In this document: positions 1 through 64,000 of the stretch, piece by piece
Layout: each line of letters begins with the position of its first letter
Numbering within the stretch: position 1 is the first letter of the stretch
Origin: Escherichia phage vB_vPM_PD06
Sequence record: NC_052653.1
DNA: 64,000 nucleotides
Direction: 5' to 3' (one strand)
Made by a program: the position numbers and the translations under genes
Notes under the pieces: model-generated
Database searches by the model: none
Told to the model about the DNA's origin: nothing
The model's input: only the letters and a program-made list of their open reading frames with translations

Positions 1-9777: not shown

Positions 9778-9854
9778 ATAATAAGTACACCACTGTAAGA
9801 AGCCTCAATGTGCTATTGACAGTTAACCAAGTCTACTCCTTGGATGGTGTTATT

Positions 9855-9929
9855 TGGTGCAGAGAGATGGTAACGATCCATCCTTTCTACCTTTTCAGGG
9901 TAGCACTAATCCGTCTCAGCTATCTCTGC
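9855..9929 (-). tRNA. tRNA-Phe (anticodon GAA)
   Basis: Acceptor GCAGAGA/TCTCTGC, anticodon arm CTACC-CTGAAAA-GGTAG, non-canonical T-loop ATCGTTA, CCA encoded. Confidence 0.65.
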
Positions 9930-9934
9930 AAATT

Positions 9935-10010
9935 TGGTCAGTGCGGCAGGACTCGAACCTGCGACCTGAAGCGTCCAAGGCTCCCACGCTACCAACTGCG
10001 CTACGCACTG
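9935..10010 (-). tRNA. tRNA-Pro (anticodon TGG)
   Basis: Acceptor CAGTGCG/CGCACTG, anticodon loop CTTGGAC, T-arm GCAGG-TTCGAGT-CCTGC, CCA encoded. Confidence 0.8.
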
Positions 10011-10017
10011 TAAATCT

Positions 10018-10092
10018 TGGCTGGAGATCTAGGAATCGAACCTAGTCATCACGACTTCAAAGGCCGTTGCCTTCCCACTAGGCTAATCTCCA
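10018..10092 (-). tRNA. tRNA-Gln (anticodon TTG)
   Basis: Acceptor TGGAGAT/ATCTCCA, anticodon arm ACGGC-CTTTGAA-GTCGT, T-arm CTAGG-TTCGATT-CCTAG, CCA encoded. Confidence 0.8.
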
Positions 10093-10523
10093 ATAAATTA
10101 CTTCAGTGTTACCACAAAGTGACGAACTGCTTTTCGTGCAGCAGAAGCCAGAGGCTTAGCATACTTAAGTTCATCTTTTTCCATTATAAATTCTCTTTTA
10201 AATGAAAATGCAGGACTTATTGGCATTGCCTGCGCAAGCCCTCAAGGGGAACATAGGTTTTTGGATATTTAACGACCAGGATAACCATAAACCCGTCATC
10301 ATTCACATTCAAGAGGTACACCATAAAACTGCCGGGGTCTTAAAACTATAATGATTCGCAAATCATTAATCAGACAGTTCGATGGCTCCTCGATTTTAGC
10401 TCACACTAAGGCAGTGAATCTCCAATAAACTAAAAAATCACTTAAAAAGAACCGCTAGAGTTTGAAGGAGAAAACCATGAGCGAAAAGAGAAATTTTCTC
10501 TAGCGATTCCATTTAAATAATCT

Positions 10524-10598
10524 TGGAGCGAGTAACAGGACTTGAACCTGCACCTGGAGGGTGGAAACCTCATATGCTACCATTAACACTATACCCGC
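10524..10598 (-). tRNA. tRNA-Gly (anticodon TCC)
   Basis: Acceptor GCGGGTA/TACTCGC, anticodon loop TTTCCAC, T-arm GCAGG-TTCAAGT-CCTGT, CCA encoded. Confidence 0.75.
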
Positions 10599-10653
10599 TT
10601 AACAATATTACTCTAACATACTATTAGCCCCTTTGTCAAGAGGCTTTTGATAC

Positions 10654-10983
10654 TTATTTTAAAATAGTAGATGCACCACGTCTGTTTAGATATGCAATAG
10701 TAAAGTCCAAATCACCTATTTCTTCAGGTTCCCACTGACCTTCTAAGCCATAACAAGAACAATGATATGCGTGTACTTCATAAAACAAAGATGTTTTCAT
10801 ATCATAAAAATAAACGTGAGATTCACCTTCATAATATGCACAATCATAAGTGGCAGAAAGAATTACAATGTTATCCTTATCTAACTCTACTTCATAATAT
10901 CTTTCAACATCTTCAATATCATCAAAACCATCGAAAACATTGATATTAAAATATTTCTCTAACTCTTTTTCTGTCACATACAC
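10654..10983 (-). CDS. Hypothetical protein embedded in tRNA array
   Basis: 109-aa ORF between tRNA-Gly and tRNA-Thr; Cys/Tyr-rich; no motif recognised. Confidence 0.5.
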   Translation of the reverse strand: MYVTEKELEKYFNINVFDGFDDIEDVERYYEVELDKDNIVILSATYDCAYYEGESHVYFYDMKTSLFYEVHAYHCSCYGLEGQWEPEEIGDLDFTIAYLNRRGASTILK

Positions 10984-10990
10984 TCCTTTA

Positions 10991-11065
10991 GAGTTAAAAT
11001 TGGTGCTCCCACAAGGACTCGAACCCTGATAAGTTGCTTACAAGGCAACCGTAATAGCCGTTATA
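10991..11065 (-). tRNA. tRNA-Thr (anticodon TGT)
   Basis: Acceptor GCTCCTA/TGGGAGC, anticodon arm GTTGC-CTTGTAA-GCAAC, T-loop TTCGAGT, CCA encoded. Confidence 0.8.
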
Positions 11066-11071
11066 CGATAG

Positions 11072-11148
11072 GAGCAATACTTGGACTCGGCAGGATTCGA
11101 TACCTGCAATTCCAGAAGCCTCTTGGCGACTGGGGGTTTACCTTAACT
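11072..11148 (-). tRNA. tRNA-like element, identity undetermined
   Basis: Acceptor GGACTTG/CGAGTCC pairs well; T-arm-like GCAGG-TATCGAAT-CCTGC with 8-nt loop; no canonical anticodon arm found by hand; CCA not encoded. Confidence 0.3.
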
Positions 11149-11155
11149 CTACAAG

Positions 11156-11240
11156 TCCATAATTCTGGCGATGGATCAAGGATTTGAACCTTGCTAGAAC
11201 TTTCGTTCACGGATTAACAGTCCGTCGCCCAACCACTAGG
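11156..11240 (-). tRNA. tRNA with anticodon GTT (Asn-type) and long extra arm
   Basis: Acceptor GATGGAT/ATCCATC, anticodon arm ACGGA-CTGTTAA-TCCGT, 15-nt variable region containing hairpin GAAC-GAAA-GTTC, T-loop TTCAAAT, CCA encoded. Confidence 0.55.
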
Positions 11241-11247
11241 CCAATCC

Positions 11248-11334
11248 ATCTTTAATTTGGTGCAGGTAGTTGGACTCGAACCAACGAAGCCCCGAAGGGC
11301 AAGAGATTTACAGTCTCCAGCAATTGCCGCTATG
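11248..11334 (-). tRNA. tRNA-Tyr (anticodon GTA)
   Basis: Acceptor GTAGGTA/TACCTGC, anticodon arm GGAGA-CTGTAAA-TCTCT, long variable arm, T-loop TTCGAGT, CCA encoded. Confidence 0.8.
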
Positions 11335-11339
11335 CGATA

Positions 11340-11415
11340 CCTACGTGTTTGGTACATCGTGAAGGATTCGAACCTTCGACCTTGGAGTTAAAAGCACCTT
11401 GCTCTACCAACTAAG
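11340..11415 (-). tRNA. tRNA-Lys (anticodon TTT)
   Basis: Perfect acceptor ACATCGT/ACGATGT, D-arm GCTT-AGTTGGTA-GAGC, anticodon loop CTTTTAA (stem has two mismatches), T-arm GAAGG-TTCGAAT-CCTTC, CCA encoded. Confidence 0.6.
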
Positions 11416-11559
11416 CTAACGATGTATAAATTATCTTTAAAATAGCCAGTGTTTGCGGCACTTAGCTATGAAGTATTGGGGTATCGGTAAAGTGGTTACC
11501 GCCACTTGCCGAAAGTTTACTCTGCTAAAGTAAGATTACAAGCTACATTAAAGATAACT

Positions 11560-11645
11560 TGGCGGTAGATGTAGGACTTGAACCTACACGCCGTTTCCGA
11601 CGACAGTTTAGCAAACTGTTGTGGCTACCATTTCACCAATCTACC
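11560..11645 (-). tRNA. tRNA-Ser (anticodon GCT)
   Basis: Acceptor GGTAGAT/ATCTACC, anticodon arm ACAGT-TTGCTAA-ACTGT, long variable arm, T-loop TTCAAGT, CCA encoded. Confidence 0.8.
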
Positions 11646-11653
11646 GTTCTTAA

Positions 11654-11806
11654 TTATTCAAAACAACCGGAATCTTTTTGTTCTGCTTTTACCATACGAA
11701 TATTTTTACCATCTTCAGATTGTTGAAGATTAGAATACTCATAAACAACTTTATTATCTACAATCTTAACTCCGGTAACAACCTGTCCAATAGTTTTATA
11801 ATTCAT
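11654..11806 (-). CDS. Small hypothetical protein
   Basis: About 50-aa ORF from ATG (MNYKTIG...) with AGGAG upstream; the longer track ORF would overlap tRNA-Ser. Confidence 0.35.
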   Translation of the reverse strand: MNYKTIGQVVTGVKIVDNKVVYEYSNLQQSEDGKNIRMVKAEQKDSGCFE

Positions 11807-11824
11807 AAAGCTCCTAGTTGAATT

Positions 11825-11914
11825 TGGAGGAAGATAATGGAGTCGAACCATCACCGTATCGCTACAATGGGCCAGGGTTCAAACCTGGTTGCGCACCGCT
11901 GCGCCCTACCTTCC
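11825..11914 (-). tRNA. tRNA-Ser (anticodon TGA)
   Basis: Acceptor GGAAGGT/ATCTTCC, anticodon arm CCAGG-TTTGAAC-CCTGG, long variable arm, T-arm GATGG-TTCGACT-CCATT, CCA encoded. Confidence 0.7.
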
Positions 11915-11975
11915 CGTTATCATACTTTAAATCTAACATAAAACTATCTTGCTTGTCAAGTAGTTTTTAAAACTT

Positions 11976-12057
11976 TTTGGTCGGGGTGACAGGATTCGAA
12001 CCTGCATACTCCAATTACTCGGTTAACGCCTGATTAGAAGTCAGGTGAGATACACCC
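11976..12057 (-). tRNA. Atypical tRNA-like gene, possibly Arg (TCT)
   Basis: Perfect acceptor CGGGGTG/CACCCCG, T-arm GCAGG-TTCGAAT-CCTGT, CCA encoded, hairpin CCTGA-CTTCTAA-TCAGG; no room for a normal D-arm. Confidence 0.4.
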
Positions 12058-12239
12058 CGTTTTCACAGTAACTATAACAAAAAACTAAGTGAATGTCAAG
12101 ATATTTTTACTAAAATTATTATTTAAATTGAAGCCTAGTTATGGAATCGAACCATATTTCGTATTTAGTTAGACAAAGCGGTCTAACATATTTTTCAGGC
12201 TTTGATGGCCTCGGAATTACCAAATACCCTACTAGGCGT

Positions 12240-12325
12240 TGGTGCAAGTGGAGGGATTCGAACCCTCAATCATTTAAGCGTTGCGTTTTAAGCACAATGT
12301 GTATCACCAATTCCACCACACTTGC
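12240..12325 (-). tRNA. tRNA-Leu (anticodon TAA)
   Basis: Perfect acceptor GCAAGTG/CACTTGC, anticodon arm TTGTG-CTTAAAA-CGCAA, long variable arm, T-arm GAGGG-TTCGAAT-CCCTC, CCA encoded. Confidence 0.75.
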
Positions 12326-12356
12326 ATATAGGAGATGCATAGCATCTCCTTTTAAA

Positions 12357-12432
12357 TGGTGGTTCCCCAGGGTTACAATCCCTGCCCTCGACACTTATGA
12401 GGTGTGCGCTCTCGTCAGTGAGCTATGGAACC
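12357..12432 (-). tRNA. tRNA with CAT anticodon (Met or Ile2), non-canonical T-loop
   Basis: D-arm GCTC-ACTGACGA-GAGC, anticodon loop CTCATAA, T-arm CAGGG-ATTGTAA-CCCTG, acceptor GGTTCCA/GGGAACC, CCA encoded. Confidence 0.65.
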
Positions 12433-12439
12433 TTGAATA

Positions 12440-12706
12440 TTAAGCATACTGGGTCATTTCACCAGCTTCGCGTTTCTCCAGAAGAACTGTAATCAAAGCA
12501 ATAGCTGCTTCTTCTTCGTGAGGAAGCCCCATTTCATCCAGAAGAGCAAGGAAGTCAATTACCAAACTTTCTGTTTTAAGGCTAACGCTACCATTTTCGT
12601 TTTCAGTAAGAACTGATTCAGGTTCAAAAATAAAGATTGCTCCACCTTTATTATCAATCAATACGTGCTTCTCAATCAGTTCTTTACCATAAGTACGTTC
12701 TGTCAT
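12440..12706 (-). CDS. Hypothetical protein
   Basis: 88-aa ORF directly upstream of tRNA array on same strand. Confidence 0.5.
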   Translation of the reverse strand: MTERTYGKELIEKHVLIDNKGGAIFIFEPESVLTENENGSVSLKTESLVIDFLALLDEMGLPHEEEAAIALITVLLEKREAGEMTQYA

Positions 12707-12886
12707 AGTTTTCTCCTTTTTGTTTAACTTGGGCTTATCTTAGCAAATAACTAGCTATGTTGTCAACTAGTTTTTACAATATTTTTTCTTGATCTGTAAC
12801 CTAGTGTATAACCGCATACAAAGGATACAATAGCAATAAAAACAGATAAGCCAAAAATAATTTCTGTAGACATACTGTTTCCTTAA

Positions 12887-13108
12887 TTATGTGAAATCTA
12901 ATTCCTCCTCTGGTGCTGTGTAATTTAGAAGAAGATCAGTTACACTTTGATGTTGATAAACCCTTTCGGGACTGTCATCGAATGCCAAACTTGTACAAAT
13001 CGAGCATAGATCCGACTCTTGAATATTACCATTCCTGTCTCTACGGGAATGATTAGTCAAGTGTCTGTTACAGGCTCGGCAACGAAAATAAAAATTATGT
13101 TGTTTCAT
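12887..13108 (-). CDS. Small zinc-ribbon-like protein
   Basis: 73 aa with paired CxxC motifs (CRACN ... CSIC). Confidence 0.45.
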   Translation of the reverse strand: MKQHNFYFRCRACNRHLTNHSRRDRNGNIQESDLCSICTSLAFDDSPERVYQHQSVTDLLLNYTAPEEELDFT

Positions 13109-13179
13109 AAATCCTTCGTGAAGCCCATCCAGGGCAGTTGTAGGCTCTCCTTACCTTAATCTTATCACGAAGTTTTTAT

Positions 13180-14913
13180 TTAGTCAACCTGGATGGTTCC
13201 CATAGTACGAAGAACCTCTACATCAACACGGTTGCGGATATCAGTGAATGTTTCATCACGACCTTCTACTTGTGGTGTAATAACCTTACCATTCTTGAAG
13301 ATAACTTGTAACTCATTGTCTTCATCCTGGATATCTTTAAAAGAAAGATTATCTACAAGAGAAAGATTACCATTGGTATCATTAACAACCTTAATAAAAC
13401 CTTTTGCAGAGCGTTTACCAGGATCAGTTTTAGGCTCCTTACTTACCAAAATTTCGTGTTCACCGATGATACTACCTGTTGCTTTAACAGCAAAACCAAA
13501 AGTATCTCGTGTATTGAACTGATAAGTATAACTACCAACACCAAATACAATATTGGAAGCTGCAAAACCTTTCTTCTTCAGTCGGCGTAAGATCTCGTGT
13601 TCTCGTTCAACAGTAATAGAATCACCATAAATCATACCGATATGCTGATCAAGAACCTTGTAGCCTTTTCGGTTGATAGTACCACCAAACACTTCCCAAA
13701 GGATTTGAATAGAACCTACTGCTTCACAATAAGGAATCTCATAAGTTTCATCAATACAGTCAGCAACACTGCAATCCTGAAGAACATTGTAATACTTATT
13801 AACATCAGCCAAATGAACTACTTCAGTGGCTGTCGCAATACCATTATTTAAGAGGTCTTGATAGTTATCAAAAGATTCAACATTGTATCCTGCAACAACT
13901 TTAACCGGATCTCCTGAATCTGGACGAATAACAAGACGACCATTTCGTGACATAATGGAATCTTTCAATTCTACCAGAATGCGAGTCAATACAGCCCAAT
14001 AGTCATAAGAGTCTGCTACATATGAACAAAAACCTTCTGGAACAATTTCTTCGATATAACGACGAAGAAACTCTTTTTCTGCTACATAACGAAGCCCATC
14101 TACATCATCTTTAAGATGTGGGAAATGTTTCTTCAGATCTTCAACAATAGATCCAATGTTAGTCGTTGCTACTGAATGTTCTGTTGCCGGAATCGAACCT
14201 GCAACAAACTGATCATAATCAATACCATAATAGTCATGCACAGTTTCAATAGCCAGAATATTATCTGTTCCTGTGAACGATGCCAAGTGAGCGATACCAC
14301 TCTTATAACCATCTTCGATATTACTTAAACCACGTAGGCTAAAATCATGACACTGGAAGTTAACGTGATCAATATTATCACACGTTGCCATCGCATATGC
14401 CATAGCGATACGCTTATACTGAAAAGCTGCTGTGGCATTAGTCATTGTCTTCCAAGTTTCATCTGACAACAGTGTTTCCACATAGTTAGTTAACCAAAAG
14501 AATTTTTCTAAAGTATTATGCACAGTAAACACAGGAACACCAATAGGACACAAAACACCTTCTGGCAGAGATCGAACTTCCAGCGGAAGATAACCTAAAT
14601 CGTGCAATTCTCCCCAACATTCCGCAGAAGGAGCAGAAGCACCTAACGCATTTTTAGACATACGATAAAATTTATTTACTGCTGCACTACGAGACATTTT
14701 AAAGAAGCTATCCCACATAGTTACAAGAGCATCAGTGACTGCTCGACGAATACCTAAAACAATCACACCACGTGCTTCACGATCTGCATAGTGTGCAAAG
14801 TTTTTATCATTACGAGGAGTTAAATTAGAGAAAATAAGTTTTGTATTTTGGTTGTACATCTGCTTGTGACCAGGTTTGTACCAATCAGTAGCAAAAGGTG
14901 CAAAAATATTCAT
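13180..14913 (-). CDS. nadV: Nicotinamide phosphoribosyltransferase (NAMPT)
   Basis: 577 aa; N-terminal MNIFAPFATDWYKPGHKQMY and overall length typical of NAMPT family. Confidence 0.85.
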   Translation of the reverse strand: MNIFAPFATDWYKPGHKQMYNQNTKLIFSNLTPRNDKNFAHYADREARGVIVLGIRRAVTDALVTMWDSFFKMSRSAAVNKFYRMSKNALGASAPSAECWGELHDLGYLPLEVRSLPEGVLCPIGVPVFTVHNTLEKFFWLTNYVETLLSDETWKTMTNATAAFQYKRIAMAYAMATCDNIDHVNFQCHDFSLRGLSNIEDGYKSGIAHLASFTGTDNILAIETVHDYYGIDYDQFVAGSIPATEHSVATTNIGSIVEDLKKHFPHLKDDVDGLRYVAEKEFLRRYIEEIVPEGFCSYVADSYDYWAVLTRILVELKDSIMSRNGRLVIRPDSGDPVKVVAGYNVESFDNYQDLLNNGIATATEVVHLADVNKYYNVLQDCSVADCIDETYEIPYCEAVGSIQILWEVFGGTINRKGYKVLDQHIGMIYGDSITVEREHEILRRLKKKGFAASNIVFGVGSYTYQFNTRDTFGFAVKATGSIIGEHEILVSKEPKTDPGKRSAKGFIKVVNDTNGNLSLVDNLSFKDIQDEDNELQVIFKNGKVITPQVEGRDETFTDIRNRVDVEVLRTMGTIQVD

Positions 14914-14984
14914 AGTTATGTCTCCTTGTTTGTTAATGTGGGAGTATCTTACTAAGCATACTCCCTATTGTCAACACTTATTAT

Positions 14985-15878
14985 TTAAAAATTCCACACG
15001 TATGGAGATACAATTTGTTGTTGCAAATCTGACTGATTCTTAACAAGAACACCAGAATCTTCTTGGATGTTATCTTCCCACACATTAAGAGAATGAATGC
15101 AGTCAAAGTGCTCACTTAACTCTTTAAGACCTTTAGAAAAGATACCGTGTGTAACATATAGCTCAATCTTACCTGCGTTACGAGCACGTAGCACTTTAGC
15201 CAATTCGATAAAAGTTCTACCACCATCACAGATATCATCTACGATCATCAGGTTACGCTTATTGAAATCCTGTACAGAAATGTCTGTACGAACAATAGCA
15301 CCTGTTGCGGTATCTCTAACCTTCTCTGCACAGAACACATCTAAAGACATTTTCTTAGATAATTTAAATATTTTCTTAAGAGCACCACCATCAGGGCTAA
15401 CAAGAGCAAAATTCTCCATACGTAACTTCCACTTTAAAGTTTCGTAAGCAATCTCTTCTTGAGGCATTACACAGAGTCTGTCAAACACTGCTGGAGTAAC
15501 ATCACTATGCGGATCAGCAACGATAACACGTGAGAAATTTAATGAATTAATTATAGAAGCAAATGCTTTAACTCCGAATGCTTCCCCAGGCTCACACACT
15601 CTGTCTTGTCGTGCATACGGCACATACAACATGAGTAAATCAACACAATATGGTTTATGATATAGCATATTGTCCAATGCATTCTTAGTCATAACCAAAG
15701 TCATCAAGTCTTTAGCAGATCTTACTTCTAAAGTGAGTAAGATTCTGTCTGTAGCATGATTGAAACCTGATAGATTCGTATCTAATTGAACATGTTGTTC
15801 TCCACCAGAGAATGTAAACACTTTAACGTCTACATCAGTAACATAACAGTCAACACCATGCAGAATACTAACTTTCAT
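14985..15878 (-). CDS. prs: Ribose-phosphate pyrophosphokinase (PRPP synthetase)-like
   Basis: YARQDR motif, SPDGG, and PRPP-binding loop MIVDDICDGGRT. Confidence 0.8.
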   Translation of the reverse strand: MKVSILHGVDCYVTDVDVKVFTFSGGEQHVQLDTNLSGFNHATDRILLTLEVRSAKDLMTLVMTKNALDNMLYHKPYCVDLLMLYVPYARQDRVCEPGEAFGVKAFASIINSLNFSRVIVADPHSDVTPAVFDRLCVMPQEEIAYETLKWKLRMENFALVSPDGGALKKIFKLSKKMSLDVFCAEKVRDTATGAIVRTDISVQDFNKRNLMIVDDICDGGRTFIELAKVLRARNAGKIELYVTHGIFSKGLKELSEHFDCIHSLNVWEDNIQEDSGVLVKNQSDLQQQIVSPYVWNF

Positions 15879-15879
15879 T

Positions 15880-16298
15880 CTTTATCTCCTTAGTTGCGTT
15901 AGGACTTTATGTTCTCTACTCTACATACAGATAGATCTAAAGTCAATAGATATTTATTATTTAATTAATAATAAAATTAATAAATAATTAATAAATAATC
16001 TATTGTTAGTATAGAGCATGTATGTTAGTATTATAGATATAACATAGTGCTATATGTAGACTACTCAGTTGTCTGTTAGATCATGTATCACAAGATTAGA
16101 TAACACCCCCTCGCTGCGCTCGGCGTTTTTCGGGGGTTAGGGTAGCATACTTTTTTGCGTTTGTCAACACCTTTTTGGATTATTTTTAAGTACAACCTGA
16201 ACCTCCTAAAAACGATTGTAACGAGTTTTACTGTGAGGTAAGGTGATTGCATATCTTAGAGGCTATTAGCTCGTTACAGAGCCATACAGGAGGGAATA
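15880..16298. promoter_or_regulatory. Divergent intergenic control region
   Basis: 419-bp non-coding gap between diverging gene blocks; 50-bp pure A/T tract with reiterated TAATTAATAA units (15951-16000) and a GC-rich hairpin near 16105-16135. Confidence 0.45.
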
Positions 16299-16667
16299 AT
16301 GAGGGTCACACGTTACGTTAGAAGTGAAACAATAGATGGAGGCATAATGTATGCTTTCTACGATGATAAAACTTTTTGTTCTGCATTCTATGAAGAAGAC
16401 TTGTCTACGGAATGGCAACAAATCATCTTCTTACTTGACATTTTGAAAAGAAGAGATAACTTTGAAGGTATTGAGTGGACAGTGGGAGGCAAAGTTATCG
16501 TTGCAGGTTTAAGCAAACATGAGTTGCTTGACTTAGACTGTAAACTTTGTAATTATCAATTCTCAAAACGTTTACCATTAGAAAGACAGTTAGGAGTTGA
16601 GATTCATGTTGACTTGGGCGATGGAGTATCCTATACTCTCAACAATCATAGTGCTGACGTTAATTAG
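16299..16667 (+). CDS. Hypothetical protein
   Basis: 122-aa ORF, first gene of plus-strand block, GGAGGG upstream. Confidence 0.5.
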   Translation: MRVTRYVRSETIDGGIMYAFYDDKTFCSAFYEEDLSTEWQQIIFLLDILKRRDNFEGIEWTVGGKVIVAGLSKHELLDLDCKLCNYQFSKRLPLERQLGVEIHVDLGDGVSYTLNNHSADVN

Positions 16668-16733
16668 TGGGATCACAAAGTGCGTAACAAGCATTTGCGA
16701 TTGTTTAACACATTTTAAACAAAGGAAAAATAA

Positions 16734-16931
16734 ATGAATCAAACTATGCAAACAATCTATAGAGTAATCCTTGGTGAGTTCCATGTTGTTAAGTCAACAT
16801 TGAATTATGAAGAAGCTAAAGAGAATTTCTTGCTATGGGTTGAAGCATTCTCTGAAGTTGAAAAGGTAAGTTACAATTGTGTAACTTTAACTGCTGATCA
16901 CGTACCTGTATTGGAGTTTATTAAGAAATGA
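16734..16931 (+). CDS. Hypothetical protein
   Basis: 65-aa ORF in compact co-directional array. Confidence 0.45.
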   Translation: MNQTMQTIYRVILGEFHVVKSTLNYEEAKENFLLWVEAFSEVEKVSYNCVTLTADHVPVLEFIKK

Positions 16932-17167
16932 AAAAAGAAATTTTAACTGATGTAACATATTCTTGTATTAGCAAAGGCGGTTTATATCGTGTAGTTGGCT
17001 TTCCTAAACCAGCGGGTGTATCTAAAGTATTTGATCCTGTTGTGATCTACGAAGATGTAAGGACTGGTCAACAGTATTGGCGATTCCAGCAAGATTTCTT
17101 ACACCGCATGGAGGTTGTTGATGGCGAAAACACCGAAGAAGCGATCCGTAACAAAGCGCGCATCTAA
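16928..17167 (+). CDS. Hypothetical protein
   Basis: 79-aa ORF overlapping upstream stop (ATGA). Confidence 0.45.
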   Translation: MKKEILTDVTYSCISKGGLYRVVGFPKPAGVSKVFDPVVIYEDVRTGQQYWRFQQDFLHRMEVVDGENTEEAIRNKARI

Positions 17168-17456
17168 AGATGGGGCGGCAAAAGCCGCTCCTAAGAAACA
17201 AAAATTTGACACAGAGGCTTTTGTCTTTGATACTCCAATAGAAAAGATAGAAGAAGCTCTTGCTAAATTTGAAGAACGGGATGCAGATCCTATGGCAGAT
17301 CCTTTCACAGAAGATGAATTGTACTGGTTTGGCTGGTGGGTTTTGAATCTACCAGAAGCTAAAAAACGAGGAATGAAGTCAGTTCCTATTTGCGCAAAAG
17401 AATCGGCTGTGTTAGGTTTATACGAGAAGCCTAAAAGAAGGAGCAAAAAGAAATGA
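17121..17456 (+). CDS. Highly basic Lys/Ala-rich protein (possible DNA-binding protein)
   Basis: ATG at 17121 with GGAGG 6 nt upstream; N-terminus MAKTPKKRSVTKRASKDGAAKAAPKKQK, C-terminus KPKRRSKKK. Confidence 0.45.
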   Translation: MAKTPKKRSVTKRASKDGAAKAAPKKQKFDTEAFVFDTPIEKIEEALAKFEERDADPMADPFTEDELYWFGWWVLNLPEAKKRGMKSVPICAKESAVLGLYEKPKRRSKKK

Positions 17457-17731
17457 GAAAAACTTATCTGAAGTGTTTGTCTGTTGTGCAAAATGAATGG
17501 TATTCAGGTTTGCTGACAGCAGGTAAGAAATATGAAGTGCTCAATAAACCAGGGGCAAGATTTTCATTAATTAAGAACGACAAAGGCACTGAAATGCTTA
17601 TTTCAGTTGCAGATTCTATGTATGGTACTTTTGAGTTGGTCTATGAATATGTACCAATTATTCTTGAATACAGCGGTACAAACAAACCTTACACAGCTTT
17701 AGATGTGATCAACAACAAAAGGAATAAGTAA
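17453..17731 (+). CDS. Hypothetical protein
   Basis: 92-aa ORF, start overlaps upstream stop. Confidence 0.5.
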   Translation: MRKTYLKCLSVVQNEWYSGLLTAGKKYEVLNKPGARFSLIKNDKGTEMLISVADSMYGTFELVYEYVPIILEYSGTNKPYTALDVINNKRNK

Positions 17732-17922
17732 TGTTCCTTATTTATTCAGGTAAAGCCAAATACATGCAAGGTGTGAAGCGTGTAAAAGTAGTAGATACTG
17801 TAACTATAGGAAAATCCTTTATTCTTTATTTGTTTTATATCAATGGAGAAAGATTTGCTGTTTCTAAGAAGTTGGTAGATAATGGTAAAACTTGGAAAGA
17901 AGAGAAACAGGAAGGGGGTTGA
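17731..17922 (+). CDS. Hypothetical protein
   Basis: 63-aa ORF. Confidence 0.4.
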   Translation: MFLIYSGKAKYMQGVKRVKVVDTVTIGKSFILYLFYINGERFAVSKKLVDNGKTWKEEKQEGG

Positions 17923-17924
17923 TA

Positions 17925-18266
17925 GTGGCTAAAATTCTTTGGTTAGACGATTTAAGAGATCCTAAAGATTATGGTTATGAGGATGCCATTTGGTTAAAAT
18001 CTTTTGAGGATTGGTTATCTTTTGTTTCAGATGAAGATAATTTCAATAATATCTCAGAGATACACTTCGATAATGATCTTGGAGAAGATCAAGAAGGATA
18101 TCATGCGTTCTTAGACGTAGAATGTATGTTGTACGCGGGTGAATGGGATGCTCTTAAAACTATCTATGTTCATACATCAAATCCTTCTGCTGCTGGTAAA
18201 TATATGTTAGCCAAGGAAAATTTTATTTCATCCTATGGTGTTGAAATTAAACGTGTTAACTATTAA
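17925..18266 (+). CDS. Hypothetical protein
   Basis: GTG start preceded by GGAAGGGGG; about 113 aa. Confidence 0.45.
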   Translation: MAKILWLDDLRDPKDYGYEDAIWLKSFEDWLSFVSDEDNFNNISEIHFDNDLGEDQEGYHAFLDVECMLYAGEWDALKTIYVHTSNPSAAGKYMLAKENFISSYGVEIKRVNY

Positions 18267-18421
18267 GGAGGTGTTATGCTTTATGTTATTTGGGTAGATG
18301 AAGGGGATGGGTTTTATATATACAAACACACTAACCATTGGCCCGATGTAGAAAAAGCACTTGCAACTTTTGAAGATTGCTTTTACGATATACATACAGA
18401 CGAAGAGTATGTAGAAAATTG

Positions 18422-18781
18422 ATGTGCGCTACTAATCAACATGATATTTGTTACCAACCTCTTACTTGGATTGGTGAGGATCACTATGCTCAACGTGTTA
18501 TAGTCTGCGCTGCGAATAAGTATATTCTCAACAATGGCGAAGAGTTAATTATTCCTTGTGTTAGGCATGCAAATCCTGTACTATCTGCACAACTTAATGT
18601 TTTAAAAGATGCAGGATTGATCGATAAACTGTTTTGCTTACCTGATAATCAAGGGTTTATTGATCAATATTATAATTGGTGGAGTCGCAAAGATGCTTAT
18701 ATCATTGCAGATAACGCCAAACAAATTAACTATGAAAGAAATGGTCACGACAGTGAACTATTCAGCGAGGGATTATACTAA
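18422..18781 (+). CDS. Hypothetical protein
   Basis: ATG at 18422 (MCATNQHD...), about 119 aa. Confidence 0.45.
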   Translation: MCATNQHDICYQPLTWIGEDHYAQRVIVCAANKYILNNGEELIIPCVRHANPVLSAQLNVLKDAGLIDKLFCLPDNQGFIDQYYNWWSRKDAYIIADNAKQINYERNGHDSELFSEGLY

Positions 18782-19332
18782 TGTTTATTACAAGTGATTT
18801 GCATTTTATGCACAAACGTATTCGAGAGTTTGCTCCTGAATATCGCCCGTGGGAAGATATGGAGCATATGACAGAAGCACTGATTGAAGCATGGAATAAA
18901 TGTGCTACGAGTCCTGGTGTCAAGATGTGGCATTTGGGCGACTTCTGTTTCGGGACTGAAGAAGATACCCGTAAAATTGCTTCACGTCTTCAAGGTGATA
19001 TCACTTACTGTGTTGGGAACCATGATTACAGCAAACACCGAGAAGTGCTTGCAGAATATGGCGAGGTGGTGTATTATGACGAAGTGAAATATCAGAAACT
19101 GTTCTTCGTCTTAAGTCATTACCCTATGGCTGCTTGGAATAAACAAGGGCATGGATCAATCATGCTACACGGGCACTCTCACGGATCATTCCCTGATCAT
19201 TTGTATGGGAAAATGTTGGATGTTGGTTGGGATGCACACGGAAAAATCTTGCATTTTGACGAAATCATCTCTATTATGGATAAGCGTGATATTGTTGTTG
19301 TAGACCATCATAAGATAATCAAAGGAGATTAA
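18781..19332 (+). CDS. Calcineurin-like metallophosphoesterase
   Basis: Motifs SDLHFMH, GDFCFG, GNHD, then His-rich HGHSHG. Confidence 0.7.
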   Translation: MFITSDLHFMHKRIREFAPEYRPWEDMEHMTEALIEAWNKCATSPGVKMWHLGDFCFGTEEDTRKIASRLQGDITYCVGNHDYSKHREVLAEYGEVVYYDEVKYQKLFFVLSHYPMAAWNKQGHGSIMLHGHSHGSFPDHLYGKMLDVGWDAHGKILHFDEIISIMDKRDIVVVDHHKIIKGD

Positions 19333-19333
19333 G

Positions 19334-20266
19334 GTGGCTAAGTTCAATTGTGATGACCTGATTGCAAAAGGTTTAGTGCATAAAAAAGAAGTTAAATCTG
19401 GAGAGTATGCTGGTCTTGCTGTACTTAAATACAAAAACAATGTATTCTGGGATAACTTGTGGAACGTTGACAAACGACTCCTAGATTGTCGTGGGTTGGT
19501 TGTTGACTCAGAAGACAATGTTGTTATCTGGCCTTTTACTAAAATCTTTAATCGTTTTGAGAATGGTACAGATCTTCCAGCAGACCAGCTTGTAGATGCT
19601 GTCCGTAAAGTAAACGGTTTTATGGCATCTGTAGGTGTGTACAAAGGGCAACTTATTGTATCAACAACAGGGAGCCTAGAGTCAGATTTTGCAACTCTTG
19701 CCAAGAACCATATTGTTTCCGAGTGTGATGACATAGAATATTTCATTAAGTGGACAGAAAGTGCAAAAGCAACTTTCCTTTTTGAAATCTGTGATCCTTC
19801 TGATCCACATATTGTCGAAGAAGAACCAGGCGCATACTTAATTGGAGCAAGAATTCAAAATCTTGATGGGACAAGTTTCATGCTACCCGAAGGTGTGCTT
19901 GATGGGATTGCATCTATTACAAAATTTAAACGTCCTGAAGTTTATCCGATGATTAAATTTTCAGATGTTGTTGAAATGTCTAAACATTGTAAGCACGAAG
20001 GGTTTGTTGTTCGGGAAACAAACTATCCGTTTAACTTGCTGTTAAAGATTAAGTCACCATATTATCTTGCTAAGAAATTCCTTATGCGTGGTGGCAATAA
20101 GAAGTGGGATATGATTTGGGACAACCCAAAAAATGCTAAACAAATTGTTGACGAAGAATATTATACTTTGCTAGAATGGCTTCGAAACAACTTTACTAAG
20201 ACTCAATGGGCTGCTTTAGATCCACAAGAGCGACGTAAAGAAATAGAAAACTTCTTTGGAGGCTAA
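19334..20266 (+). CDS. Polynucleotide ligase, RNA-ligase-like
   Basis: Nucleotidyltransferase motifs: I VRKVNGF (KxNG), IV HEGFVVRE, V LLKIKSPYY; GTG start with GGAG upstream. Confidence 0.6.
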   Translation: MAKFNCDDLIAKGLVHKKEVKSGEYAGLAVLKYKNNVFWDNLWNVDKRLLDCRGLVVDSEDNVVIWPFTKIFNRFENGTDLPADQLVDAVRKVNGFMASVGVYKGQLIVSTTGSLESDFATLAKNHIVSECDDIEYFIKWTESAKATFLFEICDPSDPHIVEEEPGAYLIGARIQNLDGTSFMLPEGVLDGIASITKFKRPEVYPMIKFSDVVEMSKHCKHEGFVVRETNYPFNLLLKIKSPYYLAKKFLMRGGNKKWDMIWDNPKNAKQIVDEEYYTLLEWLRNNFTKTQWAALDPQERRKEIENFFGG

Positions 20267-20671
20267 ATGAAACAACTTATCATTTTACGTGGTGTTTCAG
20301 GTGCAGGTAAATCTACAGTAGCAGAAATTATTTCTGAAGGTTATTGGCCTATCTGTGAGGCAGATCAATATCATTACACAGAAAGTGGTGTTTACGATTG
20401 GAAGCCAGAGAATGTAGGTAAAGCACACGCATGGTGTCAGAGTATTGTTCGTGATGCTATGGTATCTAATATTAAAAAGATTATTGTCTCTAACACTTCA
20501 ACCACAGAGAAAGAACTTAAACCTTATTTAACTCTTGCTGAAGAGTTTGGTTATCAAGTTATCTCCTTAGTTGTTGAAAATAGGCACGGTAACGACTCAA
20601 TTCATGAGGTTCCACAACATACTCGTGATCAGCAAGAGAAACGTCTTCGCAGTTCACTTAAGCTACAATAA
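20267..20671 (+). CDS. P-loop kinase, polynucleotide-kinase-like
   Basis: Walker A GVSGAGKST near N-terminus; 134 aa; start abuts ligase stop. Confidence 0.6.
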   Translation: MKQLIILRGVSGAGKSTVAEIISEGYWPICEADQYHYTESGVYDWKPENVGKAHAWCQSIVRDAMVSNIKKIIVSNTSTTEKELKPYLTLAEEFGYQVISLVVENRHGNDSIHEVPQHTRDQQEKRLRSSLKLQ

Positions 20672-20680
20672 GGAGAGTGT

Positions 20681-21001
20681 ATGGAAATTTATTCTGGTGA
20701 AGGTAAGTATTTTACAGTAGTCGATAATGGTGAAATTATTATTTATCGCTACGGAAGTGAGTGGAGGAACGAGACAGGAGACGGTTATATCTTATCTTTG
20801 CTCCGTTTGATTAATGATCTTACGGAAGAACTTGAAGAAACAAAACGTTCATATGATGATCAAGTAGATTCATTAGAAAACATTATTTCAGATCTAAATG
20901 AAGAAGTTTGTTATTTGAGTGGACAAGTTTCAGAGTTAACACTGGAATGTGAAGATTTAGGTGATGTTATTGCAGATTTAAATGAACGTCTTAAGGATTA
21001 A
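20681..21001 (+). CDS. Hypothetical protein
   Basis: 106-aa ORF, acidic C-terminal half. Confidence 0.45.
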   Translation: MEIYSGEGKYFTVVDNGEIIIYRYGSEWRNETGDGYILSLLRLINDLTEELEETKRSYDDQVDSLENIISDLNEEVCYLSGQVSELTLECEDLGDVIADLNERLKD

Positions 21002-21004
21002 TAT

Positions 21005-21229
21005 ATGAGTACAGCTATCTATGTTAAAGGTGTAAGCGAAGATCAACAAATGTTATTCTCATTTGGTGAGAATACTGAAATGGAAGATATGTTTAATGAT
21101 ATCCTTGATGCCCTTTCTTCGGAAGGGTTCACAATGATTACATACTTTATGGCAACATCTTCTGAATACGTTGATACAGATCTTGAAGACTTGATGGAAG
21201 AGATTCAAACTCTTGTGTATAATTGGTAA
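21005..21229 (+). CDS. Hypothetical acidic protein
   Basis: 74-aa ORF. Confidence 0.45.
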   Translation: MSTAIYVKGVSEDQQMLFSFGENTEMEDMFNDILDALSSEGFTMITYFMATSSEYVDTDLEDLMEEIQTLVYNW

Positions 21230-21426
21230 GGGTAACTATGACATTTATTGAAGAACTAACGAGAATTGCAAACGCACCTAACAGTAGCGAAGATCCTTAC
21301 TTTATGGTGGATGATTACACTGGTGGTAATATTGATGATGCCTATGAACTAGGCAGACTACACGGTGAAATTGAAATGGCTAAATGGGTTCTTTCGCAAC
21401 TGGAGGTTAAAGATGAAACAAACTAA
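21223..21426 (+). CDS. Hypothetical protein
   Basis: 67-aa ORF. Confidence 0.4.
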   Translation: MVRVTMTFIEELTRIANAPNSSEDPYFMVDDYTGGNIDDAYELGRLHGEIEMAKWVLSQLEVKDETN

Positions 21427-22528
21427 TCCTACACTATATGGTAAAACTTCTACAGGTAAAATTAAACAGTGGTCAGTCTATACCGAAGGTAGTGTTGTAA
21501 CTGTTGCTCATGGTCAATTAGGTGGAAAGATTACTAGCAAATCTTATACAGCAGAACCTAAAAATATTGGTCGCTCAAATGAAACAACAGCAGAAGAACA
21601 AGCTGAAATAGAAGCTCTTGCCAAATGGACAAAGCAACTTAAGAATGGGTATTATAAAACAAAAGAGGAAGCTGAAAACCATGTTCCTTCCACACCCATG
21701 AAATGTCAGGATTATAAAGATTATGCTGATCGTGTTTTGTTCCCAGGTTATGCACAGTATAAATTGAATGGTCTACGTTCAATGATTAACATGCAAGGTG
21801 AATGTTTATCTAAAGCTGGGGAAGTATATAAACTTCCACCTCACTGGAAAGAAATTCCAACCTTCATTAAAGAAGTAGTTGGTCATCCTCTTGATGGTGA
21901 AGTTTTTGCTGGTTTGGGTGTTCTTAGCCTTCAGCAAATTAATAGTGCGTGGAAAAAGCATAATGCTAACACTCCGCTTCTTAAATACTATGTATATGAT
22001 GTTCCTGTGCCATCTGTACCATTTGAGAAGAGGGTTGAAGTTTTGGCTGCTCTAAAAGAAGTTGTTGAAGATAAAGGTTTAGATGAACTTATTTGTGTAG
22101 TGCATACAGAGTACATTGAAAACCAAGAGCAGTTTGATGAATTCTATGCAAAAGCTCTGCGTGAGAAAGCGGAAGGTGTGGTGTATCGTAATGCACAAGG
22201 TGTTTACGAGTTTGATAAACGTTCTTATGATGTTATTAAACGTAAACCACGGCAGACGCTTGAAGTTAAGGTGGTAAGTGCAAAACGTGATAAAAATGGT
22301 GACGGGGTATTGACAGGCGAGATGGAAAATGGTAAAGTAGTCGAATTCCTGATGCGTAAGGATTCAGATGAAACCATTAACTATCGTAAAGCAGAAAATG
22401 CCGAAATGTTAATTGGTAAATTTGTTGAGATTGAGTATGAAGAGTTTTCCGATGGTGGAATACCTACTAAACCAACAGGTGTACGTGTACGTAAGATGAT
22501 TCCAGGTACTTGGGAACCAGCAGAATAA
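21413..22528 (+). CDS. ATP-dependent polynucleotide ligase (DNA or RNA ligase)
   Basis: ATG at 21413 with GGAGG upstream; motifs I YKLNGLR, III HPLDGEVF, IV AEGVVYRN, V VIKRKP, then OB-like tail. Confidence 0.6.
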   Translation: MKQTNPTLYGKTSTGKIKQWSVYTEGSVVTVAHGQLGGKITSKSYTAEPKNIGRSNETTAEEQAEIEALAKWTKQLKNGYYKTKEEAENHVPSTPMKCQDYKDYADRVLFPGYAQYKLNGLRSMINMQGECLSKAGEVYKLPPHWKEIPTFIKEVVGHPLDGEVFAGLGVLSLQQINSAWKKHNANTPLLKYYVYDVPVPSVPFEKRVEVLAALKEVVEDKGLDELICVVHTEYIENQEQFDEFYAKALREKAEGVVYRNAQGVYEFDKRSYDVIKRKPRQTLEVKVVSAKRDKNGDGVLTGEMENGKVVEFLMRKDSDETINYRKAENAEMLIGKFVEIEYEEFSDGGIPTKPTGVRVRKMIPGTWEPAE

Positions 22529-22537
22529 GAGGTAAAT

Positions 22538-22716
22538 ATGGTATTAGCAACAGTTCTTATGATGTTAATTGCTATTGCAATTATAATGTTAGCCTCGTTT
22601 CCAGTGAACAAATGGTACTGCAATTTTTGTAGATTTGTTGTTTTCCTCTGTGCTGGGGCGTATATGGGCGAATCGGTAGTTCGCATTAGTGTTTTGTTAG
22701 AACAATATTTTAAATA
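22538..22716 (+). CDS. Small membrane protein
   Basis: 59-aa ORF with GAGG upstream; hydrophobic MVLATVLMMLIAIAIIMLASF. Confidence 0.35.
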
Positions 22717-22726
22717 AGGAGAAACA

Positions 22727-23449
22727 ATGATCGAGAATTTTTTCAAACAAGTAAAAGTGGACAATAGCTTCTTTATCAAAGCTGCCGATCAAATTGTTGC
22801 TTGGAATGCTAAGGCACGTGGTGGCGTAACTCCAGAGTTTACTCAAGAGATGTTTGAAGCTCAACTTTCTTTTGTACGAGAAGAACTAAAAGAGTTCCAA
22901 GCAGCAGCACAGGAAAATGATCACGTTGAATTACTTGATGCAGCAGCAGATATTTTTGTGGTAGCATCCTATCTGGCGTTTATGTTCTTTGGTAAAGAAG
23001 GTGTTGATAAAGCTCTGGAAATGCCGACAGGAGATGTTCTGGCAGAAAACATCTACGATGTTATCATTGAATTTGATAAAATGGTAGAAAATGACTTGCA
23101 ATTTGCCCTAATGTCTCTTACACTTACACGTATGGCACGAGATACTTTGGTGCGTTCTGTTTATAACGAGAAGAAGGTTATGCGTGAAGTGTTGAATAGC
23201 AATGAGTCCAAGTATCCTACCAAGAAGCAACTCCTGGCTATTTGGGAAACTAAGGATATTGTTGAAGCTCTTGAAAAAGAGTGTGATGCTATCGAGATGA
23301 GAAGCAAAGATCGTGCAGAAGGTTCTTATACTGGAGTACATGCTGTATATAACGAAGTTCAAAAGGTATACGTATTCTTTGATGACAAAGGTAAAATTAT
23401 GAAGCCATCTACCTTTGTTAAACCTAATATCGCAGCAATCATTGCTTAA
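22727..23449 (+). CDS. MazG-like all-alpha NTP pyrophosphohydrolase (tentative)
   Basis: Acidic helix pattern EELKEFQAAAQENDHVELLDAAADIF. Confidence 0.4.
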   Translation: MIENFFKQVKVDNSFFIKAADQIVAWNAKARGGVTPEFTQEMFEAQLSFVREELKEFQAAAQENDHVELLDAAADIFVVASYLAFMFFGKEGVDKALEMPTGDVLAENIYDVIIEFDKMVENDLQFALMSLTLTRMARDTLVRSVYNEKKVMREVLNSNESKYPTKKQLLAIWETKDIVEALEKECDAIEMRSKDRAEGSYTGVHAVYNEVQKVYVFFDDKGKIMKPSTFVKPNIAAIIA

Positions 23450-23455
23450 GAAATA

Positions 23456-23478
23456 AAGCCCCTTCGGGGGCTTATTGG
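23456..23478 (+). terminator. Rho-independent terminator (weak U-tract)
   Basis: AAGCCCC-TTCG-GGGGCTT hairpin right after stop. Confidence 0.5.
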
Positions 23479-23485
23479 AGGTATT

Positions 23486-23764
23486 ATGTTAACAGCAGAA
23501 GATATCTTTAAACACGGTTTGCGTCAGGTAATCAAATCCTTGAAGAATGCAGGTATTGAAGATATCACACAGGAAATTGTTGGTTTAGAAAAAGAAGGTA
23601 AGAGAACAGAATTTAAGTTTTACACAGAAGAACAGTGGTTGAGTAATCCGCAAAACAAAGCTAATGAGGCTGTTAGTCTGTTTGGTAAATCTTATAAAGG
23701 ATTTAAATATCCTGATCATATTGTCGAATATGATGGTGTAAAATATTTTGTAGTTGTTATTTGA
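23486..23764 (+). CDS. Hypothetical protein
   Basis: 92-aa ORF with GGAGG upstream. Confidence 0.45.
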   Translation: MLTAEDIFKHGLRQVIKSLKNAGIEDITQEIVGLEKEGKRTEFKFYTEEQWLSNPQNKANEAVSLFGKSYKGFKYPDHIVEYDGVKYFVVVI

Positions 23765-23774
23765 GGAGAAAATT

Positions 23775-24659
23775 ATGTTTGCTAAAAATTTCAAATCTTG
23801 CGTAACCCTGATTTCTGGTGATGGTCTGTCTATTTCAGCACTGAACACAGTAACAGACAAACCGCTGGATTTTGTTGTGGCACAGGGGCAACAAGCACAT
23901 ACCATTGGTCTTGTTCGTTTTGAAGATGATGGTTCCTATGTAAAAGTGTTCTCTGGTTTAGAGGTTATTAAAGTAGGGCAGTCTGTTAAGAAAGTTAACA
24001 AGAAGAAAGTTAAACGCATTCTTAATGAAAAACTCCAGGAGATGGAACAAGAGTTTATTACTGCAAATCCTACTAAAGAGTTCTTCTTGGACAAAGAAAG
24101 CAAAAAAGCAATTGAGGCTGATATTGTGTTTTCTCTGCTCCCAGAAACAGAGGCAGATGATTTCTATAACTATGTTGTTGTAGACACTGAAAACAGTATT
24201 ACCTATGTTCTTAATGGTACTAAGAAAATTAGTGAAGATATTGCTGTATTTCTTCGTGAGGTGTTGGGTACTTTCCCAGTTCTGCCGTTTAGTGTACACG
24301 AAGAAGCCATTATTAAAGGTTTTGATACCATCTTAGAAGAACATGAAGCTGAACGACTGACCCTGGGTAATTATATTAAACTTGAAGATTCGGAAGGTGT
24401 GGTTGTATGGAGTAAAGAGTCCCTTTATGAATCTCGTGCAGTAGAACTTATGGAAGATGGTAAGCACGTTGTTGCCATTGGCCTGGAATATGACGGCTTC
24501 GTTAACTTTATTGTTGATAAAGAATTTAAGTTGAGTGGTATTAAATTCCCTAAATACTTTAATGATGAAGAAGGATCTTTTGAAGCATCTGTCCTTCTGT
24601 GCTTTAACGAAATCCGTGGTATTATGCAAGACCTTATCAAGTCAACTATTCAAAAATAA
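23775..24659 (+). CDS. Hypothetical protein
   Basis: ATG at 23775 (MFAKNF...) with GAGGAG upstream; about 294 aa. Confidence 0.5.
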   Translation: MFAKNFKSCVTLISGDGLSISALNTVTDKPLDFVVAQGQQAHTIGLVRFEDDGSYVKVFSGLEVIKVGQSVKKVNKKKVKRILNEKLQEMEQEFITANPTKEFFLDKESKKAIEADIVFSLLPETEADDFYNYVVVDTENSITYVLNGTKKISEDIAVFLREVLGTFPVLPFSVHEEAIIKGFDTILEEHEAERLTLGNYIKLEDSEGVVVWSKESLYESRAVELMEDGKHVVAIGLEYDGFVNFIVDKEFKLSGIKFPKYFNDEEGSFEASVLLCFNEIRGIMQDLIKSTIQK

Positions 24660-24662
24660 TAC

Positions 24663-24692
24663 TTGACTTACTAATTTAATATGTGTTAATAT
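24663..24692 (+). promoter_or_regulatory. Sigma70-like promoter candidate
   Basis: TTGACT, 17-nt spacer, TTAATA/TAATAT. Confidence 0.4.
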
Positions 24693-24719
24693 GCCTACCT
24701 ACTTAGTTAGGTGGGCTTT
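24693..24719 (+). terminator. Hairpin plus U-tract (terminator or attenuator)
   Basis: CCTACCTA-CTTAGT-TAGGTGGG followed by CTTTT. Confidence 0.5.
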
Positions 24720-24733
24720 TAAGGAGACACACC

Positions 24734-24946
24734 ATGAAAAAACTTCTTGTCGGTTTACTTCTAGTAATCAGTTCTTATTCTTATGCTGGTCAAATAACTT
24801 TAATTAATTCTGGAGAACAAGTTTCTGGAAGTACAAAATACTGTTTTTACTCTAACGGTATGTACGACAAGGTTATAGAGGTTTCTGCAAGTCGTCAGTG
24901 TCCCTACACACGAACATTCTCAACAGAGAGTTCAGATGATGAATAG
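24734..24946 (+). CDS. Small secreted protein
   Basis: N-terminal signal peptide MKKLLVGLLLVISSYSYAG; 70 aa; two Cys; acidic C-terminus. Confidence 0.5.
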   Translation: MKKLLVGLLLVISSYSYAGQITLINSGEQVSGSTKYCFYSNGMYDKVIEVSASRQCPYTRTFSTESSDDE

Positions 24947-25038
24947 GAGGTAATATTAGCGGTTACATTTTAATCCAACCGGAAGACCTGCACAAATATG
25001 TTGACGAGAACACAATTCTTGCAATAGACTACGATCAA

Positions 25039-26073
25039 GTGGCGTTCCAAGCATCTTCGGCTTTAGAACAAAGAAAAATCCACGCTGTACACAAGGCTTC
25101 CGGTAATGTAAAAGAGTTTGAAACAAGAACAGATTTTTGGGGTAAATCTTCAAAAAATATTGGAGGATGGTTAGGAGCACTTAACGCGCAACGCGAAGCT
25201 GCTGGTAAGAAGTTGTTCTCTAGAGAAGATTTTGAAATAAAAGATGTTCAAATAGTCCCAGATAATATTTCTTTTACGTTTCAAGCTGCAAAGACAAAAA
25301 TAACCCAGATGATGGATCACCTAAAACTTCAAAAGTATTGCGGTGTCATCGGGGTAGGAAAAACCTTCCGGCATTCTTTCAAAATGCCAAAAGAATATAA
25401 ATCAGAACGATCAGATTTAAGACCAATCCATTTATCAGATACTAAAGATTATCTAGTTGAAAAACATAACGGTGACGTTGTTACTGGTATTGAGGCAGAT
25501 GATGCTTTAGAAATCTATGGATATGCAGGGTATAAAGCCTACAAGGAAACTGGTAAGTTTTCTCATATTGTAGCATCTATCGACAAAGATAGCTTGCACA
25601 CACCAAGTTTACTCTTTAACTTTTATAAAGAGGATGGTGTTTATAAAAATCCTTGTATTATTCTGATTGATGAATCTATTGGTGATATCTGGATCGTAGA
25701 AAAAGGTAAGAAAAAAGAAATTAAGGGTTGGGGTAGTTACTGGTTAGCTTATCAAATGCTAATGGGTGATAAGACAGATAGTATTCGACCTTACCAAGAT
25801 TTCGATGTTAAGTTTGGAGATATTACTTGCTTTAATCTTATTTCCAAATGTAAAACACAGGCTGAACTTTTTCAGACAGTTAAAGATCAGTATTATGAAT
25901 GGTTCCCAGATGGCGTTAAATTTACTTCTTGGGATGGTGAAGAAGTAGAGATGACAACTGACGAATGGATAGAGACAATTTTTCAGTTGGTATATATGAA
26001 ACGTTGGGCGAATGATGAAACAACTTTTGAAAGTATGCTACAAGCATATATTTCAGAGCAGGAGGAACATTGA
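25039..26073 (+). CDS. 5'-3' exonuclease / flap endonuclease
   Basis: Motifs GIEADDALEIYG and SIDKD; upstream frame stays open back to 24943 with no ATG, so true start is probably a non-ATG codon near 24955 just after AGGAGG. Confidence 0.6.
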   Translation: MAFQASSALEQRKIHAVHKASGNVKEFETRTDFWGKSSKNIGGWLGALNAQREAAGKKLFSREDFEIKDVQIVPDNISFTFQAAKTKITQMMDHLKLQKYCGVIGVGKTFRHSFKMPKEYKSERSDLRPIHLSDTKDYLVEKHNGDVVTGIEADDALEIYGYAGYKAYKETGKFSHIVASIDKDSLHTPSLLFNFYKEDGVYKNPCIILIDESIGDIWIVEKGKKKEIKGWGSYWLAYQMLMGDKTDSIRPYQDFDVKFGDITCFNLISKCKTQAELFQTVKDQYYEWFPDGVKFTSWDGEEVEMTTDEWIETIFQLVYMKRWANDETTFESMLQAYISEQEEH

Positions 26074-27032
26074 GTAAATTAACAGACGAACAGAAAGCCT
26101 TGATTGTATCTATGAAAGCACAAGGTTATTCTTCGCGTAAGATTGCACAAGAGGTGTTGGGAAGTTCTACTAAGAAGAGCACAGTAAATGATTACTTAGC
26201 TCGTGTAAATTCACCACATCGCGGTGCTCCGCAAGATAAAGGTGGGCCAGTAATTAAAATTATTGACGTAGAGACAGCACCTGAGATTGTGTATAGCTTC
26301 TCACGTTTCAAAGCCTTTATTGCACCTGAACAAGTTATTCGTCGAGGTTACTTGCTTTCCTATTCATCTGCTGATTTAGAAACAGGAGAAGTAGAAGGTA
26401 AGAACCTTAGCAATTACCCTCTGTTTGACATAGATCATACAGATGATTGGGAATTATGTCAAGATCTGTGGCACTTGCTTGACGATGCAGATATTGTGAT
26501 CGCGCACAACGGTATTAAGTTTGATAAGGCTTATATTAACCAACGTTTTGCTTTTCACGGTATGGAGCCACCATCACACTATGTTGTAATTGATACACTC
26601 AAGGTAGCTAAGAAGCAGTTTGCACTACCTTCTAATGCGCTTAAAGAAATGTGTTTGTATTTTGATACAGAAAACTTTAAACTTGATAATGAAGGTTTTC
26701 CTTTGTGGAAAGCATGTTGTGAAGGAGACAGACACGCCTTCTTCCGTATGCAAACATACAACGATGGTGATGTTGTTTCTCTCAGAGATCTTTACATCAA
26801 ACTTCGTGCGTGGATTCCACAACATCCTAACGTATCTGCATTCTATGACGATGAAAAACTTCGTTGTCCTCGTTGCGGTAAAGAGCACCTTGAAGTTGTT
26901 CCTGGTAAGGTTTACACAACAGCGGTTAGTACATTCCAAGTGCTAAGATGCACATCATGTAATAGCCTGTCTCGTGGACGTGTTAATTTGCGTAGCAAAG
27001 AGAAGCGTGTAAACACTGTTATTGGAATTTAA
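26070..27032 (+). CDS. HTH domain fused to DnaQ-like 3'-5' exonuclease with C-terminal zinc ribbon
   Basis: N-terminal HTH-like SSRKIAQEV; exonuclease motifs IDVETAPE and IAHNGIKFD; C-terminal CPRCG...CTSCN. Confidence 0.5.
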   Translation: MSKLTDEQKALIVSMKAQGYSSRKIAQEVLGSSTKKSTVNDYLARVNSPHRGAPQDKGGPVIKIIDVETAPEIVYSFSRFKAFIAPEQVIRRGYLLSYSSADLETGEVEGKNLSNYPLFDIDHTDDWELCQDLWHLLDDADIVIAHNGIKFDKAYINQRFAFHGMEPPSHYVVIDTLKVAKKQFALPSNALKEMCLYFDTENFKLDNEGFPLWKACCEGDRHAFFRMQTYNDGDVVSLRDLYIKLRAWIPQHPNVSAFYDDEKLRCPRCGKEHLEVVPGKVYTTAVSTFQVLRCTSCNSLSRGRVNLRSKEKRVNTVIGI

Positions 27033-27035
27033 TAA

Positions 27036-27062
27036 AAAGGGGCGAAAGCCCCTTTATTTTTG
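27036..27062 (+). terminator. Rho-independent terminator
   Basis: AAAGGGGC-GAAA-GCCCCTTT followed by ATTTTT. Confidence 0.7.
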
Positions 27063-27070
27063 GAGGATTT

Positions 27071-27472
27071 ATGACTACAGCACTGGATATTCAAATTGAT
27101 GGTGATCACTACAAACGTATGCGTATGCAACCTTTGGAACTTGCATATCTAATTGGTGCAACTCCTTGTTTCACTAAGTTAGCTAAGTATGCTTGTCGAA
27201 ACAAAGGTGATCGTGTGATCAACCTAAACAAAGCGATTCACGTTATTCATATTGAAAAAGAATTGAGTGATAAATATTACAATATGTTGTATGAAGCCTA
27301 CCCTAACTTAAAAAATCCTGTAAAAATTGAGTTAGCTAATCAGCTAATTGATTTATACACAGACGATGATCTTGTTCGTAAGGCTTTAAAAGCAATGTAT
27401 AAAGGTAAGTATATTGAAGCAGCAGATGCTATTGAACAATTGAAGGAGAGTGTAGATGGCTTCTCACGGTAA
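27071..27472 (+). CDS. Hypothetical protein
   Basis: 133-aa ORF. Confidence 0.5.
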   Translation: MTTALDIQIDGDHYKRMRMQPLELAYLIGATPCFTKLAKYACRNKGDRVINLNKAIHVIHIEKELSDKYYNMLYEAYPNLKNPVKIELANQLIDLYTDDDLVRKALKAMYKGKYIEAADAIEQLKESVDGFSR

Positions 27473-27650
27473 ACAATACGGAGAGGGTGAAGTATATAAA
27501 ATATACAATAAACGTGGAGATAAACTCCTATATACAATCACAATCCCAGAAAACATGTGTAAGGCTGGTTTAGACCGTATGCTTTTCTTTAAATATAACA
27601 TTCCACCTGGAGATTATGTAGCTAAAAAGGTGAGCACTATTGGAAAATAA
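27456..27650 (+). CDS. Hypothetical protein
   Basis: 64-aa ORF. Confidence 0.4.
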   Translation: MASHGKQYGEGEVYKIYNKRGDKLLYTITIPENMCKAGLDRMLFFKYNIPPGDYVAKKVSTIGK

Positions 27651-28215
27651 AGAACCTAAAGTTATTTGGGGAGATGGAACACCTTGGAAAACTCAAGCAG
27701 CCTTTTATACATATTTAAGGGGTTGCTTAAGGAAAGCATGGGTGAGACACCCGAATAAGATAAAAAAGATCCAATCTGTACGATTTAAAGCCGATAGATT
27801 GGATAAAGACGGCAATGTAGTTTTAGATAAGAAAACAGGCAAACCGAAACAGGTTTGGAATTGTCAATGTGAATTGTGTGGACATACAGGAGGTATGAAA
27901 GACTTTCAAGTAGACCATATTAATGCAGCAGGTACATTAACCTGTTATGAAGATATCCCAAGTTTTGTTTTACGCCTATTGTATGTAACAGAAGACGACC
28001 TGCGTGTAGTTTGTAAGCAGTGTAACGCTATCCTAGCTTATGCTGACAAGCACGATATGACATTCAGGGAAGCAAAAGCGGAGAAGGAAGCGATAGCTTT
28101 ATGCCAGTCTAAAAAGGATAAAAATTGGCTAACGAAGCGCGGAATTTCACCAGAAAGTACAGTAAGTAAGCGAAGAAAACAAATAGTAAAAATTCTTCTT
28201 GACGAAGAGAAATAA
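27640..28215 (+). CDS. HNH endonuclease-like protein
   Basis: CQCELCGH ... DHINAAG ... CKQCN arrangement. Confidence 0.5.
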   Translation: MENKEPKVIWGDGTPWKTQAAFYTYLRGCLRKAWVRHPNKIKKIQSVRFKADRLDKDGNVVLDKKTGKPKQVWNCQCELCGHTGGMKDFQVDHINAAGTLTCYEDIPSFVLRLLYVTEDDLRVVCKQCNAILAYADKHDMTFREAKAEKEAIALCQSKKDKNWLTKRGISPESTVSKRRKQIVKILLDEEK

Positions 28216-28260
28216 TAAAATATTATCGCTCCCACAAACGGGAGCGTTAGAGGAGAAAAT

Positions 28261-28824
28261 ATGGCTAAACTTTATTTCCGATATAGTCCGATGAACAGTG
28301 GTAAAAGCACACATCTTCTACAAACAGCTTGGAACTATAAAGAAAGAAATATGAAAGTTCTTCTTTTAACTTCAGCTTTAGATACCAGATCTGGTGGTGC
28401 TATTGCTTCTAGGATAGGTATTAAAGAGGAAGCAAAACCAGTTAAAACAAAAGAAGATATGCTGGAAATTTATACACAACTTAAAGAGAATCCAGTAGAT
28501 GCAGTATTTGTGGATGAATCACAATTCCTAACTAAAGATATGGTTGACATTCTTGGAGATGTGGTAGACAATTACGATATTCCTGTATTCTGCTATGGAC
28601 TTAAAACAGATTTTGCTACAGAATTGTTTGAAGGTTCTGAACGGTTATTAGCCATAGCAGATTCAATTACAGAATTGAAAAGCATTTGTAAATGTGGAAG
28701 AAAAGCTATTTTCAATGCTAGACTTATCGACTCTAAAGAACAGATTGTTATTGGAGGAGAAGACATTTACGAAACAATGTGTAGAAAATGTTATAACAGG
28801 AGAAATAATGCGTCTAGTATGTGA
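28261..28824 (+). CDS. tdk: Thymidine kinase
   Basis: P-loop YSPMNSGKSTHLLQTA, VFVDESQFL, C-terminal zinc site CKCGRKA ... CRKCY. Confidence 0.9.
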   Translation: MAKLYFRYSPMNSGKSTHLLQTAWNYKERNMKVLLLTSALDTRSGGAIASRIGIKEEAKPVKTKEDMLEIYTQLKENPVDAVFVDESQFLTKDMVDILGDVVDNYDIPVFCYGLKTDFATELFEGSERLLAIADSITELKSICKCGRKAIFNARLIDSKEQIVIGGEDIYETMCRKCYNRRNNASSM

Positions 28825-29398
28825 TTGGGATTTAGTAATAGCTCCAGCGGATATAGAATGGTTAAATTGGTTAAATGCGGTAAGTAGATCTAATATCAAA
28901 TTTGATAAGACACATAAAACTGTGCACTATGATATTACGAAATATTTCCCTGATTTTAAAAAGCAATTTGGTGTAGATCCTTACTCTTTTTGGGATAACC
29001 AACATCTATATGATACTATGGGAGTAGTACCTAATAGTACAGATGTTGTTCATCGTATAATTGCAAATGGATCTAATATATCTATAGCGAGCCACACTAA
29101 AGGTGGACACCTTAGTTCTAAATATAGACACGTAACACGATCTTTAGATAAAGTGGATTTTAGTAGAACATCTGGTAATGGTTTTTTCGCAACAAAAGAA
29201 AAATACTTATTACCTTGCGATGTAACTATTGACGATAGGGCTGAAAATCTTGTCCTGTTTCCAGATGAAACGTTGAAAATATATTTCAACACTATTTACG
29301 AAGATCCATATTTGGAAGAGTTAAAGAAACTTCCTAATGTAATTATCACTGGTTTAGACAATCAGTGGGAAGAAATTGAAAGTATTTTACTACCTTAA
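28808..29398 (+). CDS. HAD-like phosphatase, possible deoxyribonucleotidase
   Basis: ATG at 28808 with AGGAG upstream; N-terminal DxD-type motif VCDWDLVI; sits between tdk and thyX. Confidence 0.4.
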   Translation: MRLVCDWDLVIAPADIEWLNWLNAVSRSNIKFDKTHKTVHYDITKYFPDFKKQFGVDPYSFWDNQHLYDTMGVVPNSTDVVHRIIANGSNISIASHTKGGHLSSKYRHVTRSLDKVDFSRTSGNGFFATKEKYLLPCDVTIDDRAENLVLFPDETLKIYFNTIYEDPYLEELKKLPNVIITGLDNQWEEIESILLP

Positions 29399-29407
29399 GG
29401 AGAAATA

Positions 29408-30379
29408 ATGACAAATTCTATTTCAGCAAAAATTATTGCACACTCTCAAACATCCGAAGGTAAGGATATTGTTACCTTTGAACTTGAATATCCTCGAATC
29501 ATTCACTCTGAATTGATGACGCATCGTTTGTTTTCTCGTAATGCAGCATCAAGTCGAGCTATCCCTGTTAAAACTCTAATTGAAATGGTACGGCAATCTC
29601 CAGCACGTCCTTATCGTTTTGGTGCTAACCAACCAGGTATGCAAGATAAAGGCACAGATCACGATGCCCTGATTGATGCAGGTTACACTGCAAAAGAATG
29701 GTGGGACTTGGCTGCTCTAAGTGCTGCACGTTTTGCAGAAGAGTTTGCCCTTGCTGGTTATCATAAACAGGTTGCAAACCGCCTACTAGAACCATTTCAG
29801 CGTATGAAGACTGTAGTAACCACTACAGAACTAGAAAACTTCTTGTGGTTGCGCGTAGATGCTGATGCAGATCCTACTATTGAGGCTCTTGCTAAAGAAA
29901 TTAAAAAACTGTATGAATCTTCTGAACCATATCTTCTTTTCCCAGGAGAATGGCATACACCTTACGTTAATCGTGATCGAGATCCAGAAACTGGTATGAT
30001 CCGTTATTTCTTGGGTGAAACCTTCTCCAACGAGAAAATGTTGACAGAAGACGAAGCAAAAGCTATTTCAGCTTCTTGTTGCGCTCAGGTAAGTTATCGT
30101 AAGTTGAATGATACTAAAGATAAAGCATTGGATATCTATTCTCGTTTGCTGTCTGGACAAAAGGTACATGCATCTCCGTTTGAACACCAGGCAACGCCAA
30201 TGAAAGAAATGGATTTGTCAGGATTAAAACAACAGAAAGGTGGTATTAATATTCCTCCGTTCCCTTCCTCTTGGGAAGAAGGTATTACACACATGGATCG
30301 TAAACATCGTTTGTGGAGTGGAAACTTCTGTGGTTGGATTCAACATCGTCAACTTTTGACAAACCATACAAAATGGTGA
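29408..30379 (+). CDS. thyX: Flavin-dependent thymidylate synthase ThyX
   Basis: ThyX signature RHRLFSRNAASSRA; 323 aa. Confidence 0.9.
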   Translation: MTNSISAKIIAHSQTSEGKDIVTFELEYPRIIHSELMTHRLFSRNAASSRAIPVKTLIEMVRQSPARPYRFGANQPGMQDKGTDHDALIDAGYTAKEWWDLAALSAARFAEEFALAGYHKQVANRLLEPFQRMKTVVTTTELENFLWLRVDADADPTIEALAKEIKKLYESSEPYLLFPGEWHTPYVNRDRDPETGMIRYFLGETFSNEKMLTEDEAKAISASCCAQVSYRKLNDTKDKALDIYSRLLSGQKVHASPFEHQATPMKEMDLSGLKQQKGGINIPPFPSSWEEGITHMDRKHRLWSGNFCGWIQHRQLLTNHTKW

Positions 30380-30396
30380 TCAACTTAAAATTATAG

Positions 30397-30425
30397 TTGA
30401 CTTTTAATTGAGATTCGTGTAGTAT
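30397..30425 (+). promoter_or_regulatory. Sigma70-like promoter candidate
   Basis: TTGACT, 17-nt spacer, TAGTAT; followed by hairpin GGAGAGC-TAT-GCTCTCC in leader. Confidence 0.4.
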
Positions 30426-30476
30426 AGGCTAACGTTAGGAGAGCTATGCTCTCCTTAAAAGAGAGAAGGAGAATTT

Positions 30477-30887
30477 ATGTCACTAATTAATACAACCATT
30501 TGGGCGACCGTAAGTATGTCTACCATTAAGGCTACACCGATCTGGAAAGAAATGGCTAAAAAGCACGGAGGAAAAATTCCTCACGAGTATCATAACACTA
30601 CATTGCGAGCAGCATTAGTAATGCTTGGTATGTCTACCGATGGACATTATACAGTAGAACGTGGTGTTAATATTCGTAGTAACAACAATCGACGTGTGGT
30701 GTTTGCAAATACTACATTGTATACTTTCCCAGTTCGACAAGACTATAAATATAAGCGAATCTATCAAGGTGTAGATATTTTGCACTTTGGAGAAGAAGAT
30801 TTTACAGGTTGGGGTAGCTCTCATATCAAAATGGAAGACTTCGGAAATGAACATGATCCATCACGAGATGATGATTCTGAATTCTAA
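30477..30887 (+). CDS. Hypothetical protein
   Basis: 136-aa ORF with AAGGAG upstream. Confidence 0.5.
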   Translation: MSLINTTIWATVSMSTIKATPIWKEMAKKHGGKIPHEYHNTTLRAALVMLGMSTDGHYTVERGVNIRSNNNRRVVFANTTLYTFPVRQDYKYKRIYQGVDILHFGEEDFTGWGSSHIKMEDFGNEHDPSRDDDSEF

Positions 30888-30899
30888 TTGAGAGGCTAA

Positions 30900-31148
30900 A
30901 TGACAGAAAGTAATAAATATGAAGGCTGTGAAATTGAAGTCTATTTTGATGAAACATTAGGTTGCAATGTAACAGTTATCCTTGATACATCTAAAAGATT
31001 ATCCCCAAAAAGACAAGAAGCAGACCGCAAAGCAAAGGCAAAAGGTTTTGAAGGTATAGATCATTTTGAAGGTTTTCTATACGCAAATGGCTTATATAAT
31101 GAGATGCGTGGCGGTTATGATGTAGATGTTCTAAACATGCACAATTAA
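30900..31148 (+). CDS. Hypothetical protein
   Basis: 82-aa ORF. Confidence 0.45.
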   Translation: MTESNKYEGCEIEVYFDETLGCNVTVILDTSKRLSPKRQEADRKAKAKGFEGIDHFEGFLYANGLYNEMRGGYDVDVLNMHN

Positions 31149-31159
31149 TAGGAGAGGAA

Positions 31160-33421
31160 GTGACTCAGTATCTAAGCAAATCTATCCGTTATGTAACAAA
31201 AACAAACGGCAAGAAAGAAGAATTTAATCCAGAAAAACTTCGTAAATGGTCAGAGTTTGCTGCTGGTAAATTAAATTGGTCTGAAATTGAACTTGAAGCT
31301 GTTAAACGTTGTTACGACGGTGTGCCTACTCGTGATTTACATAAAGCTATGATAGCAGCATGTATTGATAAGAAAGATCAGGCATACAGTGATATGGCAG
31401 GTCGGTTACTTCTTGGTATGATTTATAAACAGGCTCATGGGGGATATCACAATATCCCCTCCCTCCTGGATTTCTACAATATGTCTGTAAGTAAAGGCTA
31501 TTGGGGAAAAATGGATTATACAGAAGAAGAAATTATTGAGATTGGTAAGATTGTCAATCACGATAAAAACCTAACTTATGGTTATTCCGTACTGCGCCAG
31601 ATGGTTGATAAGTATCTTGTGAAAGATGCGATCAATGATGTTGTTTTTGAATCACCACAGTTTTTATTTATTGGTGTAGCAATGAAGGTAATGGAAATCC
31701 AACCAAAAGATCGCAGAGTAGAAGACATTAAACGTCTATATACCTACGTAAGTGATCTTAAGATTAATTTACCATCGCCTTATTTAACAACTTTGCGTAC
31801 TAAGATTAAAGGTAGTGCTTCTTGTTGTCTGTTTAGAGCAGATGATACAGCAGAATCTTTAGCAATTGCTAACTATCTTGCGCATGAATATACATTGAAT
31901 AATGCAGGTATTGGTGTTAACCTTCAAACCCGTGCCACAGGACAAGGTGTTAAGAACAACCGTATCGTTCACGGTGGTCTTTTACCATATCTGAAATGGA
32001 TGGAGACAAGTGTTGGAGCATCAAAACAAGCAAGTCGTGGTGGAAGTGCAACAGTAACGTTTACAATACTAGAACCTGATTTTGAAGATCTGGTACGTTT
32101 GAAAAACCCAACTACTGTTAGTGAAAAACGAGTAGATAAACTTGATTACTCTATCGTAGTAAACAATGCTTTCCTGCGCCGTGCAGCAAAAGGTAAAGAT
32201 TGGATGCTAGTTAGTTATGACGAAGCACCAGAACTCTATGAGGCGCTTTATAAAAGCGAGGAAGAGTTTGAAGAAGTATATGAAAAAGTTAGTCGCAAAC
32301 GTATTAAGAAGAAGTTTGTAAAAGCACGAGATCTTCTGGCAGAAATTATTACACAAAGAGCAGAGACAGGACGTATTTATATGTTCTTTGCGGATAATGC
32401 TAATAGGCATACTCCGTTTAAGGATGTTATTTATCAGTCAAACTTGTGCCAAGAAATTTTCTTACCTACGAAAGCATTTCACAATATGACTGATCTTTTC
32501 ACAGGTGAGAATACAGAAGATCAAGAATTGGCATTATGCTTCCTGTCTTCTATTGTAGCTGGTCGTGTTACACCAGAAGAATATGAAGATGTTGCATATT
32601 ATACAGTTCTAACTATTGATAATGTTATTGAAACAATGCAGTATCCGTTTAAACATAACGAAATCACTGCTAAAGCACGTAGGTCTATCGGTGTAGGTAT
32701 TACAAACCTTGCACATTATCTGGCAAGTAATTTTGTTACTTATTCAGATCCTTACGGCAAAAAACTAATTCACGAATTAGCAGAAAGGCATTATTACTGG
32801 TTAGCAAGAGCTTCTCTTCGTTTGGCAAAAGAGAAGGGTAATGCACAATGGATGCATAAAACCAAATGGCCTGAAGGATGGTTGCCTATTGACACCTACG
32901 CTAAAGCTGTAGACGATATTGGCAATTTTAAACTTAAAATGGATTGGGAAGGTTTACGACAAGATATCATTGCACAAGGTGGTATCCGAAATAGTGTATT
33001 AGCAGCTATTGCTCCAAATGAGTCCAGTAGTCTTGTAAGTAATACGACTAACTCTGTGTATCCTGTACGTGATACTATAGTTTATAAACAAAGCCAAAAA
33101 GGTAATGTTCTGTTTATTGTGCCAGATTACGATAAACTAAAAGATATTTACCAATCGGCTTGGGATACACCAGATAAAGATATGGCTGAAGCATATGGAC
33201 TGTTGACTAAATTCTTAGATCAAGGTGCATCATGTGATAAGTGGATTGACTATTCTAAGATGGAAGGTGGTCGTTTATCCATTAAATCAGAAATGCAATA
33301 TATTCTTCAGTTTGCAAAACTTGGTGGTAAATCTTTGTACTATCTAAATAGCAGAACAAAATCGGCAACCTCACTCGCTCAAGAGGATGAAGAATCCGGT
33401 TGTGAGTCTTGTAAGATGTAA
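31160..33421 (+). CDS. nrdA: Ribonucleotide reductase large subunit (class I, NrdA-type)
   Basis: Active-site NLCQEI, C-terminal CESCKM redox pair, 753 aa; GTG start with GGAGAGG upstream. Confidence 0.9.
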   Translation: MTQYLSKSIRYVTKTNGKKEEFNPEKLRKWSEFAAGKLNWSEIELEAVKRCYDGVPTRDLHKAMIAACIDKKDQAYSDMAGRLLLGMIYKQAHGGYHNIPSLLDFYNMSVSKGYWGKMDYTEEEIIEIGKIVNHDKNLTYGYSVLRQMVDKYLVKDAINDVVFESPQFLFIGVAMKVMEIQPKDRRVEDIKRLYTYVSDLKINLPSPYLTTLRTKIKGSASCCLFRADDTAESLAIANYLAHEYTLNNAGIGVNLQTRATGQGVKNNRIVHGGLLPYLKWMETSVGASKQASRGGSATVTFTILEPDFEDLVRLKNPTTVSEKRVDKLDYSIVVNNAFLRRAAKGKDWMLVSYDEAPELYEALYKSEEEFEEVYEKVSRKRIKKKFVKARDLLAEIITQRAETGRIYMFFADNANRHTPFKDVIYQSNLCQEIFLPTKAFHNMTDLFTGENTEDQELALCFLSSIVAGRVTPEEYEDVAYYTVLTIDNVIETMQYPFKHNEITAKARRSIGVGITNLAHYLASNFVTYSDPYGKKLIHELAERHYYWLARASLRLAKEKGNAQWMHKTKWPEGWLPIDTYAKAVDDIGNFKLKMDWEGLRQDIIAQGGIRNSVLAAIAPNESSSLVSNTTNSVYPVRDTIVYKQSQKGNVLFIVPDYDKLKDIYQSAWDTPDKDMAEAYGLLTKFLDQGASCDKWIDYSKMEGGRLSIKSEMQYILQFAKLGGKSLYYLNSRTKSATSLAQEDEESGCESCKM

Positions 33422-33429
33422 TGAAACTA

Positions 33430-33450
33430 GGGGGCTTTGTCCCCCTTTCT
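33430..33450 (+). terminator. Rho-independent terminator
   Basis: GGGGG-CTTTGT-CCCCC followed by TTTCTT. Confidence 0.65.
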
Positions 33451-33461
33451 TAAGGAGGAAT

Positions 33462-33797
33462 ATGCCTACATTAGTTGTATTACCTGGGGCAACACCACAA
33501 AGACGCTGGGGAAATTATACACTGGTAGATAGTAAAGATTTTACATTCGATTGGTGTTGTCATTATATTGCAGGTTTTCAATTTTCCAGTGTTGAAATAT
33601 GGGCTTCCAATGATCCCATAGCTACCTGGTATGCTTTAACCAGAGCAAGGTATGAGGGAGAGGTTACTATACTACTCACAAAGAGTGTATGGGACGCATT
33701 AGAGAAGGCTTACATAGAGAATGGTATGGAGAGAAAACACATTGATACAATAAAAGCAATGTGTGATATCGTGGAGGATTTAAATGGCAGCGATTAA
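33462..33797 (+). CDS. Hypothetical protein
   Basis: ATG at 33462 with AGGAGG upstream; about 111 aa. Confidence 0.4.
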   Translation: MPTLVVLPGATPQRRWGNYTLVDSKDFTFDWCCHYIAGFQFSSVEIWASNDPIATWYALTRARYEGEVTILLTKSVWDALEKAYIENGMERKHIDTIKAMCDIVEDLNGSD

Positions 33798-34869
33798 TTT
33801 ATACAACGACACTTACAAAGAAGGTTTCTACCCTGTATTTTTGGGAGAACAGTTAGGTATTTTTGATTCTATTAATGTAACATACCCAGAAATGCATCGT
33901 CTGTACAAACTACAAAAACAGCAAGATTGGGATGAAAACGAAGTAAACTTAGATCAGACACGAAAAGATTTCGTAGCTTGTTCTAAAAGCAACTACGATG
34001 TTATGATCAAAAACCTATCCTTCCAATGGGAAAATGATTCACTTGCTAAATCAATCATCACTTTGTTTGCACCATTTTTAAGCAACAACGAAGCATGTGC
34101 AATGATGATGAAGCAATCAGAAATGGAAGTTCTACACGCTTTGACATATTCTGAAATTATTCGTCAGTGTATCCCTAATCCAAATGAAGTTATCGATCAG
34201 ATTATGGAGAACGAAAGAATCTTCCAGAGGATGGGTATAGTTGAAGAGGTAATGAGTGATCTGGCAGAGGCAGGACATAAATATGCTCTAGGTCTGATTG
34301 AGAAGGATGATAACCTTCGTCTACTGATCCTGAAAGGAATGATTGCACTTATCGGTCTGGAAGGCATTCAATTCATATCCTCTTTTGCTGCAACATTTGC
34401 CTTAGCAGAGCAGCAACTGTTTGTAGGTGCAGCTAAACTCATTCAAAAAATTATGTTGGATGAACTATTGCACGTTAAAATGGATTATGCTATTATTGAT
34501 GCACTGCTGAAAGATCCTGTTTGGAGAAAAGTATACGAAGATAATATCGACGTTCTGACAGAAATTCTTGACACGGTAGTTGGACAAGAGGAAGATTGGT
34601 GTGACTATCTGTTTAGTGAAGGAAGGGTTATCGTTGGTGGTAACGCAGAGTTGTTCAAACTTTGGGTTTACTTCAATGCTGCGCCTATCTATCGCAGACT
34701 GAAAATGAAACACAAATTCCGTGCACCGAAGAAAAGTCCACTGCCTTGGATGGATGTTTGGTTAAATCCAGATCAAATTCAAGCAGCAGCACAGGAGATC
34801 CAAATTACAGCTTACAAACTGAATTCAGCAAATAAAGATGTAAGTGATGACGAGGAGTTAGACTTCTAA
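33784..34869 (+). CDS. nrdB: Ribonucleotide reductase small subunit (NrdB-type)
   Basis: Di-iron ligand segments EMEVLHALTYSE and GLEGIQFISSFA; acidic C-terminal tail DDEELDF. Confidence 0.85.
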   Translation: MAAINLYNDTYKEGFYPVFLGEQLGIFDSINVTYPEMHRLYKLQKQQDWDENEVNLDQTRKDFVACSKSNYDVMIKNLSFQWENDSLAKSIITLFAPFLSNNEACAMMMKQSEMEVLHALTYSEIIRQCIPNPNEVIDQIMENERIFQRMGIVEEVMSDLAEAGHKYALGLIEKDDNLRLLILKGMIALIGLEGIQFISSFAATFALAEQQLFVGAAKLIQKIMLDELLHVKMDYAIIDALLKDPVWRKVYEDNIDVLTEILDTVVGQEEDWCDYLFSEGRVIVGGNAELFKLWVYFNAAPIYRRLKMKHKFRAPKKSPLPWMDVWLNPDQIQAAAQEIQITAYKLNSANKDVSDDEELDF

Positions 34870-35087
34870 TGAAACTACTTTGTGTTGGATTAATTTCTGA
34901 CTTCAAAGACGTTTTCGAAAAGGGAGCCTCTTACGAGGCTTCCGAATTACAGAATGGTTTCTGTGATGTTTACGGCAAACGTTTAAAAAAGAATGGTGAT
35001 CATTGGCTAGGAGTTATGTCTTGCGGTCATATTATAGTTAATGGTGTAGCCAAGTTTGAAATTATCAAAGGAGAAAAAGATGATTGA
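34869..35087 (+). CDS. Hypothetical protein
   Basis: 72-aa ORF abutting nrdB stop. Confidence 0.4.
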   Translation: MKLLCVGLISDFKDVFEKGASYEASELQNGFCDVYGKRLKKNGDHWLGVMSCGHIIVNGVAKFEIIKGEKDD

Positions 35088-35262
35088 TTTTGTTGATGTA
35101 GATATTAATTCTGACTTAACAGAAGATGAAGGTGGTGCTTTTGTATGTTCAGATGGAGAGAAATGTTTTACTCTGATGGTAGAGACTTATGATGGTATCA
35201 CAGAAATTCTATTAACAGAGAATGAGTTAAAACAGATGTTAGAAAAGATTGAGGAGCTTTAA
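35080..35262 (+). CDS. Hypothetical acidic protein
   Basis: ATG at 35080 with AAAGGAG upstream. Confidence 0.4.
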   Translation: MIDFVDVDINSDLTEDEGGAFVCSDGEKCFTLMVETYDGITEILLTENELKQMLEKIEEL

Positions 35263-35265
35263 TAA

Positions 35266-35409
35266 TGGACGATGTAAGTATTTGTCCTATCTGCGGTGGT
35301 ACTGGGAATTTTATTGTTAGTATGGAACAATTTATTCCTTGTTGGAATTGTAACGGCTTAGGTTTCGTTCATACAGAAGAAAAAGAAGAGGAGGAAGATA
35401 GTGGGGGTT
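35266..35409 (+). CDS. Small zinc-finger protein
   Basis: 47 aa with CPICGGTG and CWNCNGLG repeats. Confidence 0.35.
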
Positions 35410-35727
35410 GATATTGCATGGCGTATGTTACAGGGTGCACCTTTTAATAAATGGGAAGAGGCTGTAGGAGAAGATCCTAGAATTGAAGAAGAATTTGATG
35501 GAGATTTTAATTGGTTCTTACAAGAAGGTCTTGATTTAAGCCGTATCTCTCCTTTCTATGATGCTGATGAATCTTATTGCATATATGGCATTTATTTAGA
35601 AGGTGGCGAAGGAAGTGTAGCTGTAGATCTTGAGCAACTAAATAAGAATGCAAAAGAAGCCTATGCACAACTTCTTGAAAAATATAACATTGAAACGGAA
35701 ACTATTATTTCTCAACACGTTTGGTAA
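35401..35727 (+). CDS. Hypothetical protein
   Basis: GTG start after GAGGAGGAAG; 108 aa. Confidence 0.45.
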   Translation: MGVDIAWRMLQGAPFNKWEEAVGEDPRIEEEFDGDFNWFLQEGLDLSRISPFYDADESYCIYGIYLEGGEGSVAVDLEQLNKNAKEAYAQLLEKYNIETETIISQHVW

Positions 35728-35740
35728 GGAGGATAGTAGA

Positions 35741-35938
35741 ATGATGCTAGATCAACTGATCAATGCTCCTCGCGTAACAGTAAGTCCAAAAACATTTGCA
35801 TCACTTTTAGAAGATGCTAGAGAGGTTTATAACTTTACTGAAGAAGAGCTTCCTGTTCCTGTTGAAAAAGGTTCCAGATGGTTGTTTTATGAAGGTATTA
35901 TTTTTACTGAAGGGAATAATTGGAAGGAGACTAAATGA
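35741..35938 (+). CDS. Hypothetical protein
   Basis: ATG at 35741 with GGAGGA upstream; 65 aa. Confidence 0.4.
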   Translation: MMLDQLINAPRVTVSPKTFASLLEDAREVYNFTEEELPVPVEKGSRWLFYEGIIFTEGNNWKETK

Positions 35939-36924
35939 AATACTTAGTAACAGGTGGTTTAGGCTTTATTGGAAGTGCGGTAGTTCGTTTCCTAGCTAAA
36001 AATACTAAGAATGATATTTACGTTATAGATAAATGGGGTTACGCTTCAGACCCTAGAAATTTATCAGAAACACCTAATGTAAAGTTTTGTCGTGTTGACT
36101 TGACAAATGCTCAGTTAACTGCTAAGATTGTGGCAGATGTTAACCCAGATTATATAATGCATCTTGCAGCAGAAAGTCACGTAGATAATTCAATAGCATC
36201 ACCGAGTGTTTTTATAAATTCAAATATTGTTGGAACATTTAATCTTCTAGAAGCTGTTCGTTTAATGGGAGATAAATCAAATCTTAAAATGTTTCATCAT
36301 ATTTCAACAGATGAAGTGTATGGTGATATGGAAGAAGGGGATTATCCGTTTACAGAACAGAATCCTTATAAACCAAGTAGTCCATATGCTGCATCTAAAG
36401 CTGCAAGCGATCATTTGGTAAGAGCGTGGCATCGTACTTATGGTATTCCGACAGTTATAACAAATTGTTCAAATAATTTTGGAGCGTATCATCATCCAGA
36501 AAAACTAATACCTAAAACGATAACAAATATCTTGATGCATAAACCAATCCCTGTTTATGGCAATGGTCTTCAAGTAAGAGACTGGCTATACGTTGACGAT
36601 CACGCAGAAGCATTACACCTAGTAGTAACTAAAGGCAAATCTGGAGAAACATATAATATTGGGAGCAGAAACCCTAGAACTAATATTGATGTAATCTATA
36701 TGATTTGTGATTATATGGATGCGGTATATCCATCTGAAACAGATGCTTGTAGCCTCATTGAGATGGTTACAGATAGGCCTGGGCATGATCTAAGATATGA
36801 AGTGAATCCTTATAAGATTGAAAAGGAATTAGGGTGGAAAGCTAAAGGCACATTTGAAGAAAAACTTTATTCAACCATTGATTGGTATGTAGATAACAAA
36901 GAGTGGTGGGAAAATAAAGTTTAA
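35935..36924 (+). CDS. rmlB: dTDP-glucose 4,6-dehydratase
   Basis: N-terminal TGGLGFIGS Rossmann motif, catalytic YAASK, STDEVYG. Confidence 0.85.
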
Positions 36925-36932
36925 GGAGGAGT

Positions 36933-37802
36933 ATGAAAGGTATTATCTTAGCAGGTGGTAGTGGAACAAGACTTTACCCAGTTACTAAAGGGGTTAGTAA
37001 ACAACTATTACCAATTTATGATAAGCCTATGATTTATTATCCACTCTCTGTCCTAATGCTTTCTGGAATTAGGGAAATACTAATAATTACAACACCAGAA
37101 GATCAAATTAATTTTGTAAATCTTCTAGGTGATGGTTCTTCTTTTGGTATTTCCCTACAGTATGCAATACAGGATAGTCCAAGAGGTTTAGCAGAAGCGT
37201 TTATTATTGGTGAGAACTTTATTGGTGAAGATTCTGTAGCACTTGTGCTAGGTGATAATTTATTCTTTGGTCAGAGTTTTGGTAGCATTTTAGATTCTGC
37301 TAAAGAACATATTGAAAAGAATGGTGGAGCTAATATTTTTGGGTATCACGTAAATGATCCTGAAAGATTTGGTGTTGTTGAGTTTGATTCTGAAGGTACA
37401 GTGGTAAGTATTGAAGAAAAACCAAAAGCACCAAAAAGCAACTATGCAATTACAGGCTTGTACTTTTACGATAATTCTGTTATACAGAAAGCTAAAAGCG
37501 TTAAGCCTTCTGCTAGAGGGGAGTTAGAGATTACAGATATAAATGAGATGTACTGGAAAGAAAAGGCTTTACGTGTCTGTAAGCTAGGAAGAGGTTTCAC
37601 TTGGCTGGATACAGGAACACATGAAAGTCTTATGGAAGCATCTCAATTTGTTCATGCAATAGAAAAGCAACAAGGTATGAAGGTTGCATGCCTAGAAGAG
37701 ATTGCTTTTAAAAATGAATGGATTACTTTAGATTCTGTAAAAAGTTCTGGAGAGGTTTTAAGTAAAACAGACTACGGCAAGTATTTACTTAAATTAAAAT
37801 AA
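36933..37802 (+). CDS. rmlA: Glucose-1-phosphate thymidylyltransferase
   Basis: N-terminal [16 protein letters not shown] and [18 protein letters not shown]. Confidence 0.9.
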
Positions 37803-37814
37803 GGGGGAGATTAA

Positions 37815-38369
37815 ATGATTCAAGCAACAAAAATCGAAGATTTGTTGATCATTCAACCTGACGTTTACGGGGATGAACGTGGTTTTTTCTTAGAAAGTTT
37901 TAATCAGGCTTTATATGATCAATACATAGGTAAACAAAACTTTGTCCAAGATAACCATTCACGTTCTATTCGAGGAGTTCTACGTGGGCTTCATTTTCAA
38001 AAGAAAAACCCACAAGGGAAGTTAGTACGTTGTGTTCGTGGTGAAGTTTATGATGTTGCTGTAGATATTAGGGTTGGTAGTCCAACATTTGGAGAATGGG
38101 TAGGTGTTCTTTTATCTGAAAAGAATAAAACACAATTTTGGATTCCTCCTGGTTTCGCTCATGGCTTTGTTGTGATTAGCGACATTGCTGATTTTGAATA
38201 TAAATGTACAGAATATTACGATCCGACTTCAGAGTGTAGTCTTGCGTGGAATGATCCAGATATCAATATAGATTGGGGTTTTGATTTAATCTTTAATGAT
38301 ATTAATTTTAAACCTATCTTGTCACAAAAAGATCAGGAAGCCAAAACACTAAAGGAGATCATATTTTGA
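37815..38369 (+). CDS. rmlC: dTDP-4-dehydrorhamnose 3,5-epimerase
   Basis: DERGFFLESF, RGLHFQ, WIPPGFAHGF cupin motifs; 184 aa. Confidence 0.85.
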   Translation: MIQATKIEDLLIIQPDVYGDERGFFLESFNQALYDQYIGKQNFVQDNHSRSIRGVLRGLHFQKKNPQGKLVRCVRGEVYDVAVDIRVGSPTFGEWVGVLLSEKNKTQFWIPPGFAHGFVVISDIADFEYKCTEYYDPTSECSLAWNDPDINIDWGFDLIFNDINFKPILSQKDQEAKTLKEIIF

Positions 38370-39196
38370 CAAAATTTTTAATCTTTGGTTCAAAAGGTCA
38401 ATTAGGACAATCTTTGGCAAAAGTTGCACCAGAAGATGTTATTTTGATTGAAGCAAGTGATATAGACATTACCAACTTTAAAGATGTTATGAATAGTCTT
38501 GTACAGCACGTGCCTGATGTTGTTGTGAATTGTGCGGCTTACACGGCAGTAGATAAAGCTGAAGAAGATGTTAACACCTGTATAAATGTTAATGCATACG
38601 GTGCAACAAACATTGCCAAAGCATGTAATGATTTACTGATACAGTTTGTACATATTTCAACAGACTATGTTTTTGATGGACATGTTGCTGGCACAGAAGA
38701 GAGTAAAACAAACCCCTTGAACACCTACGGTTACAGTAAACAATTAGGTGAAACTTTAGTACAAGCAGTTTGTCCTACAGCACTTATTATCAGAACAGCT
38801 TCTGTTTATAGTGAATTTGGACATAACTTTTTGAAAACTATGTTGGAACGCTACAACGGTGGTCAAAAAGAATTTAATGTAGTATGTGATCATTTATCAT
38901 GTCCTACTTATGCACCTGATCTTGCAGAAACAATTTTTAAACTTGTAAAAGATGGTGTAAATAGTAAAATTGTACACTATGCAGGTGCAGATTATATTTC
39001 TTGGTATGATTTTGCACGTAAGATATTTCTTGTTATAGATTTGTCTGTTACAGTTAATCCTGTATCTGCTTCAACCTATAATTCTAAAGCAGTCAGACCA
39101 GCAACATCTTATTTAAAAACAGATCCTACTTTAAATCCGCGAAGTGTTGATAGCGGTATTGTAAGAACTTTAACTATACTTTTAAACAAGGAGTGA
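38366..39196 (+). CDS. rmlD: dTDP-4-dehydrorhamnose reductase
   Basis: N-terminal LIFGSKGQLGQ, NCAAYTAVDKAE, STDYVFDG; TTG start overlapping rmlC stop. Confidence 0.8.
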   Translation: MTKFLIFGSKGQLGQSLAKVAPEDVILIEASDIDITNFKDVMNSLVQHVPDVVVNCAAYTAVDKAEEDVNTCINVNAYGATNIAKACNDLLIQFVHISTDYVFDGHVAGTEESKTNPLNTYGYSKQLGETLVQAVCPTALIIRTASVYSEFGHNFLKTMLERYNGGQKEFNVVCDHLSCPTYAPDLAETIFKLVKDGVNSKIVHYAGADYISWYDFARKIFLVIDLSVTVNPVSASTYNSKAVRPATSYLKTDPTLNPRSVDSGIVRTLTILLNKE

Positions 39197-39198
39197 AA

Positions 39199-39459
39199 AT
39201 GAATTTTATTATCTACGGTAAACCAAATTGTCCTTTCTGCACTAACGCTAAGACTCTACTGGAACAGCGTGAACAGGATTTTAAATATCTTACCTTAGAT
39301 GAAGACTATTCTTTAGATCAGATTCAGAATCTGGTTTTAGAGAAAACAGGTGTTCTGCCACGTACCTTTCCTCAAATTTTTGTGGAAGATGGTGAACATC
39401 TAACCCACGTAGGAGGTTTTTCTGAACTACGTGAATTCATGGCTCAGATTGCGGAGTAA
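39199..39459 (+). CDS. Glutaredoxin-like protein (NrdH/Grx-type)
   Basis: CPFC active site in MNFIIYGKPNCPFCTNAK; AAGGAG 5 nt upstream. Confidence 0.75.
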   Translation: MNFIIYGKPNCPFCTNAKTLLEQREQDFKYLTLDEDYSLDQIQNLVLEKTGVLPRTFPQIFVEDGEHLTHVGGFSELREFMAQIAE

Positions 39460-39473
39460 CAATATGAAAGGTA

Positions 39474-39608
39474 AACAGAAACGTAAGATCTTTTCTCGTG
39501 CTTTGGCAACAGAGCTTAAGTCCCAAACTAAAAAGACGAAGCCTAAACGTGAAATGTCTCCTGAACACCTACTGTTTCAAGAGCTAGATCATGGGGAGGG
39601 CGACTAAT
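39474..39608 (+). CDS. Small basic protein
   Basis: 45-aa Lys/Arg-rich ORF; weak RBS. Confidence 0.3.
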
Positions 39609-39619
39609 ATAAGGAAAAC

Positions 39620-40120
39620 ATGGCTAAAGTAGTTGATGTGTTTGATATGTTACGTTTTGATGAAGGACTAAAGCTAACTGTATATACTGATACCGAAGGG
39701 TATTGGACAGTTGGTATTGGACACCTTCTGACAAAACTCAAAGATAAAGCAGAAGCTATACGCATTCTTGATAACTTAGTAGGTAGAAAAACCAATGGGG
39801 TTATTACTGAAGCGGAAGCTAGAAGAATCTTTGAGAGTGACGTAAAGAAAGCGATACAACAAATCCATTCAAGCACCATATTATCTCCTATTTACGATAA
39901 AGTAAGCCCTAATCGTAAAATGGCTATTATTAATATGGTATTTCAAATGGGATTGAAAGGTGCAGAATCTTTCAAAAATAGCTTAACTTTAGTGAGTAAT
40001 TCATATTATACTCAAGCCTCTATAAATTTACGTAAAAGTAAATGGTATCGCCAAACGCCTAATCGCGCAGAGCGTGTAATTCAGGTGCTTAAAACTGGAA
40101 CATTAGACGCTTATAACTAA
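39620..40120 (+). CDS. Endolysin, T4 lysozyme (e)-type
   Basis: MLRFDEGLKLTVYTDTEGYWTVGIGHLLT matches T4 lysozyme catalytic Glu/Asp/Thr region; C-terminal SKWYRQTPNRAERVI. Confidence 0.9.
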   Translation: MAKVVDVFDMLRFDEGLKLTVYTDTEGYWTVGIGHLLTKLKDKAEAIRILDNLVGRKTNGVITEAEARRIFESDVKKAIQQIHSSTILSPIYDKVSPNRKMAIINMVFQMGLKGAESFKNSLTLVSNSYYTQASINLRKSKWYRQTPNRAERVIQVLKTGTLDAYN

Positions 40121-40122
40121 AC

Positions 40123-40146
40123 AAAGGGGCGAAAGCCCCTTTTATA
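40123..40146 (+). terminator. Rho-independent terminator
   Basis: AAAGGGGC-GAAA-GCCCCTTT followed by TA-rich U tract. Confidence 0.7.
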
Positions 40147-40158
40147 AGGAGTGCAAAC

Positions 40159-40911
40159 ATGGGAAATAAAACCGCAAAGGCTCGTCGTCAATCAGCAGCC
40201 AATGATGACAAACGTGCCAGTCGTTATGCGGCTAAAGCAGTAGGAAATGATGATTACCGTCTTGATGAATTTACCCCTGTTGGGAATCAAGAAGCTATTG
40301 TAAGAAGCATGGTTTGGAATGATTTAACCATTGTTAATGCCCCAGCAGGAACAGGAAAAACGACAACAGCACTATGGAAAGCATTGCAAATGCTTAAAGC
40401 TGGTGACTTCAGAAAGTTGATTTTCCTTAAAAACCCGACAGAAGTAGGTGATGACCAAATTGGTTTCTTATCTGGAGATAAGACTGATAAACTAGCAGCA
40501 CACTACGAGTCAACTAAAAGAATTTTCCAACAGTTTATGACTGCAAATAAATTGGAAAACGATATTGCAAGTGGCAAAATTGAACTTAATATTCCGAACT
40601 ATGCACTAGGTGCTACGTGGGATAACAGCATTATTCTTATTGATGAAGTTCAACTTATGTCACCAAACACAGTAAAACTTCTCCTTGAGCGAGCAGGTCT
40701 TAATACACGTATTGTCATTATGGGCGATGTTAATCAAACATATGCAATTAAACGAAGAGCTAACGGGTTAGGTGATTTGTTAGATCGTGTTGTTCCTATT
40801 AACGAAGAAGGAGAAAGGGAAGCTATTGTAGATTTTATTGGTTATGTTGAAATGACAACTGCTGATAACCAACGTTCCCGTTTGTCTCAGTTCATCACGG
40901 AAGTATATTAA
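40159..40911 (+). CDS. phoH: PhoH-like ATPase
   Basis: Walker A NAPAGTGKTTTAL; 250 aa. Confidence 0.85.
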   Translation: MGNKTAKARRQSAANDDKRASRYAAKAVGNDDYRLDEFTPVGNQEAIVRSMVWNDLTIVNAPAGTGKTTTALWKALQMLKAGDFRKLIFLKNPTEVGDDQIGFLSGDKTDKLAAHYESTKRIFQQFMTANKLENDIASGKIELNIPNYALGATWDNSIILIDEVQLMSPNTVKLLLERAGLNTRIVIMGDVNQTYAIKRRANGLGDLLDRVVPINEEGEREAIVDFIGYVEMTTADNQRSRLSQFITEVY

Positions 40912-40947
40912 TAATTACAAGGCAAGGATGCCTATTATGGAGGTTAA

Positions 40948-41442
40948 ATGACGCTAATTGAGATTGATCGCAATGGTATTGATGAATGCTATCAAGCTGG
41001 CTTAGTTAAGCCGAATGAGTTTAGACAGATTTATATTGACAAGATTGAAAAAGAAATATCTCTTCGTTTAGAGAACATGACAACTTTGCAAAAAGTTCAG
41101 ATGTTTTTTAGTTGGTTAAAAGGAGAGGATTGGCTAACTAAATATTACCAGGAATTATCTGATAGTCAAGAAGGCTTGTTTGAGTGTATAATAAATGTAG
41201 CTGGGTCTAATTCAGAATTACTCCTGATTGATGAAGAAGATTCTAAACTTCTTTTTCTTAGCAGTATCTTTCACAAGAAATCTATGTTAGTAAGAAATTG
41301 CAGTGATTTACTAAATCATCCACTAACAAGAACCAATAAAATTCTTGTGGATAAAGAAACACTAAGAGCTATTGATTACCTACGTAAGTATGTAAGCGGT
41401 GGTAAAGCAGTCCTTAAAACACTACAGGAGGAAGTACAATGA
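40948..41442 (+). CDS. Hypothetical protein, translationally coupled to HslV-like gene
   Basis: 164-aa ORF; stop overlaps downstream start (ATGA). Confidence 0.5.
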   Translation: MTLIEIDRNGIDECYQAGLVKPNEFRQIYIDKIEKEISLRLENMTTLQKVQMFFSWLKGEDWLTKYYQELSDSQEGLFECIINVAGSNSELLLIDEEDSKLLFLSSIFHKKSMLVRNCSDLLNHPLTRTNKILVDKETLRAIDYLRKYVSGGKAVLKTLQEEVQ

Positions 41443-42092
41443 CAACAATTATTGCAACACATAACAAAATTCTATCTGACGGTAAAGTAACAGTAGGTAA
41501 TCGAGTAGACACTTTAAATTTCAAGAAAGTGCGTAAAATTGGGGATTACCTTGTTGGTGGTGCAGGACGTCTGTCTTCTATCCTGACTTTCTTTTCTTGG
41601 TTTGAACAAAACTTACAGTGCCAGGCAGCACAAGAGACAATCCCAGGTTTGGTGATCCAATCAGACCCTGATAAAGAAGATGAAGAGTTTGTGGCATTGG
41701 TTGTTCACCCAGACGGTAAAATTTATATGCACGAGGGTAATAATCCAACGCGAGCATATCCTTTAACTGAAGATTACTATGCTGTTGGTAGTGGGGCAGA
41801 TTTTGCTTTAGCAGCTTTAGACGCTGGGGCAACCCCAGAAGAAGCGATGGAAGTTGCAAAACTACGAGATGCTTTTTCAGGCGGTGAAACTTTTGTTGAA
41901 GAGATCGAAGAACAACTGGAGCTAACAGCGGAAGATATTCTGAACTTCAGCAAGGAGCAACTAATTAGTATGCTGTTGACTGGTGATCCTGATAGTGATG
42001 AAGCTGAAAGTATTTTAGCAGAAATGAAAGAATCACAAGAAAAAGTATTGACAGTCTCTGAAAAACTTGATAAAGTATCCTCTGATAATTAA
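41439..42092 (+). CDS. HslV / proteasome beta-subunit-like Ntn peptidase
   Basis: N-terminus MTTIIATHN with Thr at position 2; GGAGRLS; GSGADFALAALDAG matches HslV GSG motif; acidic C-terminal extension. Confidence 0.65.
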   Translation: MTTIIATHNKILSDGKVTVGNRVDTLNFKKVRKIGDYLVGGAGRLSSILTFFSWFEQNLQCQAAQETIPGLVIQSDPDKEDEEFVALVVHPDGKIYMHEGNNPTRAYPLTEDYYAVGSGADFALAALDAGATPEEAMEVAKLRDAFSGGETFVEEIEEQLELTAEDILNFSKEQLISMLLTGDPDSDEAESILAEMKESQEKVLTVSEKLDKVSSDN

Positions 42093-42102
42093 TCTAACAT
42101 AA

Positions 42103-42123
42103 ACCCCCTCACGGGGGTTATTA
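42103..42123 (+). terminator. Rho-independent terminator (weak U-tract)
   Basis: AACCCCC-TCAC-GGGGGTT hairpin. Confidence 0.5.
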
Positions 42124-42132
42124 GGAGGAGAT

Positions 42133-42564
42133 ATGTTACCAGTACCTGTAATCTTTGTAGAAAAAGCCTACTACTACTCTTTAGAACAAAACTGTAAAAG
42201 GGCTAAAAATTTTATTGAAAGTTTAGCAGAACAGCGTTACACTGTATCTAAAAAGGGATGGTTCAGAACTTCAAAATATCTAGTCAACCCTTTCGGAGAA
42301 GTTCGTGTGTTGTACGGCAACACAGAAAATATCTTAGAAAGAATGTTAGAACTAGATAGGATCTCCTCCTGTGATTATCAACTGTTGAAATTTTACGATG
42401 TGTCAGAAAGCGTTAAAAACTTTCTTGACGACTTATGTAAACGAAAAACAGAAGAAGATACAATACCAGTATCTATGGAAGAATTAACGTTCTTAAGAGA
42501 TATTATGGTTTTTGAAGAAAACCCTGAAATCACAAAAGAGGAGATTTTAAGTAGTGGCAAATAA
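42133..42564 (+). CDS. Hypothetical protein
   Basis: 143-aa ORF. Confidence 0.5.
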   Translation: MLPVPVIFVEKAYYYSLEQNCKRAKNFIESLAEQRYTVSKKGWFRTSKYLVNPFGEVRVLYGNTENILERMLELDRISSCDYQLLKFYDVSESVKNFLDDLCKRKTEEDTIPVSMEELTFLRDIMVFEENPEITKEEILSSGK

Positions 42565-43063
42565 GTATGATCGTCCACCAACTGATTACTATCCTACTCC
42601 ACAAAAATGTATAAATGCATTATTTAGTGTAATAGATTTTAATAACCTTAAAGAAGAAGGTTTTATTTTTGCAGAACCGTGTAAAGGCGCTGCTGCTGCA
42701 ATTTATCAACACTTTCCAGAAGGATCAGAATATTGTGAGTTAGAAGAAGGGAAGGATTATTTTAACCACGAATGGCATACTAAGCCGGATATTATAATCA
42801 CAAATCCACCATTCAGACTTGCACTTGAGTTCTTGCAAAAGAGCTTAAAAGAAGCAGACGTTTGCATATACTTGTTGCGTCTTGGGTTCCTAGAGTCTAT
42901 TAAACGAAGGGAATTCCATAAACAGAATCCACCAACAAATTTGATTGTTCTTTCTGAACGACCATCTTTTGTTGCAGGTGGTACTGATAAGACAGCATAT
43001 GCTTGGTACGTCTACGACCCAAAAAACAGGCTGGGTTTAACTCAACCTTTCTATTTTGTTTAA
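42554..43063 (+). CDS. Minimal N6-adenine methyltransferase-like protein
   Basis: Motif order YYPTP, FAEPCKGAAAA, IIITNPPF; only 169 aa so no target-recognition domain. Confidence 0.45.
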   Translation: MANKYDRPPTDYYPTPQKCINALFSVIDFNNLKEEGFIFAEPCKGAAAAIYQHFPEGSEYCELEEGKDYFNHEWHTKPDIIITNPPFRLALEFLQKSLKEADVCIYLLRLGFLESIKRREFHKQNPPTNLIVLSERPSFVAGGTDKTAYAWYVYDPKNRLGLTQPFYFV

Positions 43064-43076
43064 GAGGAGCATTTTT

Positions 43077-43307
43077 ATGACCGAGAAATTTATTGTTACT
43101 ATGGAACTCACCTTTGATGAAGAAGATTTTGATCTTCACGTATCAACTAAAGCAGATAACATTCACACGACACAGAGTGTTGCAATCGCTATGTTCTTTA
43201 AGCAAGCAATTGCAAAACAAGCTGAAGTGTGTGCTGGTTTAGCTGTAGAGTACGCAGAAGTTGTCAAGGTTCTTGAAAGTGCTCGCAACAACGATTGGGA
43301 TGAATAA
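43077..43307 (+). CDS. Hypothetical protein
   Basis: ATG at 43077 with GAGGAG upstream. Confidence 0.4.
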   Translation: MTEKFIVTMELTFDEEDFDLHVSTKADNIHTTQSVAIAMFFKQAIAKQAEVCAGLAVEYAEVVKVLESARNNDWDE

Positions 43308-43510
43308 TGGCATACAATTACTATCTGGTATATTTTAACGAAACTAAGAAAAAAGACACAGGAACTAATGTTTATGCGGAATCCGAAGAACACGCAAAAG
43401 CTATTGGTTCAGTGCTTCTTTCTAGAATAGCAGGTGAAGAAATTCCTGTAGAGGCTATCTTTGCAGAAGTTGACCCTGGTATTCAAGAAGATGATATTAC
43501 CACTACTTAA
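43307..43510 (+). CDS. Hypothetical protein
   Basis: 67-aa ORF. Confidence 0.4.
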   Translation: MAYNYYLVYFNETKKKDTGTNVYAESEEHAKAIGSVLLSRIAGEEIPVEAIFAEVDPGIQEDDITTT

Positions 43511-43567
43511 CTGTTGACTTTAACATTAAGGTAGTGCATACTTCCTGCAACAGAACAGGAGGGTATT

Positions 43568-44230
43568 ATGAAGTTTGTACTGTATCATCGACTTTCTAAG
43601 AAGAAACAACAAGGCAACCAGTATGGTATAGAATCACAGGAAGCAGATATCCAACGCTTCCTGGATTCACAAGAAAACTATACTATTGTAGGTAGCTTTG
43701 CAGAGTTTTATTCTGGTAAAGGCGATTGGAAGCAACGTAGAGAGCTTGTAAAAGCTGTTAATCTTTGCAAAGAAACAGGTGCTACACTTGTTGTTGCTAA
43801 GGTTGACCGTCTTGGACGTAACACAGCTTCTGTTGCAACCTTGTTAGAGATGATTAATGTACGGATAGCAACTATGCCCTCCGCTGAAAATATGATAATA
43901 AATATTTTAGCAGTTCTGGCAGAAGAAGAGGCTCGTGCAATATCTGATCGTGTTAAGAAGAGCCTTAAGGTAGCAAAAGCGAAGGGAACGCTTCTTGGTG
44001 CAGCAAACCCTAAATACAAAAGAACAGATTATACGAAAACGGAAGAAGCAAAACGCTCAAAAGAGTTTGCGCTTTCTTTAAAAGATTCTTTAGTTGCATA
44101 CAGAGCTTGTAAAACGCCATATATGACGATTGCAAAGCATCTGAATGAATCAGGAAAGAGAACTATTCGTGGGAGTTTGTTCGATGCCAAAGCGGTACAA
44201 CGTCTTTGTGCAAAATTGAATATTAAATAA
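43568..44230 (+). CDS. Serine recombinase (resolvase/invertase family)
   Basis: Catalytic region YHRLSKKKQQGNQYGIESQ, LVVAKVDRLGRN, C-terminal HTH-like tail; 220 aa. Confidence 0.75.
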   Translation: MKFVLYHRLSKKKQQGNQYGIESQEADIQRFLDSQENYTIVGSFAEFYSGKGDWKQRRELVKAVNLCKETGATLVVAKVDRLGRNTASVATLLEMINVRIATMPSAENMIINILAVLAEEEARAISDRVKKSLKVAKAKGTLLGAANPKYKRTDYTKTEEAKRSKEFALSLKDSLVAYRACKTPYMTIAKHLNESGKRTIRGSLFDAKAVQRLCAKLNIK

Positions 44231-44239
44231 GGAGGAAAC

Positions 44240-44443
44240 ATGGCAGTTCAATCTTTTGAGGAGACTGTTAAAAAACAATTCCTATCGAAGCGAGCGATGG
44301 TTGAATTTTTGCATTTTCTCGAAGTAGATAGGGTACTTATTGAGACTACACCAGATGGTAACTGGCAAGTCTCGTATATTGCCACCAGGCATATCGTAGA
44401 CAGTACGAAAGAAGAAAGTTCGGAAGTTACGGTTGCTAGTTAA
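44240..44443 (+). CDS. Hypothetical protein
   Basis: 67-aa ORF with GGAGGA upstream. Confidence 0.4.
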   Translation: MAVQSFEETVKKQFLSKRAMVEFLHFLEVDRVLIETTPDGNWQVSYIATRHIVDSTKEESSEVTVAS

Positions 44444-44454
44444 AGGAGTTAAAT

Positions 44455-45027
44455 ATGCGTTTAGCTTTTAACGGGAAGATAAGCACAGCAAACATATTGT
44501 CAGCAGTAGGATTATTAGGTAAAAAATTTACACCTTTCAGTTTACCAGTTTGTGTAGATTTTGATCATGTGTTCGATATTAATAATCCTTCACGTTGTAT
44601 CGCCAGAAGTAATATTGATAACCCAAGTGAAAATCTGTTTTATATTACTAAACCATCCCAGGCAATTTTGAATCAATGGGAAGCAGGTCTGATTAAACCA
44701 GGTAAATATTTTGCATTACTACCTTGTAAATCATTGGCTATAGAGGACAGTCTAAACTATGCAAACAATCTTGTTGTTACAGCATTCATTGTCTCAGAAA
44801 AAGAAGAAACTGCGGCACTTGCAAATACTGTTAAATCTTTGTATGATGCTTTGGGTGTTACTTACACTACATTCGTTTGTGAAGATATTCCACATTGCGT
44901 TGAATTTGTAGTAAATGGTGTAACTGTATGTCGTGTAGAAACAACGCAAGATGAGGACGTTTTTATTACTGTAGCCGATGTAATATCTGAACCTGTGTTT
45001 AGTTACGCAGTTTCATTAACACATTAA
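44455..45027 (+). CDS. Hypothetical protein
   Basis: 190-aa ORF. Confidence 0.5.
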   Translation: MRLAFNGKISTANILSAVGLLGKKFTPFSLPVCVDFDHVFDINNPSRCIARSNIDNPSENLFYITKPSQAILNQWEAGLIKPGKYFALLPCKSLAIEDSLNYANNLVVTAFIVSEKEETAALANTVKSLYDALGVTYTTFVCEDIPHCVEFVVNGVTVCRVETTQDEDVFITVADVISEPVFSYAVSLTH

Positions 45028-45037
45028 GGAGAAGGGG

Positions 45038-45364
45038 ATGAAAATAACGACAGAACAGGCTTTAATAGACAAAGGAAGGGAAATCTTAGAAAGTCATTTG
45101 GAGGATATTCAAAGGACTCCAGGGTATCTCGGCTGGCGTATACAAGAAGCCGTCGATTTTCTACCCCGCAAAAATAAAGAGATTGAGGTAAGATCTCTAT
45201 TCCTCCTTGTTAAAGTAGATGGTGACGCTATATATAAAGATGTAGCGTCTCACATTGAACAAATAGAAGAAAAAGCCTACAAAGAATTTGCAGATCTTGT
45301 TGTAGAACATAATATAGAAGGTAAAGTTAATATCTTTATACTTATGGATTTTGAGGAGATTTGA
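45038..45364 (+). CDS. Hypothetical protein
   Basis: 108-aa ORF. Confidence 0.45.
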   Translation: MKITTEQALIDKGREILESHLEDIQRTPGYLGWRIQEAVDFLPRKNKEIEVRSLFLLVKVDGDAIYKDVASHIEQIEEKAYKEFADLVVEHNIEGKVNIFILMDFEEI

Positions 45365-46107
45365 TGCTAGTATATCAAGAAATTAGTGTAAAAGATGATC
45401 AAGACCTGTTTATTATTGGTGATTTACATGGTTGCTTTGATTTATACCAGAAAGGTGTTAATACTTTAGGTATCCGAGATCAAGATGTTGTTGTATCTTT
45501 AGGAGATCTTACAGATCGCGGCAAGCAGAATTTTCGTTGTACCGTTGAATTCACCAGAAAACTAAATCGCTATGCTATTCGTGGAAATCACGAAGATATG
45601 ATGATTAAAGGGTTGCTAGAAGGTGATAGGCGATATTACGAATGTTGGTTTCAGAACGGAGGCCATACAGTTCTAAACGAGTGTGGAGAAGAAGGTGCAA
45701 CTGCTCTTGCTTTGATGCTAGAAGACTTACCTGTTGTACTTGTTGTCAATTATCGTAATATGAAACTAGGCTTTATTCACGGTGGATATCCTTCAGTTTT
45801 GGAACATTTACCAGTGACAGAAGTTTTGCCATTTTGTTTGAATATGGATAAAGAGCAAGTTTCTCGATTCACAGAATCTTTAATGTGGGATCGTGATATG
45901 ATAGATTGCGCACTTGAAGGGATTCTTCTTCCTAGAGTTTCAGGAGTAGATTATGTATTTCACGGGCATTCTTATGTTCCTAAACCTGTAATTAGCAGTA
46001 ATAGGGTATATATGGATACTGGGTCTGTGTTCAATGGTAATTTAACCTTTGCATATTTTGATGATTCAAATACGTTACAATTTTATTCTACTTTAGAGGA
46101 GGACTAA
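45364..46107 (+). CDS. Ser/Thr protein phosphatase-type metallophosphatase
   Basis: GDLHGCFD, GDLTDRG, RGNHE motifs. Confidence 0.7.
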   Translation: MLVYQEISVKDDQDLFIIGDLHGCFDLYQKGVNTLGIRDQDVVVSLGDLTDRGKQNFRCTVEFTRKLNRYAIRGNHEDMMIKGLLEGDRRYYECWFQNGGHTVLNECGEEGATALALMLEDLPVVLVVNYRNMKLGFIHGGYPSVLEHLPVTEVLPFCLNMDKEQVSRFTESLMWDRDMIDCALEGILLPRVSGVDYVFHGHSYVPKPVISSNRVYMDTGSVFNGNLTFAYFDDSNTLQFYSTLEED

Positions 46108-46415
46108 TGTATAAAGTCACAATTAAAGAGACGGTAGGGAATATTACGAAAGAAACTACTATTGAAACGGAAGACGTTGAGTTAGTCAAAGAGCTTTTAT
46201 TTCCAAAATCAGAAATAAAAGATAATGACGAACAGTTGGATGAAGATAACGATACAGCAAGGGATAAATGGAAGAAACAACTAGCGGAGATTTGGAAAAA
46301 GCCTCAAGTAACGCCTCCATTTGATCCTCGTACACCTTATAACCCTTGGGAAATTGGAAGCCCTTGGTATACGTATCCTATTAATCCAATTGTTACTCCC
46401 AGTATTACTTGTTAA
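46107..46415 (+). CDS. Hypothetical protein
   Basis: 102-aa ORF. Confidence 0.4.
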   Translation: MYKVTIKETVGNITKETTIETEDVELVKELLFPKSEIKDNDEQLDEDNDTARDKWKKQLAEIWKKPQVTPPFDPRTPYNPWEIGSPWYTYPINPIVTPSITC

Positions 46416-46425
46416 GGAGAAAACC

Positions 46426-47004
46426 ATGAGCGATTTATTCTACACAGGTGTTGGTAGCAGAGATATTACAGACGAAGAATGGGACACTATGGTAGCTGTT
46501 GCAAAATGGTTATCTACATGGTTCATTTTGCGATCTGGTAAAGCAGAAGGTGCAGATTCCGCATTTGAATGCGGGGTATATGATAGTGGAAATAATACAA
46601 AGAAAGAAATATACATTCCTTGGCCTTCGTTTAAAGGTAATGAGATAGAGGGAGAGGTTATTGTTCTTGACAGACCAGATAGTGTAAACTATGCTCTAAC
46701 CTTGCAATATGCAAAAGAATTGCATCCGGCTTGGGACAGATTATCTCAAGGTGCTAAAAAATTACATCAAAGGAATATCCACCAAGTTCTTGGCAAAGAT
46801 CTTGAGAATCCAAAACCGTCTTGTTTTCTTTTAGCTTGTGCAAATACAGATAAAAATGGAGATCCTTTGGGTGGTACAAGAACAGCTTGGATGTTGGCTA
46901 AAAAGTTTAATGTTCCTTGTTTTAATATTCGAGGTAAAAGTAAAAAACAAATCTTTGAATTTATTAAACCTATTTTAGAGGAGAATGGTCTTGTCCAGAA
47001 ATAA
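46426..47004 (+). CDS. DprA/Smf-like (SLOG superfamily) protein, tentative
   Basis: ATG at 46426 with AAGGAG upstream; YTGVGSRD and RSGKAEGADSAFECG resemble DprA/LOG nucleotide-binding motifs. Confidence 0.4.
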   Translation: MSDLFYTGVGSRDITDEEWDTMVAVAKWLSTWFILRSGKAEGADSAFECGVYDSGNNTKKEIYIPWPSFKGNEIEGEVIVLDRPDSVNYALTLQYAKELHPAWDRLSQGAKKLHQRNIHQVLGKDLENPKPSCFLLACANTDKNGDPLGGTRTAWMLAKKFNVPCFNIRGKSKKQIFEFIKPILEENGLVQK

Positions 47005-47509
47005 TATAAGCGTCATCAAAGATAGCTTTATTGATGTAACAAACGATATTGTACCTACAATACAATATATAGTGGAGGCACAAGGTTTAAACTTCATACG
47101 TGATAAAGTTAAGATTGTTTTTCATAACACTCCAGGTTTTGTAACAGTAGGTTCAACAAAAACGCCGTGCACTACAGATCTGATTACTTTAGACAAAAAC
47201 TTAACACAAGAAGAAGTAGAAATTCTTAACCTCTATTGGTTAGGTTTTAAAAGATACGAGGATACAGCTTTATCCCGAATGTCAACTATTTTAGCTAATA
47301 TTCTGGTTCGGAAAATTTCTAAAATATGGGATGAAGAAAACCCAGATGAAATAGTTTTACACTTTGCTAAACCGGAAGATGGGGCATACGATATAGACAC
47401 ATCTGAAATGGCTTATGGGTTTATTATTTCTGGTAATGTCTTACAGATGGAATCTTTATTGTATGTTGAGACAGTAAAACACAATAACAATTACGAGGAG
47501 GTTGTATGA
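46985..47509 (+). CDS. Hypothetical protein
   Basis: 174-aa ORF. Confidence 0.45.
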   Translation: MVLSRNNISVIKDSFIDVTNDIVPTIQYIVEAQGLNFIRDKVKIVFHNTPGFVTVGSTKTPCTTDLITLDKNLTQEEVEILNLYWLGFKRYEDTALSRMSTILANILVRKISKIWDEENPDEIVLHFAKPEDGAYDIDTSEMAYGFIISGNVLQMESLLYVETVKHNNNYEEVV

Positions 47510-47763
47510 AAGGTTTAGAGTTTAACTTTGTAGATGCGTGGGAAGGATGGGATGAACTAGGAGTAGGGGATTTATGTTTTTATGATGTTACCTTGAAGGA
47601 AGAATACAAACATCTGGCTCCTAGTGAAGATTGCGATGTGATTCTATCTATTCTATTAAGTCAGTCTATAGTGCAATTCGATTTCTTAAAAGGTAGTGAA
47701 TGTATTGAAAGTAAAGCATTCCGTTTGGAAGTTTCTCTTGGTGAAGAAATTCCTGTAGAATAA
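47506..47763 (+). CDS. Hypothetical protein
   Basis: 85-aa ORF. Confidence 0.4.
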   Translation: MKGLEFNFVDAWEGWDELGVGDLCFYDVTLKEEYKHLAPSEDCDVILSILLSQSIVQFDFLKGSECIESKAFRLEVSLGEEIPVE

Positions 47764-47767
47764 TATA

Positions 47768-47790
47768 AACCCGCTTCGGCGGGTTTTTTG
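47768..47790 (+). terminator. Rho-independent terminator
   Basis: AAACCCGC-TTCG-GCGGGTTT followed by TTTTG. Confidence 0.8.
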
Positions 47791-47846
47791 TTGACAACAC
47801 CAGTTTTTTTCGAATAAACTACACAAAAACAGAAGAGGAGATTAGC

Positions 47847-48260
47847 ATGTATTATAGTGACTATTTTGTAAACCCAACAAAAGAACAACTTCAATCAGCA
47901 GTGGATAAGATGCAGATTGTAGTTAAAGAATGTGAGAAAATAAAAAAACAACTACAAGAAGAGACTGTTGTTGTTAGTAAATGGTTTGGTCTTAGAAAGA
48001 AGGTTGTTAGTAAACACAATATCATCCTGGAAAAAGCAAAAACGACAGGAACTAGTTACGCCTTACAAGGTTGGTTGCTAAATTACATTGATATAGAACA
48101 ACATTCTCTTCTGCACTGTTGGCTTCACAGTCCTAGTATTGAGGATCTCTTGTTCTGGTTATCGTGTGAATCTGTACTTTTAAATGAAAATGAGGCTTAC
48201 CGTTTAAACTTCTGCCTCAAGGCAGAATTACCAGCTAGTGTTAAGGAGAAGAAGCAATAA
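47847..48260 (+). CDS. Hypothetical protein
   Basis: 137-aa ORF with GGAG upstream. Confidence 0.45.
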   Translation: MYYSDYFVNPTKEQLQSAVDKMQIVVKECEKIKKQLQEETVVVSKWFGLRKKVVSKHNIILEKAKTTGTSYALQGWLLNYIDIEQHSLLHCWLHSPSIEDLLFWLSCESVLLNENEAYRLNFCLKAELPASVKEKKQ

Positions 48261-49249
48261 TGAAAGTTTTAAGTCTTTTTGATGGTATGTCAGGAGGAAT
48301 GCTTGCGCTAAAAAGTGCAGGTATTGAAGTAGATACATATTATGCTTCAGAATTAGACAAATTCGCCATAGCTGAAAGCCAAGCAAATTTTCCAGATATT
48401 ATTCAGTTAGGTGATGTTACAAAATGGAGAGAATGGGATATTCCGTGGGGAGAAATTGATCTTTTGTTAGGTGGTAGTCCGTGTCAAGGCTTCTCTTCTT
48501 CTGGTAAGGGTTTGAACTTTCAAGATCCGCGATCTAAACTGTTCTTTGAATATGTTGAAATTCTTGAACATATTAAAAAGTTTAACCCTAATGTTAAGTT
48601 CATGCTTGAAAACGTTAAGATGAAGGTGGAGTGGGAAAACGTGATCACAAGTTACTTAGGTGTTGATCCCGTATTCATTAACTCCGCAGATTTCACGGCA
48701 CAGAATAGACAACGTTTATACTGGTGCAATTGGGAAATAAAACCCTGGGCTATTACCAATGAAGTATTGCAAGATATTATCGAAGATGATAGTATTGTAG
48801 ACAGAGATAAGGCGTATTGCATAGATGCAAATTATGCTAAAGGTGGTAATATAGAACAGTATTTTGAAAAGAGTCGTAGACAACTAGCTTTTTATCCGGC
48901 AGCAATATATGGGCGTAGAATTAATGAAAATGGCAAACGTAGTACATCTAAAGCTGATCGTTTGGTACATTGCTTGGAAGTTCAGGACAGTGAAAAAACT
49001 CGTTGCCTCACGACTGTGCCGAAAGACGTACTATTAGCTTACATTCCACCTGGAAGATATCTGGATGCCTTTGAAAAATTGAGTGAAGGTGTGCATTATA
49101 GAAAGTTAACGGTTAAAGAGTGTTGCCGCTTACAAGGTGTTCCAGATGATTACTTTAAAGTGAGTAGTAACACACAAGCCTATAAGATGTTAGGTAATGG
49201 TTGGACTATACCTGTCATTGCACATATTCTTAAGTGTATGGAGGAATGA
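48260..49249 (+). CDS. dcm: DNA cytosine-5 methyltransferase
   Basis: Motif I LFDGMSGG, motif IV GGSPCQGFS, motif VI ENV; 329 aa. Confidence 0.8.
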   Translation: MKVLSLFDGMSGGMLALKSAGIEVDTYYASELDKFAIAESQANFPDIIQLGDVTKWREWDIPWGEIDLLLGGSPCQGFSSSGKGLNFQDPRSKLFFEYVEILEHIKKFNPNVKFMLENVKMKVEWENVITSYLGVDPVFINSADFTAQNRQRLYWCNWEIKPWAITNEVLQDIIEDDSIVDRDKAYCIDANYAKGGNIEQYFEKSRRQLAFYPAAIYGRRINENGKRSTSKADRLVHCLEVQDSEKTRCLTTVPKDVLLAYIPPGRYLDAFEKLSEGVHYRKLTVKECCRLQGVPDDYFKVSSNTQAYKMLGNGWTIPVIAHILKCMEE

Positions 49250-49372
49250 TGGAAACATTGTGGAAAGGCTGGAAGACTGCTCTGATAGCTTTTATAATTC
49301 CATTAACTTTTCTTGGTTGGTGTTTTTGGGAATTTATCTTTTGGTTAATTTCCCATATACATTGGGGGTAAT
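49247..49372 (+). CDS. Small membrane protein
   Basis: 41-aa hydrophobic ORF with GGAGGAA upstream. Confidence 0.35.
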
Positions 49373-49984
49373 ATGACTCAAAAAGTTGCATATCAAGTAG
49401 ATCGTGAAGATGGTGAAGGTAGTGTTGTAGTTTTTGATACACATGGTCTTGCAGCAAGACGCAAAGGCGCTTGTATGCTGGACATTGGTGGTGAAGATGA
49501 ATACTGCACTGTACGTAGAGTAAAAGAATTTGATCAATACGCTGAAAAAGGTTTTGTACCTGCGAAAGCACTATTAGAAGCTGGATGGTGGATACCTAGC
49601 GCACATGATTATGATATTTTGGAATCAGATACAGACGATTTTAACAGTGAGAATTTTGTTTTTTCTCTGGATGAAAAATGCGTTTGGAAAGATTGGGATG
49701 AAATGGAACGCCATGCTTATTTTATAAACGAAGCATTAGATCGTAAAACTTGGTTTGAGAATACAGTTAAAGCAGCGTATCCTCAATTTACTTTTACAGA
49801 ATTTTGGGGTGGCCCACACCATATTACTCATGTGGCATACTTCGAGTTCCCAGGCTCACGCTATAAAGGTACTGTCTATTGGGATTGGGACGAGGACAAA
49901 GAACCTTCTGCTCAAGACTTCCGTTGCTATGTTTGTCAAGGTGATCAAGAAGCCCTTGACAAGTACCTTAAAAGTCTGGTATAA
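49373..49984 (+). CDS. Hypothetical protein
   Basis: 203-aa ORF. Confidence 0.5.
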   Translation: MTQKVAYQVDREDGEGSVVVFDTHGLAARRKGACMLDIGGEDEYCTVRRVKEFDQYAEKGFVPAKALLEAGWWIPSAHDYDILESDTDDFNSENFVFSLDEKCVWKDWDEMERHAYFINEALDRKTWFENTVKAAYPQFTFTEFWGGPHHITHVAYFEFPGSRYKGTVYWDWDEDKEPSAQDFRCYVCQGDQEALDKYLKSLV

Positions 49985-50001
49985 TCCGTAAAACTTAACC
50001 A

Positions 50002-50026
50002 AAGCCCCAAGCAGGGGCTTTATTTG
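50002..50026 (+). terminator. Rho-independent terminator
   Basis: AAGCCCC-AAGC-AGGGGCTT followed by TATTTG. Confidence 0.65.
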
Positions 50027-50038
50027 TCTGGAGGATAT

Positions 50039-50569
50039 ATGGGTTTTGATGACATGTTATTATATGAGGAGGCTTGTGTGAAAGAAGCTATGGCTTTACC
50101 AGTTTTATCTATTGATATTACAACAGTAGACACTTTTTCAGATTGTGAAACGTGTGGATCGTATTCGTCTATTGTACATGAAGTTAGTGGGGATTTAGGC
50201 ACTTACGAAGATGGAGATTATGCAAGTTGTTTAGGTGATAATCGAGATGGTGAAGTGGCGAATGTTGCAAACTGGATTGCTTCTAAGTTAAAAGAAAGAA
50301 ATCGTCCGTTCCCTAATCTTCTTACACCAGAAGCTATGCTTAAAGCTGAACAAGAGATGTATGATTATGGTCATAAAGTAGATTATGACTATAATGATCC
50401 TAAATATAAAAAATTGAGTGACAAGTATTGGGAACTAGCTAATGCTTATGATAAATACTACTCTACAGAAAACATTGTTAAATTGTTTTTAGATTTTGGA
50501 GTAGAAATTAATTGGGATTTCGAAGAGGAAGAGCGTTACGACGCATCTTCTTGGGATGATGATTACTAA
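50039..50569 (+). CDS. Hypothetical acidic protein
   Basis: ATG at 50039 with GGAGGA upstream; Asp/Glu/Tyr-rich. Confidence 0.45.
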   Translation: MGFDDMLLYEEACVKEAMALPVLSIDITTVDTFSDCETCGSYSSIVHEVSGDLGTYEDGDYASCLGDNRDGEVANVANWIASKLKERNRPFPNLLTPEAMLKAEQEMYDYGHKVDYDYNDPKYKKLSDKYWELANAYDKYYSTENIVKLFLDFGVEINWDFEEEERYDASSWDDDY

Positions 50570-50580
50570 GAGGATATTGA

Positions 50581-51393
50581 ATGCGAAGAGTAATTTTTGT
50601 TAGTGGCGCAGGTTTAAGTGCAGACAGTGGGATTCGAACGTTCCGAACAGACACAGATAGTGGTCGTGCCTTATGGGAAGAATATGACTTAGAAGAGGTC
50701 TGCGATATTGGAGCTTTCCAAGCAGGTTATCGTGTGAGAACATCTCCAGATCTTCCAGTGGTCGGTGGTGTAGACGAGAACGGTATGGACTTATATGCCA
50801 AAACACACGAATTTTATAACAAAAGACGTGTTGAGCTTAAAGATGTACAACCTAATGCTGCACATATTCAAATAGCAAAGTGGTTTAAGGAATATCCTAA
50901 CCAAGTAGTAAACTTGACAACAAACGTCGATGATCTACTAGAGCGAGCAGGTGTGGACAGGGATTCTGTTATTCACGTGCACGGGTATCTCCCTGAAGTA
51001 GTTTACCGTATGCATCCTGGAGATTACAAAACACTGGTAGACATTGGTTACAATAGTATAAACATAGATGATTATAACTGGGTGAAGCCTAATGTTGTAT
51101 TTTTTGGTGAGGCTGCACCTTTGTATGCAGATATGGCTCACTTGTTTGATACTTTGACCATGCAAGATTTGGTTGTTGTAGTAGGATGTTCAAACCAAGT
51201 TATCAATTTTAATTGGGAATTATTCCCTGCACTTACTATGGGTACAAAAATGATTGTTGTTAACCCAGGAATTAATTACGAAGAAACTCTTCTTTACGAA
51301 GATAGAGGAGTCTTTGTTTATAGAGAAAAGGCAGCAGATGCTTTTAGCAATCCTGCTTTCATAAAAATGATAGAAGATCATTTGACTAAGTAA
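50581..51393 (+). CDS. Sir2 (sirtuin) family NAD+-dependent enzyme
   Basis: VIFVSGAGLSADSGIRTFR, TTNVDDLLERAG, HVHG, VVFFGE, VVVVGCS; no CxxC zinc module seen. Confidence 0.8.
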   Translation: MRRVIFVSGAGLSADSGIRTFRTDTDSGRALWEEYDLEEVCDIGAFQAGYRVRTSPDLPVVGGVDENGMDLYAKTHEFYNKRRVELKDVQPNAAHIQIAKWFKEYPNQVVNLTTNVDDLLERAGVDRDSVIHVHGYLPEVVYRMHPGDYKTLVDIGYNSINIDDYNWVKPNVVFFGEAAPLYADMAHLFDTLTMQDLVVVVGCSNQVINFNWELFPALTMGTKMIVVNPGINYEETLLYEDRGVFVYREKAADAFSNPAFIKMIEDHLTK

Positions 51394-51400
51394 CTTGACC

Positions 51401-51423
51401 AAGGGGCGAAAGCCCCTTTTCTT
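51401..51423 (+). terminator. Rho-independent terminator
   Basis: AAGGGGC-GAAA-GCCCCTTTT. Confidence 0.7.
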
Positions 51424-51436
51424 ATAGGAGAATATT

Positions 51437-51694
51437 ATGACCACAGAACAAATCGTTAAAGACCATTTTATGATGCACTACGTTTATTACTTCAATAATA
51501 ATCAACAGAAAGGTGAGGGATTTTGTTATCTATCCGCACAACAAGGTTTTGGTATCCGTCAAGCAGATATTAACGGAGCAGTGGCTGGAATTACAAAAGG
51601 CTTGGTTGCAAACCTTAAAGATAATGTTGTTGTTGTCCCAACGTGCATCTCTTATCTCTCAACCTGCCCTGAAGAAGATTTTATGCATTCCTAA
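51437..51694 (+). CDS. Hypothetical protein
   Basis: 85-aa ORF, last gene of plus-strand block. Confidence 0.4.
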   Translation: MTTEQIVKDHFMMHYVYYFNNNQQKGEGFCYLSAQQGFGIRQADINGAVAGITKGLVANLKDNVVVVPTCISYLSTCPEEDFMHS

Positions 51695-51760
51695 AACCTC
51701 CTGTAACGCATTCTAACGCACTTTTTATTTTAGTAATACGTTTCCCTATCTAATGCAAAC

Positions 51761-51797
51761 AAAAGCCCCTAGAAGTGATTCTAGGGGCTTTATTTTA
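51761..51797. terminator. Bidirectional rho-independent terminator between convergent blocks
   Basis: AGCCCCTAG-AAGTGATT-CTAGGGGCT flanked by A-run upstream and T-run downstream. Confidence 0.7.
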
Positions 51798-51869
51798 GTC
51801 TTCTGTAAAATATCCTATGACAACAATGATAAAGATGATTAACACTACGATACTCTCTAGTAAAGTCAT

Positions 51870-52091
51870 CTATAGATCTCGTTCATATAGTTCAATTATC
51901 AATTCATCCTCTGCTGTTATCGTACCAATTTGCCAAGTGTGAAGATAAACCTCTGTATAAGAGTGTATCTTACTATCTAACAAACACAGCCACGTATTGT
52001 TGCTTACCTTTTCTTGAATATGAACCTTAACCACGAAAGGGTGAGGGTTATCTACTAAGAAACCAATACTACCTTCTACAACTACAGACAT
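51870..52091 (-). CDS. Hypothetical protein
   Basis: 73-aa ORF, last gene of minus-strand early array. Confidence 0.4.
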   Translation of the reverse strand: MSVVVEGSIGFLVDNPHPFVVKVHIQEKVSNNTWLCLLDSKIHSYTEVYLHTWQIGTITAEDELIIELYERDL

Positions 52092-52144
52092 AATACCTCC
52101 TATTGTTTATGGTAAAAGTGTTTATAACAGATAAAGAGCGTATA

Positions 52145-52171
52145 TACAAGAAAACCCGCCGAAGCGGGTTT
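52145..52171 (-). terminator. Rho-independent terminator
   Basis: AAACCCGC-CGAA-GCGGGTTT hairpin with T-run following in minus sense. Confidence 0.65.
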
Positions 52172-52176
52172 ATGTG

Positions 52177-52500
52177 TTACACAATGTGTTTTGTTTTAAC
52201 GTGCGAAGATTTAAAAATCTTATTATGTGATGAAATACAACTATCACGGAACACATAATAGTTAACAACATCGGGCTTATCAACACAGAGTGTAACCACA
52301 ACTTTCATAGGTATAGATACATTCTCACGAAGAGTAACACTACCTTTCAAACGTTCAGATGAAATGTGAATCAAACCTTCTTTTTCATCAATGATAACTT
52401 CTTTAACATTTTTGAAATTATAACAAGAGTTATCAACATAAGATACCCTTGCTTTTGTTTGCTTCTGTTTAGGACGAGAACCAGTATTTATTTTTTGCAT
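52177..52500 (-). CDS. Hypothetical protein
   Basis: 107-aa ORF. Confidence 0.45.
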   Translation of the reverse strand: MQKINTGSRPKQKQTKARVSYVDNSCYNFKNVKEVIIDEKEGLIHISSERLKGSVTLRENVSIPMKVVVTLCVDKPDVVNYYVFRDSCISSHNKIFKSSHVKTKHIV

Positions 52501-52508
52501 AGTTTTCC

Positions 52509-52796
52509 TTATTTGCTTTCACGAGCAAAATAATAATTTTCATATTCATTACGTGTAACGATTTCTGGATGATCAGGTTCACCGTAACTAAGTTTAACTT
52601 CAGGATACACTTTGGTGTTGAACAGACACGTAACACCTCTCATATAATATCCTGTAGGACTTAAAACAACATCGTCTTCACTTACACTTGAGAATTTTAT
52701 TTCACCATTAGTATCTTTGACGACAATAAGAGCATGTTCAGGCCAATCAAGATTCTCTTCTTTTAGTTTTTCATAAACTTCTTGTACTAGTTCCAT
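52509..52796 (-). CDS. Hypothetical protein
   Basis: 95-aa ORF. Confidence 0.45.
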   Translation of the reverse strand: MELVQEVYEKLKEENLDWPEHALIVVKDTNGEIKFSSVSEDDVVLSPTGYYMRGVTCLFNTKVYPEVKLSYGEPDHPEIVTRNEYENYYFARESK

Positions 52797-52805
52797 ATTG
52801 CCTCC

Positions 52806-52979
52806 TCAGATTACAAATTTTTCTTCTTCTGGTTTCTCGTAGTTGGGAGAATAAACGTGGGATGGATTAAAACCTTTAAAGCTACCTCGCCCTTTTCGTG
52901 GACAATTGAACGTCTTAGCTTGGTGATCACCAAAAGATTTACCACAATGTACACATTTATAATTGGTATCTTTGAACAT
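52806..52979 (-). CDS. Small zinc-ribbon protein
   Basis: 57-aa ORF MFKDTNYKCVHCGKSF...FNCPRKGRG with GGAGAG upstream; chosen over the track ORF 52811-53008, which lies in another frame. Confidence 0.4.
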   Translation of the reverse strand: MFKDTNYKCVHCGKSFGDHQAKTFNCPRKGRGSFKGFNPSHVYSPNYEKPEEEKFVI

Positions 52980-53135
52980 TTTACTCTCCTTTGAAAGATA
53001 GGCTGCACAATAGTACAGCCTTTTAGAAAATTAGTGTTTAAATTTTTCGATTACTTCGTCAACTTTAGCGATGATAACATCCTGATACTTGTGACCAAAA
53101 TAACCAACAACAACACCAACAATAAACGTCATCAT

Positions 53136-53735
53136 TTACTTCTCCTTTTTAACTATAATGGCTTCTTCATTCAGAGTAAACAGCAAGGAAGATGTATCAC
53201 CAACACACCTTGCACCTGGAATGAGTTCTAAAATTTTAGAGGATATAGCAATAGTATCTTCATCCAGTACGTATTCCCCAGGTAACAATCTTAATGTTAT
53301 TGGAAAATCTACAGATGCCAAACCAGAGAACATCCCATCATTCAGAAGAATAACTTCTAAACTGCTATCTTCTTGTTGTGCATTATGCACTTTTTCAGGT
53401 AAGAAGTCAATACATTGATTTAAAATTTCTACATCTAATTCTACACCAGTCCTAGCCTTATAAACTCTAGCCAAATCTATGATCCGAGAATCAATGCTGG
53501 CGTAAGGAGATTCCAAGTGTTTTGGGTCAATAGGAGCAACGCGCAATTTACTATCGAGAGATATCCACGTTACAATCCACATTTCACCAACCCCAGGTTG
53601 ATCTCGCGCAGTAAGGAATTCTACTAATGCTCCAGGATTAGGCATTATGTAATCTTGTGTGATCAACATGTTCTTTACTCGCAAAAGCATTCCTGGCTTT
53701 AGCAAGCCCTTCTCACCACTCCAATATTCTTTCAT
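53136..53735 (-). CDS. Hypothetical protein
   Basis: 199-aa ORF. Confidence 0.5.
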   Translation of the reverse strand: MKEYWSGEKGLLKPGMLLRVKNMLITQDYIMPNPGALVEFLTARDQPGVGEMWIVTWISLDSKLRVAPIDPKHLESPYASIDSRIIDLARVYKARTGVELDVEILNQCIDFLPEKVHNAQQEDSSLEVILLNDGMFSGLASVDFPITLRLLPGEYVLDEDTIAISSKILELIPGARCVGDTSSLLFTLNEEAIIVKKEK

Positions 53736-53749
53736 TTTTACTCCTGATT

Positions 53750-54022
53750 TTAATGTCGTAGTTCACTAAACTTACAAACAAAGTGAACGTTAAGAAAAGT
53801 TAGTTTTCGATCTGGTGTAAACTCTGTTACTGTTTTATACACCTGGGCAATACCGAACCTGTTGACAGCAGGTACTGACAATTGGCTTATACATTTCATA
53901 GCTGATAGTTTTGCCTCTTCTTCAGATGCAAAATAAGTAAACATACCTTCTTCGTCAACTATAATTTCTTGTGTAACACAATCTACAAAACAAAAGAAAA
54001 CATTAGGTAAGTTTTCCGACAT
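53750..54022 (-). CDS. Hypothetical protein
   Basis: 90-aa ORF. Confidence 0.45.
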   Translation of the reverse strand: MSENLPNVFFCFVDCVTQEIIVDEEGMFTYFASEEEAKLSAMKCISQLSVPAVNRFGIAQVYKTVTEFTPDRKLTFLNVHFVCKFSELRH

Positions 54023-54023
54023 A

Positions 54024-54236
54024 TTAGTTGTTCCTGTACTTAGAGAACAAAGTATTGATTAACCAATCAGCAAACAATAGTCCAAGTGTACCAATACCGT
54101 AACCGATAAGCATAATGTAAGGCACTGCCTTATTTTCATTACCTGTCATCACTTCAGGAAAAATCAAAAATACAATACCGTTACCAACGATAATCCAGAA
54201 CATAAGAAACACAAAAACACGAAGCAACATTCCCAT
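54024..54236 (-). CDS. Small membrane protein
   Basis: 70 aa with two hydrophobic segments. Confidence 0.45.
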   Translation of the reverse strand: MGMLLRVFVFLMFWIIVGNGIVFLIFPEVMTGNENKAVPYIMLIGYGIGTLGLLFADWLINTLFSKYRNN

Positions 54237-54237
54237 A

Positions 54238-54420
54238 TTATTCTTCCTCCTTCACTTCTTCAACTTTACGAAGCATACGTTTATCAAATGTAGCTTTCTG
54301 TAGTTGCTCATTAACATCAAACCACACCACTTCGCAAGTATCGTAAGTAGATACCATTACAGTCATTAACATTTCTTCGCTGGCAAGACGTACAATATCA
54401 CCTGTTTTAATATTTACCAT
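54238..54420 (-). CDS. Hypothetical protein
   Basis: 60-aa ORF. Confidence 0.4.
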   Translation of the reverse strand: MVNIKTGDIVRLASEEMLMTVMVSTYDTCEVVWFDVNEQLQKATFDKRMLRKVEEVKEEE

Positions 54421-54824
54421 AACTCCTCCAGAAGTTTACCAAGTTTAGTTTTAAATTCATTATCCCACGCTATGCTAACTATGTCAAGATCACCTTGTGA
54501 ATTACGTTTTGTCTCTAAATAGTAGCCACCACGCTCATATCGGTGTTTTATATGCTCGATCAGACGTTCTTTATCACTCTTAGATAAATAATCATCAAAC
54601 TCCCCATTGAAAAGATCTAAGATTGTTTGTCTATTATCTCCTAATTGAGTGATTCTAAAGCTAATCAGACACCCCTGTAAACCTATATCTGTTTGTTTAA
54701 GAGAAAACCCATGACCAAAGCCGCCTGTGACTATAACAAGCGGTTTTCCTGTGATAGAGCTTTTAATAACATCTTGCTTAGGTTCTGCCAAAGATGTTAG
54801 AAACCCTTTTAACCATTTGAACAT
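54414..54824 (-). CDS. Hypothetical protein
   Basis: 136-aa ORF. Confidence 0.5.
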   Translation of the reverse strand: MFKWLKGFLTSLAEPKQDVIKSSITGKPLVIVTGGFGHGFSLKQTDIGLQGCLISFRITQLGDNRQTILDLFNGEFDDYLSKSDKERLIEHIKHRYERGGYYLETKRNSQGDLDIVSIAWDNEFKTKLGKLLEELW

Positions 54825-54929
54825 AAACCCTCCTGTGTGGCGTGGCTTTGCCTAAGCGCCGAAGGCGCGGATCAAATATAAGCTGAATTTATTACGCCCA
54901 GGTAGCCAGGGCGCATAAATATCAGAAAT

Positions 54930-55178
54930 TTACCATCGAATAACTATTCGAGTAAAGTTTTCATCGTAATGAGATGTTTCTGTATCAATAAAAGTTGAAA
55001 AACCTTCAGCATCCAAGTTAACTTTTACAAAAGTTGGATAAAGCGTGTATATAGCAACTTCTCTGTCTCCATCTTTAGCTGCTCTCTCAATATACGAGTA
55101 GATATTTTGTAGACTATCCTTTGCTTTGTTAAGTTCTGCGTTTTCTGCCAGTTCTCTCATTTTATCTGCTACAGTCAT
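54930..55178 (-). CDS. Hypothetical protein
   Basis: 82-aa ORF. Confidence 0.45.
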   Translation of the reverse strand: MTVADKMRELAENAELNKAKDSLQNIYSYIERAAKDGDREVAIYTLYPTFVKVNLDAEGFSTFIDTETSHYDENFTRIVIRW

Positions 55179-55447
55179 TTGTCAGTATCCTTTTCAATAA
55201 ATCCTGTGGTTTTACAAGGCACACATTCGTACATTTGCCCAACATCTGCAACCACCCAACCCATTCCACTGCAATAAGGGCAGATTGTTTTGTTCTCTTT
55301 AGCATACACAGCCAGAAGTCTTTCTTCTAGCTTATTGTAATCAGCAAGAAGAACATAATCCCCTTCTGGATCTGGTACAATATCACATTGACCAGCAGCA
55401 CCTTGGCTGTACACCTCTAAGTCATATCGTGTAACCATTATTCCCAC
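55175..55447 (-). CDS. Small zinc-ribbon-like protein
   Basis: CPYCSGMG ... CVPCKTTG paired CxxC motifs. Confidence 0.45.
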   Translation of the reverse strand: MGIMVTRYDLEVYSQGAAGQCDIVPDPEGDYVLLADYNKLEERLLAVYAKENKTICPYCSGMGWVVADVGQMYECVPCKTTGFIEKDTDK

Positions 55448-55656
55448 TCCGCAATCAGTTTTGGATTTTCTGCACGAGAATAGAATGTTGTAATGTCACC
55501 GTAAGTGTACTCTTGTTCCGACAGTTTTACAAGAGAGATCATTTCACGATCTGGAGTACCGGAGATCCAATCGAACACAGCAACACCACGAGGTGTTACA
55601 TAGAAACCAGATGTATTACCAGTAAACTTATCTTTTGCTTTATATAATTTGTACAC
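55438..55656 (-). CDS. Hypothetical protein
   Basis: 72-aa ORF. Confidence 0.4.
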   Translation of the reverse strand: MYKLYKAKDKFTGNTSGFYVTPRGVAVFDWISGTPDREMISLVKLSEQEYTYGDITTFYSRAENPKLIAEWE

Positions 55657-55863
55657 TTTCTACTCCTCATAGATAAAATCTATTAAAAACCTGCTATCAA
55701 TCGGTACAAACAGTTTTACTTTTCGTAAAAAACATGCTACCCTAATCTTATATACCGAGCGATAGCGAGGTAGAGAATATTCCATGTTATACATGGAAAG
55801 AGTATATGTAATGTTACTAACTCTATAACTAACTATATACTCTTTATATCTTACTTACTACTC

Positions 55864-56127
55864 TTATTGAAGTTCAAAGATATCTCCATCTCCATCATAT
55901 CCATACTCTAACTCTCCTGTATCATATAATACAATAAAGTCTGTATCATCTTCAATAAAAGATTTAGCATAATCTGCTAACTCTTCATTATCTTCATAAC
56001 CTTCCAGGTACTCAATACGACCATTGATACACTTAGCTGCAACAACTCCTGGGCCATTGCTTGGAGTCCACTCACTGTATACTCGCATGCCTAATTCTTT
56101 AATCATTGTTTGTCTCCTCATAATCAA
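55864..56127 (-). CDS. Hypothetical acidic protein
   Basis: 87-aa ORF. Confidence 0.45.
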   Translation of the reverse strand: MIMRRQTMIKELGMRVYSEWTPSNGPGVVAAKCINGRIEYLEGYEDNEELADYAKSFIEDDTDFIVLYDTGELEYGYDGDGDIFELQ

Positions 56128-56323
56128 TGTAGTTGTAACATTTATTCTTTAAGAAATCTTCTGCTTGTTTATTGTGTTTTAGAATGGTGCACTTCTCTAT
56201 ATTATGTTCTACATTGTTGTGTAGATTGTATAAATTAGATGCACCATACAGGATACCAATTAACAAAAGCAAAAAGATTGCTGTTGATAACAAAAATTGT
56301 TGCAACTTGTTTACAGACTTCAT
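56099..56323 (-). CDS. Small membrane protein, paralog of 61109-61348
   Basis: N-terminal TM segment; shares C..KH...AE.FL...C..Y..Y pattern with 61109-61348. Confidence 0.45.
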   Translation of the reverse strand: MKSVNKLQQFLLSTAIFLLLLIGILYGASNLYNLHNNVEHNIEKCTILKHNKQAEDFLKNKCYNYIDYEETNND

Positions 56324-56376
56324 AAACCCTCCTTATCGTTAGTACACATTGATACTAACAAGAAGTTAAGATCGTG

Positions 56377-56550
56377 TCAACATCTTTGTGTTAATTTTAT
56401 CCACTGTTCACATTCTTCTTTTGTGTCATACTCTACAGGCTTTCCTGTATCATTTCCACAACCATCTCCGAATGTAGCCCACCAGGAGAATAGAAAACAA
56501 GTTTCTCTTACTCTCCACTTATTGGCATAAGGTACAACATAATAACTCAT
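56377..56550 (-). CDS. Small Cys/Trp-rich protein
   Basis: 57-aa ORF not in track; fills gap in gene array. Confidence 0.3.
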   Translation of the reverse strand: MSYYVVPYANKWRVRETCFLFSWWATFGDGCGNDTGKPVEYDTKEECEQWIKLTQRC

Positions 56551-56798
56551 AGGATTGTGATCCTTAGTTCATTTTCTAAAGTATGTCTCACACATTCTTT
56601 GAAATTGTTATCAATATAAACCACACGTACCCCATGAGGTGTTTCTTTACATTCAAACACATTATATACAGTGTCAGATAAGACATGTTGTACGTTTACT
56701 TGTCCAATACCATTTTTAACCACAACCATTACTTTCAGTAAACTTGTATGGTTTTTAACTTCATCTTCTACGTATGCGACAACATCTTTGATATTCAT
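56547..56798 (-). CDS. Hypothetical protein, paralog of N-terminal domain of 62832-63293
   Basis: VKNHTSLLKV...GIGQVNVQHVLSDTVYNVFECK aligns with VKEHSSLLDV...VGIVCVRHILSETRYEVFRAK. Confidence 0.5.
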   Translation of the reverse strand: MNIKDVVAYVEDEVKNHTSLLKVMVVVKNGIGQVNVQHVLSDTVYNVFECKETPHGVRVVYIDNNFKECVRHTLENELRITIL

Positions 56799-57094
56799 CG
56801 TTTCTCCTGTTTAAGTACGATATAAGATTGACGAGATTTCCATCTCCCTATCTTAACAAGGCAAATAATGCCCCTCTTTAACAGATATTTCATATCTTCG
56901 TCATAAGCTGTTTGCAATTGCCACTTACTGTTAACAGGAAGCGAACCATGTACCCTTAAATGAGCTAACAAATACTTTCTTCGCTCCTTTCCATAAGGCA
57001 GGTATTGCCATTCTTTCTTTGATACAGGTTCATGTACTTTACGATGCCAGTAAGTAAGGTGTCTTCTTTTATGTAAACCCCTGTTCCTTACCAT
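56795..57094 (-). CDS. Hypothetical basic protein
   Basis: 99-aa ORF, Arg/Lys-rich. Confidence 0.45.
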   Translation of the reverse strand: MVRNRGLHKRRHLTYWHRKVHEPVSKKEWQYLPYGKERRKYLLAHLRVHGSLPVNSKWQLQTAYDEDMKYLLKRGIICLVKIGRWKSRQSYIVLKQEKR

Positions 57095-57333
57095 TGTACC
57101 TCTACCTCCGTTACCCCAGGATCTCTAGTCCAGGTGTAGTAGAGCACACCATCTTCTTTCAGTGCAATGCGATCACTTTCGTCTCGAAGATATAGGTCAC
57201 ATACTACGCGCAGTTGCGGATCTGATCCTAGTAGTTCTGAAACAATAAAGTCATCATCACTCATACGAGCAACAATCACTGCATATTGACCAGTATCTTC
57301 ATCAAAAATTGGTTGTCCGATGTTTAATTGCAT
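57088..57333 (-). CDS. Hypothetical protein
   Basis: 81-aa ORF. Confidence 0.45.
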   Translation of the reverse strand: MQLNIGQPIFDEDTGQYAVIVARMSDDDFIVSELLGSDPQLRVVCDLYLRDESDRIALKEDGVLYYTWTRDPGVTEVEVQW

Positions 57334-57518
57334 TGTGTTGTCTCCTTATTCAGTACGTTGTTTTGTGCTGCGCACCAGCACTCATAAAAACCTTGGGTTA
57401 ATGGCATAGTGTAGTTTCCAGAAGGATCTCTTTCGAGATCCCCGTCTGCATAACAACCACTACCTAAGAACCATTTTTCAAAATCGGATAAATCATCCCA
57501 GTATACGCTATTTTTCAT
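57324..57518 (-). CDS. Hypothetical protein
   Basis: ATG at 57518 two nt after upstream stop; about 64 aa. Confidence 0.4.
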   Translation of the reverse strand: MKNSVYWDDLSDFEKWFLGSGCYADGDLERDPSGNYTMPLTQGFYECWCAAQNNVLNKETTQCN

Positions 57519-57519
57519 A

Positions 57520-58011
57520 TTATACCGTCTTATACCCGACAATAGCAACCTGATTCGTAGGCTTCCAACGACCAATAATCTCACCAGAAATCTCTGTGCT
57601 ACTGTTTATGTATTGGTAATGGGTATCATCATGATTAACCCACGCCATAACGTCAAGGGTAGGGGTTTTGACGTGTACCAGTAGTGTAGCCCATTCTGGA
57701 GCTTCTTTAATATCCACAGAATCTTGCCAATCTTCTTCGATGTGCCAAGTAGGTTCACCATCAACATCTGTAACGAAGAAACGAGCTTTCATACGTTTAA
57801 AGAACATTGGTGTATACCCATGATCGCACTCTGGGATAAAATCATCCATCGTTTCGTCATAGGTGAAATATTGTCCATCTTTATAATGAAAAGATGCACA
57901 AAACAGTTCATTACGAGCAGGAACATGCCATACAGCTACAAAACTACGACCATGTGGATAATGTTTAACCTCTTGCATAGTTTTCTCCTTATTTTTCTTC
58001 AAAAGAATCAA
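57520..58011 (-). CDS. Hypothetical protein
   Basis: 163-aa ORF. Confidence 0.5.
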   Translation of the reverse strand: MILLKKNKEKTMQEVKHYPHGRSFVAVWHVPARNELFCASFHYKDGQYFTYDETMDDFIPECDHGYTPMFFKRMKARFFVTDVDGEPTWHIEEDWQDSVDIKEAPEWATLLVHVKTPTLDVMAWVNHDDTHYQYINSSTEISGEIIGRWKPTNQVAIVGYKTV

Positions 58012-58341
58012 TTCTGTTTTGTTCTATGTCAATTGCAGCATCTAGAATAAGTTTTAATGCTTCCAATTGCAAGTCTTCTTCTAAAGAGAAGACATATAAA
58101 ACAACGGACTCCAAGTAAGACAGCACCCCAAGACTAAGAGTTGCAATCTCTACTCCTGCATCGGAGAAGCCTGTTTGCAAAACTTCTTTGAAGAAACGTT
58201 GTTTATCAACAATAGCAGATAAAATAAGCGTTTTACGCTCCTCTGCTGATCGCACTGTGCAGTATATGTTGCTAAAAGAATCCAGCCACATCTTGATCAT
58301 ACCTTGTCGGTACATAAGGATTTCAATATCAGCCAACATAT
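57989..58341 (-). CDS. Hypothetical protein
   Basis: ATG at 58339-58341 (MLADIEIL...) with GAGGAG upstream. Confidence 0.45.
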
Positions 58342-58507
58342 TATTTCTCCTCTGGAGAGAGATTTGGATTAATTTGATAGTAAAAATCAAAATCCTTGTG
58401 TTGATCGCACCATTCTTGAGCCTCTTTAAATGACGCAAATTGCATAGTGAATGTTGCCATCCACGTGTTCATATTTTTGTTGAACTTGTCGATAAAAAAT
58501 GTTTGCA
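58341..58507 (-). CDS. Small hypothetical protein
   Basis: ATG (MQTFFIDKF...) with GGGAGGAG upstream; about 55 aa. Confidence 0.35.
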
Positions 58508-58741
58508 TTACTCCTCCCATTTTATCCAAAGGCAGTATTCTGGAACATAAACCTCCTTCCCTTTGTTATTCACAAAGGTGTACTCCACAAATTCTGCTTT
58601 ATATGTTTTGTTATATTCCTGTGCTGCTGGCACAGGACATTTTGTAATGCGCGTTTCAGTCCAACGGCGGTGTATAACCGCCTTGTTCTTTGGATCAAAC
58701 GGATGTATAAAGTGCGTTTTACTCATGTGCCATTTCCACAA
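58508..58741 (-). CDS. Hypothetical protein
   Basis: 77-aa ORF. Confidence 0.4.
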   Translation of the reverse strand: MWKWHMSKTHFIHPFDPKNKAVIHRRWTETRITKCPVPAAQEYNKTYKAEFVEYTFVNNKGKEVYVPEYCLWIKWEE

Positions 58742-59123
58742 GATTTTTAATCATAGTTTCTCGACAGAGATTCCACATATCTGAAGCAACCATAGAAGCA
58801 TATTCATCGGGGTTGGATTCTGGTAAAATCTCTTTAACTGCTTCTGGTGTCGGGTTGCACATAGCAGGTAGTGCTTTAAGTGCATCTTCAATAGAGAGCT
58901 TCTTACCTTCACTGTAAATAACTTCGTAACCATAGTCATTTACATCTTCTGGAATATCCCGATCCAGGAAACGCACAGTAGAATTATGCATTTTGTTCAT
59001 AGCTTCACTAACACCAGCGCCACAAAGCTGTGCAACTTCTTTAGAGATACAGTCACAAATAACAACTTCGTAAGGTTTTCCACCATAATACTGCGCATTA
59101 TATTTGATTTTAACAGACCACAT
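58719..59123 (-). CDS. Hypothetical protein
   Basis: 134-aa ORF. Confidence 0.5.
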   Translation of the reverse strand: MWSVKIKYNAQYYGGKPYEVVICDCISKEVAQLCGAGVSEAMNKMHNSTVRFLDRDIPEDVNDYGYEVIYSEGKKLSIEDALKALPAMCNPTPEAVKEILPESNPDEYASMVASDMWNLCRETMIKNLVEMAHE

Positions 59124-59133
59124 CTTACTCTCC

Positions 59134-59817
59134 TTATTTAACGTGTTTTAGCAATTCAATGTTAGCAGAATAGTTTTCACCACAATTAGTAACGCTCAAC
59201 AGTGACCATTTGCAAGAGAATACACCTTTTAGATGATCTGGAACACACATTAGCGGAACATAAACTGTTTCTGAATCTTCTGTTTGCTCTGTTTTGTTAA
59301 CATTGCAACAGAATGGCAATACATCATCATGAATCATTTTACATTCACTCAAATTATCTAACATATGTGAAACTTGCTCTGAAGTTTCAAACATTTGTGC
59401 TTCACAAGCCAGTGCACCAACCACTTGATAAGCCTCTCCACACAAATCTTCTAGTTCTAAAATACGTTCAGACATAGCTTCAATGATTGCTGATCGTGCT
59501 TTCACCTTAGTTTCTGCTTCTTTAATTTTCTTCTCAAGTTCTGCAATGTACTTCAGTAGTGCACTAACAACATCTGGAGTATTTTCTTCATTATCTTGGG
59601 AAATTTTTACCAAAGAAGAAGCTGCTCTGCAACGGACTTTAGGTTCTACGTAGCCAAAAGTCATATTTTCAGAAGAAGATTGTTGTGAAAACCAATGTTT
59701 GTTCGAAAACACAGGTTCATCTTCAAACCAGAACACATCTCCAGTGATGTCACGAGCCATAAAATTTGCATTGTCTGGAACTTCGTAACGATGACCTTCA
59801 AACATAGTCTCTTTCAT
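59134..59817 (-). CDS. Hypothetical protein
   Basis: 227-aa ORF with central coiled-coil-like segment. Confidence 0.5.
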   Translation of the reverse strand: MKETMFEGHRYEVPDNANFMARDITGDVFWFEDEPVFSNKHWFSQQSSSENMTFGYVEPKVRCRAASSLVKISQDNEENTPDVVSALLKYIAELEKKIKEAETKVKARSAIIEAMSERILELEDLCGEAYQVVGALACEAQMFETSEQVSHMLDNLSECKMIHDDVLPFCCNVNKTEQTEDSETVYVPLMCVPDHLKGVFSCKWSLLSVTNCGENYSANIELLKHVK

Positions 59818-60401
59818 TACACATCCTCCATTTGGAACATCTCTTTGTGGTTAGAATAGATCTGTTTGAAAATCTTGTCAAGACGTTCATATGATTCTTT
59901 ATGCTCTTGTTTCCATCCTTGATTTCGGATTTTATCTGCCAGATCATAAACCTCGCATAAAACTTTGGCAAAGTTGGTATTATCTATAGCACAAGCCTCA
60001 AAACCTTGAACTAAACCCTCTACATCGTACCACGTATAGTCAGAGTCACTAGGAGTCTTTCCTGCATCGGCTAAACGTTGCCTTACCCATTCAATACGTT
60101 TTTCATTCAAATGGCACTTACCTTCTCTACACTCTTGTTCTAATTCTTCTTTAGATTCGTTGAATGGGTGAAGGACAGGAAGTTCTGCTTTTTGCAATTG
60201 CTCCAGGTATTCACCTACAATGCGCATAGCTTCACTGTGTGTACACTTTCTGCCTGTGTGCCAATAACGGAAGATACTTTCCGTTAAACAGATGCTTTTA
60301 CTAAACATCGCATTGTCTTTAACATTCGATCTAGTAACCCAGTCTAAGTAATATACATAAAACTGCAATAATTCATAACTGCTTGGTATAATTTTACTCA
60401 T
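59817..60401 (-). CDS. Hypothetical protein, paralog of 61311-61679
   Basis: Shares LLQFY, LHPFN and HLN(E/K)(K/E)R..WV..R blocks with 61311-61679. Confidence 0.5.
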   Translation of the reverse strand: MSKIIPSSYELLQFYVYYLDWVTRSNVKDNAMFSKSICLTESIFRYWHTGRKCTHSEAMRIVGEYLEQLQKAELPVLHPFNESKEELEQECREGKCHLNEKRIEWVRQRLADAGKTPSDSDYTWYDVEGLVQGFEACAIDNTNFAKVLCEVYDLADKIRNQGWKQEHKESYERLDKIFKQIYSNHKEMFQMEDV

Positions 60402-60579
60402 AACCTCTCCTTAATTGTGAAAAATGTTATCAATCAATATGACTAATAATACAAGGATAGAAGGGAGTAGGAACAGAAATCTTAACATTATGTGATGCGT
60501 GTGAGAAGCGGCTTTAGCGCCAGCCGCCAATAAGCCTACTAGTCCTACAATAAAGAGCAGTTGTTCAGGGACACCCATA

Positions 60580-60804
60580 TTATGGAACACTTGGATACTC
60601 CGTAAGTTCGGCTAACAATTGAATATGTGGACACGTGAATTGTTGTCCTGGATAGCGTGAGCTAATATCCTCCAGCAAAGCAATCACAGCATTATGCAAT
60701 GCTTCGTAATCTTCATAATACACCATTTCTCCATTAGGATCTTCCACAATATCGCAGTGGCAAGCGTGAGCAGTACACGCATCCCATTCCAGACGTTTTA
60801 CCAT
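60580..60804 (-). CDS. Hypothetical protein
   Basis: 74-aa ORF, Cys/His-rich. Confidence 0.45.
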   Translation of the reverse strand: MVKRLEWDACTAHACHCDIVEDPNGEMVYYEDYEALHNAVIALLEDISSRYPGQQFTCPHIQLLAELTEYPSVP

Positions 60805-60850
60805 AAACCCTCCTATTTATATATCAAGAAACACAAAAGAATAACATCTA

Positions 60851-61099
60851 TCACCAAACCGTTACTACTCCGGTACGTAGCGTCTCTTCATGTCCCCAAA
60901 TATCCGCTTCAATTGTAATTACAACCCACTCCGTGCTCCACTGAATACCAGTGATCTCTGTGAGATGTGCAGCTTCACGTTGTAGTGAGGCTGTGTCTGT
61001 AAGAGACGCACGTAAAGCATCCAATTCTTGTTCAATTTTGGTACGTTCTTCTTCGGTAATCGGTGTACCAACACGATCAAAGGTAAAAATATCTAACAT
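60851..61099 (-). CDS. Hypothetical protein
   Basis: 82-aa ORF. Confidence 0.45.
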   Translation of the reverse strand: MLDIFTFDRVGTPITEEERTKIEQELDALRASLTDTASLQREAAHLTEITGIQWSTEWVVITIEADIWGHEETLRTGVVTVW

Positions 61100-61108
61100 A
61101 CTTCCCTC

Positions 61109-61348
61109 CTAATTATAATTCACATAGCGCCCACAATCCTGTTCAAGAAATTTTTCAGCATCCCTTTGATGCTTGAACACAATACACTGTTCTTTTTTAG
61201 CTTCACTTTCACGAGCTTCTCTTGCCATATAATCACCTAAACGAATGATACCAGAGAATAACACGTATGCAAGAATAAGACAAACAGAGATTGCACAGAA
61301 AGTTTTAAACTTAACCATTGTATTCCTCCATATCACGAATACGATCAA
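61109..61348 (-). CDS. Small membrane protein, paralog of 56099-56323
   Basis: TM segment plus conserved C-terminal Cys/His pattern shared with 56099-56323. Confidence 0.4.
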   Translation of the reverse strand: MIVFVIWRNTMVKFKTFCAISVCLILAYVLFSGIIRLGDYMAREARESEAKKEQCIVFKHQRDAEKFLEQDCGRYVNYN

Positions 61349-61679
61349 TCACCCATTGTACACGTTCTTTGTTAAGGTGTGCAATGCCTAACTCTGTCTC
61401 CGTAAAGTAGTGTGAGAAATCTGTATTAAATGGATGTAAATGGTTCAAACCCGCTTTCTTAAACTGTTCCTTCATTTCCTCTCGTACAGAGGCTTGAAGG
61501 TTTGCTACATTCTCAACGTCTTTTATCCAAGCAATATTGTATAAGAAGTCTACAAGACACGTGCAAAGACCATAATGCTTTTTGCTAAAGTTTGTATCTT
61601 CTTGTTCTAACCACCACTCATAAAATTGTAGCAAATAGGGGCTGCTTTTCATGTTACACACTTTATTATTCTCTTGCAT
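61311..61679 (-). CDS. Hypothetical protein, paralog of 59817-60401
   Basis: Shared sequence blocks with 59817-60401. Confidence 0.45.
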   Translation of the reverse strand: MQENNKVCNMKSSPYLLQFYEWWLEQEDTNFSKKHYGLCTCLVDFLYNIAWIKDVENVANLQASVREEMKEQFKKAGLNHLHPFNTDFSHYFTETELGIAHLNKERVQWVIDRIRDMEEYNG

Positions 61680-61688
61680 GATCTATCC

Positions 61689-61988
61689 TTAATGCCAGTC
61701 TACGATCACTGAATCTACAAAACCCTCTTTGGTATTTAAAGCATACACCTTACTAAGACCACGCTCTCGCAGTGCTTCCATAGCAAGATCAATCAAATCC
61801 ACTTGGCGTTTCCTTGCTTGTTCATTTGTCGGATAGTCATCCAAACCGAAAACAGATGGTTTAAATGCTTTGGAGTATTTGCCAGTTTTTGCCTGATCAT
61901 AACAGTCCTGAATAACTTCATCAATAGGAAACCACAAGCCTTCTCCACTTTGCTTTGCAATACAGCGCAGTTTTTCTGTAACAGTCAT
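61689..61988 (-). CDS. Hypothetical protein
   Basis: 99-aa ORF. Confidence 0.45.
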   Translation of the reverse strand: MTVTEKLRCIAKQSGEGLWFPIDEVIQDCYDQAKTGKYSKAFKPSVFGLDDYPTNEQARKRQVDLIDLAMEALRERGLSKVYALNTKEGFVDSVIVDWH

Positions 61989-62206
61989 TCTTCCTCTCCT
62001 TTCAATTTACACTCAAAGATACCATTCTTAATGTTATCTGTCAAATAAAGACTATCTTCTATCTCTTCTTTTGTATACACATAAGCCTCCTTTTCCACGT
62101 CTGTCAGACCTTGCATCGGAGCTAGTAGCCACCAGCCCCGCCAGTCAAACATTGGAGACTTATCAGATACACGAAGAATGTATCTATCATTACACATATT
62201 ATACAA
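61985..62206 (-). CDS. Hypothetical protein
   Basis: 73-aa ORF. Confidence 0.4.
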   Translation of the reverse strand: MYNMCNDRYILRVSDKSPMFDWRGWWLLAPMQGLTDVEKEAYVYTKEEIEDSLYLTDNIKNGIFECKLKGEEE

Positions 62207-62651
62207 TGTTCACATGAATATCTGCAACACCAATAAGAGAATATACTTCAACTACACTCTGTGTACGATCCAGTTTGTAACGTTTTGCCTCTTTTTCAAC
62301 TTCCTCACGGTAGATGGTTTCCACGATTGGAACTCCGTCCACTACTAGCAGGTATTTCTCTTCACGTTTACTTTTTGGTGCTTCCTCTAATACTTCTACA
62401 AAGTATTCAAACTCACTTTTTGCAAGCAACGTGTAACACTGAAGAAAGTCTCCTTCATTTTGAGCGATAATTTCTTGTTCTCCTGCTAAGGATTGCAAAG
62501 CAGTGACACCATACCAGTCATCCACATCTAATACACGAAAATAGGAATCACCTAAGAAAGAAGCAATCTTGCTATTGCACTCAGACACATTAGCAAACTT
62601 ACGGATATAAGATGCGTTCTTAAAACGATATACTTTACCAATTTCAAACAT
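62199..62651 (-). CDS. Hypothetical protein
   Basis: 150-aa ORF. Confidence 0.5.
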   Translation of the reverse strand: MFEIGKVYRFKNASYIRKFANVSECNSKIASFLGDSYFRVLDVDDWYGVTALQSLAGEQEIIAQNEGDFLQCYTLLAKSEFEYFVEVLEEAPKSKREEKYLLVVDGVPIVETIYREEVEKEAKRYKLDRTQSVVEVYSLIGVADIHVNIV

Positions 62652-62659
62652 TACACAAC

Positions 62660-62839
62660 TCCTTATTGTTCAAGAGTAAAAGGAATGATCTCACCATAGC
62701 TGTATTGCATGGCATTCACTTCTGCTTCTGCACGTTGTGCTAGTTCTAATGTTGCACAGATCTTATAAGGAACAGTGCTGCATTGGCTCCAGCCTGGGGT
62801 ATTCTTTGTTACTAAGTACACAGTAGTTTCTTTATTCAT
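62660..62839 (-). CDS. Small hypothetical protein
   Basis: 59-aa ORF from ATG with GGAGAGG upstream; not in track. Confidence 0.3.
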
Positions 62840-63293
62840 AACTTTCCTCTCCTAGTTCATCATACCATTTCAAAGCATCTTTTGGAAGCATACCAAAATC
62901 TTCTTTCAGTTCTTTTTCAATCTCTTCTTTCAGTTCATTCAACACTTGCAGTTGGCGTATTTTCTTCCGTAACAAAGTTTCCCGCTCATTGTTGCTTGGT
63001 GTTACTTCATTTGCTGCTATCATCACATATCCGGTCGGAGAGCAAGGAAGATAATCATCAATATTTTCTAAAGCATAACGAAAATTGGAATCCAAGAAGT
63101 TTACATGCACTTGATCACATCCAAACAACTTGGCACGAAATACTTCATAACGAGTTTCAGATAAGATATGTCGCACACAGACAATACCTACATCATTTTG
63201 CACTGCACAGGTTACATCTAACAAACTTGAGTGTTCTTTGACATAATCTGCAACACATTGCACATGTGCTTCCAGTATAGATAGTTGTCTCAT
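62832..63293 (-). CDS. Hypothetical protein, first gene of minus-strand early array
   Basis: 153-aa ORF; N-terminal domain paralogous to 56547-56798; acidic coiled-coil-like C-terminus. Confidence 0.5.
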   Translation of the reverse strand: MRQLSILEAHVQCVADYVKEHSSLLDVTCAVQNDVGIVCVRHILSETRYEVFRAKLFGCDQVHVNFLDSNFRYALENIDDYLPCSPTGYVMIAANEVTPSNNERETLLRKKIRQLQVLNELKEEIEKELKEDFGMLPKDALKWYDELGEESYE

Positions 63294-63360
63294 TTTCTAC
63301 CTCCTCATAATGCTAACATTTTATTGAAAATGGAAACGCGTCGTGCGCGGTATGCAAACC

Positions 63361-63388
63361 ACTATACAGACATTTTTATTCAATGCAA
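63361..63388 (-). promoter_or_regulatory. Sigma70-like promoter candidate for minus-strand early array
   Basis: In minus sense TTGCAT, 16-nt spacer, TATAGT, about 70 nt upstream of ATG at 63293. Confidence 0.4.
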
Positions 63389-63720
63389 GCATTATTTGCA
63401 TCTTCGATTCTGTCTTTCACCCGCTGCAATAATGAAGGATTTAGTATAGGAATTAGTATAGGTATTCCCTATCAATTATTCTATATATACCTATTATTTT
63501 TAACACACCCTTTGTACATAATATAGACAAATAAATATCTATGCCACAAAAATTTTCCGGTATACCCGATTTATTTCGACACACCCCGTTTTCATAAGCG
63601 TAAAGTCAATAATATCAATAACTTGCCGCAAAATACTGCTCGCTTGCGAGAGGTGCTTAACGCGATTTTCAGCGCCCCCCGATTTCTGCCGACCGTCCCC
63701 CTCAAATATCAATGAGAATT

Positions 63721-63734
63721 ATTATCATTTGCAT
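63721..63734. repeat. 14-mer ATTATCATTTGCAT, copy 1
   Basis: Exact 14-nt match to 63916-63929; related ATTATTTGCAT at 63391-63401. Confidence 0.6.
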
Positions 63735-63915
63735 TATCATTCAATGACTTATAAGATTTTTGATTATTTTCTGAGCAAGAAAGGCATTACTCACAACAAA
63801 ACAGATAAATTCTAAGTAAATCAATGGCTTGGCATTTCTAAACATCTATATACACCTTGCCAAATGAAATGATCCTGCGTGAAATAGTGCCACCCGTGGA
63901 AGATAGCTGATAATG

Positions 63916-63929
63916 ATTATCATTTGCAT
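63916..63929. repeat. 14-mer ATTATCATTTGCAT, copy 2
   Basis: Exact 14-nt match to 63721-63734. Confidence 0.6.
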
Positions 63930-64000
63930 ATTTTCTATACTATAAAACGCCCTAAAAATCAAGATAATTCTGATTTATTGCGCTTTTAAGAAAGTAGGCT

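What the first reader, a model, noticed from the sequence alone, without database searches (positions are those of the whole stretch)
9855..9929. tRNA-Phe and a CAT-anticodon tRNA with T-loops lacking the TTC signature
tRNA-Phe has T-loop ATCGTTA and the CAT tRNA at 12357-12432 has ATTGTAA, both missing the conserved T54-Psi55-C56 triplet although stems and acceptors pair well. This may indicate altered modification or ribosome and elongation-factor interactions.
Basis: seen in the sequence. Interest (0 to 1): 0.35.

Follow-up and report, generated by a model that had tools for sequence, protein, structure and literature searches.

The report
Phage tRNAs with flipped T-loop pair
Two tRNA genes of this phi92-like E. 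coli phage do lack the usual T-loop letters, but the changes come in matching pairs that should keep the fold, and the same flipped loop recurs in a few per cent of phage tRNAs, so they look like working tRNAs of a little-described variant type, not errors or dead genes.

Summary
The window is a phi92-like phage (Justusliebigvirus) with a minus-strand cluster of at least 15 tRNA genes. The loops read as reported: tRNA-Phe has AUCGUUA and the CAU tRNA has AUUGUAA. The other 13 tRNAs have UUCRANU. However, U55 is kept in both, and C56 is kept in Phe. What changed is a swap of the 54-58 pair (U-A to A-U) plus A at position 60. In the CAU tRNA, C56 became U and G19 became A.

These changes are compensated and conserved:
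- The tRNA-Phe lineage occurs in T5-like, T4-like, Bacillus and Acinetobacter phages. Among 82 distinct viral members, 54/58 is A-U in 44, U-A in 21 and G-C in 2.
- Among 1109 other phage tRNAs, 39 have A54/U58 (Fisher p about 1e-55), and 34 of these have a purine at 60.
- U56 goes with GA rather than GG in the D loop.

Most likely both are functional tRNAs with an alternative, internally compensated elbow. They cannot carry m5U54. The CAU copy is the weaker case: no Rfam hit and a poor anticodon stem. I found no description of this loop class in the searchable literature. Why phages keep it is unknown.

The parts
9377..12432 (-). tRNA gene cluster of a phi92-like phage. It holds 15 ARAGORN tRNAs plus one more tRNA found only by Rfam. 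All 15 encode CCA.
9855..9929 (-). tRNA-Phe(GAA), 75 nt including CCA. D arm GCUGAGACGGAUUAGU, 4-nt variable region, anticodon at 9894-9896.
   Evidence: ARAGORN. Rfam tRNA 49.2 bits against a threshold of 29. The minimum-energy fold is essentially a cloverleaf, with register differences in three stems. 0 of 75 variable columns among 8 related genomes.
9871..9877 (-). T loop of tRNA-Phe: A54 U55 C56 G57 U58 U59 A60
   Evidence: The identical loop is found in homologues from five or more phage groups.
9911..9912 (-). G18 G19 of the tRNA-Phe D loop, the partners of U55 and C56
   Evidence: read. Invariant in 82 family members.
12357..12432 (-). CAU-anticodon tRNA, 76 nt including CCA (Met elongator or Ile2 type; not an initiator). 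Anticodon at 12397-12399.
   Evidence: ARAGORN. No Rfam hit. 1 of 76 variable columns among 8 genomes. Compensated changes relative to two relatives.
12373..12379 (-). T loop of the CAU tRNA: A54 U55 U56 G57 U58 A59 A60
12415..12416 (-). G18 A19 of the CAU tRNA D loop (ACUGACGA). A19 can pair with U56, where the relatives have G19 with C56.
   Evidence: The same GA/U56 association is seen in other phage tRNAs.
12389..12390 (-). Extra nucleotide on the 3' side of the CAU tRNA anticodon stem (C43/G44). It gives either a C27.C43 mismatch or a bulged C. The two relatives lack it.
   Evidence: alignment A2; fold

Best explanation
Both genes are real, most likely functional phage tRNAs. They belong to tRNA lineages that circulate among phages and other mobile elements and carry an alternative but internally compensated T loop.

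- The closing intraloop pair is flipped from U54-A58 to A54-U58.
- Position 60 is a purine instead of a pyrimidine.
- In the CAU tRNA, the outermost elbow pair G19-C56 is replaced by A19-U56.

The loop should therefore still fold into a T-loop-like turn, dock G18 and nucleotide 19 of the D loop, and give an L-shaped tRNA that E. coli enzymes can process and charge and that works on the ribosome.

Two consequences follow.
- Necessary: these tRNAs cannot carry m5U54.
- Inferred from what is known of TruB recognition (recalled, not checked): they are probably poor TruB substrates.

Shown here: the sequences, their conservation, and the covariation of 54/58/60 and 19/56. Inferred: the 3-D geometry of the A54-U58 pair, expression, charging and use in translation.

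Confidence is higher for tRNA-Phe (about 0.8) than for this copy of the CAU tRNA (about 0.55).
For: 1. The loops are fixed. Phe is 100% identical in 52 records and CAU in 48. Among 8 genomes about 97.5% identical, Phe has 0 of 75 variable columns and CAU 1 of 76, against 5.7% in the non-tRNA remainder (binomial P = 0.013 and 0.066).

2. tRNA-Phe homologues with the same GGAUCGUUACC occur in Demerecviridae, Winklervirus, Herelleviridae and Acinetobacter phages, with different acceptor stems that still pair.

3. In 82 distinct viral members collected by a D-arm pattern that does not constrain the T loop, the cloverleaf is 96.6% paired against 65.7% in shuffles. All 7 acceptor pairs show double changes. 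The 54/58 combination is A-U 44, U-A 21, G-C 2, C.A 11, A.A 3 and G.A 1.

4. T5 tRNA-Phe (loop UUCAAUU) and its Epseptimavirus counterpart differ only at positions 52, 54, 57, 58, 60, 62 and 66.

5. In 1109 other distinct phage tRNAs, 39 have A54/U58, 18 have A54 without U58, and 2 have U58 without A54 (Fisher p = 1.7e-55). At least 17 isotypes are involved. Position 60 is a purine in 34 of 39 A-U loops and a pyrimidine in 994 of 1030 U-A loops.

6. For the 19-56 pair, tRNAs with C56 have GG in the D loop in 1132 of 1153 cases. tRNAs with U56 have GA in 9 of 10 and GG in 1 of 10. Two further tRNAs with AUUGUAA (Gly, Ala) also have GA. T5 tRNA-Ile1 has U56 with GA, and its RefSeq record notes that it works as an amber suppressor.

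7. The CAU tRNA compared with its two relatives shows 7 pairs changed on both sides, including 19-56, and 94.7% of cells paired.

8. Both tRNAs keep U33, a 7-nt anticodon loop, A37, A73 and an encoded CCA.
Against: - There are no expression, charging or modification data.
- The CAU copy gets no Rfam tRNA hit.
- The CAU copy has an A7.G66 mismatch and a mismatch or bulge in the anticodon stem, and its canonical anticodon stem is not the minimum-energy fold.
- The three single-base variants seen in other isolates are A73U, C62A and G22A, and the last two break stem pairs.
- Many T5-type members of the Phe lineage have two U.U mismatches in the anticodon stem (19 of 82).
- The collections were sampled by exact-pattern scans that stopped at 120 rows. 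The sequences are related by descent, so counts are not independent events.
Confidence: 0.7

Rival explanations
1. One or both genes are tRNA pseudogenes in decay. The odd T loops are damage that happens to persist because the genus is young.
For: - phi92 RefSeq flags tRNA-Phe as pseudo and calls the CAU gene a 'hypothetical tRNA'.
- VEcB flags Phe as pseudo 'tRNA-Leu-GAA'.
- tRNAscan-based annotations omit the CAU gene.
- The CAU tRNA gets no Rfam hit and has a weak anticodon stem.
- Two of its three singleton variants break stems.
- The cluster does contain a decaying tRNA-like remnant at 11076-11165, with 26 of 90 variable columns.
Against: - The same loop is kept in phage families far apart, with compensated stems.
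- The deviations are pairwise swaps, not random hits.
- Variability within the genus is as low as for the canonical tRNAs and below that of the non-tRNA remainder of the cluster (spacers and small ORFs).
- The pseudo flags reflect scoring models trained on canonical loops.
Confidence: 0.15
2. The flipped elbow is an adaptation, not a neutral alternative. It would make these tRNAs invisible to a host factor that reads the canonical T loop or elbow, such as a tRNA-cleaving defence or toxin, or TrmA/TruB-linked quality control. Alternatively it would protect them from a phage factor that attacks host tRNAs.
For: - The variant is enriched in viral versus cellular copies of the same tRNA-Phe lineage (44 of 82 against 8 of 78).
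- It is enriched in phage clusters versus bacterial tRNA arrays (39 of 1109 against 11 of 1568).
- Phage tRNAs are documented to escape anticodon-arm nucleases by point changes (PMC10264068, PMC12409363).
Against: - No phage locus has more than 5 of its tRNAs (5 of 35; at most 4 of 10 as a fraction) with the variant, and here it is 2 of 15, so it is not a genome-wide self-mark.
- No T-loop-directed defence nuclease of enterobacteria is known to me.
- T5 itself carries the canonical version of the same tRNA-Phe.
- The papers found on phage tRNA evasion discuss anticodon arms only.
Confidence: 0.12
3. They are tRNA-shaped RNAs with a non-translational job, for example a decoy, a primer, or an amino-acid donor outside the ribosome. 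The precedent is the non-proteinogenic tRNA-Gly of staphylococci, which also deviate in the T arm (recalled from memory).
For: Only the deviation from the universal T loop itself. The T5 record lists several stable tRNA-like RNAs of unknown function in its cluster.
Against: - The anticodon loops, discriminators and CCA ends are intact.
- The variant occurs in at least 17 isotypes, scattered among ordinary tRNAs.
- The T stems are regular.
Confidence: 0.03

Closest known systems
Phage T5 tRNA-Phe (T5t19) and the wider tRNA-Phe lineage with D arm GCUGAGAYGGAUUAGC
   Same: Same D arm, 4-nt variable region, GAA anticodon, U59 and encoded CCA. The window's gene is a member of this lineage.
   Different: T5 has the canonical-type loop UUCAAUU. 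The window, Epseptimavirus, Winklervirus, Bacillus and Acinetobacter phages have AUCGUUA.
Eukaryotic cytoplasmic initiator tRNA T loop (A54, A60; A54-A58 purine-purine pair)
   Same: A at 54 in place of the otherwise universal U (PMC7912444). A at 60 (my recollection of the initiator consensus AUCGAAA). The phage data show the same A54 with purine-60 association.
   Different: The initiator keeps A58 (m1A58), whereas these tRNAs have U58. They are bacterial-virus elongator-type tRNAs. The CAU tRNA has G1-C72 and no run of three G-C pairs in the anticodon stem, and the cluster has a separate initiator-like tRNA at 9599-9677.
Generic T-loop motif, closed by a pyrimidine-adenosine trans Watson-Crick/Hoogsteen pair
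   Same: A five-nucleotide turn closed by a 1-5 pair, with the next two nucleotides bulged. The C54.A58 members of the Phe lineage fit the Y-A rule (bioRxiv 10.1101/2022.12.26.521914).
   Different: Here the closing pair is A-U (with rare G-C), the reverse of Y-A. That survey reports a strong requirement for Y-A.
T5 tRNA-Ile1(GAU) and other phage tRNAs with non-G-C 19-56 pairs
   Same: U56 together with A19. The T5 record notes suppressor activity after an anticodon change. All four Watson-Crick combinations at 19-56 are seen in phage tRNAs.
   Different: T5 tRNA-Ile1 keeps U54-A58. The window's CAU tRNA combines both swaps.
Bacterial tRNA gene arrays (dense clusters of 10-30 tRNA genes)
   Same: The same tRNA-Phe D arm occurs in arrays of Blastocatellia/Pyrinomonadaceae, Planctomycetes and others, with about 19 tRNAs per 8 kb.
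   Different: There the T loop is mostly canonical (U-A in 59 of 78, A-U in 8 of 78).

Membership tests
tRNA (Rfam RF00005, bacterial-type elongator) | Cloverleaf with 7-bp acceptor, 3-4-bp D, 5-bp anticodon and 5-bp T stems | tested here: met
   Phe has all stems paired. CAU has acceptor 6/7 (A7.G66), D 4/4, T 5/5 and anticodon 4/5 or a bulge.
tRNA (Rfam RF00005, bacterial-type elongator) | Score above the Rfam gathering threshold (29 bits) | tested here: inconclusive
   Phe scores 49.2 bits, which meets it. CAU has no hit even at E<=10 on a 131-nt stretch, so it does not. ARAGORN calls both.
tRNA (Rfam RF00005, bacterial-type elongator) | U54 and A58 (reverse-Hoogsteen pair) in a 7-nt T loop closed by G53-C61 | tested here: not met
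   The 7-nt loop and G53-C61 are present, but both tRNAs have A54 and U58. The letters covary as a pair.
tRNA (Rfam RF00005, bacterial-type elongator) | U55 with G18, and C56 with G19 (elbow) | tested here: inconclusive
   Phe has G18, G19, U55 and C56, so it meets this. CAU has G18 and U55 but A19 and U56: the letters are not met, but Watson-Crick pairing is kept.
tRNA (Rfam RF00005, bacterial-type elongator) | Pyrimidine at 60 | tested here: not met
   A60 in both. A purine at 60 is typical of the A54-U58 class (34 of 39).
tRNA (Rfam RF00005, bacterial-type elongator) | U33, 7-nt anticodon loop, purine 37, discriminator and CCA end | tested here: met
   Phe loop is CUGAAAA and CAU loop is CUCAUAA. 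Both have A73 and an encoded CCA.
tRNA (Rfam RF00005, bacterial-type elongator) | Mature, aminoacylated and used in translation | not testable with these tools
   No expression or charging data are available.
Mobile-element tRNA-Phe lineage (D arm GCUGAGAYGGAUUAGC) | Exact D-arm motif UAGCUGAGAYGGAUUAG, 4-nt variable region, GAA anticodon, location in a tRNA cluster | tested here: met
   The window sequence is row 1 of alignment A1. It is collinear with 81 other viral members.
Eukaryotic-initiator-type T loop | A54, A58 (m1A) and A60 in an initiator tRNA-Met | tested here: not met
   A54 and A60 are present, but position 58 is U. The CAU tRNA has G1-C72 and anticodon stem CACAC/GUGUC, so it has no initiator marks.
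tRNA pseudogene | Loss of constraint: substitution rate like flanking DNA, and uncompensated stem damage | tested here: not met
   Variable columns are 0 of 75 and 1 of 76, against 5.7% in the non-tRNA remainder. Changes relative to the relatives are compensated. A caveat for CAU: singleton variants break stems.
tRNA-Ile2 (CAU read as AUA after lysidine) versus elongator tRNA-Met | TilS or MetRS identity elements; k2C34 | not testable with these tools
   There are only hints. The relative in SSBI34 starts GGCCC like E. coli tRNA-Ile2 (memory). AUA is 15% of Ile codons in the window's long ORFs. A blastn search against E. coli genomes found nothing.

The most novel reading that the evidence does not exclude
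A54-U58 with a purine at 60 (optionally with a non-G-C 19-56 pair) is a distinct tRNA elbow architecture enriched in mobile elements. Phages maintain it because it escapes a host activity that reads the canonical T loop or elbow, such as an undiscovered tRNA-directed defence nuclease or toxin, or TrmA/TruB-coupled surveillance. That would extend phage tRNA immune evasion from the anticodon arm to the elbow.
Probability: 0.12. Interest if true: 0.75.

Novelty: new variant of a known kind. Interest (0 to 1): 0.5.

Why it matters
U54-A58 is treated as a universal feature of cytoplasmic tRNAs, with the eukaryotic initiator as the textbook exception (PMC7912444).

A natural, recurrent, compensated flip of that pair offers several things:
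- It occurs together with a switch at position 60 and with free Watson-Crick variation at 19-56. That gives a ready-made set of variants for asking what the T loop really has to be.
- It identifies tRNAs that must lack m5U54.
- It explains why annotation pipelines flag or miss these genes. phi92 and VEcB mark Phe as pseudo, and tRNAscan-based records omit the CAU tRNA.
- It raises the testable question of whether the elbow, like the anticodon arm, is a battleground between phages and hosts.

For this phage alone the practical message is modest: count both genes as tRNAs.

Tried and rejected
- **Alternative register or sequencing error.** Rejected. No TTC register exists, and the sequences are identical in about 50 independent genomes.
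- **Association of the flipped loop with variable-loop or D-loop length.** None found.
- **Genome-wide marking of a phage's own tRNAs.** Rejected. At most 5 of 35, or 4 of 10, tRNAs per locus carry the variant.
- **Functional proof from T5.** T5 has no A54-U58 tRNA. Its Phe is the canonical version, so T5 gives experimental support only for the A19-U56 elbow.
- **Widening the CAU family.** A D-arm pattern and an anticodon/variable-region pattern found almost no further members: one tRNA-His with the same D arm and AUCGUAA loop, and two canonical Ile2-like tRNAs.
- **Assigning Met versus Ile2 identity by similarity to E. coli tRNAs.** The blastn search found nothing.
- **Literature.** Eight searches found no description of A54-U58 phage T loops. 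The key mutational paper (Zagryadskaya et al. 2003, NAR 31:3946) is not in the held library, so I could not check whether A54-U58 was recovered there.
- **Neighbouring genes in phi92.** No tRNA-modifying or tRNA-processing enzyme lies next to the cluster.

Full report
**Context**

The window is a phi92-like Escherichia phage (Justusliebigvirus, Stephanstirmvirinae). The 3.2 kb around the finding is 97-99% identical to phi92, AV123, muut and many others.

The finding lies in a minus-strand tRNA cluster at 9377-12432. ARAGORN tRNAs there. Rfam adds one more at 11981-12059. In phi92 the cluster sits between NAD-salvage genes and the lysis/terminase block. No tRNA-modifying enzyme lies nearby.

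**Observation**

On the tRNA strand, tRNA-Phe (9855-9929) reads:
GCAGAGA UA GCUG AGACGGAU UAGU G CUACC CUGAAAA GGUAG AAAG GAUGG AUCGUUA CCAUC UCUCUGC A CCA.

The CAU tRNA (12357-12432) reads:
GGUUCCA UA GCUC ACUGACGA GAGC G CACAC CUCAUAA GUGUC G AGGG CAGGG AUUGUAA CCCUG GGGAACC A CCA.

The other 13 tRNAs of the window all have UUC[G/A]A.U.

In standard numbering the picture is more specific than 'TTC missing':
- Phe has A54 U55 C56 G57 U58 U59 A60.
- CAU has A54 U55 U56 G57 U58 A59 A60.
- U55 is kept in both and C56 is kept in Phe.
- The changes are U54->A together with A58->U, and a purine at 60.
- In the CAU tRNA, C56->U goes with a D loop that reads G18 A19 instead of G18 G19.

The Phe stems are all paired, and its minimum-energy fold is essentially the cloverleaf, with register differences in three stems.

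The CAU tRNA is less tidy:
- It has an A7.G66 mismatch.
- It has one extra nucleotide in the anticodon stem, giving either C27.C43 or a bulged C.
- Its minimum-energy fold does not use the canonical anticodon stem.
- It gets no Rfam tRNA hit even at E<=10.

**Not an error, not drift**

Phe is 100% identical in 52 phage records and CAU in 48.

I aligned the cluster from eight genomes that are about 97.5% identical. Phe has 0 of 75 variable columns and CAU has 1 of 76, like the other tRNAs. The non-tRNA remainder has 96 of 1694, or 5.7%. The binomial P values are 0.013 and 0.066.

The three CAU singletons seen in other isolates are A73U, C62A and G22A. The last two break stem pairs. That counts mildly against full constraint on this copy.

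**The tRNA-Phe lineage**

Blastn finds homologues well outside the genus:
- Epseptimavirus, Novosibvirus and Myunavirus (T5-like)
- Winklervirus (T4-like)
- Caeruleovirus (Bacillus, Herelleviridae)
- Acinetobacter phages

They share the D arm UAGCUGAGAYGGAUUAG and mostly the T-arm core GGAUCGUUACC. Their acceptor and anticodon stems differ but still pair. Two relatives have UUCGAUA or CUCGAUA instead.

To sample without constraining the T loop, I scanned IMG/VR for the D-arm motif.
- 82 distinct, collinear 72-nt sequences give a cloverleaf that is 96.6% paired, against 65.7% in shuffles.
- All seven acceptor pairs show double changes.
- The 54/58 combination is A-U 44, U-A 21, G-C 2, C.A 11, A.A 3 and G.A 1.

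T5's own tRNA-Phe is the canonical version (UUCAAUU). It differs from its Epseptimavirus counterpart only at positions 52, 54, 57, 58, 60, 62 and 66. That amounts to a concerted change of the T loop inside an otherwise identical tRNA.

The same motif in GTDB genomes hits mostly dense tRNA arrays, with about 19 tRNAs per 8 kb. These are in Blastocatellia/Pyrinomonadaceae, Planctomycetes and others. There the loop is mostly canonical: U-A in 59 of 78 and A-U in 8 of 78.

**A general class**

I ran ARAGORN on all viral loci fetched, excluded the Phe lineage, and obtained 1109 distinct well-parsed tRNAs.
- U54/A58: 1030
- A54/U58: 39 (3.5%)
- A54 without U58: 18
- U58 without A54: 2
- Fisher p = 1.7e-55

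The 39 belong to at least 17 isotypes with unrelated D arms. Their main loops are AUCGUUA and AUCGUAA.

Position 60 is a purine in 34 of the 39, and a pyrimidine in 994 of the 1030 canonical loops. So 54, 58 and 60 change together.

There is no link to variable-loop length. No locus has more than 5 of 35, or 4 of 10, such tRNAs. In bacterial arrays the class is rarer, at 11 of 1568.

These counts come from related sequences and pattern-based sampling. They show association, not numbers of independent events.

**The 19-56 pair**

Among the phage tRNAs, C56 goes with GG in the D loop in 1132 of 1153 cases. U56 goes with GA in 9 of 10 and with GG in 1 of 10. A56 and G56 tRNAs mostly have GU and GC respectively.

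Two more tRNAs with the window's exact loop AUUGUAA, a Gly and an Ala, also have GA.

T5 tRNA-Ile1 has U56 with GA. Its RefSeq record notes that it becomes an amber suppressor after an anticodon change, so such an elbow works in E. coli.

**The CAU tRNA**

Only two relatives were found outside the genus: Salmonella phage SSBI34 (Vequintavirinae) and Erwinia phage FBB1 (Roskildevirus). Both have AUCGUAA and G18 G19.

Across the three sequences:
- Seven pairs change on both sides: 3-70, 4-69, 6-67, 28-42, 30-40, 50-64 and the tertiary 19-56.
- A54-U58, C15-G48 and the A7.G66 mismatch are constant.
- 94.7% of cells pair.

So the window's copy diverged under structural constraint, although it is the most eroded of the three.

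It is not an initiator. It has G1-C72 and no run of G-C pairs in the anticodon stem. The cluster also has a separate initiator-like tRNA, annotated tRNA-fMet in one relative.

Met elongator or Ile2 could not be decided. AUA makes up 15% of Ile codons in the window's long ORFs.

**Explanation**

The best reading is that both are functional phage tRNAs with an alternative, internally compensated elbow. A54 pairs with U58, and a purine sits at 60. G18.U55 is kept, and 19-56 is kept either as G-C or as A-U.

- Shown: sequence, conservation and covariation.
- Inferred: the geometry of the pair, expression and charging.
- Necessary consequence: no m5U54.
- Likely consequence: poor recognition by TruB. 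This rests on my recollection that TruB needs U54, U55 and A58.

Why mobile-element tRNAs carry this class more often than cellular ones is open. Two readings remain. One is a neutral alternative spread by gene exchange. The other is an escape from a factor that reads the canonical elbow. I favour the neutral alternative, because only a minority of tRNAs per phage have it and T5 carries the canonical version of the same tRNA-Phe.

**Rivals**

- Pseudogenes. Plausible only for the CAU copy.
- Defence evasion.
- A non-translational role.
- Artefact. Excluded.

**Comparison with the known**

Reviews describe U54 as universal, with the eukaryotic initiator (A54, with an A54-A58 pair) as the exception (PMC7912444). 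They describe the T-loop closing pair as pyrimidine-adenosine (bioRxiv 10.1101/2022.12.26.521914).

Work on phage tRNA escape concerns the anticodon arm (PMC10264068, PMC12409363). Eight full-text searches found no description of A54-U58 loops in phage tRNAs. The 2003 mutational study of the 54-58 pair is not held.

The genes themselves are already in GenBank. They are variously annotated as tRNA-Phe, pseudo, 'hypothetical tRNA' or tRNA-Met, or are missing.

**Verdict**

They most likely represent a variant T-loop class rather than defects. It is a new variant of a known kind, of moderate interest (0.5).

Noticed in passing
window 11981-12059 (-): A tRNA-Arg(UCU)-like gene found only by Rfam (40 bits). 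It has just 4 nt where the D arm should be and a 20-nt extra region before a canonical T arm. ARAGORN misses it and phi92 does not annotate it. It has 1 of 79 variable columns among 8 genomes. AGA is 25% of Arg codons in the window's long ORFs.
   Followed up: partly
window 11076-11165 (-): A tRNA-shaped remnant between tRNA-Thr and tRNA-Asn. It has acceptor GGACUUG/CGAGUCC and T arm GCAGG-UAUCGAAU-CCUGC with an 8-nt loop. It has 26 of 90 variable columns plus indels among 8 close genomes, so it is probably a decaying tRNA.
   Followed up: partly
window 12100-12235 (-): A stretch deleted in phi92 but present in the other 7 aligned genomes. It has a 7-bp acceptor-like pairing (GCCUAGU/ACUAGGC), a canonical T arm (UAUGG-UUCGAUU-CCAUA) and a 7-bp extra arm. 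No tool calls it a tRNA.
   Followed up: partly
window 11350-11425 (-), tRNA-Lys(UUU): It has 18 of 76 variable columns among genomes about 97.5% identical, while other tRNAs have 0-3. AV123 and PaulScherrer carry an allele with a different anticodon stem and D arm. The remaining genomes differ at positions 30-31 of the anticodon stem. This is reminiscent of escape from anticodon-arm nucleases such as PARIS AriB (PMC12409363).
   Followed up: partly
window 9599-9677 (-), initiator-like tRNA(CAU): Its anticodon is at position 37 because of a long D loop, and positions 1-72 are mismatched. It has 10 of 79 variable columns among relatives, mostly compensated changes in the T stem plus variation at nucleotide 1. 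It is annotated tRNA-fMet in phage PaulScherrer.
   Followed up: partly
L277 (phage T5, NC_005859 28210-28286): T5 tRNA-Ile1(GAU) has T loop UUUAAAU (U56) with a D loop reading GA (A19). The record notes suppressor activity after an anticodon change. In the phage tRNA sample, all four Watson-Crick combinations occur at 19-56.
   Followed up: yes
L146-L265 (GTDB genomes): The tRNA-Phe D-arm motif of this phage lineage lies in very dense tRNA arrays (mean about 19 tRNAs per 8 kb). These are in Blastocatellia/Pyrinomonadaceae, Planctomycetes, Kuenenia, Azoarcus and others, often on large chromosomal contigs. This links phage tRNA clusters and bacterial tRNA arrays.
   Followed up: partly
search hits H11-H14 (MG065639, MG065645, MG065656, MG065689): Records named 'Campylobacter phage' (host C. 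jejuni, unannotated) are about 97% identical to this E. coli phage tRNA cluster. They are probably mislabelled or contaminant phi92-like phages.
   Followed up: no
alignment A1; T5-like members of the tRNA-Phe lineage (e.g. L007, L277 13097-13171): 19 of 82 family members, including T5's own tRNA-Phe, have two adjacent U.U mismatches (28-42, 29-41) in the anticodon stem and G37 instead of A37. The window's copy has a perfect stem and A37.
   Followed up: no
L274 (phage VEcB) and L001 (phi92) annotations: The same tRNA-Phe gene is annotated as pseudo 'tRNA-Leu-GAA' in VEcB and as pseudo tRNA-Phe in phi92. The CAU tRNA is absent from tRNAscan-based annotations. So annotation of these variant-loop tRNAs is inconsistent across near-identical genomes.
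   Followed up: yes

What the first reader, a model, noticed from the sequence alone, without database searches (positions are those of the whole stretch)
11156..11240. tRNA with GUU (Asn) anticodon but a long extra arm
The gene folds with a perfect acceptor and a clean anticodon arm ACGGA-CTGTTAA-TCCGT, yet carries a 15-nt variable region forming its own hairpin (GAAC-GAAA-GTTC). Long extra arms are normally restricted to Leu, Ser and Tyr tRNAs, so charging identity is unclear.
Basis: seen in the sequence. Interest (0 to 1): 0.45.

Follow-up and report, generated by a model that had tools for sequence, protein, structure and literature searches.

The report
Phage asparagine tRNA with extra arm
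This E. coli phage carries a real asparagine tRNA with an extra hairpin arm that normally only leucine, serine and tyrosine tRNAs have; hundreds of phages share it, bacteria almost never do, and it may help the tRNA escape host enzymes that cut tRNAs.

Summary
It is an 85-nt tRNA with anticodon GUU, an encoded CCA and a 15-nt variable region (GAAC-GAAA-GUUC + UAG). ARAGORN, Rfam (56.5 bits) and the free-energy fold give the same cloverleaf.

The window is a phi92-like E. coli myophage, and the gene is already annotated there as plain tRNA-Asn.

- **Conservation.** The extra arm occurs in rV5-like, T5-like, T4-like and phiKZ-like phages and in more than 120 distinct metagenomic viral sequences. 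All four arm pairs covary.
- **Phage restriction.** The same pattern found 47 viral loci but only 4 real tRNAs in 185,579 bacterial and archaeal genomes, and no E. coli genome matches.
- **Charging.** The AsnRS determinants G34, U35, U36 and G73 are present. Across the family, the acceptor and discriminator signature matches ordinary Asn tRNAs, not Ser, Tyr or Leu. It is most likely a working Asn tRNA.
- **Role of the arm (inferred).** Its anticodon arm is nearly identical to the host's, including the PARIS/AriB cut site. The arm may therefore protect by shape. Experiments on phage Bas33 support this indirectly.

I found no paper that describes the feature. Interest is moderate to high.

The parts
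11166..11250 (-). Whole tRNA-Asn(GUU) gene, 85 nt, with the 3' CCA encoded
   Evidence: ARAGORN; Rfam RF00005 56.5 bits; sequence; 100% identical in about 50 phi92-like phage records annotated tRNA-Asn (phi92 PHI92_t008)
11244..11250 (-). Acceptor stem, 5' strand GAUGGAU (nt 1-7); pairs with 11170-11176
   Evidence: all 7 pairs covary in alignment A2
11227..11241 (-). D arm GCCU-AGUGGUU-GGGC (G18 G19 present; the 13-22 pair is U.G), preceded by U8 G9
   Evidence: D-stem pairs 10-25, 11-24 and 12-23 are 100% paired in A2
11209..11225 (-). Anticodon arm ACGGA-CUGUUAA-UCCGU. The 16 nt CGGACUGUUAAUCCGU are identical to E. coli asnT, including U36AAUC|C41, the host tRNA-Asn site cut by PARIS AriB
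   Evidence: E. coli asnT sequence; cleavage site from PMC12409363
11216..11218 (-). Anticodon GUU (G34 U35 U36), reads AAC/AAU; these bases are AsnRS identity determinants
   Evidence: identity rules
11194..11208 (-). Long variable region, 15 nt: stem GAAC/GUUC (11205-11208 with 11197-11200), GAAA tetraloop (11201-11204), unpaired tail UAG (11194-11196)
   Evidence: 4 of 4 stem pairs have compensatory changes and are 100% paired; the same layout recurs in 126 distinct viral sequences
11177..11193 (-). T arm CAAGG-UUCAAAU-CCUUG
11169..11169 (-). Discriminator G73, an AsnRS determinant and an antideterminant for LeuRS and TyrRS
   Evidence: G73 in 115 of 126 family members
11001..11075 (-). Context: neighbouring tRNA-Thr(UGU), class I, with U39G at the AriB site (UAAGCA)
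   Evidence: PMC12409363
11258..11344 (-). Context: tRNA-Tyr(GUA), class II, 7 nt upstream of the Asn gene in the same transcription direction
   Evidence: the same Tyr-Asn adjacency occurs in phAPEC8 and in L063
11350..11425 (-). Context: tRNA-Lys(UUU), class I, with substitutions at nt 39-41 (UAACUC against host UAAUCA)
   Evidence: PMC12409363

Best explanation
This is a genuine, expressed elongator tRNA of a phi92-like E. coli phage. It reads AAC/AAU and is charged with asparagine by the host AsnRS, but it is built on a class II (long variable arm) scaffold. It belongs to a large, almost exclusively phage-borne family of long-arm tRNA-Asn(GUU).

Proposed mechanism: the tRNA keeps what AsnRS and the ribosome read, namely G34-U35-U36, G73 and a host-identical anticodon arm. 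It adds a 3-4 bp hairpin, usually with a GAAA loop, that starts at nt 44, three nucleotides after the position where the PARIS nuclease AriB cuts host tRNA-Asn (40|41).

I infer that the arm changes the shape of the tRNA core, so that host tRNA-targeting defence nucleases that recognise shape no longer fit. The phage can then keep translating Asn codons when host tRNA-Asn is destroyed.

Shown here: existence of the gene, its fold, conservation, covariation, restriction to phages, and an Asn-type identity signature. Inferred: charging by AsnRS (about 0.8) and an anti-nuclease role for the arm (about 0.35).
For: **Real tRNA.** ARAGORN, Rfam and the free-energy fold agree.

**Purifying selection on the arm.**
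- Homologues occur in Stephanstirmvirinae, Vequintavirinae, Demerecviridae, Straboviridae and Phikzvirus.
- Arm stems are swapped between them: GAAC/GUUC, GUUC/GAAC, GAGA/UCUC, GAGU/ACUC.
- In alignment A2, 4 of 4 arm pairs change on both sides and 100% of cells pair.
- 126 distinct long-arm Asn sequences were recovered from viral contigs.

**Phage restriction.**
- The same pattern gave 47 viral loci but 6 loci (4 real tRNAs) in 185,579 species genomes.
- All 4 lie on MAG contigs, and 3 of them sit inside dense tRNA arrays.
- No E. coli genome matches the window tRNA.

**Asn identity.**
- G34, U35, U36 and G73 are present.
- The family signature is G73 91%, U1-A72 53% / G1-C72 45%, A3-U70 15%. 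Class I Asn tRNAs from the same loci show G73 98% and U1-A72 52% / G1-C72 45%.
- It does not match Ser (G2-C71 96%, A3-U70 86%), Tyr (A73 100%) or Leu (A73 99%).

**Defence link.**
- Host tRNA-Asn(GUU), Lys(UUU) and Thr(UGU) are AriB targets, cut at 40|41 (PMC12409363).
- In the window these three phage tRNAs, plus Tyr (the retron-Eco7 target, PMC11555353), lie within 425 bp.
- Lys and Thr carry substitutions at nt 39-41. Asn keeps the host site and has the arm instead.
- T5 shows the converse: a class I Asn with a mutated site.

**Experimental hints from T5-like phage Bas33 (HildyBeyeler).**
- Bas33 has an 86-nt long-arm Asn and an 87-nt long-arm Thr(UGU) with an intact UAAUCA site.
- Supplying T5 tRNA-Lys alone rescues it from PARIS.
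- Its Thr(UGU) gives strong rescue from the OLD tRNase, whereas T5's class I Thr rescues only partially (preprint 10.64898/2026.07.10.737580).

**Generality.** Long-arm versions of Lys, Thr, Gly, Cys, Trp and others exist in viral contigs, and each keeps its isotype-typical discriminator. Many synthetases therefore appear to tolerate the arm.
Against: - No aminoacylation, expression or cleavage data exist for this tRNA or for any long-arm Asn.
- The only long-arm Asn expressed in a published experiment (phage SP15, PMC11555353) was a negative control against PrrC170, which targets Lys.
- The T5 tRNA-Asn that helps neutralise PARIS is class I, not long-arm.
- Host tRNA-Asn is only a minor AriB substrate, and T4 and T7 did not need extra tRNA-Asn for rescue. 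The Bas33 result therefore says more about Thr than about Asn.
- Bas34 needed exogenous T5 tRNA-Asn although it encodes its own. I could not establish which type its Asn is.
- AsnRS is a class IIb enzyme that approaches the tRNA from the variable-loop side (my own knowledge, by analogy with the AspRS complex). A clash with the arm cannot be excluded without modelling.
- Long arms also occur in Gly(UCC), for which I know of no anticodon-stem nuclease. The arm could therefore have a more general or a neutral cause.
- 36 of 159 loci carry both a long-arm and a class I Asn. That fits diversification but equally fits a different function for the long-arm copy.
Confidence: 0.72

Rival explanations
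1. It is a functional Asn tRNA, but the arm is a tolerated relic with no adaptive role. It could come from a tandem copy of the neighbouring class II tRNA-Tyr that shifted anticodon (GUA to GUU) and discriminator (A73 to G73). It could also be a small hairpin insertion that spread among phages through tRNA-array exchange.
For: - Arm geometry resembles Tyr: a 3-4 bp stem and a 3-4 nt 3' tail in 100 of 115 long-arm Asn, against a 3-nt tail in 30 of 46 Tyr.
- The Asn gene lies directly beside Tyr in the window, in phAPEC8 and in L063.
- GUA and GUU differ by one base.
- Ser and Tyr are mildly enriched among nearest neighbours.
- Long arms also turn up in isotypes with no known anticodon-stem nuclease, such as Gly.
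Against: - The arm is kept by compensatory change across at least five phage lineages, and the GAAA loop is strongly conserved (51 of 115). That is hard to explain for a neutral appendage in a compact genome.
- The acceptor and discriminator signature is Asn-like, not Tyr-like. Class I Asn is the most enriched nearest neighbour (31 of 126 against a 3% background).
- Cellular genomes almost never have it, which argues for a phage-specific selective pressure.
Confidence: 0.3
2. It is an identity-switched class II tRNA charged by SerRS (or TyrRS or LeuRS). It would then insert the wrong amino acid at Asn codons, as deliberate mistranslation or recoding, in the manner of allo-tRNAs and anticodon-mutant tRNA-Ser.
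For: - SerRS ignores the anticodon and reads the long arm plus G73 (PMC9976931), and this tRNA has both.
- GCU (Ser) to GUU is a single base change.
- The phage's own tRNA-Ser(GCU) also has only a 4-bp arm with a GAAA loop and G73.
- Many loci carry a second, ordinary Asn tRNA.
Against: - The window tRNA has A2-U71 and U3-A70, whereas 96% and 86% of co-resident phage Ser tRNAs have G2-C71 and A3-U70.
- Across the family only 40% have G2-C71 and 15% have A3-U70, the same as class I Asn.
- The arm register differs from Ser: a 3-4 nt 3' tail against 0-2 nt, and 3-4 bp against 5 bp or more.
- A73, needed by TyrRS and LeuRS, occurs in 1 of 126 sequences.
- All AsnRS determinants are conserved.
- This is the only Asn tRNA in the phage array, so it would compete with host tRNA-Asn at every AAY codon.
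Confidence: 0.05
3. It does not mainly decode. It acts as a decoy or competitive inhibitor that binds and blocks a host tRNA nuclease or another tRNA-binding defence protein, presenting the host-identical anticodon arm on an uncleavable scaffold.
For: - The 16-nt core of the anticodon arm is identical to host tRNA-Asn.
- The AriB paper raises the possibility that overexpressed viral tRNAs inhibit AriB by competition.
- Co-occurrence with a class I Asn in 36 of 159 loci.
Against: - The acceptor stem, G73, encoded CCA, T loop and D loop are all conserved as in a tRNA that is charged and used on the ribosome.
- It is the only Asn tRNA in this phage's array.
- There is no direct evidence for inhibition.
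Confidence: 0.07

Closest known systems
E. coli tRNA-Asn(GUU) (asnT/U/V/W), class I
   Same: Same anticodon, same anticodon loop CUGUUAA, same 3' strand of the anticodon stem UCCGU and same discriminator G73. The 16 nt CGGACUGUUAAUCCGU are identical.
   Different: The host tRNA is 76 nt with a 5-nt variable loop (AUGUC), U1-A72 and a 4-bp D stem with A9. The phage tRNA is 85 nt with a 15-nt structured arm, G1-C72 and G9. Outside the anticodon arm, BLAST detects no similarity.
Bacterial class II tRNAs (tRNA-Tyr, tRNA-Ser, tRNA-Leu)
   Same: A long variable region that forms a hairpin. Arm length (median 15 nt), 3-4 bp stem and 3-4 nt 3' tail are closest to phage and bacterial tRNA-Tyr. U8 G9 and the D arms of several family members look like class II.
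   Different: The anticodon is GUU. The discriminator is G, not the A73 of Tyr and Leu. It lacks the Ser acceptor signature G2-C71/A3-U70, and its arm is shorter than Ser arms.
Phage T5 tRNA-Asn(GUU), which with T5 tRNA-Lys and tRNA-Thr neutralises the PARIS defence system (PMC12409363)
   Same: A phage-encoded isoacceptor of a host tRNA that AriB cuts, located in a tRNA array alongside Lys(UUU) and Thr(UGU).
   Different: T5's tRNA is 78 nt and class I, with a diverged anticodon stem (GCAUC/GUUGA; UAAGUU at the cut site). The window tRNA keeps the host site and has the extra arm instead. Most other T5-like phages carry the long-arm type.
Long-arm tRNA-Thr(UGU) of T5-like phage Bas33 (HildyBeyeler)
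   Same: A class I isotype rebuilt with a structured 15-nt variable arm while the host-like AriB site UAAUCA stays intact. It occurs in about 100 T5-like phages. Published experiments with the Bas33 Thr(UGU) tRNA show that it works in E. coli and resists the OLD tRNase. Those authors do not mention the arm.
   Different: A different isotype and a different phage family. No equivalent experiment exists for any long-arm Asn.
Allo-tRNAs and other identity-switched class II tRNAs (Mukai et al. 2017, PMC5389517; reviewed in PMC7609411)
   Same: A long variable arm combined with an anticodon that does not belong to Leu, Ser or Tyr.
   Different: Allo-tRNAs have 8/4 or 9/3 acceptor/T-stem geometry and Ser or Ala identity elements. 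This tRNA has the canonical 7/5 geometry and carries Asn determinants.

Membership tests
tRNA (Rfam RF00005) | Score at or above the curated gathering threshold of the covariance model | tested here: met
   56.5 bits against 29, E 1.7e-9, model positions 1-71 fully matched
tRNA (Rfam RF00005) | Cloverleaf with a 7-bp acceptor stem, 5-bp anticodon stem, 7-nt loop with U33 and purine 37, 5-bp T stem, T loop UUCRANY and G18 G19 in the D loop | tested here: met
   Sequence; free-energy fold; 99.4% of pair cells are standard pairs in 14 homologues
tRNA-Asn (substrate of bacterial AsnRS) | Anticodon G34 U35 U36 | tested here: met
   determinants as reviewed in PMC9976931
tRNA-Asn (substrate of bacterial AsnRS) | Discriminator G73 | tested here: met
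   G at 11169; G73 in 115 of 126 long-arm family members and 43 of 44 class I Asn tRNAs from the same loci
tRNA-Asn (substrate of bacterial AsnRS) | Class I architecture, with a variable loop of 4-5 nt | tested here: not met
   The variable region is 15 nt and forms a 4-bp hairpin
tRNA-Asn (substrate of bacterial AsnRS) | Charged with asparagine by AsnRS | not testable with these tools
   Needs in vitro aminoacylation or analysis of the charged species in vivo
tRNA-Ser (substrate of bacterial SerRS) | Long variable arm and G73 | tested here: met
   rules
tRNA-Ser (substrate of bacterial SerRS) | G1-C72, G2-C71 and (A/U)3-(U/A)70 in the acceptor stem (G2-C71 is conserved in bacterial tRNA-Ser) | tested here: not met
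   The window tRNA has G1-C72 but A2-U71 and U3-A70. Co-resident phage Ser tRNAs have G2-C71 in 78 of 81 and A3-U70 in 70 of 81
tRNA-Ser (substrate of bacterial SerRS) | Ser-type arm geometry: a longer stem and 0-2 unpaired nt on the 3' side | tested here: not met
   Here a 4-bp stem and a 3-nt tail. Ser has 5 bp or more in 59 of 81 and a 0-2 nt tail in 73 of 80. Caveat: this phage's own Ser(GCU) has only a 4-bp arm
tRNA-Tyr / tRNA-Leu (bacterial class II) | Discriminator A73 | tested here: not met
   G73 here. Phage Tyr tRNAs have A73 in 59 of 59 and Leu in 68 of 69. G73 is an antideterminant for LeuRS and TyrRS
Allo-tRNA / tRNA-Sec type | Acceptor/T-stem geometry 8/4, 9/3, 8/5 or 9/4 | tested here: not met
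   Canonical 7/5 geometry
Phage tRNAs that evade host tRNA nucleases (van den Berg 2023; Burman 2024; PMC12409363) | Phage-encoded isoacceptor of a host tRNA that a defence nuclease cleaves | tested here: met
   Host tRNA-Asn(GUU) is an AriB target. The gene lies in a phage tRNA array next to Thr(UGU), Tyr and Lys(UUU)
Phage tRNAs that evade host tRNA nucleases (van den Berg 2023; Burman 2024; PMC12409363) | Substitutions in the anticodon loop or stem at or near the cleavage site | tested here: not met
   U36AAUCC41 and the whole 16-nt core are identical to E. coli asnT. By contrast the window Lys and Thr, and T5 Asn, are substituted
Phage tRNAs that evade host tRNA nucleases (van den Berg 2023; Burman 2024; PMC12409363) | Demonstrated resistance to cleavage, or rescue of infection | not testable with these tools
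   Only indirect evidence from Bas33

The most novel reading that the evidence does not exclude
Adding a long variable arm to tRNAs that are normally class I (Asn most often, but also Thr, Lys, Gly, Cys, Trp and others) is a general, so far unrecognised counter-defence strategy of phages. The arm would make the tRNA core sterically incompatible with host tRNA-targeting nucleases such as the TOPRIM tRNases AriB and OLD. The elements read by the cognate synthetase and the ribosome stay untouched. This would be an alternative to the known route of mutating the cleavage site.
Probability: 0.3. Interest if true: 0.8.

Novelty: new variant of a known kind. Interest (0 to 1): 0.6.

Why it matters
Textbooks and current reviews state that in bacteria long variable arms are confined to Leu, Ser and Tyr tRNAs (plus Sec), and that the arm is itself an identity element. 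A large phage-borne family of Asn tRNAs with such an arm shows that the rule does not hold in the virosphere, and similar Thr, Lys and Gly tRNAs point the same way. It also suggests that AsnRS and several other synthetases tolerate the arm.

If the arm protects against tRNA-cleaving defence systems, it would be a second, shape-based escape route alongside cleavage-site mutation. That could explain why some T5-like phages behave differently from T5 against PARIS and OLD.

There are practical consequences too:
- Such tRNAs are natural scaffolds that are orthogonal in shape but still charged by host enzymes, which is of interest for tRNA engineering.
- Isotype-specific annotation models may mis-score them.

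The idea is directly testable with reagents already in use: AriB and OLD assays and BASEL phages.

Tried and rejected
ARAGORN, Rfam and unconstrained folding all give the GUU cloverleaf with the extra hairpin. Rejected.
2. **Host or prophage origin.** blastn of the tRNA against 5,426 complete E. coli genomes found nothing even at E = 10.
3. **Using the T5 PARIS-rescue experiment as direct functional evidence.** Rejected after reading T5 itself: its tRNA-Asn is 78 nt and class I. The experiment applies to the isotype, not to the long-arm form.
4. **Tracing the evolutionary origin.** I used nearest neighbours with the arm removed and the anticodon masked. The result was inconclusive. Class I Asn is the most enriched, Ser, Tyr and Lys less so, and the window tRNA has no clear neighbour. 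The family may be polyphyletic.
5. **Identifying the genome of phage Bas34 to learn its Asn type.** Accession guesses failed, and the paper's supplements are not held.
6. **Comparing abundance across isotypes.** Only the ratio of true tRNAs to non-tRNA matches can be compared, and that is rough.
7. **Literature.** Nine searches and eleven papers read. None mentions a long variable arm in a phage tRNA-Asn. The library lacks most subscription journals, including the 1980s T5/BF23 tRNA sequencing papers, so an earlier description cannot be excluded.
8. **Levitt pair.** I looked by eye for a 15-48 correlation with the last tail nucleotide. It holds in many members (G15 with C, A15 with U) but not in the window clade (G15 with G). 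I did not pursue it.
Full report
**1. What is there**

The finding points at 11156-11240. The gene is in fact at 11166-11250 on the minus strand, so the stated interval is shifted by exactly 10 nt and misses the first 10 bases of the tRNA.

The RNA reads GAUGGAU UG GCCU AGUGGUU GGGC G ACGGA CUGUUAA UCCGU GAACGAAAGUUCUAG CAAGG UUCAAAU CCUUG AUCCAUC G CCA. It is 85 nt with the CCA encoded.

- ARAGORN calls it tRNA-Asn(gtt).
- Rfam's tRNA model scores 56.5 bits against a threshold of 29. It treats 12 bases of the variable region as an insertion, with high posterior probability.
- The unconstrained minimum-free-energy structure is the cloverleaf plus a fifth hairpin, GAAC-GAAA-GUUC (z = -2.57).
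- Nothing produced a competing fold with a short variable loop or a different anticodon.

**2. Where it comes from**

The 3.2 kb around the gene are 97-99% identical to phi92-like E. coli myophages (Justusliebigvirus, Stephanstirmvirinae).

The gene lies in a minus-strand array of 15 ARAGORN tRNAs plus one Rfam-only tRNA-like element. In phi92 it has been annotated as plain tRNA-Asn, PHI92_t008. About 50 phage records carry the identical 85 nt. No complete E. coli genome contains anything similar.

**3. The arm is conserved and covaries**

Divergent full-length homologues with a long arm occur in several phage groups.

| Phage group | Examples |
|---|---|
| Other Stephanstirmvirinae | Klebsiella KP13-26, Citrobacter Tr1, phAPEC8, ESCO13 |
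| Vequintavirinae | Salmonella SSE121, NINP13076 |
| Demerecviridae | Lindwurm, Proteus Stubb, Providencia PSTCR5 |
| Many more T5-like phages | 693 records match the T5-like form |
| Straboviridae | Serratia X20, Morganella Mm5, Klebsiella Roth16, Erwinia IT22 |
| Phikzvirus | one Pseudomonas phage |

The arm stems differ by compensatory exchanges: GAAC/GUUC, GUUC/GAAC, GAGA/UCUC, GAGG/CCUC, GAGU/ACUC and GUC/GAC.

On a 14-sequence alignment:
- all four arm pairs show changes on both sides and every cell is paired;
- the whole structure is 99.4% paired against 71% in shuffles (0 of 500 reach it);
- it is 32-48% paired when partners are slid by 1-3 columns.

**4. It is a large, phage-restricted family**

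I scanned for TGTTAAKCYRTG, then 12-22 nt, then GGTTCRAATCC.
- The viral collection gave 47 loci.
- One genome for each of 185,579 bacterial and archaeal species gave only 6 loci.
- Four of those six are real long-arm Asn tRNAs. All four lie on MAG contigs, and three sit inside dense, phage-like tRNA arrays.

After ARAGORN filtering there are 126 distinct long-arm tRNA-Asn(GUU) sequences of 79-94 nt. Their acceptor and anticodon stems are very diverse, and many come from 100-400 kb contigs.

The arm has a consistent layout:
- it starts at nt 44 or after one unpaired base;
- its stem is 3-4 bp in 97 of 126 sequences;
- its loop is most often GAAA (51 of 115);
- its 3' tail is 3-4 nt in 100 of 115.

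Thirty-six of 159 loci also carry an ordinary class I tRNA-Asn(GUU).

**5. Which amino acid?**

E. coli AsnRS relies on the three anticodon bases and on G73 (Li, Pelka and Schulman 1993, as reviewed in PMC9976931). All four are present here.

For the three class II synthetases, the rules are:
- LeuRS and TyrRS need A73, and G73 acts against them;
- SerRS uses the arm and G73, reinforced by the acceptor stem, where G1-C72 and G2-C71 are conserved in bacterial tRNA-Ser.

I compared distinct tRNAs taken from the same viral loci.

| tRNA class | n | Discriminator | Acceptor stem | Variable arm |
|---|---|---|---|---|
| Long-arm Asn | 126 | G73 91% | U1-A72 53% / G1-C72 45%; G2-C71 40%; A3-U70 15% | stem 3-4 bp; 3' tail 3-4 nt |
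| Class I Asn | 44 | G73 98% | U1-A72 52% / G1-C72 45% | 4-5 nt loop |
| Ser | 81 | G73 68% | G2-C71 96%; A3-U70 86% | stem mostly 5 bp or more; 3' tail 0-2 nt |
| Tyr | 59 | A73 100% | G1-C72 80% | mostly 3-bp stem; 3' tail mostly 3 nt |
| Leu | 69 | A73 99% | not distinctive | 3' tail 1-2 nt |

Long-arm Asn is practically the same as class I Asn in its acceptor and discriminator signature. The window tRNA itself has A2-U71 and U3-A70.

The sequence evidence therefore favours Asn identity, with an arm whose geometry resembles that of Tyr. Charging has not been measured for any member.

A caveat from my own knowledge: AsnRS is a class IIb enzyme, and its relatives approach the tRNA from the variable-loop side. 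Steric compatibility therefore needs testing. Long-arm Lys and Asp tRNAs, which are also class IIb substrates, exist in the same loci, which suggests the arm is tolerated.

**6. What the arm might do**

Recent work shows that tRNAs are frequent targets of anti-phage systems and that phage tRNAs can restore translation.
[quoted passage not shown] Co-expressing the T5 versions of these three tRNAs neutralises PARIS (PMC12409363).
- Retron-Eco7 targets tRNA-Tyr (PMC11555353).
- P2 OLD degrades tRNA-Thr(UGU) among others (preprint 10.64898/2026.07.10.737580).

In the window, Thr(UGU), Asn, Tyr and Lys(UUU) lie side by side at 11001-11425. The sequences around the AriB site compare as follows.

| tRNA | Class | nt 36-41 | Compared with host |
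|---|---|---|---|
| Window Lys(UUU) | I | UAACUC | substituted (host UAAUCA) |
| Window Thr(UGU) | I | UAAGCA | substituted (host UAAUCA) |
| Window Asn(GUU) | long arm | UAAUCC | identical to host (16-nt core identical) |
| T5 Asn(GUU) | I, 78 nt | UAAGUU | substituted |
| Bas33 Thr(UGU) | long arm, 87 nt | UAAUCA | identical to host |
| Bas33 Asn(GUU) | long arm, 86 nt | UAAUCC | identical to host |

Bas33 (HildyBeyeler) is a T5-like phage. About 100 T5-like phages share its long-arm Thr(UGU).

Two published observations, made without reference to the arm, fit a protective role:
- Bas33 is rescued from PARIS by T5 tRNA-Lys alone, so its own Thr and Asn suffice. T5Mos, which has a class I Thr, needed all three tRNAs.
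- Bas33 Thr(UGU) gives strong rescue from OLD, whereas T5's Thr gives only partial rescue.

The arm leaves the helix three nucleotides after the AriB scissile bond. The AlphaFold 3 model in that paper has the AriB dimer spanning from nt 40/41 to D-loop nt 16/17. An arm between those contacts could plausibly block binding.

This step is inference, and several points count against it:
- Asn is only a minor AriB target.
- T4 and T7 needed no extra tRNA-Asn.
- Bas34 needed exogenous T5 tRNA-Asn although it has its own, of a type I could not determine.
- T4's class I Thr also rescues well from OLD.

**7. A wider pattern**

The same viral loci contain long-arm versions of Lys, Thr, Cys, Trp, Ile, Met, Glu, Asp and His tRNAs. 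Each keeps the discriminator typical of its isotype: A for Lys, U for Cys, G for Trp, C for His, G for Asp.

I ran scans of identical design for other anticodon loops and classified the matches with ARAGORN.

| Anticodon | True long tRNAs of that isotype | Non-tRNA matches | Ratio |
|---|---|---|---|
| Asn(GUU) | 137 | 14 | 9.8 |
| Thr(UGU) | 81 | 38 | 2.1 |
| Lys(UUU) | 74 | 49 | 1.5 |
| Gly(UCC) | 53 | 64 | 0.83 |
| Phe(GAA) | 6 | 45 | 0.13 |

In the Phe scan, 67 further matches were Ser(UGA) tRNAs, and two were Met.

They suggest that long arms on class I isotypes are common in phages and that Asn is the most enriched of those tested.

**8. Comparison with what is known, and novelty**

The gene is known only in the sense that databases annotate it as tRNA-Asn.

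Current reviews of tRNA identity and of non-canonical tRNAs restrict long arms to Leu, Ser, Tyr and Sec, and list no class II Asn. The recent papers on phage tRNAs and defence do not mention a variable arm. None of my searches found a description. The searchable library lacks most subscription journals, so an older note cannot be excluded.

The tRNA differs from allo-tRNAs in having 7/5 rather than 8/4 or 9/3 geometry, and Asn rather than Ser or Ala determinants. It differs from the known evasion-by-mutation tRNAs because its cleavage site is unmutated.

I classify it as a new variant of a known kind: a tRNA-Asn on a class II scaffold.

**9. Verdict**

- Best explanation: a functional, phage-specific class II-shaped tRNA-Asn, confidence about 0.72. 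An anti-nuclease role for the arm has a probability of about 0.3-0.35.
- Interest is 0.6, rising to about 0.8 if the shield mechanism is shown.

Noticed in passing
window 11981-12059 (-): A tRNA-like element that only Rfam finds (40 bits; ARAGORN does not call it, and phi92 leaves it unannotated). It has a normal acceptor stem and T arm and an anticodon arm CCUGA-CUUCUAA-UCAGG (Arg UCU). The D arm is replaced by 4 nt, and a 20-nt insertion sits in the variable region. A strong promoter-like site (TTGACA-17-TATAGT, 11 of 12, with TG) lies just upstream at 12099-12071 on the same strand.
   Followed up: partly
window 11350-11425 (-) and 11001-11075 (-): [quoted passage not shown] These are the positions where mutations abolish cleavage by the PARIS nuclease AriB. 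The Lys anticodon stem also appears to have 27-43 and 30-40 mismatches.
   Followed up: partly
L180 6001-6087 (Escherichia phage HildyBeyeler = Bas33); about 100 T5-like phage records: An 87-nt tRNA-Thr(UGU) with a structured 15-nt variable arm (A-GGA-GUAA-UCC-CGUU) and an intact host-type AriB site UAAUCA. Published rescue experiments used this tRNA without noting the arm.
   Followed up: partly
Viral loci L058, L082, L083, L120, L124 and others; scans L183-L655: Long-variable-arm versions of many class I isotypes (Lys, Thr, Gly, Cys, Trp, Ile, Met, Glu, Asp, His) occur in uncultivated phage tRNA arrays, each with its isotype-typical discriminator base. Long-arm Phe(GAA) is rare.
   Followed up: partly
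L058 7259-7952 (MAG contig JALVDN010000438.1, Flavobacteriales): An 11-kb contig binned as bacterial has 21 tRNAs and two overlapping tmRNA calls within 4 kb, including a long-arm and an ordinary tRNA-Asn. It looks like a phage or mobile tRNA array rather than chromosomal DNA.
   Followed up: no
window 9855-9929 (-) and 12357-12432 (-): Two of the phage tRNAs have T loops that depart from UUCRANY: Phe(GAA) has GAUGG-AUCGUUA-CCAUC and the second Met(CAU) has CAGGG-AUUGUAA-CCCUG. phi92 flags its Phe and Ser(UGA) genes as pseudo. The Met(CAU) position appears to correspond to the 'hypothetical tRNA' in the phi92 annotation.
   Followed up: no
Records MG065639, MG065645, MG065656, MG065689: Four records named 'Campylobacter phage', with host given as C. 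jejuni, are 97% identical over this tRNA array to phi92-like E. coli phages and carry the identical tRNA-Asn. The host assignment looks doubtful.
   Followed up: no
L064 (phage T5) 17618-18052 and misc_RNA features: The T5 annotation lists several 'tRNA-like stable RNAs with unknown functions' within its tRNA region, and a CDS named tRNA amidotransferase (T5.081). Its notes record which T5 tRNAs become amber suppressors after anticodon replacement. Asn does not, which fits an anticodon-dependent identity.
   Followed up: no
window 1-64000: GC skew changes sign near 16 kb and near 52 kb (negative, then positive, then negative). This fits three blocks of opposite transcription direction, and the tRNA array lies in the first, minus-strand block.
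   Followed up: no

What the first reader, a model, noticed from the sequence alone, without database searches (positions are those of the whole stretch)
11976..12057. tRNA-like gene with canonical acceptor and T-arm but no room for a normal D-arm
Acceptor stem, T-arm and encoded CCA are textbook, and an anticodon-like hairpin gives TCT (Arg). However that hairpin starts only 7 nt after the acceptor stem, leaving no D-arm and about 23 nt between anticodon hairpin and T-arm. It could be a degenerate tRNA, a tRNA mimic or a processing substrate.
Basis: seen in the sequence. Interest (0 to 1): 0.4.

Follow-up and report, generated by a model that had tools for sequence, protein, structure and literature searches.

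The report
Phage arginine tRNA with rewired D-arm
This is a real, strongly conserved phage gene for an arginine tRNA (anticodon UCU) whose D-arm is not missing but rewired, so that its two strands pair around the anticodon arm; I found no description of such a fold, which departs from the cloverleaf outside mitochondria.

Summary
On the minus strand at 11978-12059 (2 nt from the given coordinates) lies a tRNA-like gene. It has a 7-bp acceptor stem, a canonical T-arm, A73-CCA and a CUUCUAA anticodon loop (UCU) that starts 7 nt after the acceptor stem, with 23 nt before the T-arm. Rfam tRNA scores 40 bits (gathering score 29); ARAGORN misses it.

It is not degenerate. The window is a phi92-like coliphage. 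The same 78-79-nt element sits in tRNA clusters of many unrelated phages: FelixO1-like, rV5-like, N4-like, Sugarlandvirus, jumbo, Streptomyces phages and metagenomic contigs.

In 64 distinct sequences, positions 11-13 pair with 40-42 in 64/64 cases, in ten different complementary combinations. This D-stem-like helix encloses the anticodon arm. The "variable hairpin" of the energy-based fold is not supported.

The segment after the helix (UAAUUGGAG) reads like an arginine-tRNA D-loop, with G18, G19 and A20. Every anticodon in this Arg alignment is an arginine one.

My best reading is a functional tRNA-Arg that decodes AGA (23.5% of Arg codons here) with a permuted but probably L-shape-compatible core. 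Expression and charging were not tested. I found no published description.

The parts
12071..12099 (-). Sigma-70-like promoter TTGACA-17 nt-TATAGT with a TG extension. Its -10 hexamer ends 11 nt upstream of the mature 5' end.
   Evidence: 11 of 12 consensus matches, the best site in 9300-12700. It is retained with the element in phage Paula. This is a consensus match only; activity is inferred.
12053..12059 (-). Acceptor stem, 5' strand (CGGGGUG, positions 1-7).
   Evidence: Pairs with 11982-11988. Across the family 99.3% of cells are paired, and all 7 pairs show changes on both sides.
12050..12052 (-). U8 A9 U10 connector, invariant in 64/64 family sequences.
   Evidence: The proposed U8-A44 contact, equivalent to the canonical U8-A14, is an inference.
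12046..12049 (-). 5' strand of the long-range D-stem-like helix (C11 U12 C13, plus A14).
   Evidence: 11:42, 12:41 and 13:40 are paired in 64/64 sequences, with 1, 27 and 12 double changes and none broken; 14:39 is A.C (36), C.A (12), A-U (5), C-G (5), U.G (4).
12029..12045 (-). Anticodon arm CCUGA-CUUCUAA-UCAGG. The anticodon UCU is at 12036-12038.
   Evidence: All 5 stem pairs show compensatory changes. U33, C35 and A37 are invariant.
12022..12028 (-). Conserved 7-nt bulge or linker C-R-U-U-A-A-N between the anticodon stem and the 3' strand of the D-like helix.
   Evidence: C32, U34, A36 and A37 are invariant in 64/64. Its role, possibly filling the variable-loop position in the core, is an inference.
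12018..12021 (-). 3' strand of the D-stem-like helix (C39, G40 A41 G42).
   Evidence: see the 5' strand. Mutual information of 12:41 is 1.53 bits, the third highest of all column pairs.
12006..12017 (-). D-loop-like segment U-A-A-U-U-G-G-A-G followed by U-A-U. It contains equivalents of G18, G19 and A20.
   Evidence: UAA, GG and GUAU are invariant, and the A after GG occurs in 63/64. Canonical phage tRNA-Arg D-loops read A-R-U-(U)-G-G-A-U-A. The Ile-type relatives have GGUU instead.
11989..12005 (-). T-arm GCAGG-UUCGAAU-CCUGU.
   Evidence: 99.1% paired, and U54 U55 C56 G57 A58 are invariant.
11982..11988 (-). Acceptor stem, 3' strand (CACCCCG).
11978..11981 (-). Discriminator A73 and the encoded CCA.
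   Evidence: In the family the discriminator is A in 30 and G in 28 of 64. CCA is encoded in about two thirds of the distinct sequences.

Best explanation
The element is a functional phage tRNA-Arg(UCU) with a rewired core. It is probably transcribed from its own sigma-70-type promoter and matured like other tRNAs. This would give a 79-nt body plus an encoded CCA.

Instead of a D hairpin between the acceptor and anticodon arms, nucleotides 11-13(14) pair with nucleotides (39)40-42, which lie after the anticodon arm. The short D-stem-like helix is therefore continuous with, and stacks on, the anticodon stem. The count is 3 Watson-Crick pairs, an A.C-type 14:39 pair, 5 anticodon-stem pairs and possibly U10.U43. 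That is the same ten layers as the D-stem, the 26.44 pair and the anticodon stem of a normal tRNA.

The strand leaving this helix then runs through a D-loop-like sequence, A-A-U-U-G-G-A-G. Its GG can dock on the T-loop as G18/G19 do, and its A sits where A20, the main ArgRS determinant, would be. The chain then enters the T-stem.

Relative to a cloverleaf, segment 10-21 (D-stem 5' strand plus D-loop) and segment 22-43 (D-stem 3' strand plus anticodon arm) have exchanged order. The three-dimensional L could be preserved.

Host ArgRS would charge it through A20-like A50, C35, U36 and A73. It would read AGA, a codon that is rare in E. coli and common in this AT-rich phage.

Shown: the sequence features, the covarying helix, the arginine-only anticodons, and the way it complements the canonical tRNA sets.

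Inferred: the transcription start, the tertiary contacts, the L-shape, charging, and use on the ribosome.
For: 1. Family. A covariance model built from 7 seeds, with only the acceptor, anticodon and T stems specified, found about 90 hits of 52-106 bits in about 160 phage loci. Ordinary tRNAs scored below 45 bits. This gave 66 distinct sequences.

2. Hosts. The GenBank records are unrelated phages: Justusliebigvirus, Felixounavirus, Vequintavirinae, a 348-kb jumbo phage, Streptomyces Karimacvirus, N4-like phages and Sugarlandvirus. The element lies inside a tRNA cluster in the loci examined and is almost never annotated.

3. Helix. Pairs 11:42, 12:41 and 13:40 are paired in 64/64 sequences, with 1, 27 and 12 double changes and no single-sided or broken cases. 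Ten complementary triplet combinations occur. Mutual information of 12:41 is 1.53 bits, on a par with the acceptor and anticodon stems.

4. D-loop likeness. The invariant UAA-N-UGGAGUAU resembles the D-loops of canonical phage tRNA-Arg, AGUUGGAUA.

5. Arginine identity. Positions matching the published set (A20, C35, U/G36, A/G73; PMC9976931) are A50 in 63/64, C35 in 64/64, U or G at 36 in 64/64, and A or G at 73 in 58/64.

6. Anticodons. In the 64-sequence alignment they are UCU 59, CCU 2, UCG 2 and ACG 1. Divergent members add GCG. All are arginine anticodons.

7. Complementarity. Loci with a UCU member almost never carry a canonical tRNA-Arg(UCU); L046 is the exception. They often carry canonical Arg ACG, UCG, GCG or CCU. 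L058 has GCG, UCG and CCU plus the rewired UCU. All 16 tRNAs annotated in that record (labels 001-016) lie in this cluster in the close relative PATM, with no other Arg.

8. Demand. AGA makes up 136 of 578 Arg codons (23.5%) in the window's ORFs.

9. Promoter. A near-consensus promoter lies directly upstream.

10. Retention. The element is kept in relatives that have lost the neighbouring 124 nt.
Against: There are no expression, end-mapping, aminoacylation or ribosome data; none are obtainable with these tools. The helix is only 3 Watson-Crick pairs, and neither RNAfold nor RNAalifold predicts it. The proposed tertiary equivalences (U8-A44, A45-U54, GG to the T-loop) involve invariant positions, so covariation cannot test them. 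My test of re-ordering the segments into a cloverleaf discriminates weakly. ARAGORN called 64/64 as tRNA-Arg with a mean score of 115.1, but also 557/640 controls with that segment shuffled, with a mean of 107.4. An engineered D-armless tRNA needed a pnp mutation to work in E. coli (PMC11551756), so odd tRNAs can be unstable in this host. Why the rewiring is maintained is unexplained.
Confidence: 0.75

Rival explanations
1. It is a tRNA-Arg mimic or decoy that is made but not used in translation. For example, it could soak up or block a host enzyme that targets tRNA-Arg, such as an anticodon nuclease of the colicin D type, or another tRNA-binding factor.
For: It has a non-canonical core together with a perfectly conserved arginine anticodon loop, CUUCUAA. 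Phage tRNAs are known to counter tRNA-targeting defences (titles and abstracts of PMC10264068 and PMC11555353). ARAGORN does not accept it as a tRNA.
Against: A decoy would not need a covarying 7-bp acceptor stem, A/G73, an encoded CCA or an A20-like residue. It would also not need to complement the canonical Arg isoacceptors of the same phage. Instead the family fills the missing UCU or CCU slot. AGA is heavily used by the phage.
Confidence: 0.1
2. It is a D-armless, class-II-like tRNA as in the minimum-energy fold. There would be no D-stem at all, a 7-nt replacement loop and a short variable hairpin, CCGA-GUAA-UUGG, by analogy with the Y-shaped mitochondrial D-armless tRNAs.
For: This is the RNAfold minimum free energy and centroid structure for the window sequence. 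The hairpin carries a GNRA-type GUAA loop.
Against: Across 64 sequences the hairpin is paired in only 69.5% of cells. The 41:46 pair is broken in 32 sequences, and there is essentially no compensatory change. The competing 11-13:40-42 helix is paired in 64/64. RNAalifold does not predict the hairpin either.
Confidence: 0.05
3. It is a decaying tRNA-Arg pseudogene, left after a deletion or rearrangement in the D region.
For: Annotators label it tRNA-Undet or tRNA-OTHER, or leave it out. A second, truly variable tRNA-like element lies next to it.
Against: 27 columns are invariant and all four helices covary across phages of hosts as different as enterobacteria and Streptomyces. It has its own promoter. 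It is kept where neighbouring sequence is lost.
Confidence: 0.03
4. It is a processing or punctuation element. It would be a tRNA-shaped substrate that recruits RNase P and 3' nucleases to cut the cluster transcript, with no role for the anticodon.
For: It lies in a dense tRNA cluster and has a canonical acceptor/T minihelix, which is the part RNase P recognises.
Against: Processing would not constrain the anticodon loop, the arginine-only anticodons, the A20-like residue or the long-range helix. The element appears to have its own promoter and is flanked by ordinary tRNAs that already supply processing sites.
Confidence: 0.03

Closest known systems
Canonical bacterial and phage tRNA-Arg(UCU), such as E. 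coli argU, the phage T4 tRNA-Arg, and the canonical tRNA-Arg(tct) in locus L046
   Same: It shares the 7-bp acceptor stem, A/G73 and the CUUCUAA anticodon loop. The T-arm GCAGGUUCGAAUCCUG is almost identical to that of E. coli argU as I recall it. It has a GGA motif like the D-loop G18 G19 A20. The presumed job is also the same: reading AGA for an AT-rich phage.
   Different: The order of the segments differs. The D-stem strands flank the anticodon arm instead of forming a hairpin before it. There is a conserved 7-nt bulge, CRUUAAN. The D-loop-like segment leads directly into the T-stem. The secondary structure is a three-way junction, not a four-way one.
Mitochondrial D-armless tRNAs, such as mammalian mt-tRNA-Ser(AGY) and nematode mt-tRNAs (PMC9427863, PMC4013460)
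   Same: There is no D hairpin between the acceptor and anticodon stems, only a short 5' connector. By coincidence both decode AGN-box codons.
   Different: The mitochondrial tRNAs have truly lost the D-stem, the D-loop and the D/T-loop contact. They have a short variable region and rely on co-evolved organellar factors. This element keeps a covarying D-stem-like helix and a GG-containing D-loop-like segment. It would have to work with an unmodified bacterial cytoplasmic translation system.
Engineered D-armless 'mini HisT' in E. coli (PMC11551756)
   Same: It is a non-cloverleaf tRNA intended to work with E. coli synthetase, EF-Tu and ribosome.
   Different: Mini HisT is artificial, lacks bases 11-25 entirely, is predicted to be Y-shaped, and needed a pnp mutation. 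The phage element is natural, widespread and retains D-arm equivalents.
Circularly permuted tRNA genes of Cyanidioschyzon merolae (recalled from my own knowledge)
   Same: tRNA segments are encoded in a non-canonical order.
   Different: In that case the gene is permuted and processing restores a normal cloverleaf. Here the acceptor ends are at the gene ends, and the permutation must persist in the mature RNA.
allo-tRNAs and other unusual cloverleaves with 8/4 or 9/3 acceptor/T branches (PMC5389517, PMC7609411)
   Same: They are naturally occurring non-standard tRNAs found in bacteria, phages and metagenomes by sequence mining.
   Different: Those change arm lengths but keep the four-arm cloverleaf order. 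Here the arm lengths are standard (7/5) and the connectivity is changed.

Membership tests
tRNA (Rfam RF00005, canonical cloverleaf) | Score at or above the curated gathering threshold of the tRNA covariance model | tested here: met
   40.0 bits against a gathering score of 29, E=5.7e-05.
tRNA (Rfam RF00005, canonical cloverleaf) | 7-bp acceptor stem, a 5-bp T-stem with a UUCRANY loop, and a 5-bp anticodon stem with a 7-nt loop carrying U33 and R37 | tested here: met
   All three helices covary in 64 homologues.
tRNA (Rfam RF00005, canonical cloverleaf) | D-arm hairpin (positions 10-25) between the acceptor and anticodon arms | tested here: not met
   Only 7 nt separate the two arms. cmscan deletes the D-arm and ARAGORN makes no call.
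tRNA-Arg (E. coli-type arginine identity; PMC9976931) | C35 and U36/G36 in the anticodon, and A/G73 | tested here: met
   C35 in 64/64, U36 in 61 and G36 in 3, A73 in 30 and G73 in 28 of 64. The window has UCU and A73.
tRNA-Arg (E. coli-type arginine identity; PMC9976931) | A20 in the D-loop, immediately after G18 G19 | tested here: inconclusive
   A GGA motif is present, with the A in 63/64, and the Ile-type relatives have GGU. However, it lies after the anticodon arm. Whether it occupies the spatial position of A20 cannot be tested here.
tRNA-Arg (E. coli-type arginine identity; PMC9976931) | Arginylation by ArgRS | not testable with these tools
   This needs a biochemical assay.
Mitochondrial-type D-armless tRNA | Complete absence of the D-stem and D-loop, with a short replacement loop and a short variable region | tested here: not met
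   A covarying helix 11-13:40-42 is present in 64/64, and a conserved 12-nt GG-containing segment is present. The region between the anticodon and T arms is 23 nt.
Class II tRNA (long variable arm) | A base-paired variable arm supported by covariation | tested here: not met
   The candidate hairpin 38-41:46-49 is paired in 69.5% of cells, with essentially no compensatory change.
Permuted tRNA gene (Cyanidioschyzon type) | The 3' half is encoded upstream of the 5' half, so the acceptor strands are internal to the gene | tested here: not met
   The acceptor strands are at the two ends of the gene, followed by CCA.

The most novel reading that the evidence does not exclude
Many tailed phages, including well-studied FelixO1-, phi92-, rV5- and N4-like phages, use a translationally active tRNA whose core is topologically permuted. 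The D-stem strands are exchanged around the anticodon arm, and the D-loop is fused to the variable region. This would be the first natural non-cloverleaf elongator tRNA working with an ordinary bacterial cytoplasmic translation apparatus. The same design recurs for isoleucine (anticodons GAU and UAU) in crAss-like and other uncultured phages. The design may persist because it escapes host enzymes that recognise the canonical D-arm or elbow, such as tRNA-targeting defence nucleases or decay pathways. It may also spread with the homing endonuclease genes seen next to it.
Probability: 0.5. Interest if true: 0.9.

Novelty: new variant of a known kind. Interest (0 to 1): 0.8.

Why it matters
The cloverleaf is treated as universal outside mitochondria. 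[quoted passage not shown] A natural, conserved tRNA with rewired connectivity that must be accepted by host RNase P, ArgRS, EF-Tu and the ribosome would have several consequences.

1. It would show that tRNA core topology is more plastic than assumed.
2. It would give a ready-made natural scaffold for orthogonal or engineered tRNAs.
3. It would correct the annotation of apparently more than a hundred, and probably a few hundred, phage genomes in which the only tRNA-Arg(UCU) is missed or labelled "Undet" or "OTHER". That in turn changes analyses of phage codon usage against tRNA content.
4. It would raise a testable question: does the rewiring protect the tRNA from host tRNA-directed defences?

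Tried and rejected
1. Minimum-energy fold with a CCGA-GUAA-UUGG variable hairpin. Rejected by pair counts on 64 homologues.

2. RNAalifold on the family. It returns only the three classical stems, so it neither supports nor contradicts the 3-bp helix. The helix rests on explicit pair counts and mutual information.

3. A "re-ordering" test. I put the segments back into cloverleaf order and ran ARAGORN. All 64 were called tRNA-Arg, but 87% of the shuffled-segment controls were too. The test mostly reflects spacing and is only weak support.

4. A generic descriptor search for D-armless, rewired tRNAs in all fetched loci. It recovered the family and one Ile member, but also mis-parsed canonical tRNAs, so it is not usable as a census.

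5. A search of cellular genomes. There were only 6 hits in 185,579 species genomes, all on MAG contigs. There is no evidence for a cellular homologue.

6. Nine literature searches and reading of the 2020 review of non-canonical tRNAs. I found no description of this fold, only passing "tRNA-Undet" mentions in phage genome notes. Subscription-only papers are not covered.

7. The Shigella phage Sf14 paper. It lists an Arg_TCT at the syntenic position (after Ile-GAT, before Ser-TGA) with a high Arg isotype score. I did not establish whether that gene is canonical or rewired.

8. Rfam at a permissive threshold around the element. No family other than tRNA matched.

Full report
**What is there**

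The window is a phi92-like coliphage. It is 100% identical over 801 nt to Escherichia phage vB_vPM_PD114, genus Justusliebigvirus. A cluster of 15 ARAGORN-called tRNA genes lies on the minus strand at 9377-12432.

The flagged element lies inside that cluster on the minus strand at 11978-12059, 2 nt from the coordinates given. It reads:

CGGGGUG UAUCUCA CCUGA CUUCUAA UCAGG CGUUAACCGAGUAAUUGGAGUAU GCAGG UUCGAAU CCUGU CACCCCG A CCA.

- a 7-bp acceptor stem;
- a textbook T-arm;
- an encoded CCA;
- an anticodon hairpin giving UCU that starts 7 nt after the acceptor stem;
- 23 nt before the T-arm.

Rfam's tRNA model scores it 40 bits against a gathering score of 29. It does so only by deleting the D-arm and inserting 20 nt in the variable region. 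ARAGORN does not call it. Two close relatives annotate it as "tRNA-Undet" and "tRNA-OTHER"; others leave it unannotated.

**It is a conserved family, not a wreck**

BLAST with the element alone found full-length matches at 82-87% identity in phages with otherwise unrelated genomes:
- Felixounavirus (SPT-1, warpig, nataliec);
- Vequintavirinae (SSBI34, Proteus phage Mydo, Klebsiella K45PH128C2);
- a 348-kb jumbo coliphage (SHEFM2K);
- a Streptomyces phage (Enygma).

In the loci examined it lies inside a tRNA cluster, and it is almost always unannotated. A divergent member as query added N4-like phages, Sugarlandvirus and rV5-like phages.

Two pattern scans of IMG/VR brought in about 160 loci. 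I built a covariance model from seven seeds and specified only the three undisputed stems. It separated about 90 family hits (52-106 bits) from ordinary tRNAs (below 45 bits). This gave 66 distinct sequences.

A scan of one genome for each of 185,579 bacterial and archaeal species found only six hits, all on MAG contigs. On this evidence the family is a phage feature.

**The D-arm is rewired, not absent**

In an alignment of 64 distinct sequences of 78-79 nt, columns 11-13 of the 5' connector are complementary to columns 40-42, which lie after the anticodon arm. This holds in 64 of 64 sequences.

- The double changes number 1, 27 and 12 for the three pairs, with no single-sided or broken case.
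- Ten complementary combinations occur: CUC/GAG, CAC/GUG, CGC/GCG, CUU/AAG, CAG/CUG, CAU/AUG, CGG/CCG, CGU/ACG, CCC/GGG and UCC/GGA.
- Mutual information of 12:41 is 1.53 bits, the third highest of all column pairs and equal to the classical stems.
- The neighbouring 14:39 position switches between A.C (36), C.A (12), A-U (5), C-G (5) and U.G (4). This is what a wobble-geometry pair would do.
- The hairpin CCGA-GUAA-UUGG that RNAfold predicts for the window sequence is paired in only 69.5% of cells and shows essentially no compensatory change.
- RNAalifold predicts neither helix, as expected for a 3-bp long-range helix that depends on tertiary structure.

The secondary structure is therefore a three-way junction. 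The short helix encloses the anticodon arm, with one nucleotide on the 5' side and a conserved 7-nt bulge (C-R-U-U-A-A-N) on the 3' side.

**How this maps onto a normal tRNA (inference)**

The helix is continuous with the anticodon stem. The stack has possibly U10.U43, then three Watson-Crick pairs, then 14:39, then five anticodon-stem pairs. That makes ten layers, the same number as the D-stem, the 26.44 pair and the anticodon stem in a cloverleaf.

The strand that leaves the helix towards the elbow reads U-A-A-U-U-G-G-A-G-U-A-U and is nearly invariant. It resembles the D-loops of canonical phage tRNA-Arg genes in the same loci, A-G-U-U-G-G-A-U-A.

Relative to a cloverleaf, segment 10-21 and segment 22-43 have exchanged order. 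The D-loop's return path is fused to the end of the variable loop.

On this model:
- U8, A9 and U10 are invariant and could keep the core contacts;
- U8 could pair with A44, as the canonical U8-A14 pair does;
- A45 could pair with U54, as an A15-U48 Levitt pair does.

These positions do not vary, so covariation cannot test the contacts. They remain inferences.

A crude check was to re-order the segments into cloverleaf order. ARAGORN then called 64/64 as tRNA-Arg of 75-76 nt, against 0/64 for the native sequences. Controls with that segment shuffled were also called in 87% of cases, at lower scores (115.1 against 107.4). This is weak support only.

**It behaves like an arginine tRNA**

The anticodon loop is CUUCUAA in most members. 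Where the anticodon differs it is CCU, UCG, ACG or GCG, always an arginine anticodon and covering both arginine codon boxes.

The published arginine identity set is A20, C35, U/G36 and A/G73, with A20 the main determinant for E. coli ArgRS (PMC9976931). The family has:

| Identity position | Count in the family |
|---|---|
| A directly after GG (A20-like) | 63/64 |
| C35 | 64/64 |
| U or G at 36 | 64/64 |
| A or G at 73 | 58/64 |

The same rewired design also exists with isoleucine anticodons. GAU occurs in L111. UAU occurs in L097, in crAss-like phage cr130_1 and in bajarodcaudo virus 1. In those members the motif is GGUU, as I recall it is in E. coli tRNA-Ile.

Loci that carry a UCU member almost never carry a canonical tRNA-Arg(UCU); L046 is the one exception. 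They often carry canonical Arg isoacceptors for other codons. One Streptomyces-type locus has GCG, UCG and CCU plus the rewired UCU. All 16 tRNAs annotated in that record (labels 001-016) lie in this cluster in the close relative PATM, and none is Arg.

AGA accounts for 23.5% of arginine codons in the window's ORFs (136 of 578). From general knowledge, AGA is among the rarest codons in E. coli.

A near-consensus promoter, TTGACA-17-TATAGT with a TG extension, ends 11 nt upstream of the mature 5' end. The element and its promoter are retained in relatives that lack the adjacent 124 nt.

**Verdict**

The most likely explanation is a functional tRNA-Arg(UCU) that supplies AGA decoding for the phage, built on a permuted core that probably preserves the L-shape (confidence 0.75).

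Less likely readings are:
- a non-translating arginine-tRNA decoy (0.1);
- the energy-model fold without a D-stem (0.05);
- a pseudogene (0.03);
- a processing element (0.03).

Expression, maturation, charging and ribosomal use are all untested. The reason the rewiring is maintained is unknown. Evasion of tRNA-directed host enzymes and hitch-hiking with neighbouring homing endonuclease genes are speculations worth testing.

**Novelty**

Annotation pipelines see the gene but cannot classify it. In nine full-text searches and a reading of the 2020 review of non-canonical tRNAs I found no description of this architecture. A 2024 paper states that non-cloverleaf natural tRNAs are confined to mitochondria. 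Papers in subscription journals are not covered by the library, so prior description cannot be excluded.

I class it as a new variant of a known kind: a tRNA with a new connectivity. It is of high interest to tRNA and phage biologists.

Noticed in passing
window 12131-12238, minus strand: A second unannotated tRNA-like gene of about 105 nt. It has acceptor GCCUAGU/ACUAGGC, a D-arm with a UUUGGUAA loop, a 4-bp stem with the loop CAUCAAA (anticodon UCA, but A at position 33), a long variable arm with a 7-bp stem, and T-arm UAUGG-UUCGAUU-CCAUA. Neither ARAGORN nor Rfam calls it. The 124-nt stretch 12109-12232 is missing in close relatives such as phage Paula. Homologues at about 70% identity exist in Erwinia phage Hena1, where it is annotated tRNA-sup(tca), and in Salmonella phage UTK0002. 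The acceptor and D stems show compensatory changes. It may be an opal-suppressor-like tRNA or a decaying copy.
   Followed up: partly
L111 5865-5940 (-), L097 5506-5582 (+), L177 ~395-475, L178 ~395-475: The same rewired architecture occurs with isoleucine anticodons: UAU-CCC, then the anticodon arm, then GAAA-GGG, then UARYUGGUU, then the T-arm. GAU occurs once. UAU occurs three times, including crAss-like phage cr130_1 and bajarodcaudo virus 1. All are unannotated. The helix is CCC/GGG in all four, so there is no covariation within this subgroup yet.
   Followed up: partly
L057 3326-3402 and 3407-3493; L053 3291-3380: Divergent rewired Arg members with anticodons GCG, UCG and ACG. Two carry an additional true variable hairpin between the D-loop-like segment and the T-arm, and only 2 Watson-Crick pairs in the long-range helix.
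   Followed up: no
window 12099-12071, 11959-11930, 10639-10610, minus strand: Three near-consensus sigma-70-like promoters (10-11 of 12 matches, all with TG before the -10). Each lies directly upstream of a tRNA gene: the rewired Arg, Ser-UGA and Gly-UCC. This suggests several transcription units within the tRNA cluster.
   Followed up: partly
L004 1547-1945; L006 1601-1960; hit H120 (phage bumzen): HNH homing-endonuclease genes lie immediately downstream of the rewired tRNA-Arg in FelixO1-like and rV5-like phages. In warpig the annotated CDS start overlaps the tRNA's T-arm and is probably set too far upstream. This may be relevant to horizontal spread of the gene.
   Followed up: no
L011 10443-10536, L118 4054-4149, L144 7560-7650, L145 13332-13429: In some loci ARAGORN does call the family member, but as an over-long (91-98 nt) tRNA-Arg(tct) that borrows flanking sequence. 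This is a mis-folded call that could mislead annotation.
   Followed up: no
L149 8183-8255, minus strand: A different D-armless tRNA-like sequence with a CUUAAAA loop (UAA, Leu), a 9-nt connector and a 4-bp variable hairpin GGUC-AAUA-GACC. It is not of the rewired type.
   Followed up: no
window 11825-11914 and 12357-12432, minus strand: tRNA-Ser(UGA) and one tRNA-Met called by ARAGORN do not reach the Rfam tRNA gathering score. The Ser gene instead gives a sub-threshold tRNA-Sec match of 35 bits against 47.
   Followed up: no

What the first reader, a model, noticed from the sequence alone, without database searches (positions are those of the whole stretch)
13180..15878. NAD+ salvage pair: NAMPT plus PRPP synthetase
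Adjacent minus-strand genes encode nicotinamide phosphoribosyltransferase and a PRPP synthetase-like enzyme (YARQDR, VDDICDGGRT), which together convert nicotinamide and ribose-5-phosphate to NMN. Phage NAD+-rebuilding pathways are known to counter NAD+-depleting immune systems; an NMN adenylyltransferase was not seen in this window. The same genome also carries a Sir2 homolog, an NAD+-consuming fold.
Basis: partly seen in the sequence, partly recalled or inferred. Interest (0 to 1): 0.6.

Follow-up and report, generated by a model that had tools for sequence, protein, structure and literature searches.

The report
Known phage NAD+ rebuilding operon (NARP1)
These two adjacent phage genes are real, but they are the already described NARP1 pair (Adps plus Namat), which rebuilds NAD+ directly from ADP-ribose and nicotinamide after a bacterial defence system has destroyed it; they are not a PRPP synthetase plus NAMPT making NMN.

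Summary
Both minus-strand ORFs sit exactly where stated: 14985-15878 (297 aa, Prs-like) and 13180-14913 (577 aa, NAMPT-like). They are 71 bp apart, and the quoted motifs are present. The window comes from a phi92-like E. coli phage (Justusliebigvirus), 99.1% identical to phage PHB05 across the locus.

The pair is the core two-gene NARP1 operon of Osterman et al. 2024. Near-identical proteins from phi92, PHB05 and the BASEL phages JohannJBalmer and PaulScherrer are listed in that paper's tables as Adps homologs with a Namat nearby, and as "Adps-associated" Namat. Tests run here agree:
- The 297-aa protein groups with validated Adps enzymes and away from E. coli, B. subtilis and human Prs. It fails every Prs equivalog cut-off.
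- The 577-aa protein carries the Namat-specific adenine-clamp motif (GSYTYQFNTRD). KVP40 and human NAMPT have GGGLLQ-type sequence there.
- No NMNAT or Nudix gene was found in the window or in the whole PHB05 genome.

The likely chemistry is therefore ADPR + ATP -> ADPR-PP, then ADPR-PP + nicotinamide -> NAD+. No NMN step and no NMNAT are needed. This is already known, so interest is low. Activity of this particular ortholog is inferred, not shown.

The parts
14985..15878 (-). adps: Prs-family ADP-ribose pyrophosphate (ADPR-PP) synthetase, 297 aa, first gene of the pair
   Evidence: ORF. It passes TIGR01251 at 119 bits (cut-off 113) but scores 50-98 bits against Prs equivalog/subfamily models whose cut-offs are 296-536. 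It is 36% identical to Bas63 gp79 Adps, E 5e-44. It lies inside the Adps group and apart from E. coli, B. subtilis and human Prs in an NJ tree. Window K186 aligns with SPbetaL1 K162 and E. coli K194, and the protein has the Adps-type DPHSDV, EKVRDTATGAI and DDICDGGRT motifs. Near-identical phi92, PHB05 and JohannJBalmer proteins are listed in 'Adps homologs', Table S1.
13180..14913 (-). namat: NAMPT-family nicotinamide ADP-ribose transferase, 577 aa, second gene
   Evidence: ORF. The best solved-structure match is SPbetaL1 Namat 9w5x, E 2e-119 and 403 bits, against about 175 bits for human NAMPT. It is 39% identical to Bas63 gp80. The selectivity-clamp helix motif G460-S-Y462-T-Y-Q-F466-N-T468-R469-D470 matches the published Namat consensus, whereas KVP40 and human NAMPT have GGGLLQ-type sequence. 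The catalytic residues F191, R194, D217, R330 and D332 are conserved, as is H246, the His of the invariant EHS motif. The PHB05, phi92 and JohannJBalmer orthologs are listed as 'Adps-associated' in Table S2.
15918..15946 (-). promoter-like site upstream of adps (TTGACT-N17-TAGAGT), followed by an AAGGAGA ribosome-binding site and the ATG at 15878
   Evidence: Consensus scan and sequence reading. This is a pattern match only, not evidence of function.
14946..14974 (-). promoter-like site in the 71-bp adps-namat gap (TTGACA-N17-TAAGAT), followed by AAGGAGA and the ATG at 14913
   Evidence: The same TTGAC(A/T)-N17/18-TAAGAT pattern recurs before the next two small minus-strand ORFs. This is a pattern match only.

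Best explanation
The locus is a core two-gene NARP1 (NAD+ reconstitution pathway 1) operon of a phi92-like (Justusliebigvirus) coliphage. When a host SIR2-, TIR- or SEFIR-type effector cleaves NAD+ into ADP-ribose and nicotinamide, the proposed sequence is as follows. The 297-aa Adps uses ATP to add pyrophosphate to the ADPR ribose, giving ADPR-PP. The 577-aa Namat then displaces the pyrophosphate with nicotinamide and regenerates NAD+ in one step. No PRPP, NMN or NMN adenylyltransferase is involved. The chemistry was shown for SPbetaL1 enzymes in vitro and for the Bas63 operon in vivo. For this ortholog it is inferred from clade membership, signature residues and gene adjacency.
For: (1) Published cataloguing. 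Osterman et al. (bioRxiv 10.1101/2024.02.11.579819) list the near-identical phi92, PHB05, JohannJBalmer and PaulScherrer proteins in Table S1 ('Adps homologs', Namat within 10 genes: Yes). The phi92, PHB05 and JohannJBalmer proteins are also in Table S2 ('Adps-associated'). The operon was first noticed in four BASEL phages. Bas60-62 are Justusliebigvirus, and JohannJBalmer is 97.9% identical in DNA to this locus.
(2) Adps side. In an NJ tree of 22 sequences, the window protein sits inside the 19-member Adps group (bootstrap 78%). It lies among Gram-negative phage Adps sequences including Bas63, with the validated SPbetaL1 and FADO proteins in the sister subgroup, and it is separate from E. coli, B. 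subtilis and human Prs. It fails all Prs equivalog cut-offs. It lacks the canonical QIQGFF, DT.GT and C-terminal Prs motifs but keeps the mutationally validated Lys (SPbetaL1 K162 = window K186).
(3) Namat side. It scores 403 bits to the SPbetaL1 Namat structure 9w5x against about 175 bits to human NAMPT. The diagnostic motif GSXphiXphiXphiTRD is present with aromatics at the adenine-stacking positions (Y462, F466), where KVP40 and human NAMPT have Gly and Gln/Lys. The catalytic core is intact.
(4) Architecture. The genes are on the same strand, 71 bp apart, with adps first, as in Bas63 genes 79-80 and SPbetaL1 genes 190-191. A PHROG family (phrog_12872) and a Shigella phage Ag3 ORF fuse the two proteins.
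(5) No NMNAT. phmmer with E. coli NadD and NadR against six-frame translations of the window plus the complete PHB05 genome gave nothing better than E = 2. There was no Nudix box and no HxGH motif. The paper reports that no phage carries both NARP1 and NARP2.
(6) Mechanism in relatives. SPbetaL1 Adps makes ADPR-PP from ADPR and ATP. SPbetaL1 Namat makes only NAD+ when given ADPR-PP and PRPP together. Bas63 lacking genes 79-80 becomes sensitive to SIR2-HerA, and the wild type still escapes in a host lacking pncC and nadR.
Against: No phi92-type Adps or Namat has been assayed. Identity to the tested proteins is moderate: 36% and 39% to Bas63, and 34% (BLASTP) and 46% (MAFFT) to SPbetaL1. The variable clamp loop (SCL) deviates from the published rule. 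After the conserved Pro-Arg, the window has N-D-K-N-F, so the fourth residue is Asn rather than the aromatic stacker seen in Bas63 (K-W). Namat enzymes still make NMN from PRPP in vitro when ADPR-PP is absent, so a minor NMN route cannot be excluded. My tree is small: NJ, only three canonical Prs sequences, 78% support. The NMNAT search used single-sequence queries and would miss a very divergent enzyme.
Confidence: 0.9

Rival explanations
1. Classical salvage. The Prs-like enzyme makes PRPP from ribose-5-phosphate, the NAMPT-like enzyme makes NMN, and host NadR or PncC (or an unseen phage NMNAT) finishes NAD+.
For: Pfam, NCBIfam and PHROGs all name the proteins this way. The Prs catalytic motifs RQDR and DD..GG.T are present. 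Namat homologs can make NMN from PRPP in vitro.
Against: The SPbetaL1 homolog gave no measurable product in the assay for PRPP-synthetase activity. The Bas63 operon works without host pncC and nadR. The window protein is in the Adps group, fails Prs equivalog cut-offs and lacks canonical Prs motifs. The window Namat has the ADPR-PP adenine clamp motif that true NAMPTs lack. No NMNAT was found in the genome.
Confidence: 0.05
2. NARP2-type pathway (NAMPT plus NMNAT, as in Vibrio phage KVP40), with the Prs-like gene merely boosting PRPP supply.
For: The NAMPT-family fold is present. NARP2 is a known phage counter-defence.
Against: No NMNAT or Nudix gene was found in the window or in the whole PHB05 genome. 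The window protein is 33% identical to KVP40 NadV against 43-46% to validated Namats, and it has the Namat motif rather than the KVP40 GGGLLQ motif. According to the paper, NARP2 Nampt homologs occur in phages that lack any Adps homolog.
Confidence: 0.02
3. General auxiliary metabolic genes that raise nucleotide or NAD+ pools for replication, with no relation to host immunity.
For: The genome carries many nucleotide-metabolism genes, including ribonucleotide reductases, thymidylate synthase and thymidine kinase.
Against: In relatives, ADPR-PP appears only when a NAD+-depleting system is active, and NARP1 does not raise NAD+ in cells without a defence system. The substrate ADPR is scarce in undefended cells.
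Confidence: 0.03

Closest known systems
NARP1 (Adps + Namat) of coliphage Bas63 / JohannRWettstein, genes 79-80 (Osterman et al. 2024)
   Same: Same gene order and strand, with a short gap (46 bp in Bas63, 71 bp here). Both have a Prs-like protein of about 295 aa and a long (577-593 aa) Namat with insertions at the same two sites. The Namat SCH motif is shared (GSYTYQ[FY].TRD). No NMNAT is present. Both infect E. coli.
   Different: Identity is only 36% (Adps) and 39% (Namat), and the phages belong to different families (Felixounavirus against Justusliebigvirus). The SCL loop is K-W in Bas63 and K-N-F here. Here the operon sits at the head of a leftward block that runs into a 15-tRNA cluster, rather than between nrd genes and rIIA/B.
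NARP1 of Bacillus phage SPbetaL1 (genes 190/191; Namat crystal structures 9w5w/9w5x)
   Same: The catalytic residues are shared, and the adenine-clamp helix positions are retained as aromatics (F392/Y396 correspond to Y462/F466). The Adps lysine K162 corresponds to K186.
   Different: SPbetaL1 Namat is 491 aa and lacks two insertions present here, roughly window residues 255-277 and 346-399. Its SCL uses Arg40, where the window has Lys37. Its Adps uses DDLSSFGGT instead of DDICDGGRT.
NARP2 of Vibrio phage KVP40 (NadV Nampt + NatV Nmnat)
   Same: NAMPT-family enzyme, and the same biological purpose of restoring NAD+ during infection.
   Different: NARP2 uses PRPP and makes NMN, so it needs an Nmnat. 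KVP40 NadV has GGGLLQQLDRD where Namat has GSYTYQFNTRD. No Nmnat is present here, and a Prs-like partner is present instead.
NARP1-AP (Adps-Adpp-Namat, Vibrio phage Gary; Osterman et al. 2026 preprint)
   Same: Same two core enzymes.
   Different: No Macro-domain phosphatase lies within two genes of this operon. The only Macro-domain protein found, PHB05 gp179, is about 65 kb away in the tellurite-resistance cluster and outside the window.
Canonical class I PRPP synthetase (E. coli / B. subtilis Prs, human PRPS1)
   Same: Same fold family (PF13793/PF14572/PF00156). The RQDR motif, the catalytic Lys and the DD acidic pair are shared.
   Different: Identity is 21-24% across the MAFFT alignment (28% over the BLASTP-aligned 243 residues to E. 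coli Prs). The QIQGFF motif is missing. The 5-phosphate loop is DGGRT instead of DTxGT. The C-terminal LAEAIRR...SVS segment is missing. All equivalog cut-offs are failed.

Membership tests
NARP1 | A Prs-family protein that falls in the phage Adps clade, separate from cellular Prs | tested here: met
   In the NJ tree, the window protein is nested among 19 Adps-table sequences (bootstrap 78%). It lies among Gram-negative phage Adps sequences including Bas63, with SPbetaL1 and FADO in the sister subgroup, and apart from three canonical Prs. It fails Prs equivalog cut-offs. Near-identical proteins are listed in Table S1, 'Adps homologs'.
NARP1 | Namat selectivity-clamp helix motif G-S-X-phi-X-phi-X-phi-T-R-D with aromatic X at the adenine-stacking positions | tested here: met
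   Window residues 460-470 read GSYTYQFNTRD. Y462 and F466 align with SPbetaL1 F392 and Y396. KVP40 and human NAMPT have G/Q and G/K at those positions.
NARP1 | Namat selectivity-clamp loop (SCL) supplying a stacking residue: an Arg at the third position, or an aromatic at the fourth position after Lys/Tyr | tested here: inconclusive
   The window SCL is N35-D36-K37-N38-F39. The third residue is Lys, as in Bas63, but the fourth is Asn rather than Trp. Phe39 follows, and the loop is longer. The published data show that this loop is variable and that single mutants lose only 1.3-1.7-fold activity.
NARP1 | Intact catalytic residues: the Adps Lys (SPbetaL1 K162) and the Namat Phe, Arg, Asp, His and Arg (SPbetaL1 F189, R192, D215, catalytic His, R306) | tested here: met
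   Adps K186 aligns with K162. Namat F191, R194, D217, R330 and D332 are conserved, as is H246 in the invariant EHS motif.
NARP1 | adps and namat adjacent (within 10 genes), on the same strand | tested here: met
   Both are on the minus strand, 71 bp apart, with adps upstream.
NARP1 | Adps converts ADPR + ATP to ADPR-PP and does not make PRPP; Namat prefers ADPR-PP over PRPP and yields NAD+ | not testable with these tools
   Shown only for SPbetaL1 enzymes in vitro, and by metabolomics for Bas63.
NARP1 | Confers escape from NAD+-depleting defence systems | not testable with these tools
   Shown for Bas63, FADO and SPbetaL1 operons. No experiment on a Justusliebigvirus was found.
NARP2 | An NMN adenylyltransferase encoded in the same genome | tested here: not met
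   phmmer with NadD and NadR against six-frame translations of the window and the whole PHB05 genome gave a best E of 2. No Nudix box or HxGH motif was found. The annotated 'nucleotidyltransferase' gp151 gives only a weak, below-threshold match to the PolyA_pol head domain.
NARP2 | A PRPP-preferring Nampt of the KVP40 clade | tested here: not met
   Identity to KVP40 NadV is 33%, against 43-46% to Namats. The protein has the Namat motif, not the KVP40 motif.
NARP1-AP | A Macro-domain ADPR-1''-phosphate phosphatase (Adpp) within two genes of the operon | tested here: not met
   Neither flanking ORF on each side has a Macro hit in Pfam, and the two downstream ORFs also have none in PHROGs.
Canonical PRPP synthetase (Prs) | Scores above the curated equivalog cut-offs and has the QIQGFF, DTxGT and C-terminal motifs | tested here: not met
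   Scores are 50-98 bits against cut-offs of 296-536. The motifs are absent.

The most novel reading that the evidence does not exclude
The phi92-type NARP1 might differ functionally from the characterised ones in any of three ways. First, its Namat has a non-canonical clamp loop (K-N-F instead of R or K-W) and two insertions relative to SPbetaL1 Namat (about 23 and about 50 residues), which could change donor specificity or regulation. Second, the Macro-domain 'phosphatase' encoded about 65 kb away next to a ComF-like PRTase could act in trans as an Adpp, giving NARP1-AP-like resistance to aRES. Third, the phage's own CobB-like sirtuin could be metabolically coupled to the pathway. None of these is supported by more than co-occurrence.
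Probability: 0.08. Interest if true: 0.4.

Novelty: already known. Interest (0 to 1): 0.12.

Why it matters
NARP1 is an important, broad-spectrum phage counter-defence. It neutralises Thoeris type I, DSR1/2, SIR2-HerA, SEFIR and similar systems by undoing their chemistry rather than blocking their proteins. For this window, the practical value is a corrected annotation. Pfam, NCBIfam, PHROGs and GenBank records still name these genes 'ribose-phosphate pyrophosphokinase' and 'nicotinamide/nicotinate phosphoribosyltransferase'. Those names lead readers to the wrong pathway and to a search for an NMNAT that does not exist. Nothing new about biology follows from this instance, because the same genus (Bas60-62) was part of the original discovery set.

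Tried and rejected
- The search for related loci with KVP40 NadV as a single query returned only KVP40 itself and one 97%-identical contig. I could not build a broad Nampt/Namat tree, so I relied on the published diagnostic motif plus bit-score contrasts.
- I looked for accessory NARP1 genes next to the operon: a Macro-domain Adpp (NARP1-AP) and a RyR-domain RyDEP. Pfam and PHROGs found neither.
- PADLOC gave nothing meaningful for either protein or for the Sir2 homolog.
- The 'nucleotidyltransferase' gp151 of PHB05, a possible NMNAT, gave only a weak, below-threshold match to the PolyA_pol head domain.
- Nudix-box and HxGH regex scans of all six frames were negative.
- Literature searches for experiments on Justusliebigvirus NARP1 found none. 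The BME3 paper does not mention these genes.
- One fetch of an annotated region failed on coordinates.
I used them only after full-length matches to PDB entries 8dbc/2h06, 1dkr and 2gvg confirmed them.
- I did not run the large protein-database searches or structure prediction, because the answer did not depend on them.
Full report
**Observation**

The two ORFs are exactly as described: 14985..15878 (-), 297 aa, and 13180..14913 (-), 577 aa, both with ATG starts and 71 bp apart. The 297-aa translation contains YARQDR and VDDICDGGRT.

Family assignments are unambiguous at the superfamily level.
- The 577-aa protein hits Pfam NAPRTase PF04095 (E 5e-38), NCBIfam PRK09198 (462 bits, cut-off 405) and phrog_448 (E 3e-188).
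- The 297-aa protein hits TIGR01251 ribP_PPkin at 119 bits, just above the subfamily cut-off of 113. It scores only 50-98 bits against the more specific Prs models, whose cut-offs are 296-536.

The 297-aa protein is therefore a divergent member of the Prs family, not an ortholog of cellular Prs.

**Source**

The 3.9-kb region around the locus is 99.1% identical to Escherichia phage vB_EcoM_PHB05. It is 97-99% identical to about 50 other phi92-like phages (Stephanstirmvirinae, Justusliebigvirus), including the BASEL phage JohannJBalmer at 97.9%.

The genes lie at the head of a leftward transcription block. The GC skew flips near 16,000. The block runs through two small ORFs into a cluster of 15 tRNA genes at 9377-12432.

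**What is known about this gene pair**

Osterman et al. (bioRxiv 10.1101/2024.02.11.579819; from my own knowledge, later published in Nature in 2024) noticed this 'Prs + Nampt' operon in four BASEL phages. Their results are as follows.
- Deleting genes 79-80 of Bas63 sensitises the phage to SIR2-HerA.
- The operon still works in a host lacking pncC and nadR.
- ADPR-pyrophosphate accumulates only in infected, defended cells.
- The purified SPbetaL1 Prs-like enzyme gave no measurable product in the assay for PRPP-synthetase activity. It converts ADPR + ATP into ADPR-PP, and they named it Adps.
- The purified Nampt-like enzyme joins ADPR-PP and nicotinamide to give NAD+, and they named it Namat. 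It makes only NAD+ when offered ADPR-PP and PRPP together.

They called this pathway NARP1 and found it in 4.3% of phage genomes. NARP2 (KVP40 Nampt + Nmnat) is a separate clade, and no phage carries both.

Their supplementary tables list the phi92, PHB05, JohannJBalmer and PaulScherrer Prs-like proteins among 'Adps homologs' with 'Namat within 10 genes: Yes'. The partners of phi92, PHB05 and JohannJBalmer are listed as 'Adps-associated'. The listed JohannJBalmer Adps differs from the window protein at two of 297 residues. Bas60-62 are Justusliebigvirus, so this genus accounts for three of the four BASEL phages in which the operon was first seen.

**Independent tests of the Adps side**

The window protein is 36% identical to Bas63 gp79 (E 5e-44). 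It is 34% identical over 176 residues to SPbetaL1 Adps and 28% identical to E. coli Prs.

I built a MAFFT/NJ tree of 22 sequences: the window protein, 18 Adps-table sequences, E. coli Prs fetched from MG1655, and B. subtilis Prs and human PRPS1. The last two were recalled from memory and verified as full-length PDB matches. The 19 phage proteins form one group (78% of 200 bootstraps), separate from the three cellular Prs. The window protein is nested among Gram-negative phage Adps sequences that include the validated Bas63 protein. The validated SPbetaL1 and FADO proteins lie in the sister Gram-positive subgroup.

Column inspection shows the following.
- The lysine that was mutated to inactivate SPbetaL1 Adps (K162) aligns with window K186 and E. 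coli K194.
- Canonical 'DLHA.QIQGFF' is replaced by 'DPHSDV'.
- Canonical 'DKRRP' is replaced by 'EKVRDTATGAI'.
- Canonical 'DD.xDTxGT' is replaced by 'DDICDGGRT'.
- The C-terminal Prs segment is missing.

The last four differences are my own alignment observations, not published determinants.

**Independent tests of the Namat side**

The best solved-structure matches are 9w5x and 9w5w (E about 1e-119, 403 bits). I confirmed that these are SPbetaL1 Namat, with a 100% match over 491 aa. Human and other NAMPTs score about 175 bits. MAFFT identities are 43% to Bas63, 46% to SPbetaL1, 33% to KVP40 NadV and 31% to human NAMPT (the human sequence was verified).

Lan et al. (NAR 2026, PMC12774641) defined the feature that makes a Namat prefer ADPR-PP. 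It is a 'selectivity clamp' made of a conserved helix motif, GSX-phi-X-phi-X-phi-TRD with aromatic X residues that stack on the adenine, plus a variable loop called the SCL. The sequences at the helix motif are:

| Protein | Sequence |
|---|---|
| Window (residues 460-470) | GSYTYQFNTRD |
| Bas63 Namat | GSYTYQYMTRD |
| SPbetaL1 Namat | GSFTYQYNTRD |
| KVP40 NadV | GGGLLQQLDRD |
| Human NAMPT | GSGGGLLQKLTRD |

Window Y462 and F466 align with the stacking residues F392 and Y396 of SPbetaL1. The catalytic core (F191, R194, D217, H246, R330, D332) is intact.

The SCL is the one point that does not fit neatly. The window has N-D-K-N-F, so the fourth position is Asn, not an aromatic as in Bas63 (K-W). 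The loop is known to be variable and individually dispensable. I therefore score this feature as inconclusive.

Relative to SPbetaL1 Namat, the window protein has insertions at about residues 255-277 and 346-399. Bas63 Namat has insertions at the same sites.

**No NMNAT and no accessory genes**

phmmer with E. coli NadD and NadR against all six-frame segments of the window and the complete PHB05 genome gave nothing better than E = 2. Nudix-box and HxGH regex scans were also empty. The annotated 'nucleotidyltransferase' of PHB05 gives only a weak, below-threshold match to the PolyA_pol head domain.

The flanking ORFs carry neither a Macro domain (NARP1-AP) nor a RyR domain (RyDEP). This is therefore the minimal two-gene form. 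A PHROG family and a Shigella phage Ag3 ORF fuse Adps and Namat, which supports their functional coupling.

**Expression signals (pattern matches only)**

A TTGACT-N17-TAGAGT site lies at 15946-15918, upstream of adps. A TTGACA-N17-TAAGAT site lies at 14974-14946, in the gap before namat. Each is followed by AAGGAGA and an ATG. The same TTGAC(A/T)-N17/18-TAAGAT pattern precedes the next two small ORFs.

**Mechanism, with shown and inferred steps marked**

1. Host SIR2, TIR or SEFIR effectors split NAD+ into ADPR and nicotinamide. This is established for those systems.
2. Adps transfers pyrophosphate from ATP to ADPR. This was shown for SPbetaL1 and detected in vivo for Bas63. It is inferred here.
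3. Namat replaces the pyrophosphate with nicotinamide to give NAD+. This was shown for SPbetaL1, with crystal structures. It is inferred here from the motif and the catalytic core.

I put 0.9 on this explanation. The classical PRPP/NMN reading gets about 0.05.

**Verdict**

The locus is an already known system in a genus that was part of the original discovery. Interest is low.

Noticed in passing
window 17892-20671 (+): An RNA-repair-like gene set lies just across the divergent region. It comprises a cREC_REC 'cyclic-phosphate processing receiver' domain protein (17892-18266, PF20274, E 3e-14), a calcineurin-like phosphoesterase (18781-19332), a T4 Rnl1-type RNA ligase (19334-20266, PF09511) and a small P-loop kinase-like protein (20267-20671, AAA_33). 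An ATP-dependent DNA ligase follows at 21365-22528. The set resembles the T4 Pnkp/Rnl1 tRNA-repair counter-defence, and it sits near the phage's tRNA cluster.
   Followed up: partly
window 9377-12432 (-): A cluster of 15 tRNA genes (Ile, two Met, two Leu, Phe, Pro, Gln, Gly, Thr, Asn, Tyr, Lys, two Ser) lies directly downstream of the NARP1 genes on the same strand.
   Followed up: no
window 50581-51393 (+): A phage-encoded Sir2-family protein of 270 aa (PF02146, 81 bits). Its closest solved relatives are CobB-type NAD-dependent protein deacylases (1s5p, 6rxj; E about 1e-18). It has no hit to PADLOC defence SIR2 models. Its function in the phage is unknown, and no link to NARP1 was found.
   Followed up: partly
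PHB05 (NC_052652.1) 115600-117815, outside the window; locus L007 44601-46816 (-): Within the tellurite-resistance (TerC/TerD-like) cluster, the closest relative encodes three adjacent genes: a Macro-domain 'phosphatase' (gp179, PF01661), a ComF-like PRTase (gp180, PF15610, E 1e-41) and a HAD hydrolase (gp181). Because Macro-domain Adpp enzymes extend NARP1 in other phages, this gene could matter in trans. That idea is untested.
   Followed up: no
window 12737-12766, 13159-13187, 14946-14974 (-): A recurring promoter-like motif, TTGAC(A/T)-N17/18-TAAGAT, is followed about 20-50 nt later by an AAGGAGA ribosome-binding site in front of three successive minus-strand genes. This suggests gene-by-gene promoters of one class.
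   Followed up: partly
window 15952-15999 and 16100-16140: The 420-bp divergent intergenic region upstream of adps contains an AT-rich tandem repeat (TAATTAATAAA, 3.4 copies). It also contains a GC-rich hairpin (CCCCCG...CGAGGGGG), which the scan flags as terminator-like on the + strand.
   Followed up: no
window 12764-12872 (-): A short hydrophobic ORF (MSTEIIFGLSVFIAIVSFVCGYTLGYRSRKNIVKTS, 35 aa) lies between the 73-aa zinc-ribbon-like ORF (12887-13108) and the 88-aa ORF (12440-12706). No CDS is annotated at this position in PHB05 (NC_052652.1).
   Followed up: no
Osterman Table S1 entry FJ373894_00125 (Shigella phage Ag3) and phrog_12872: An apparent Adps::Namat fusion ORF exists in an Ackermannviridae phage. 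A 547-position PHROG profile matches both window proteins. This is either a true fusion or a sequencing frameshift.
   Followed up: no
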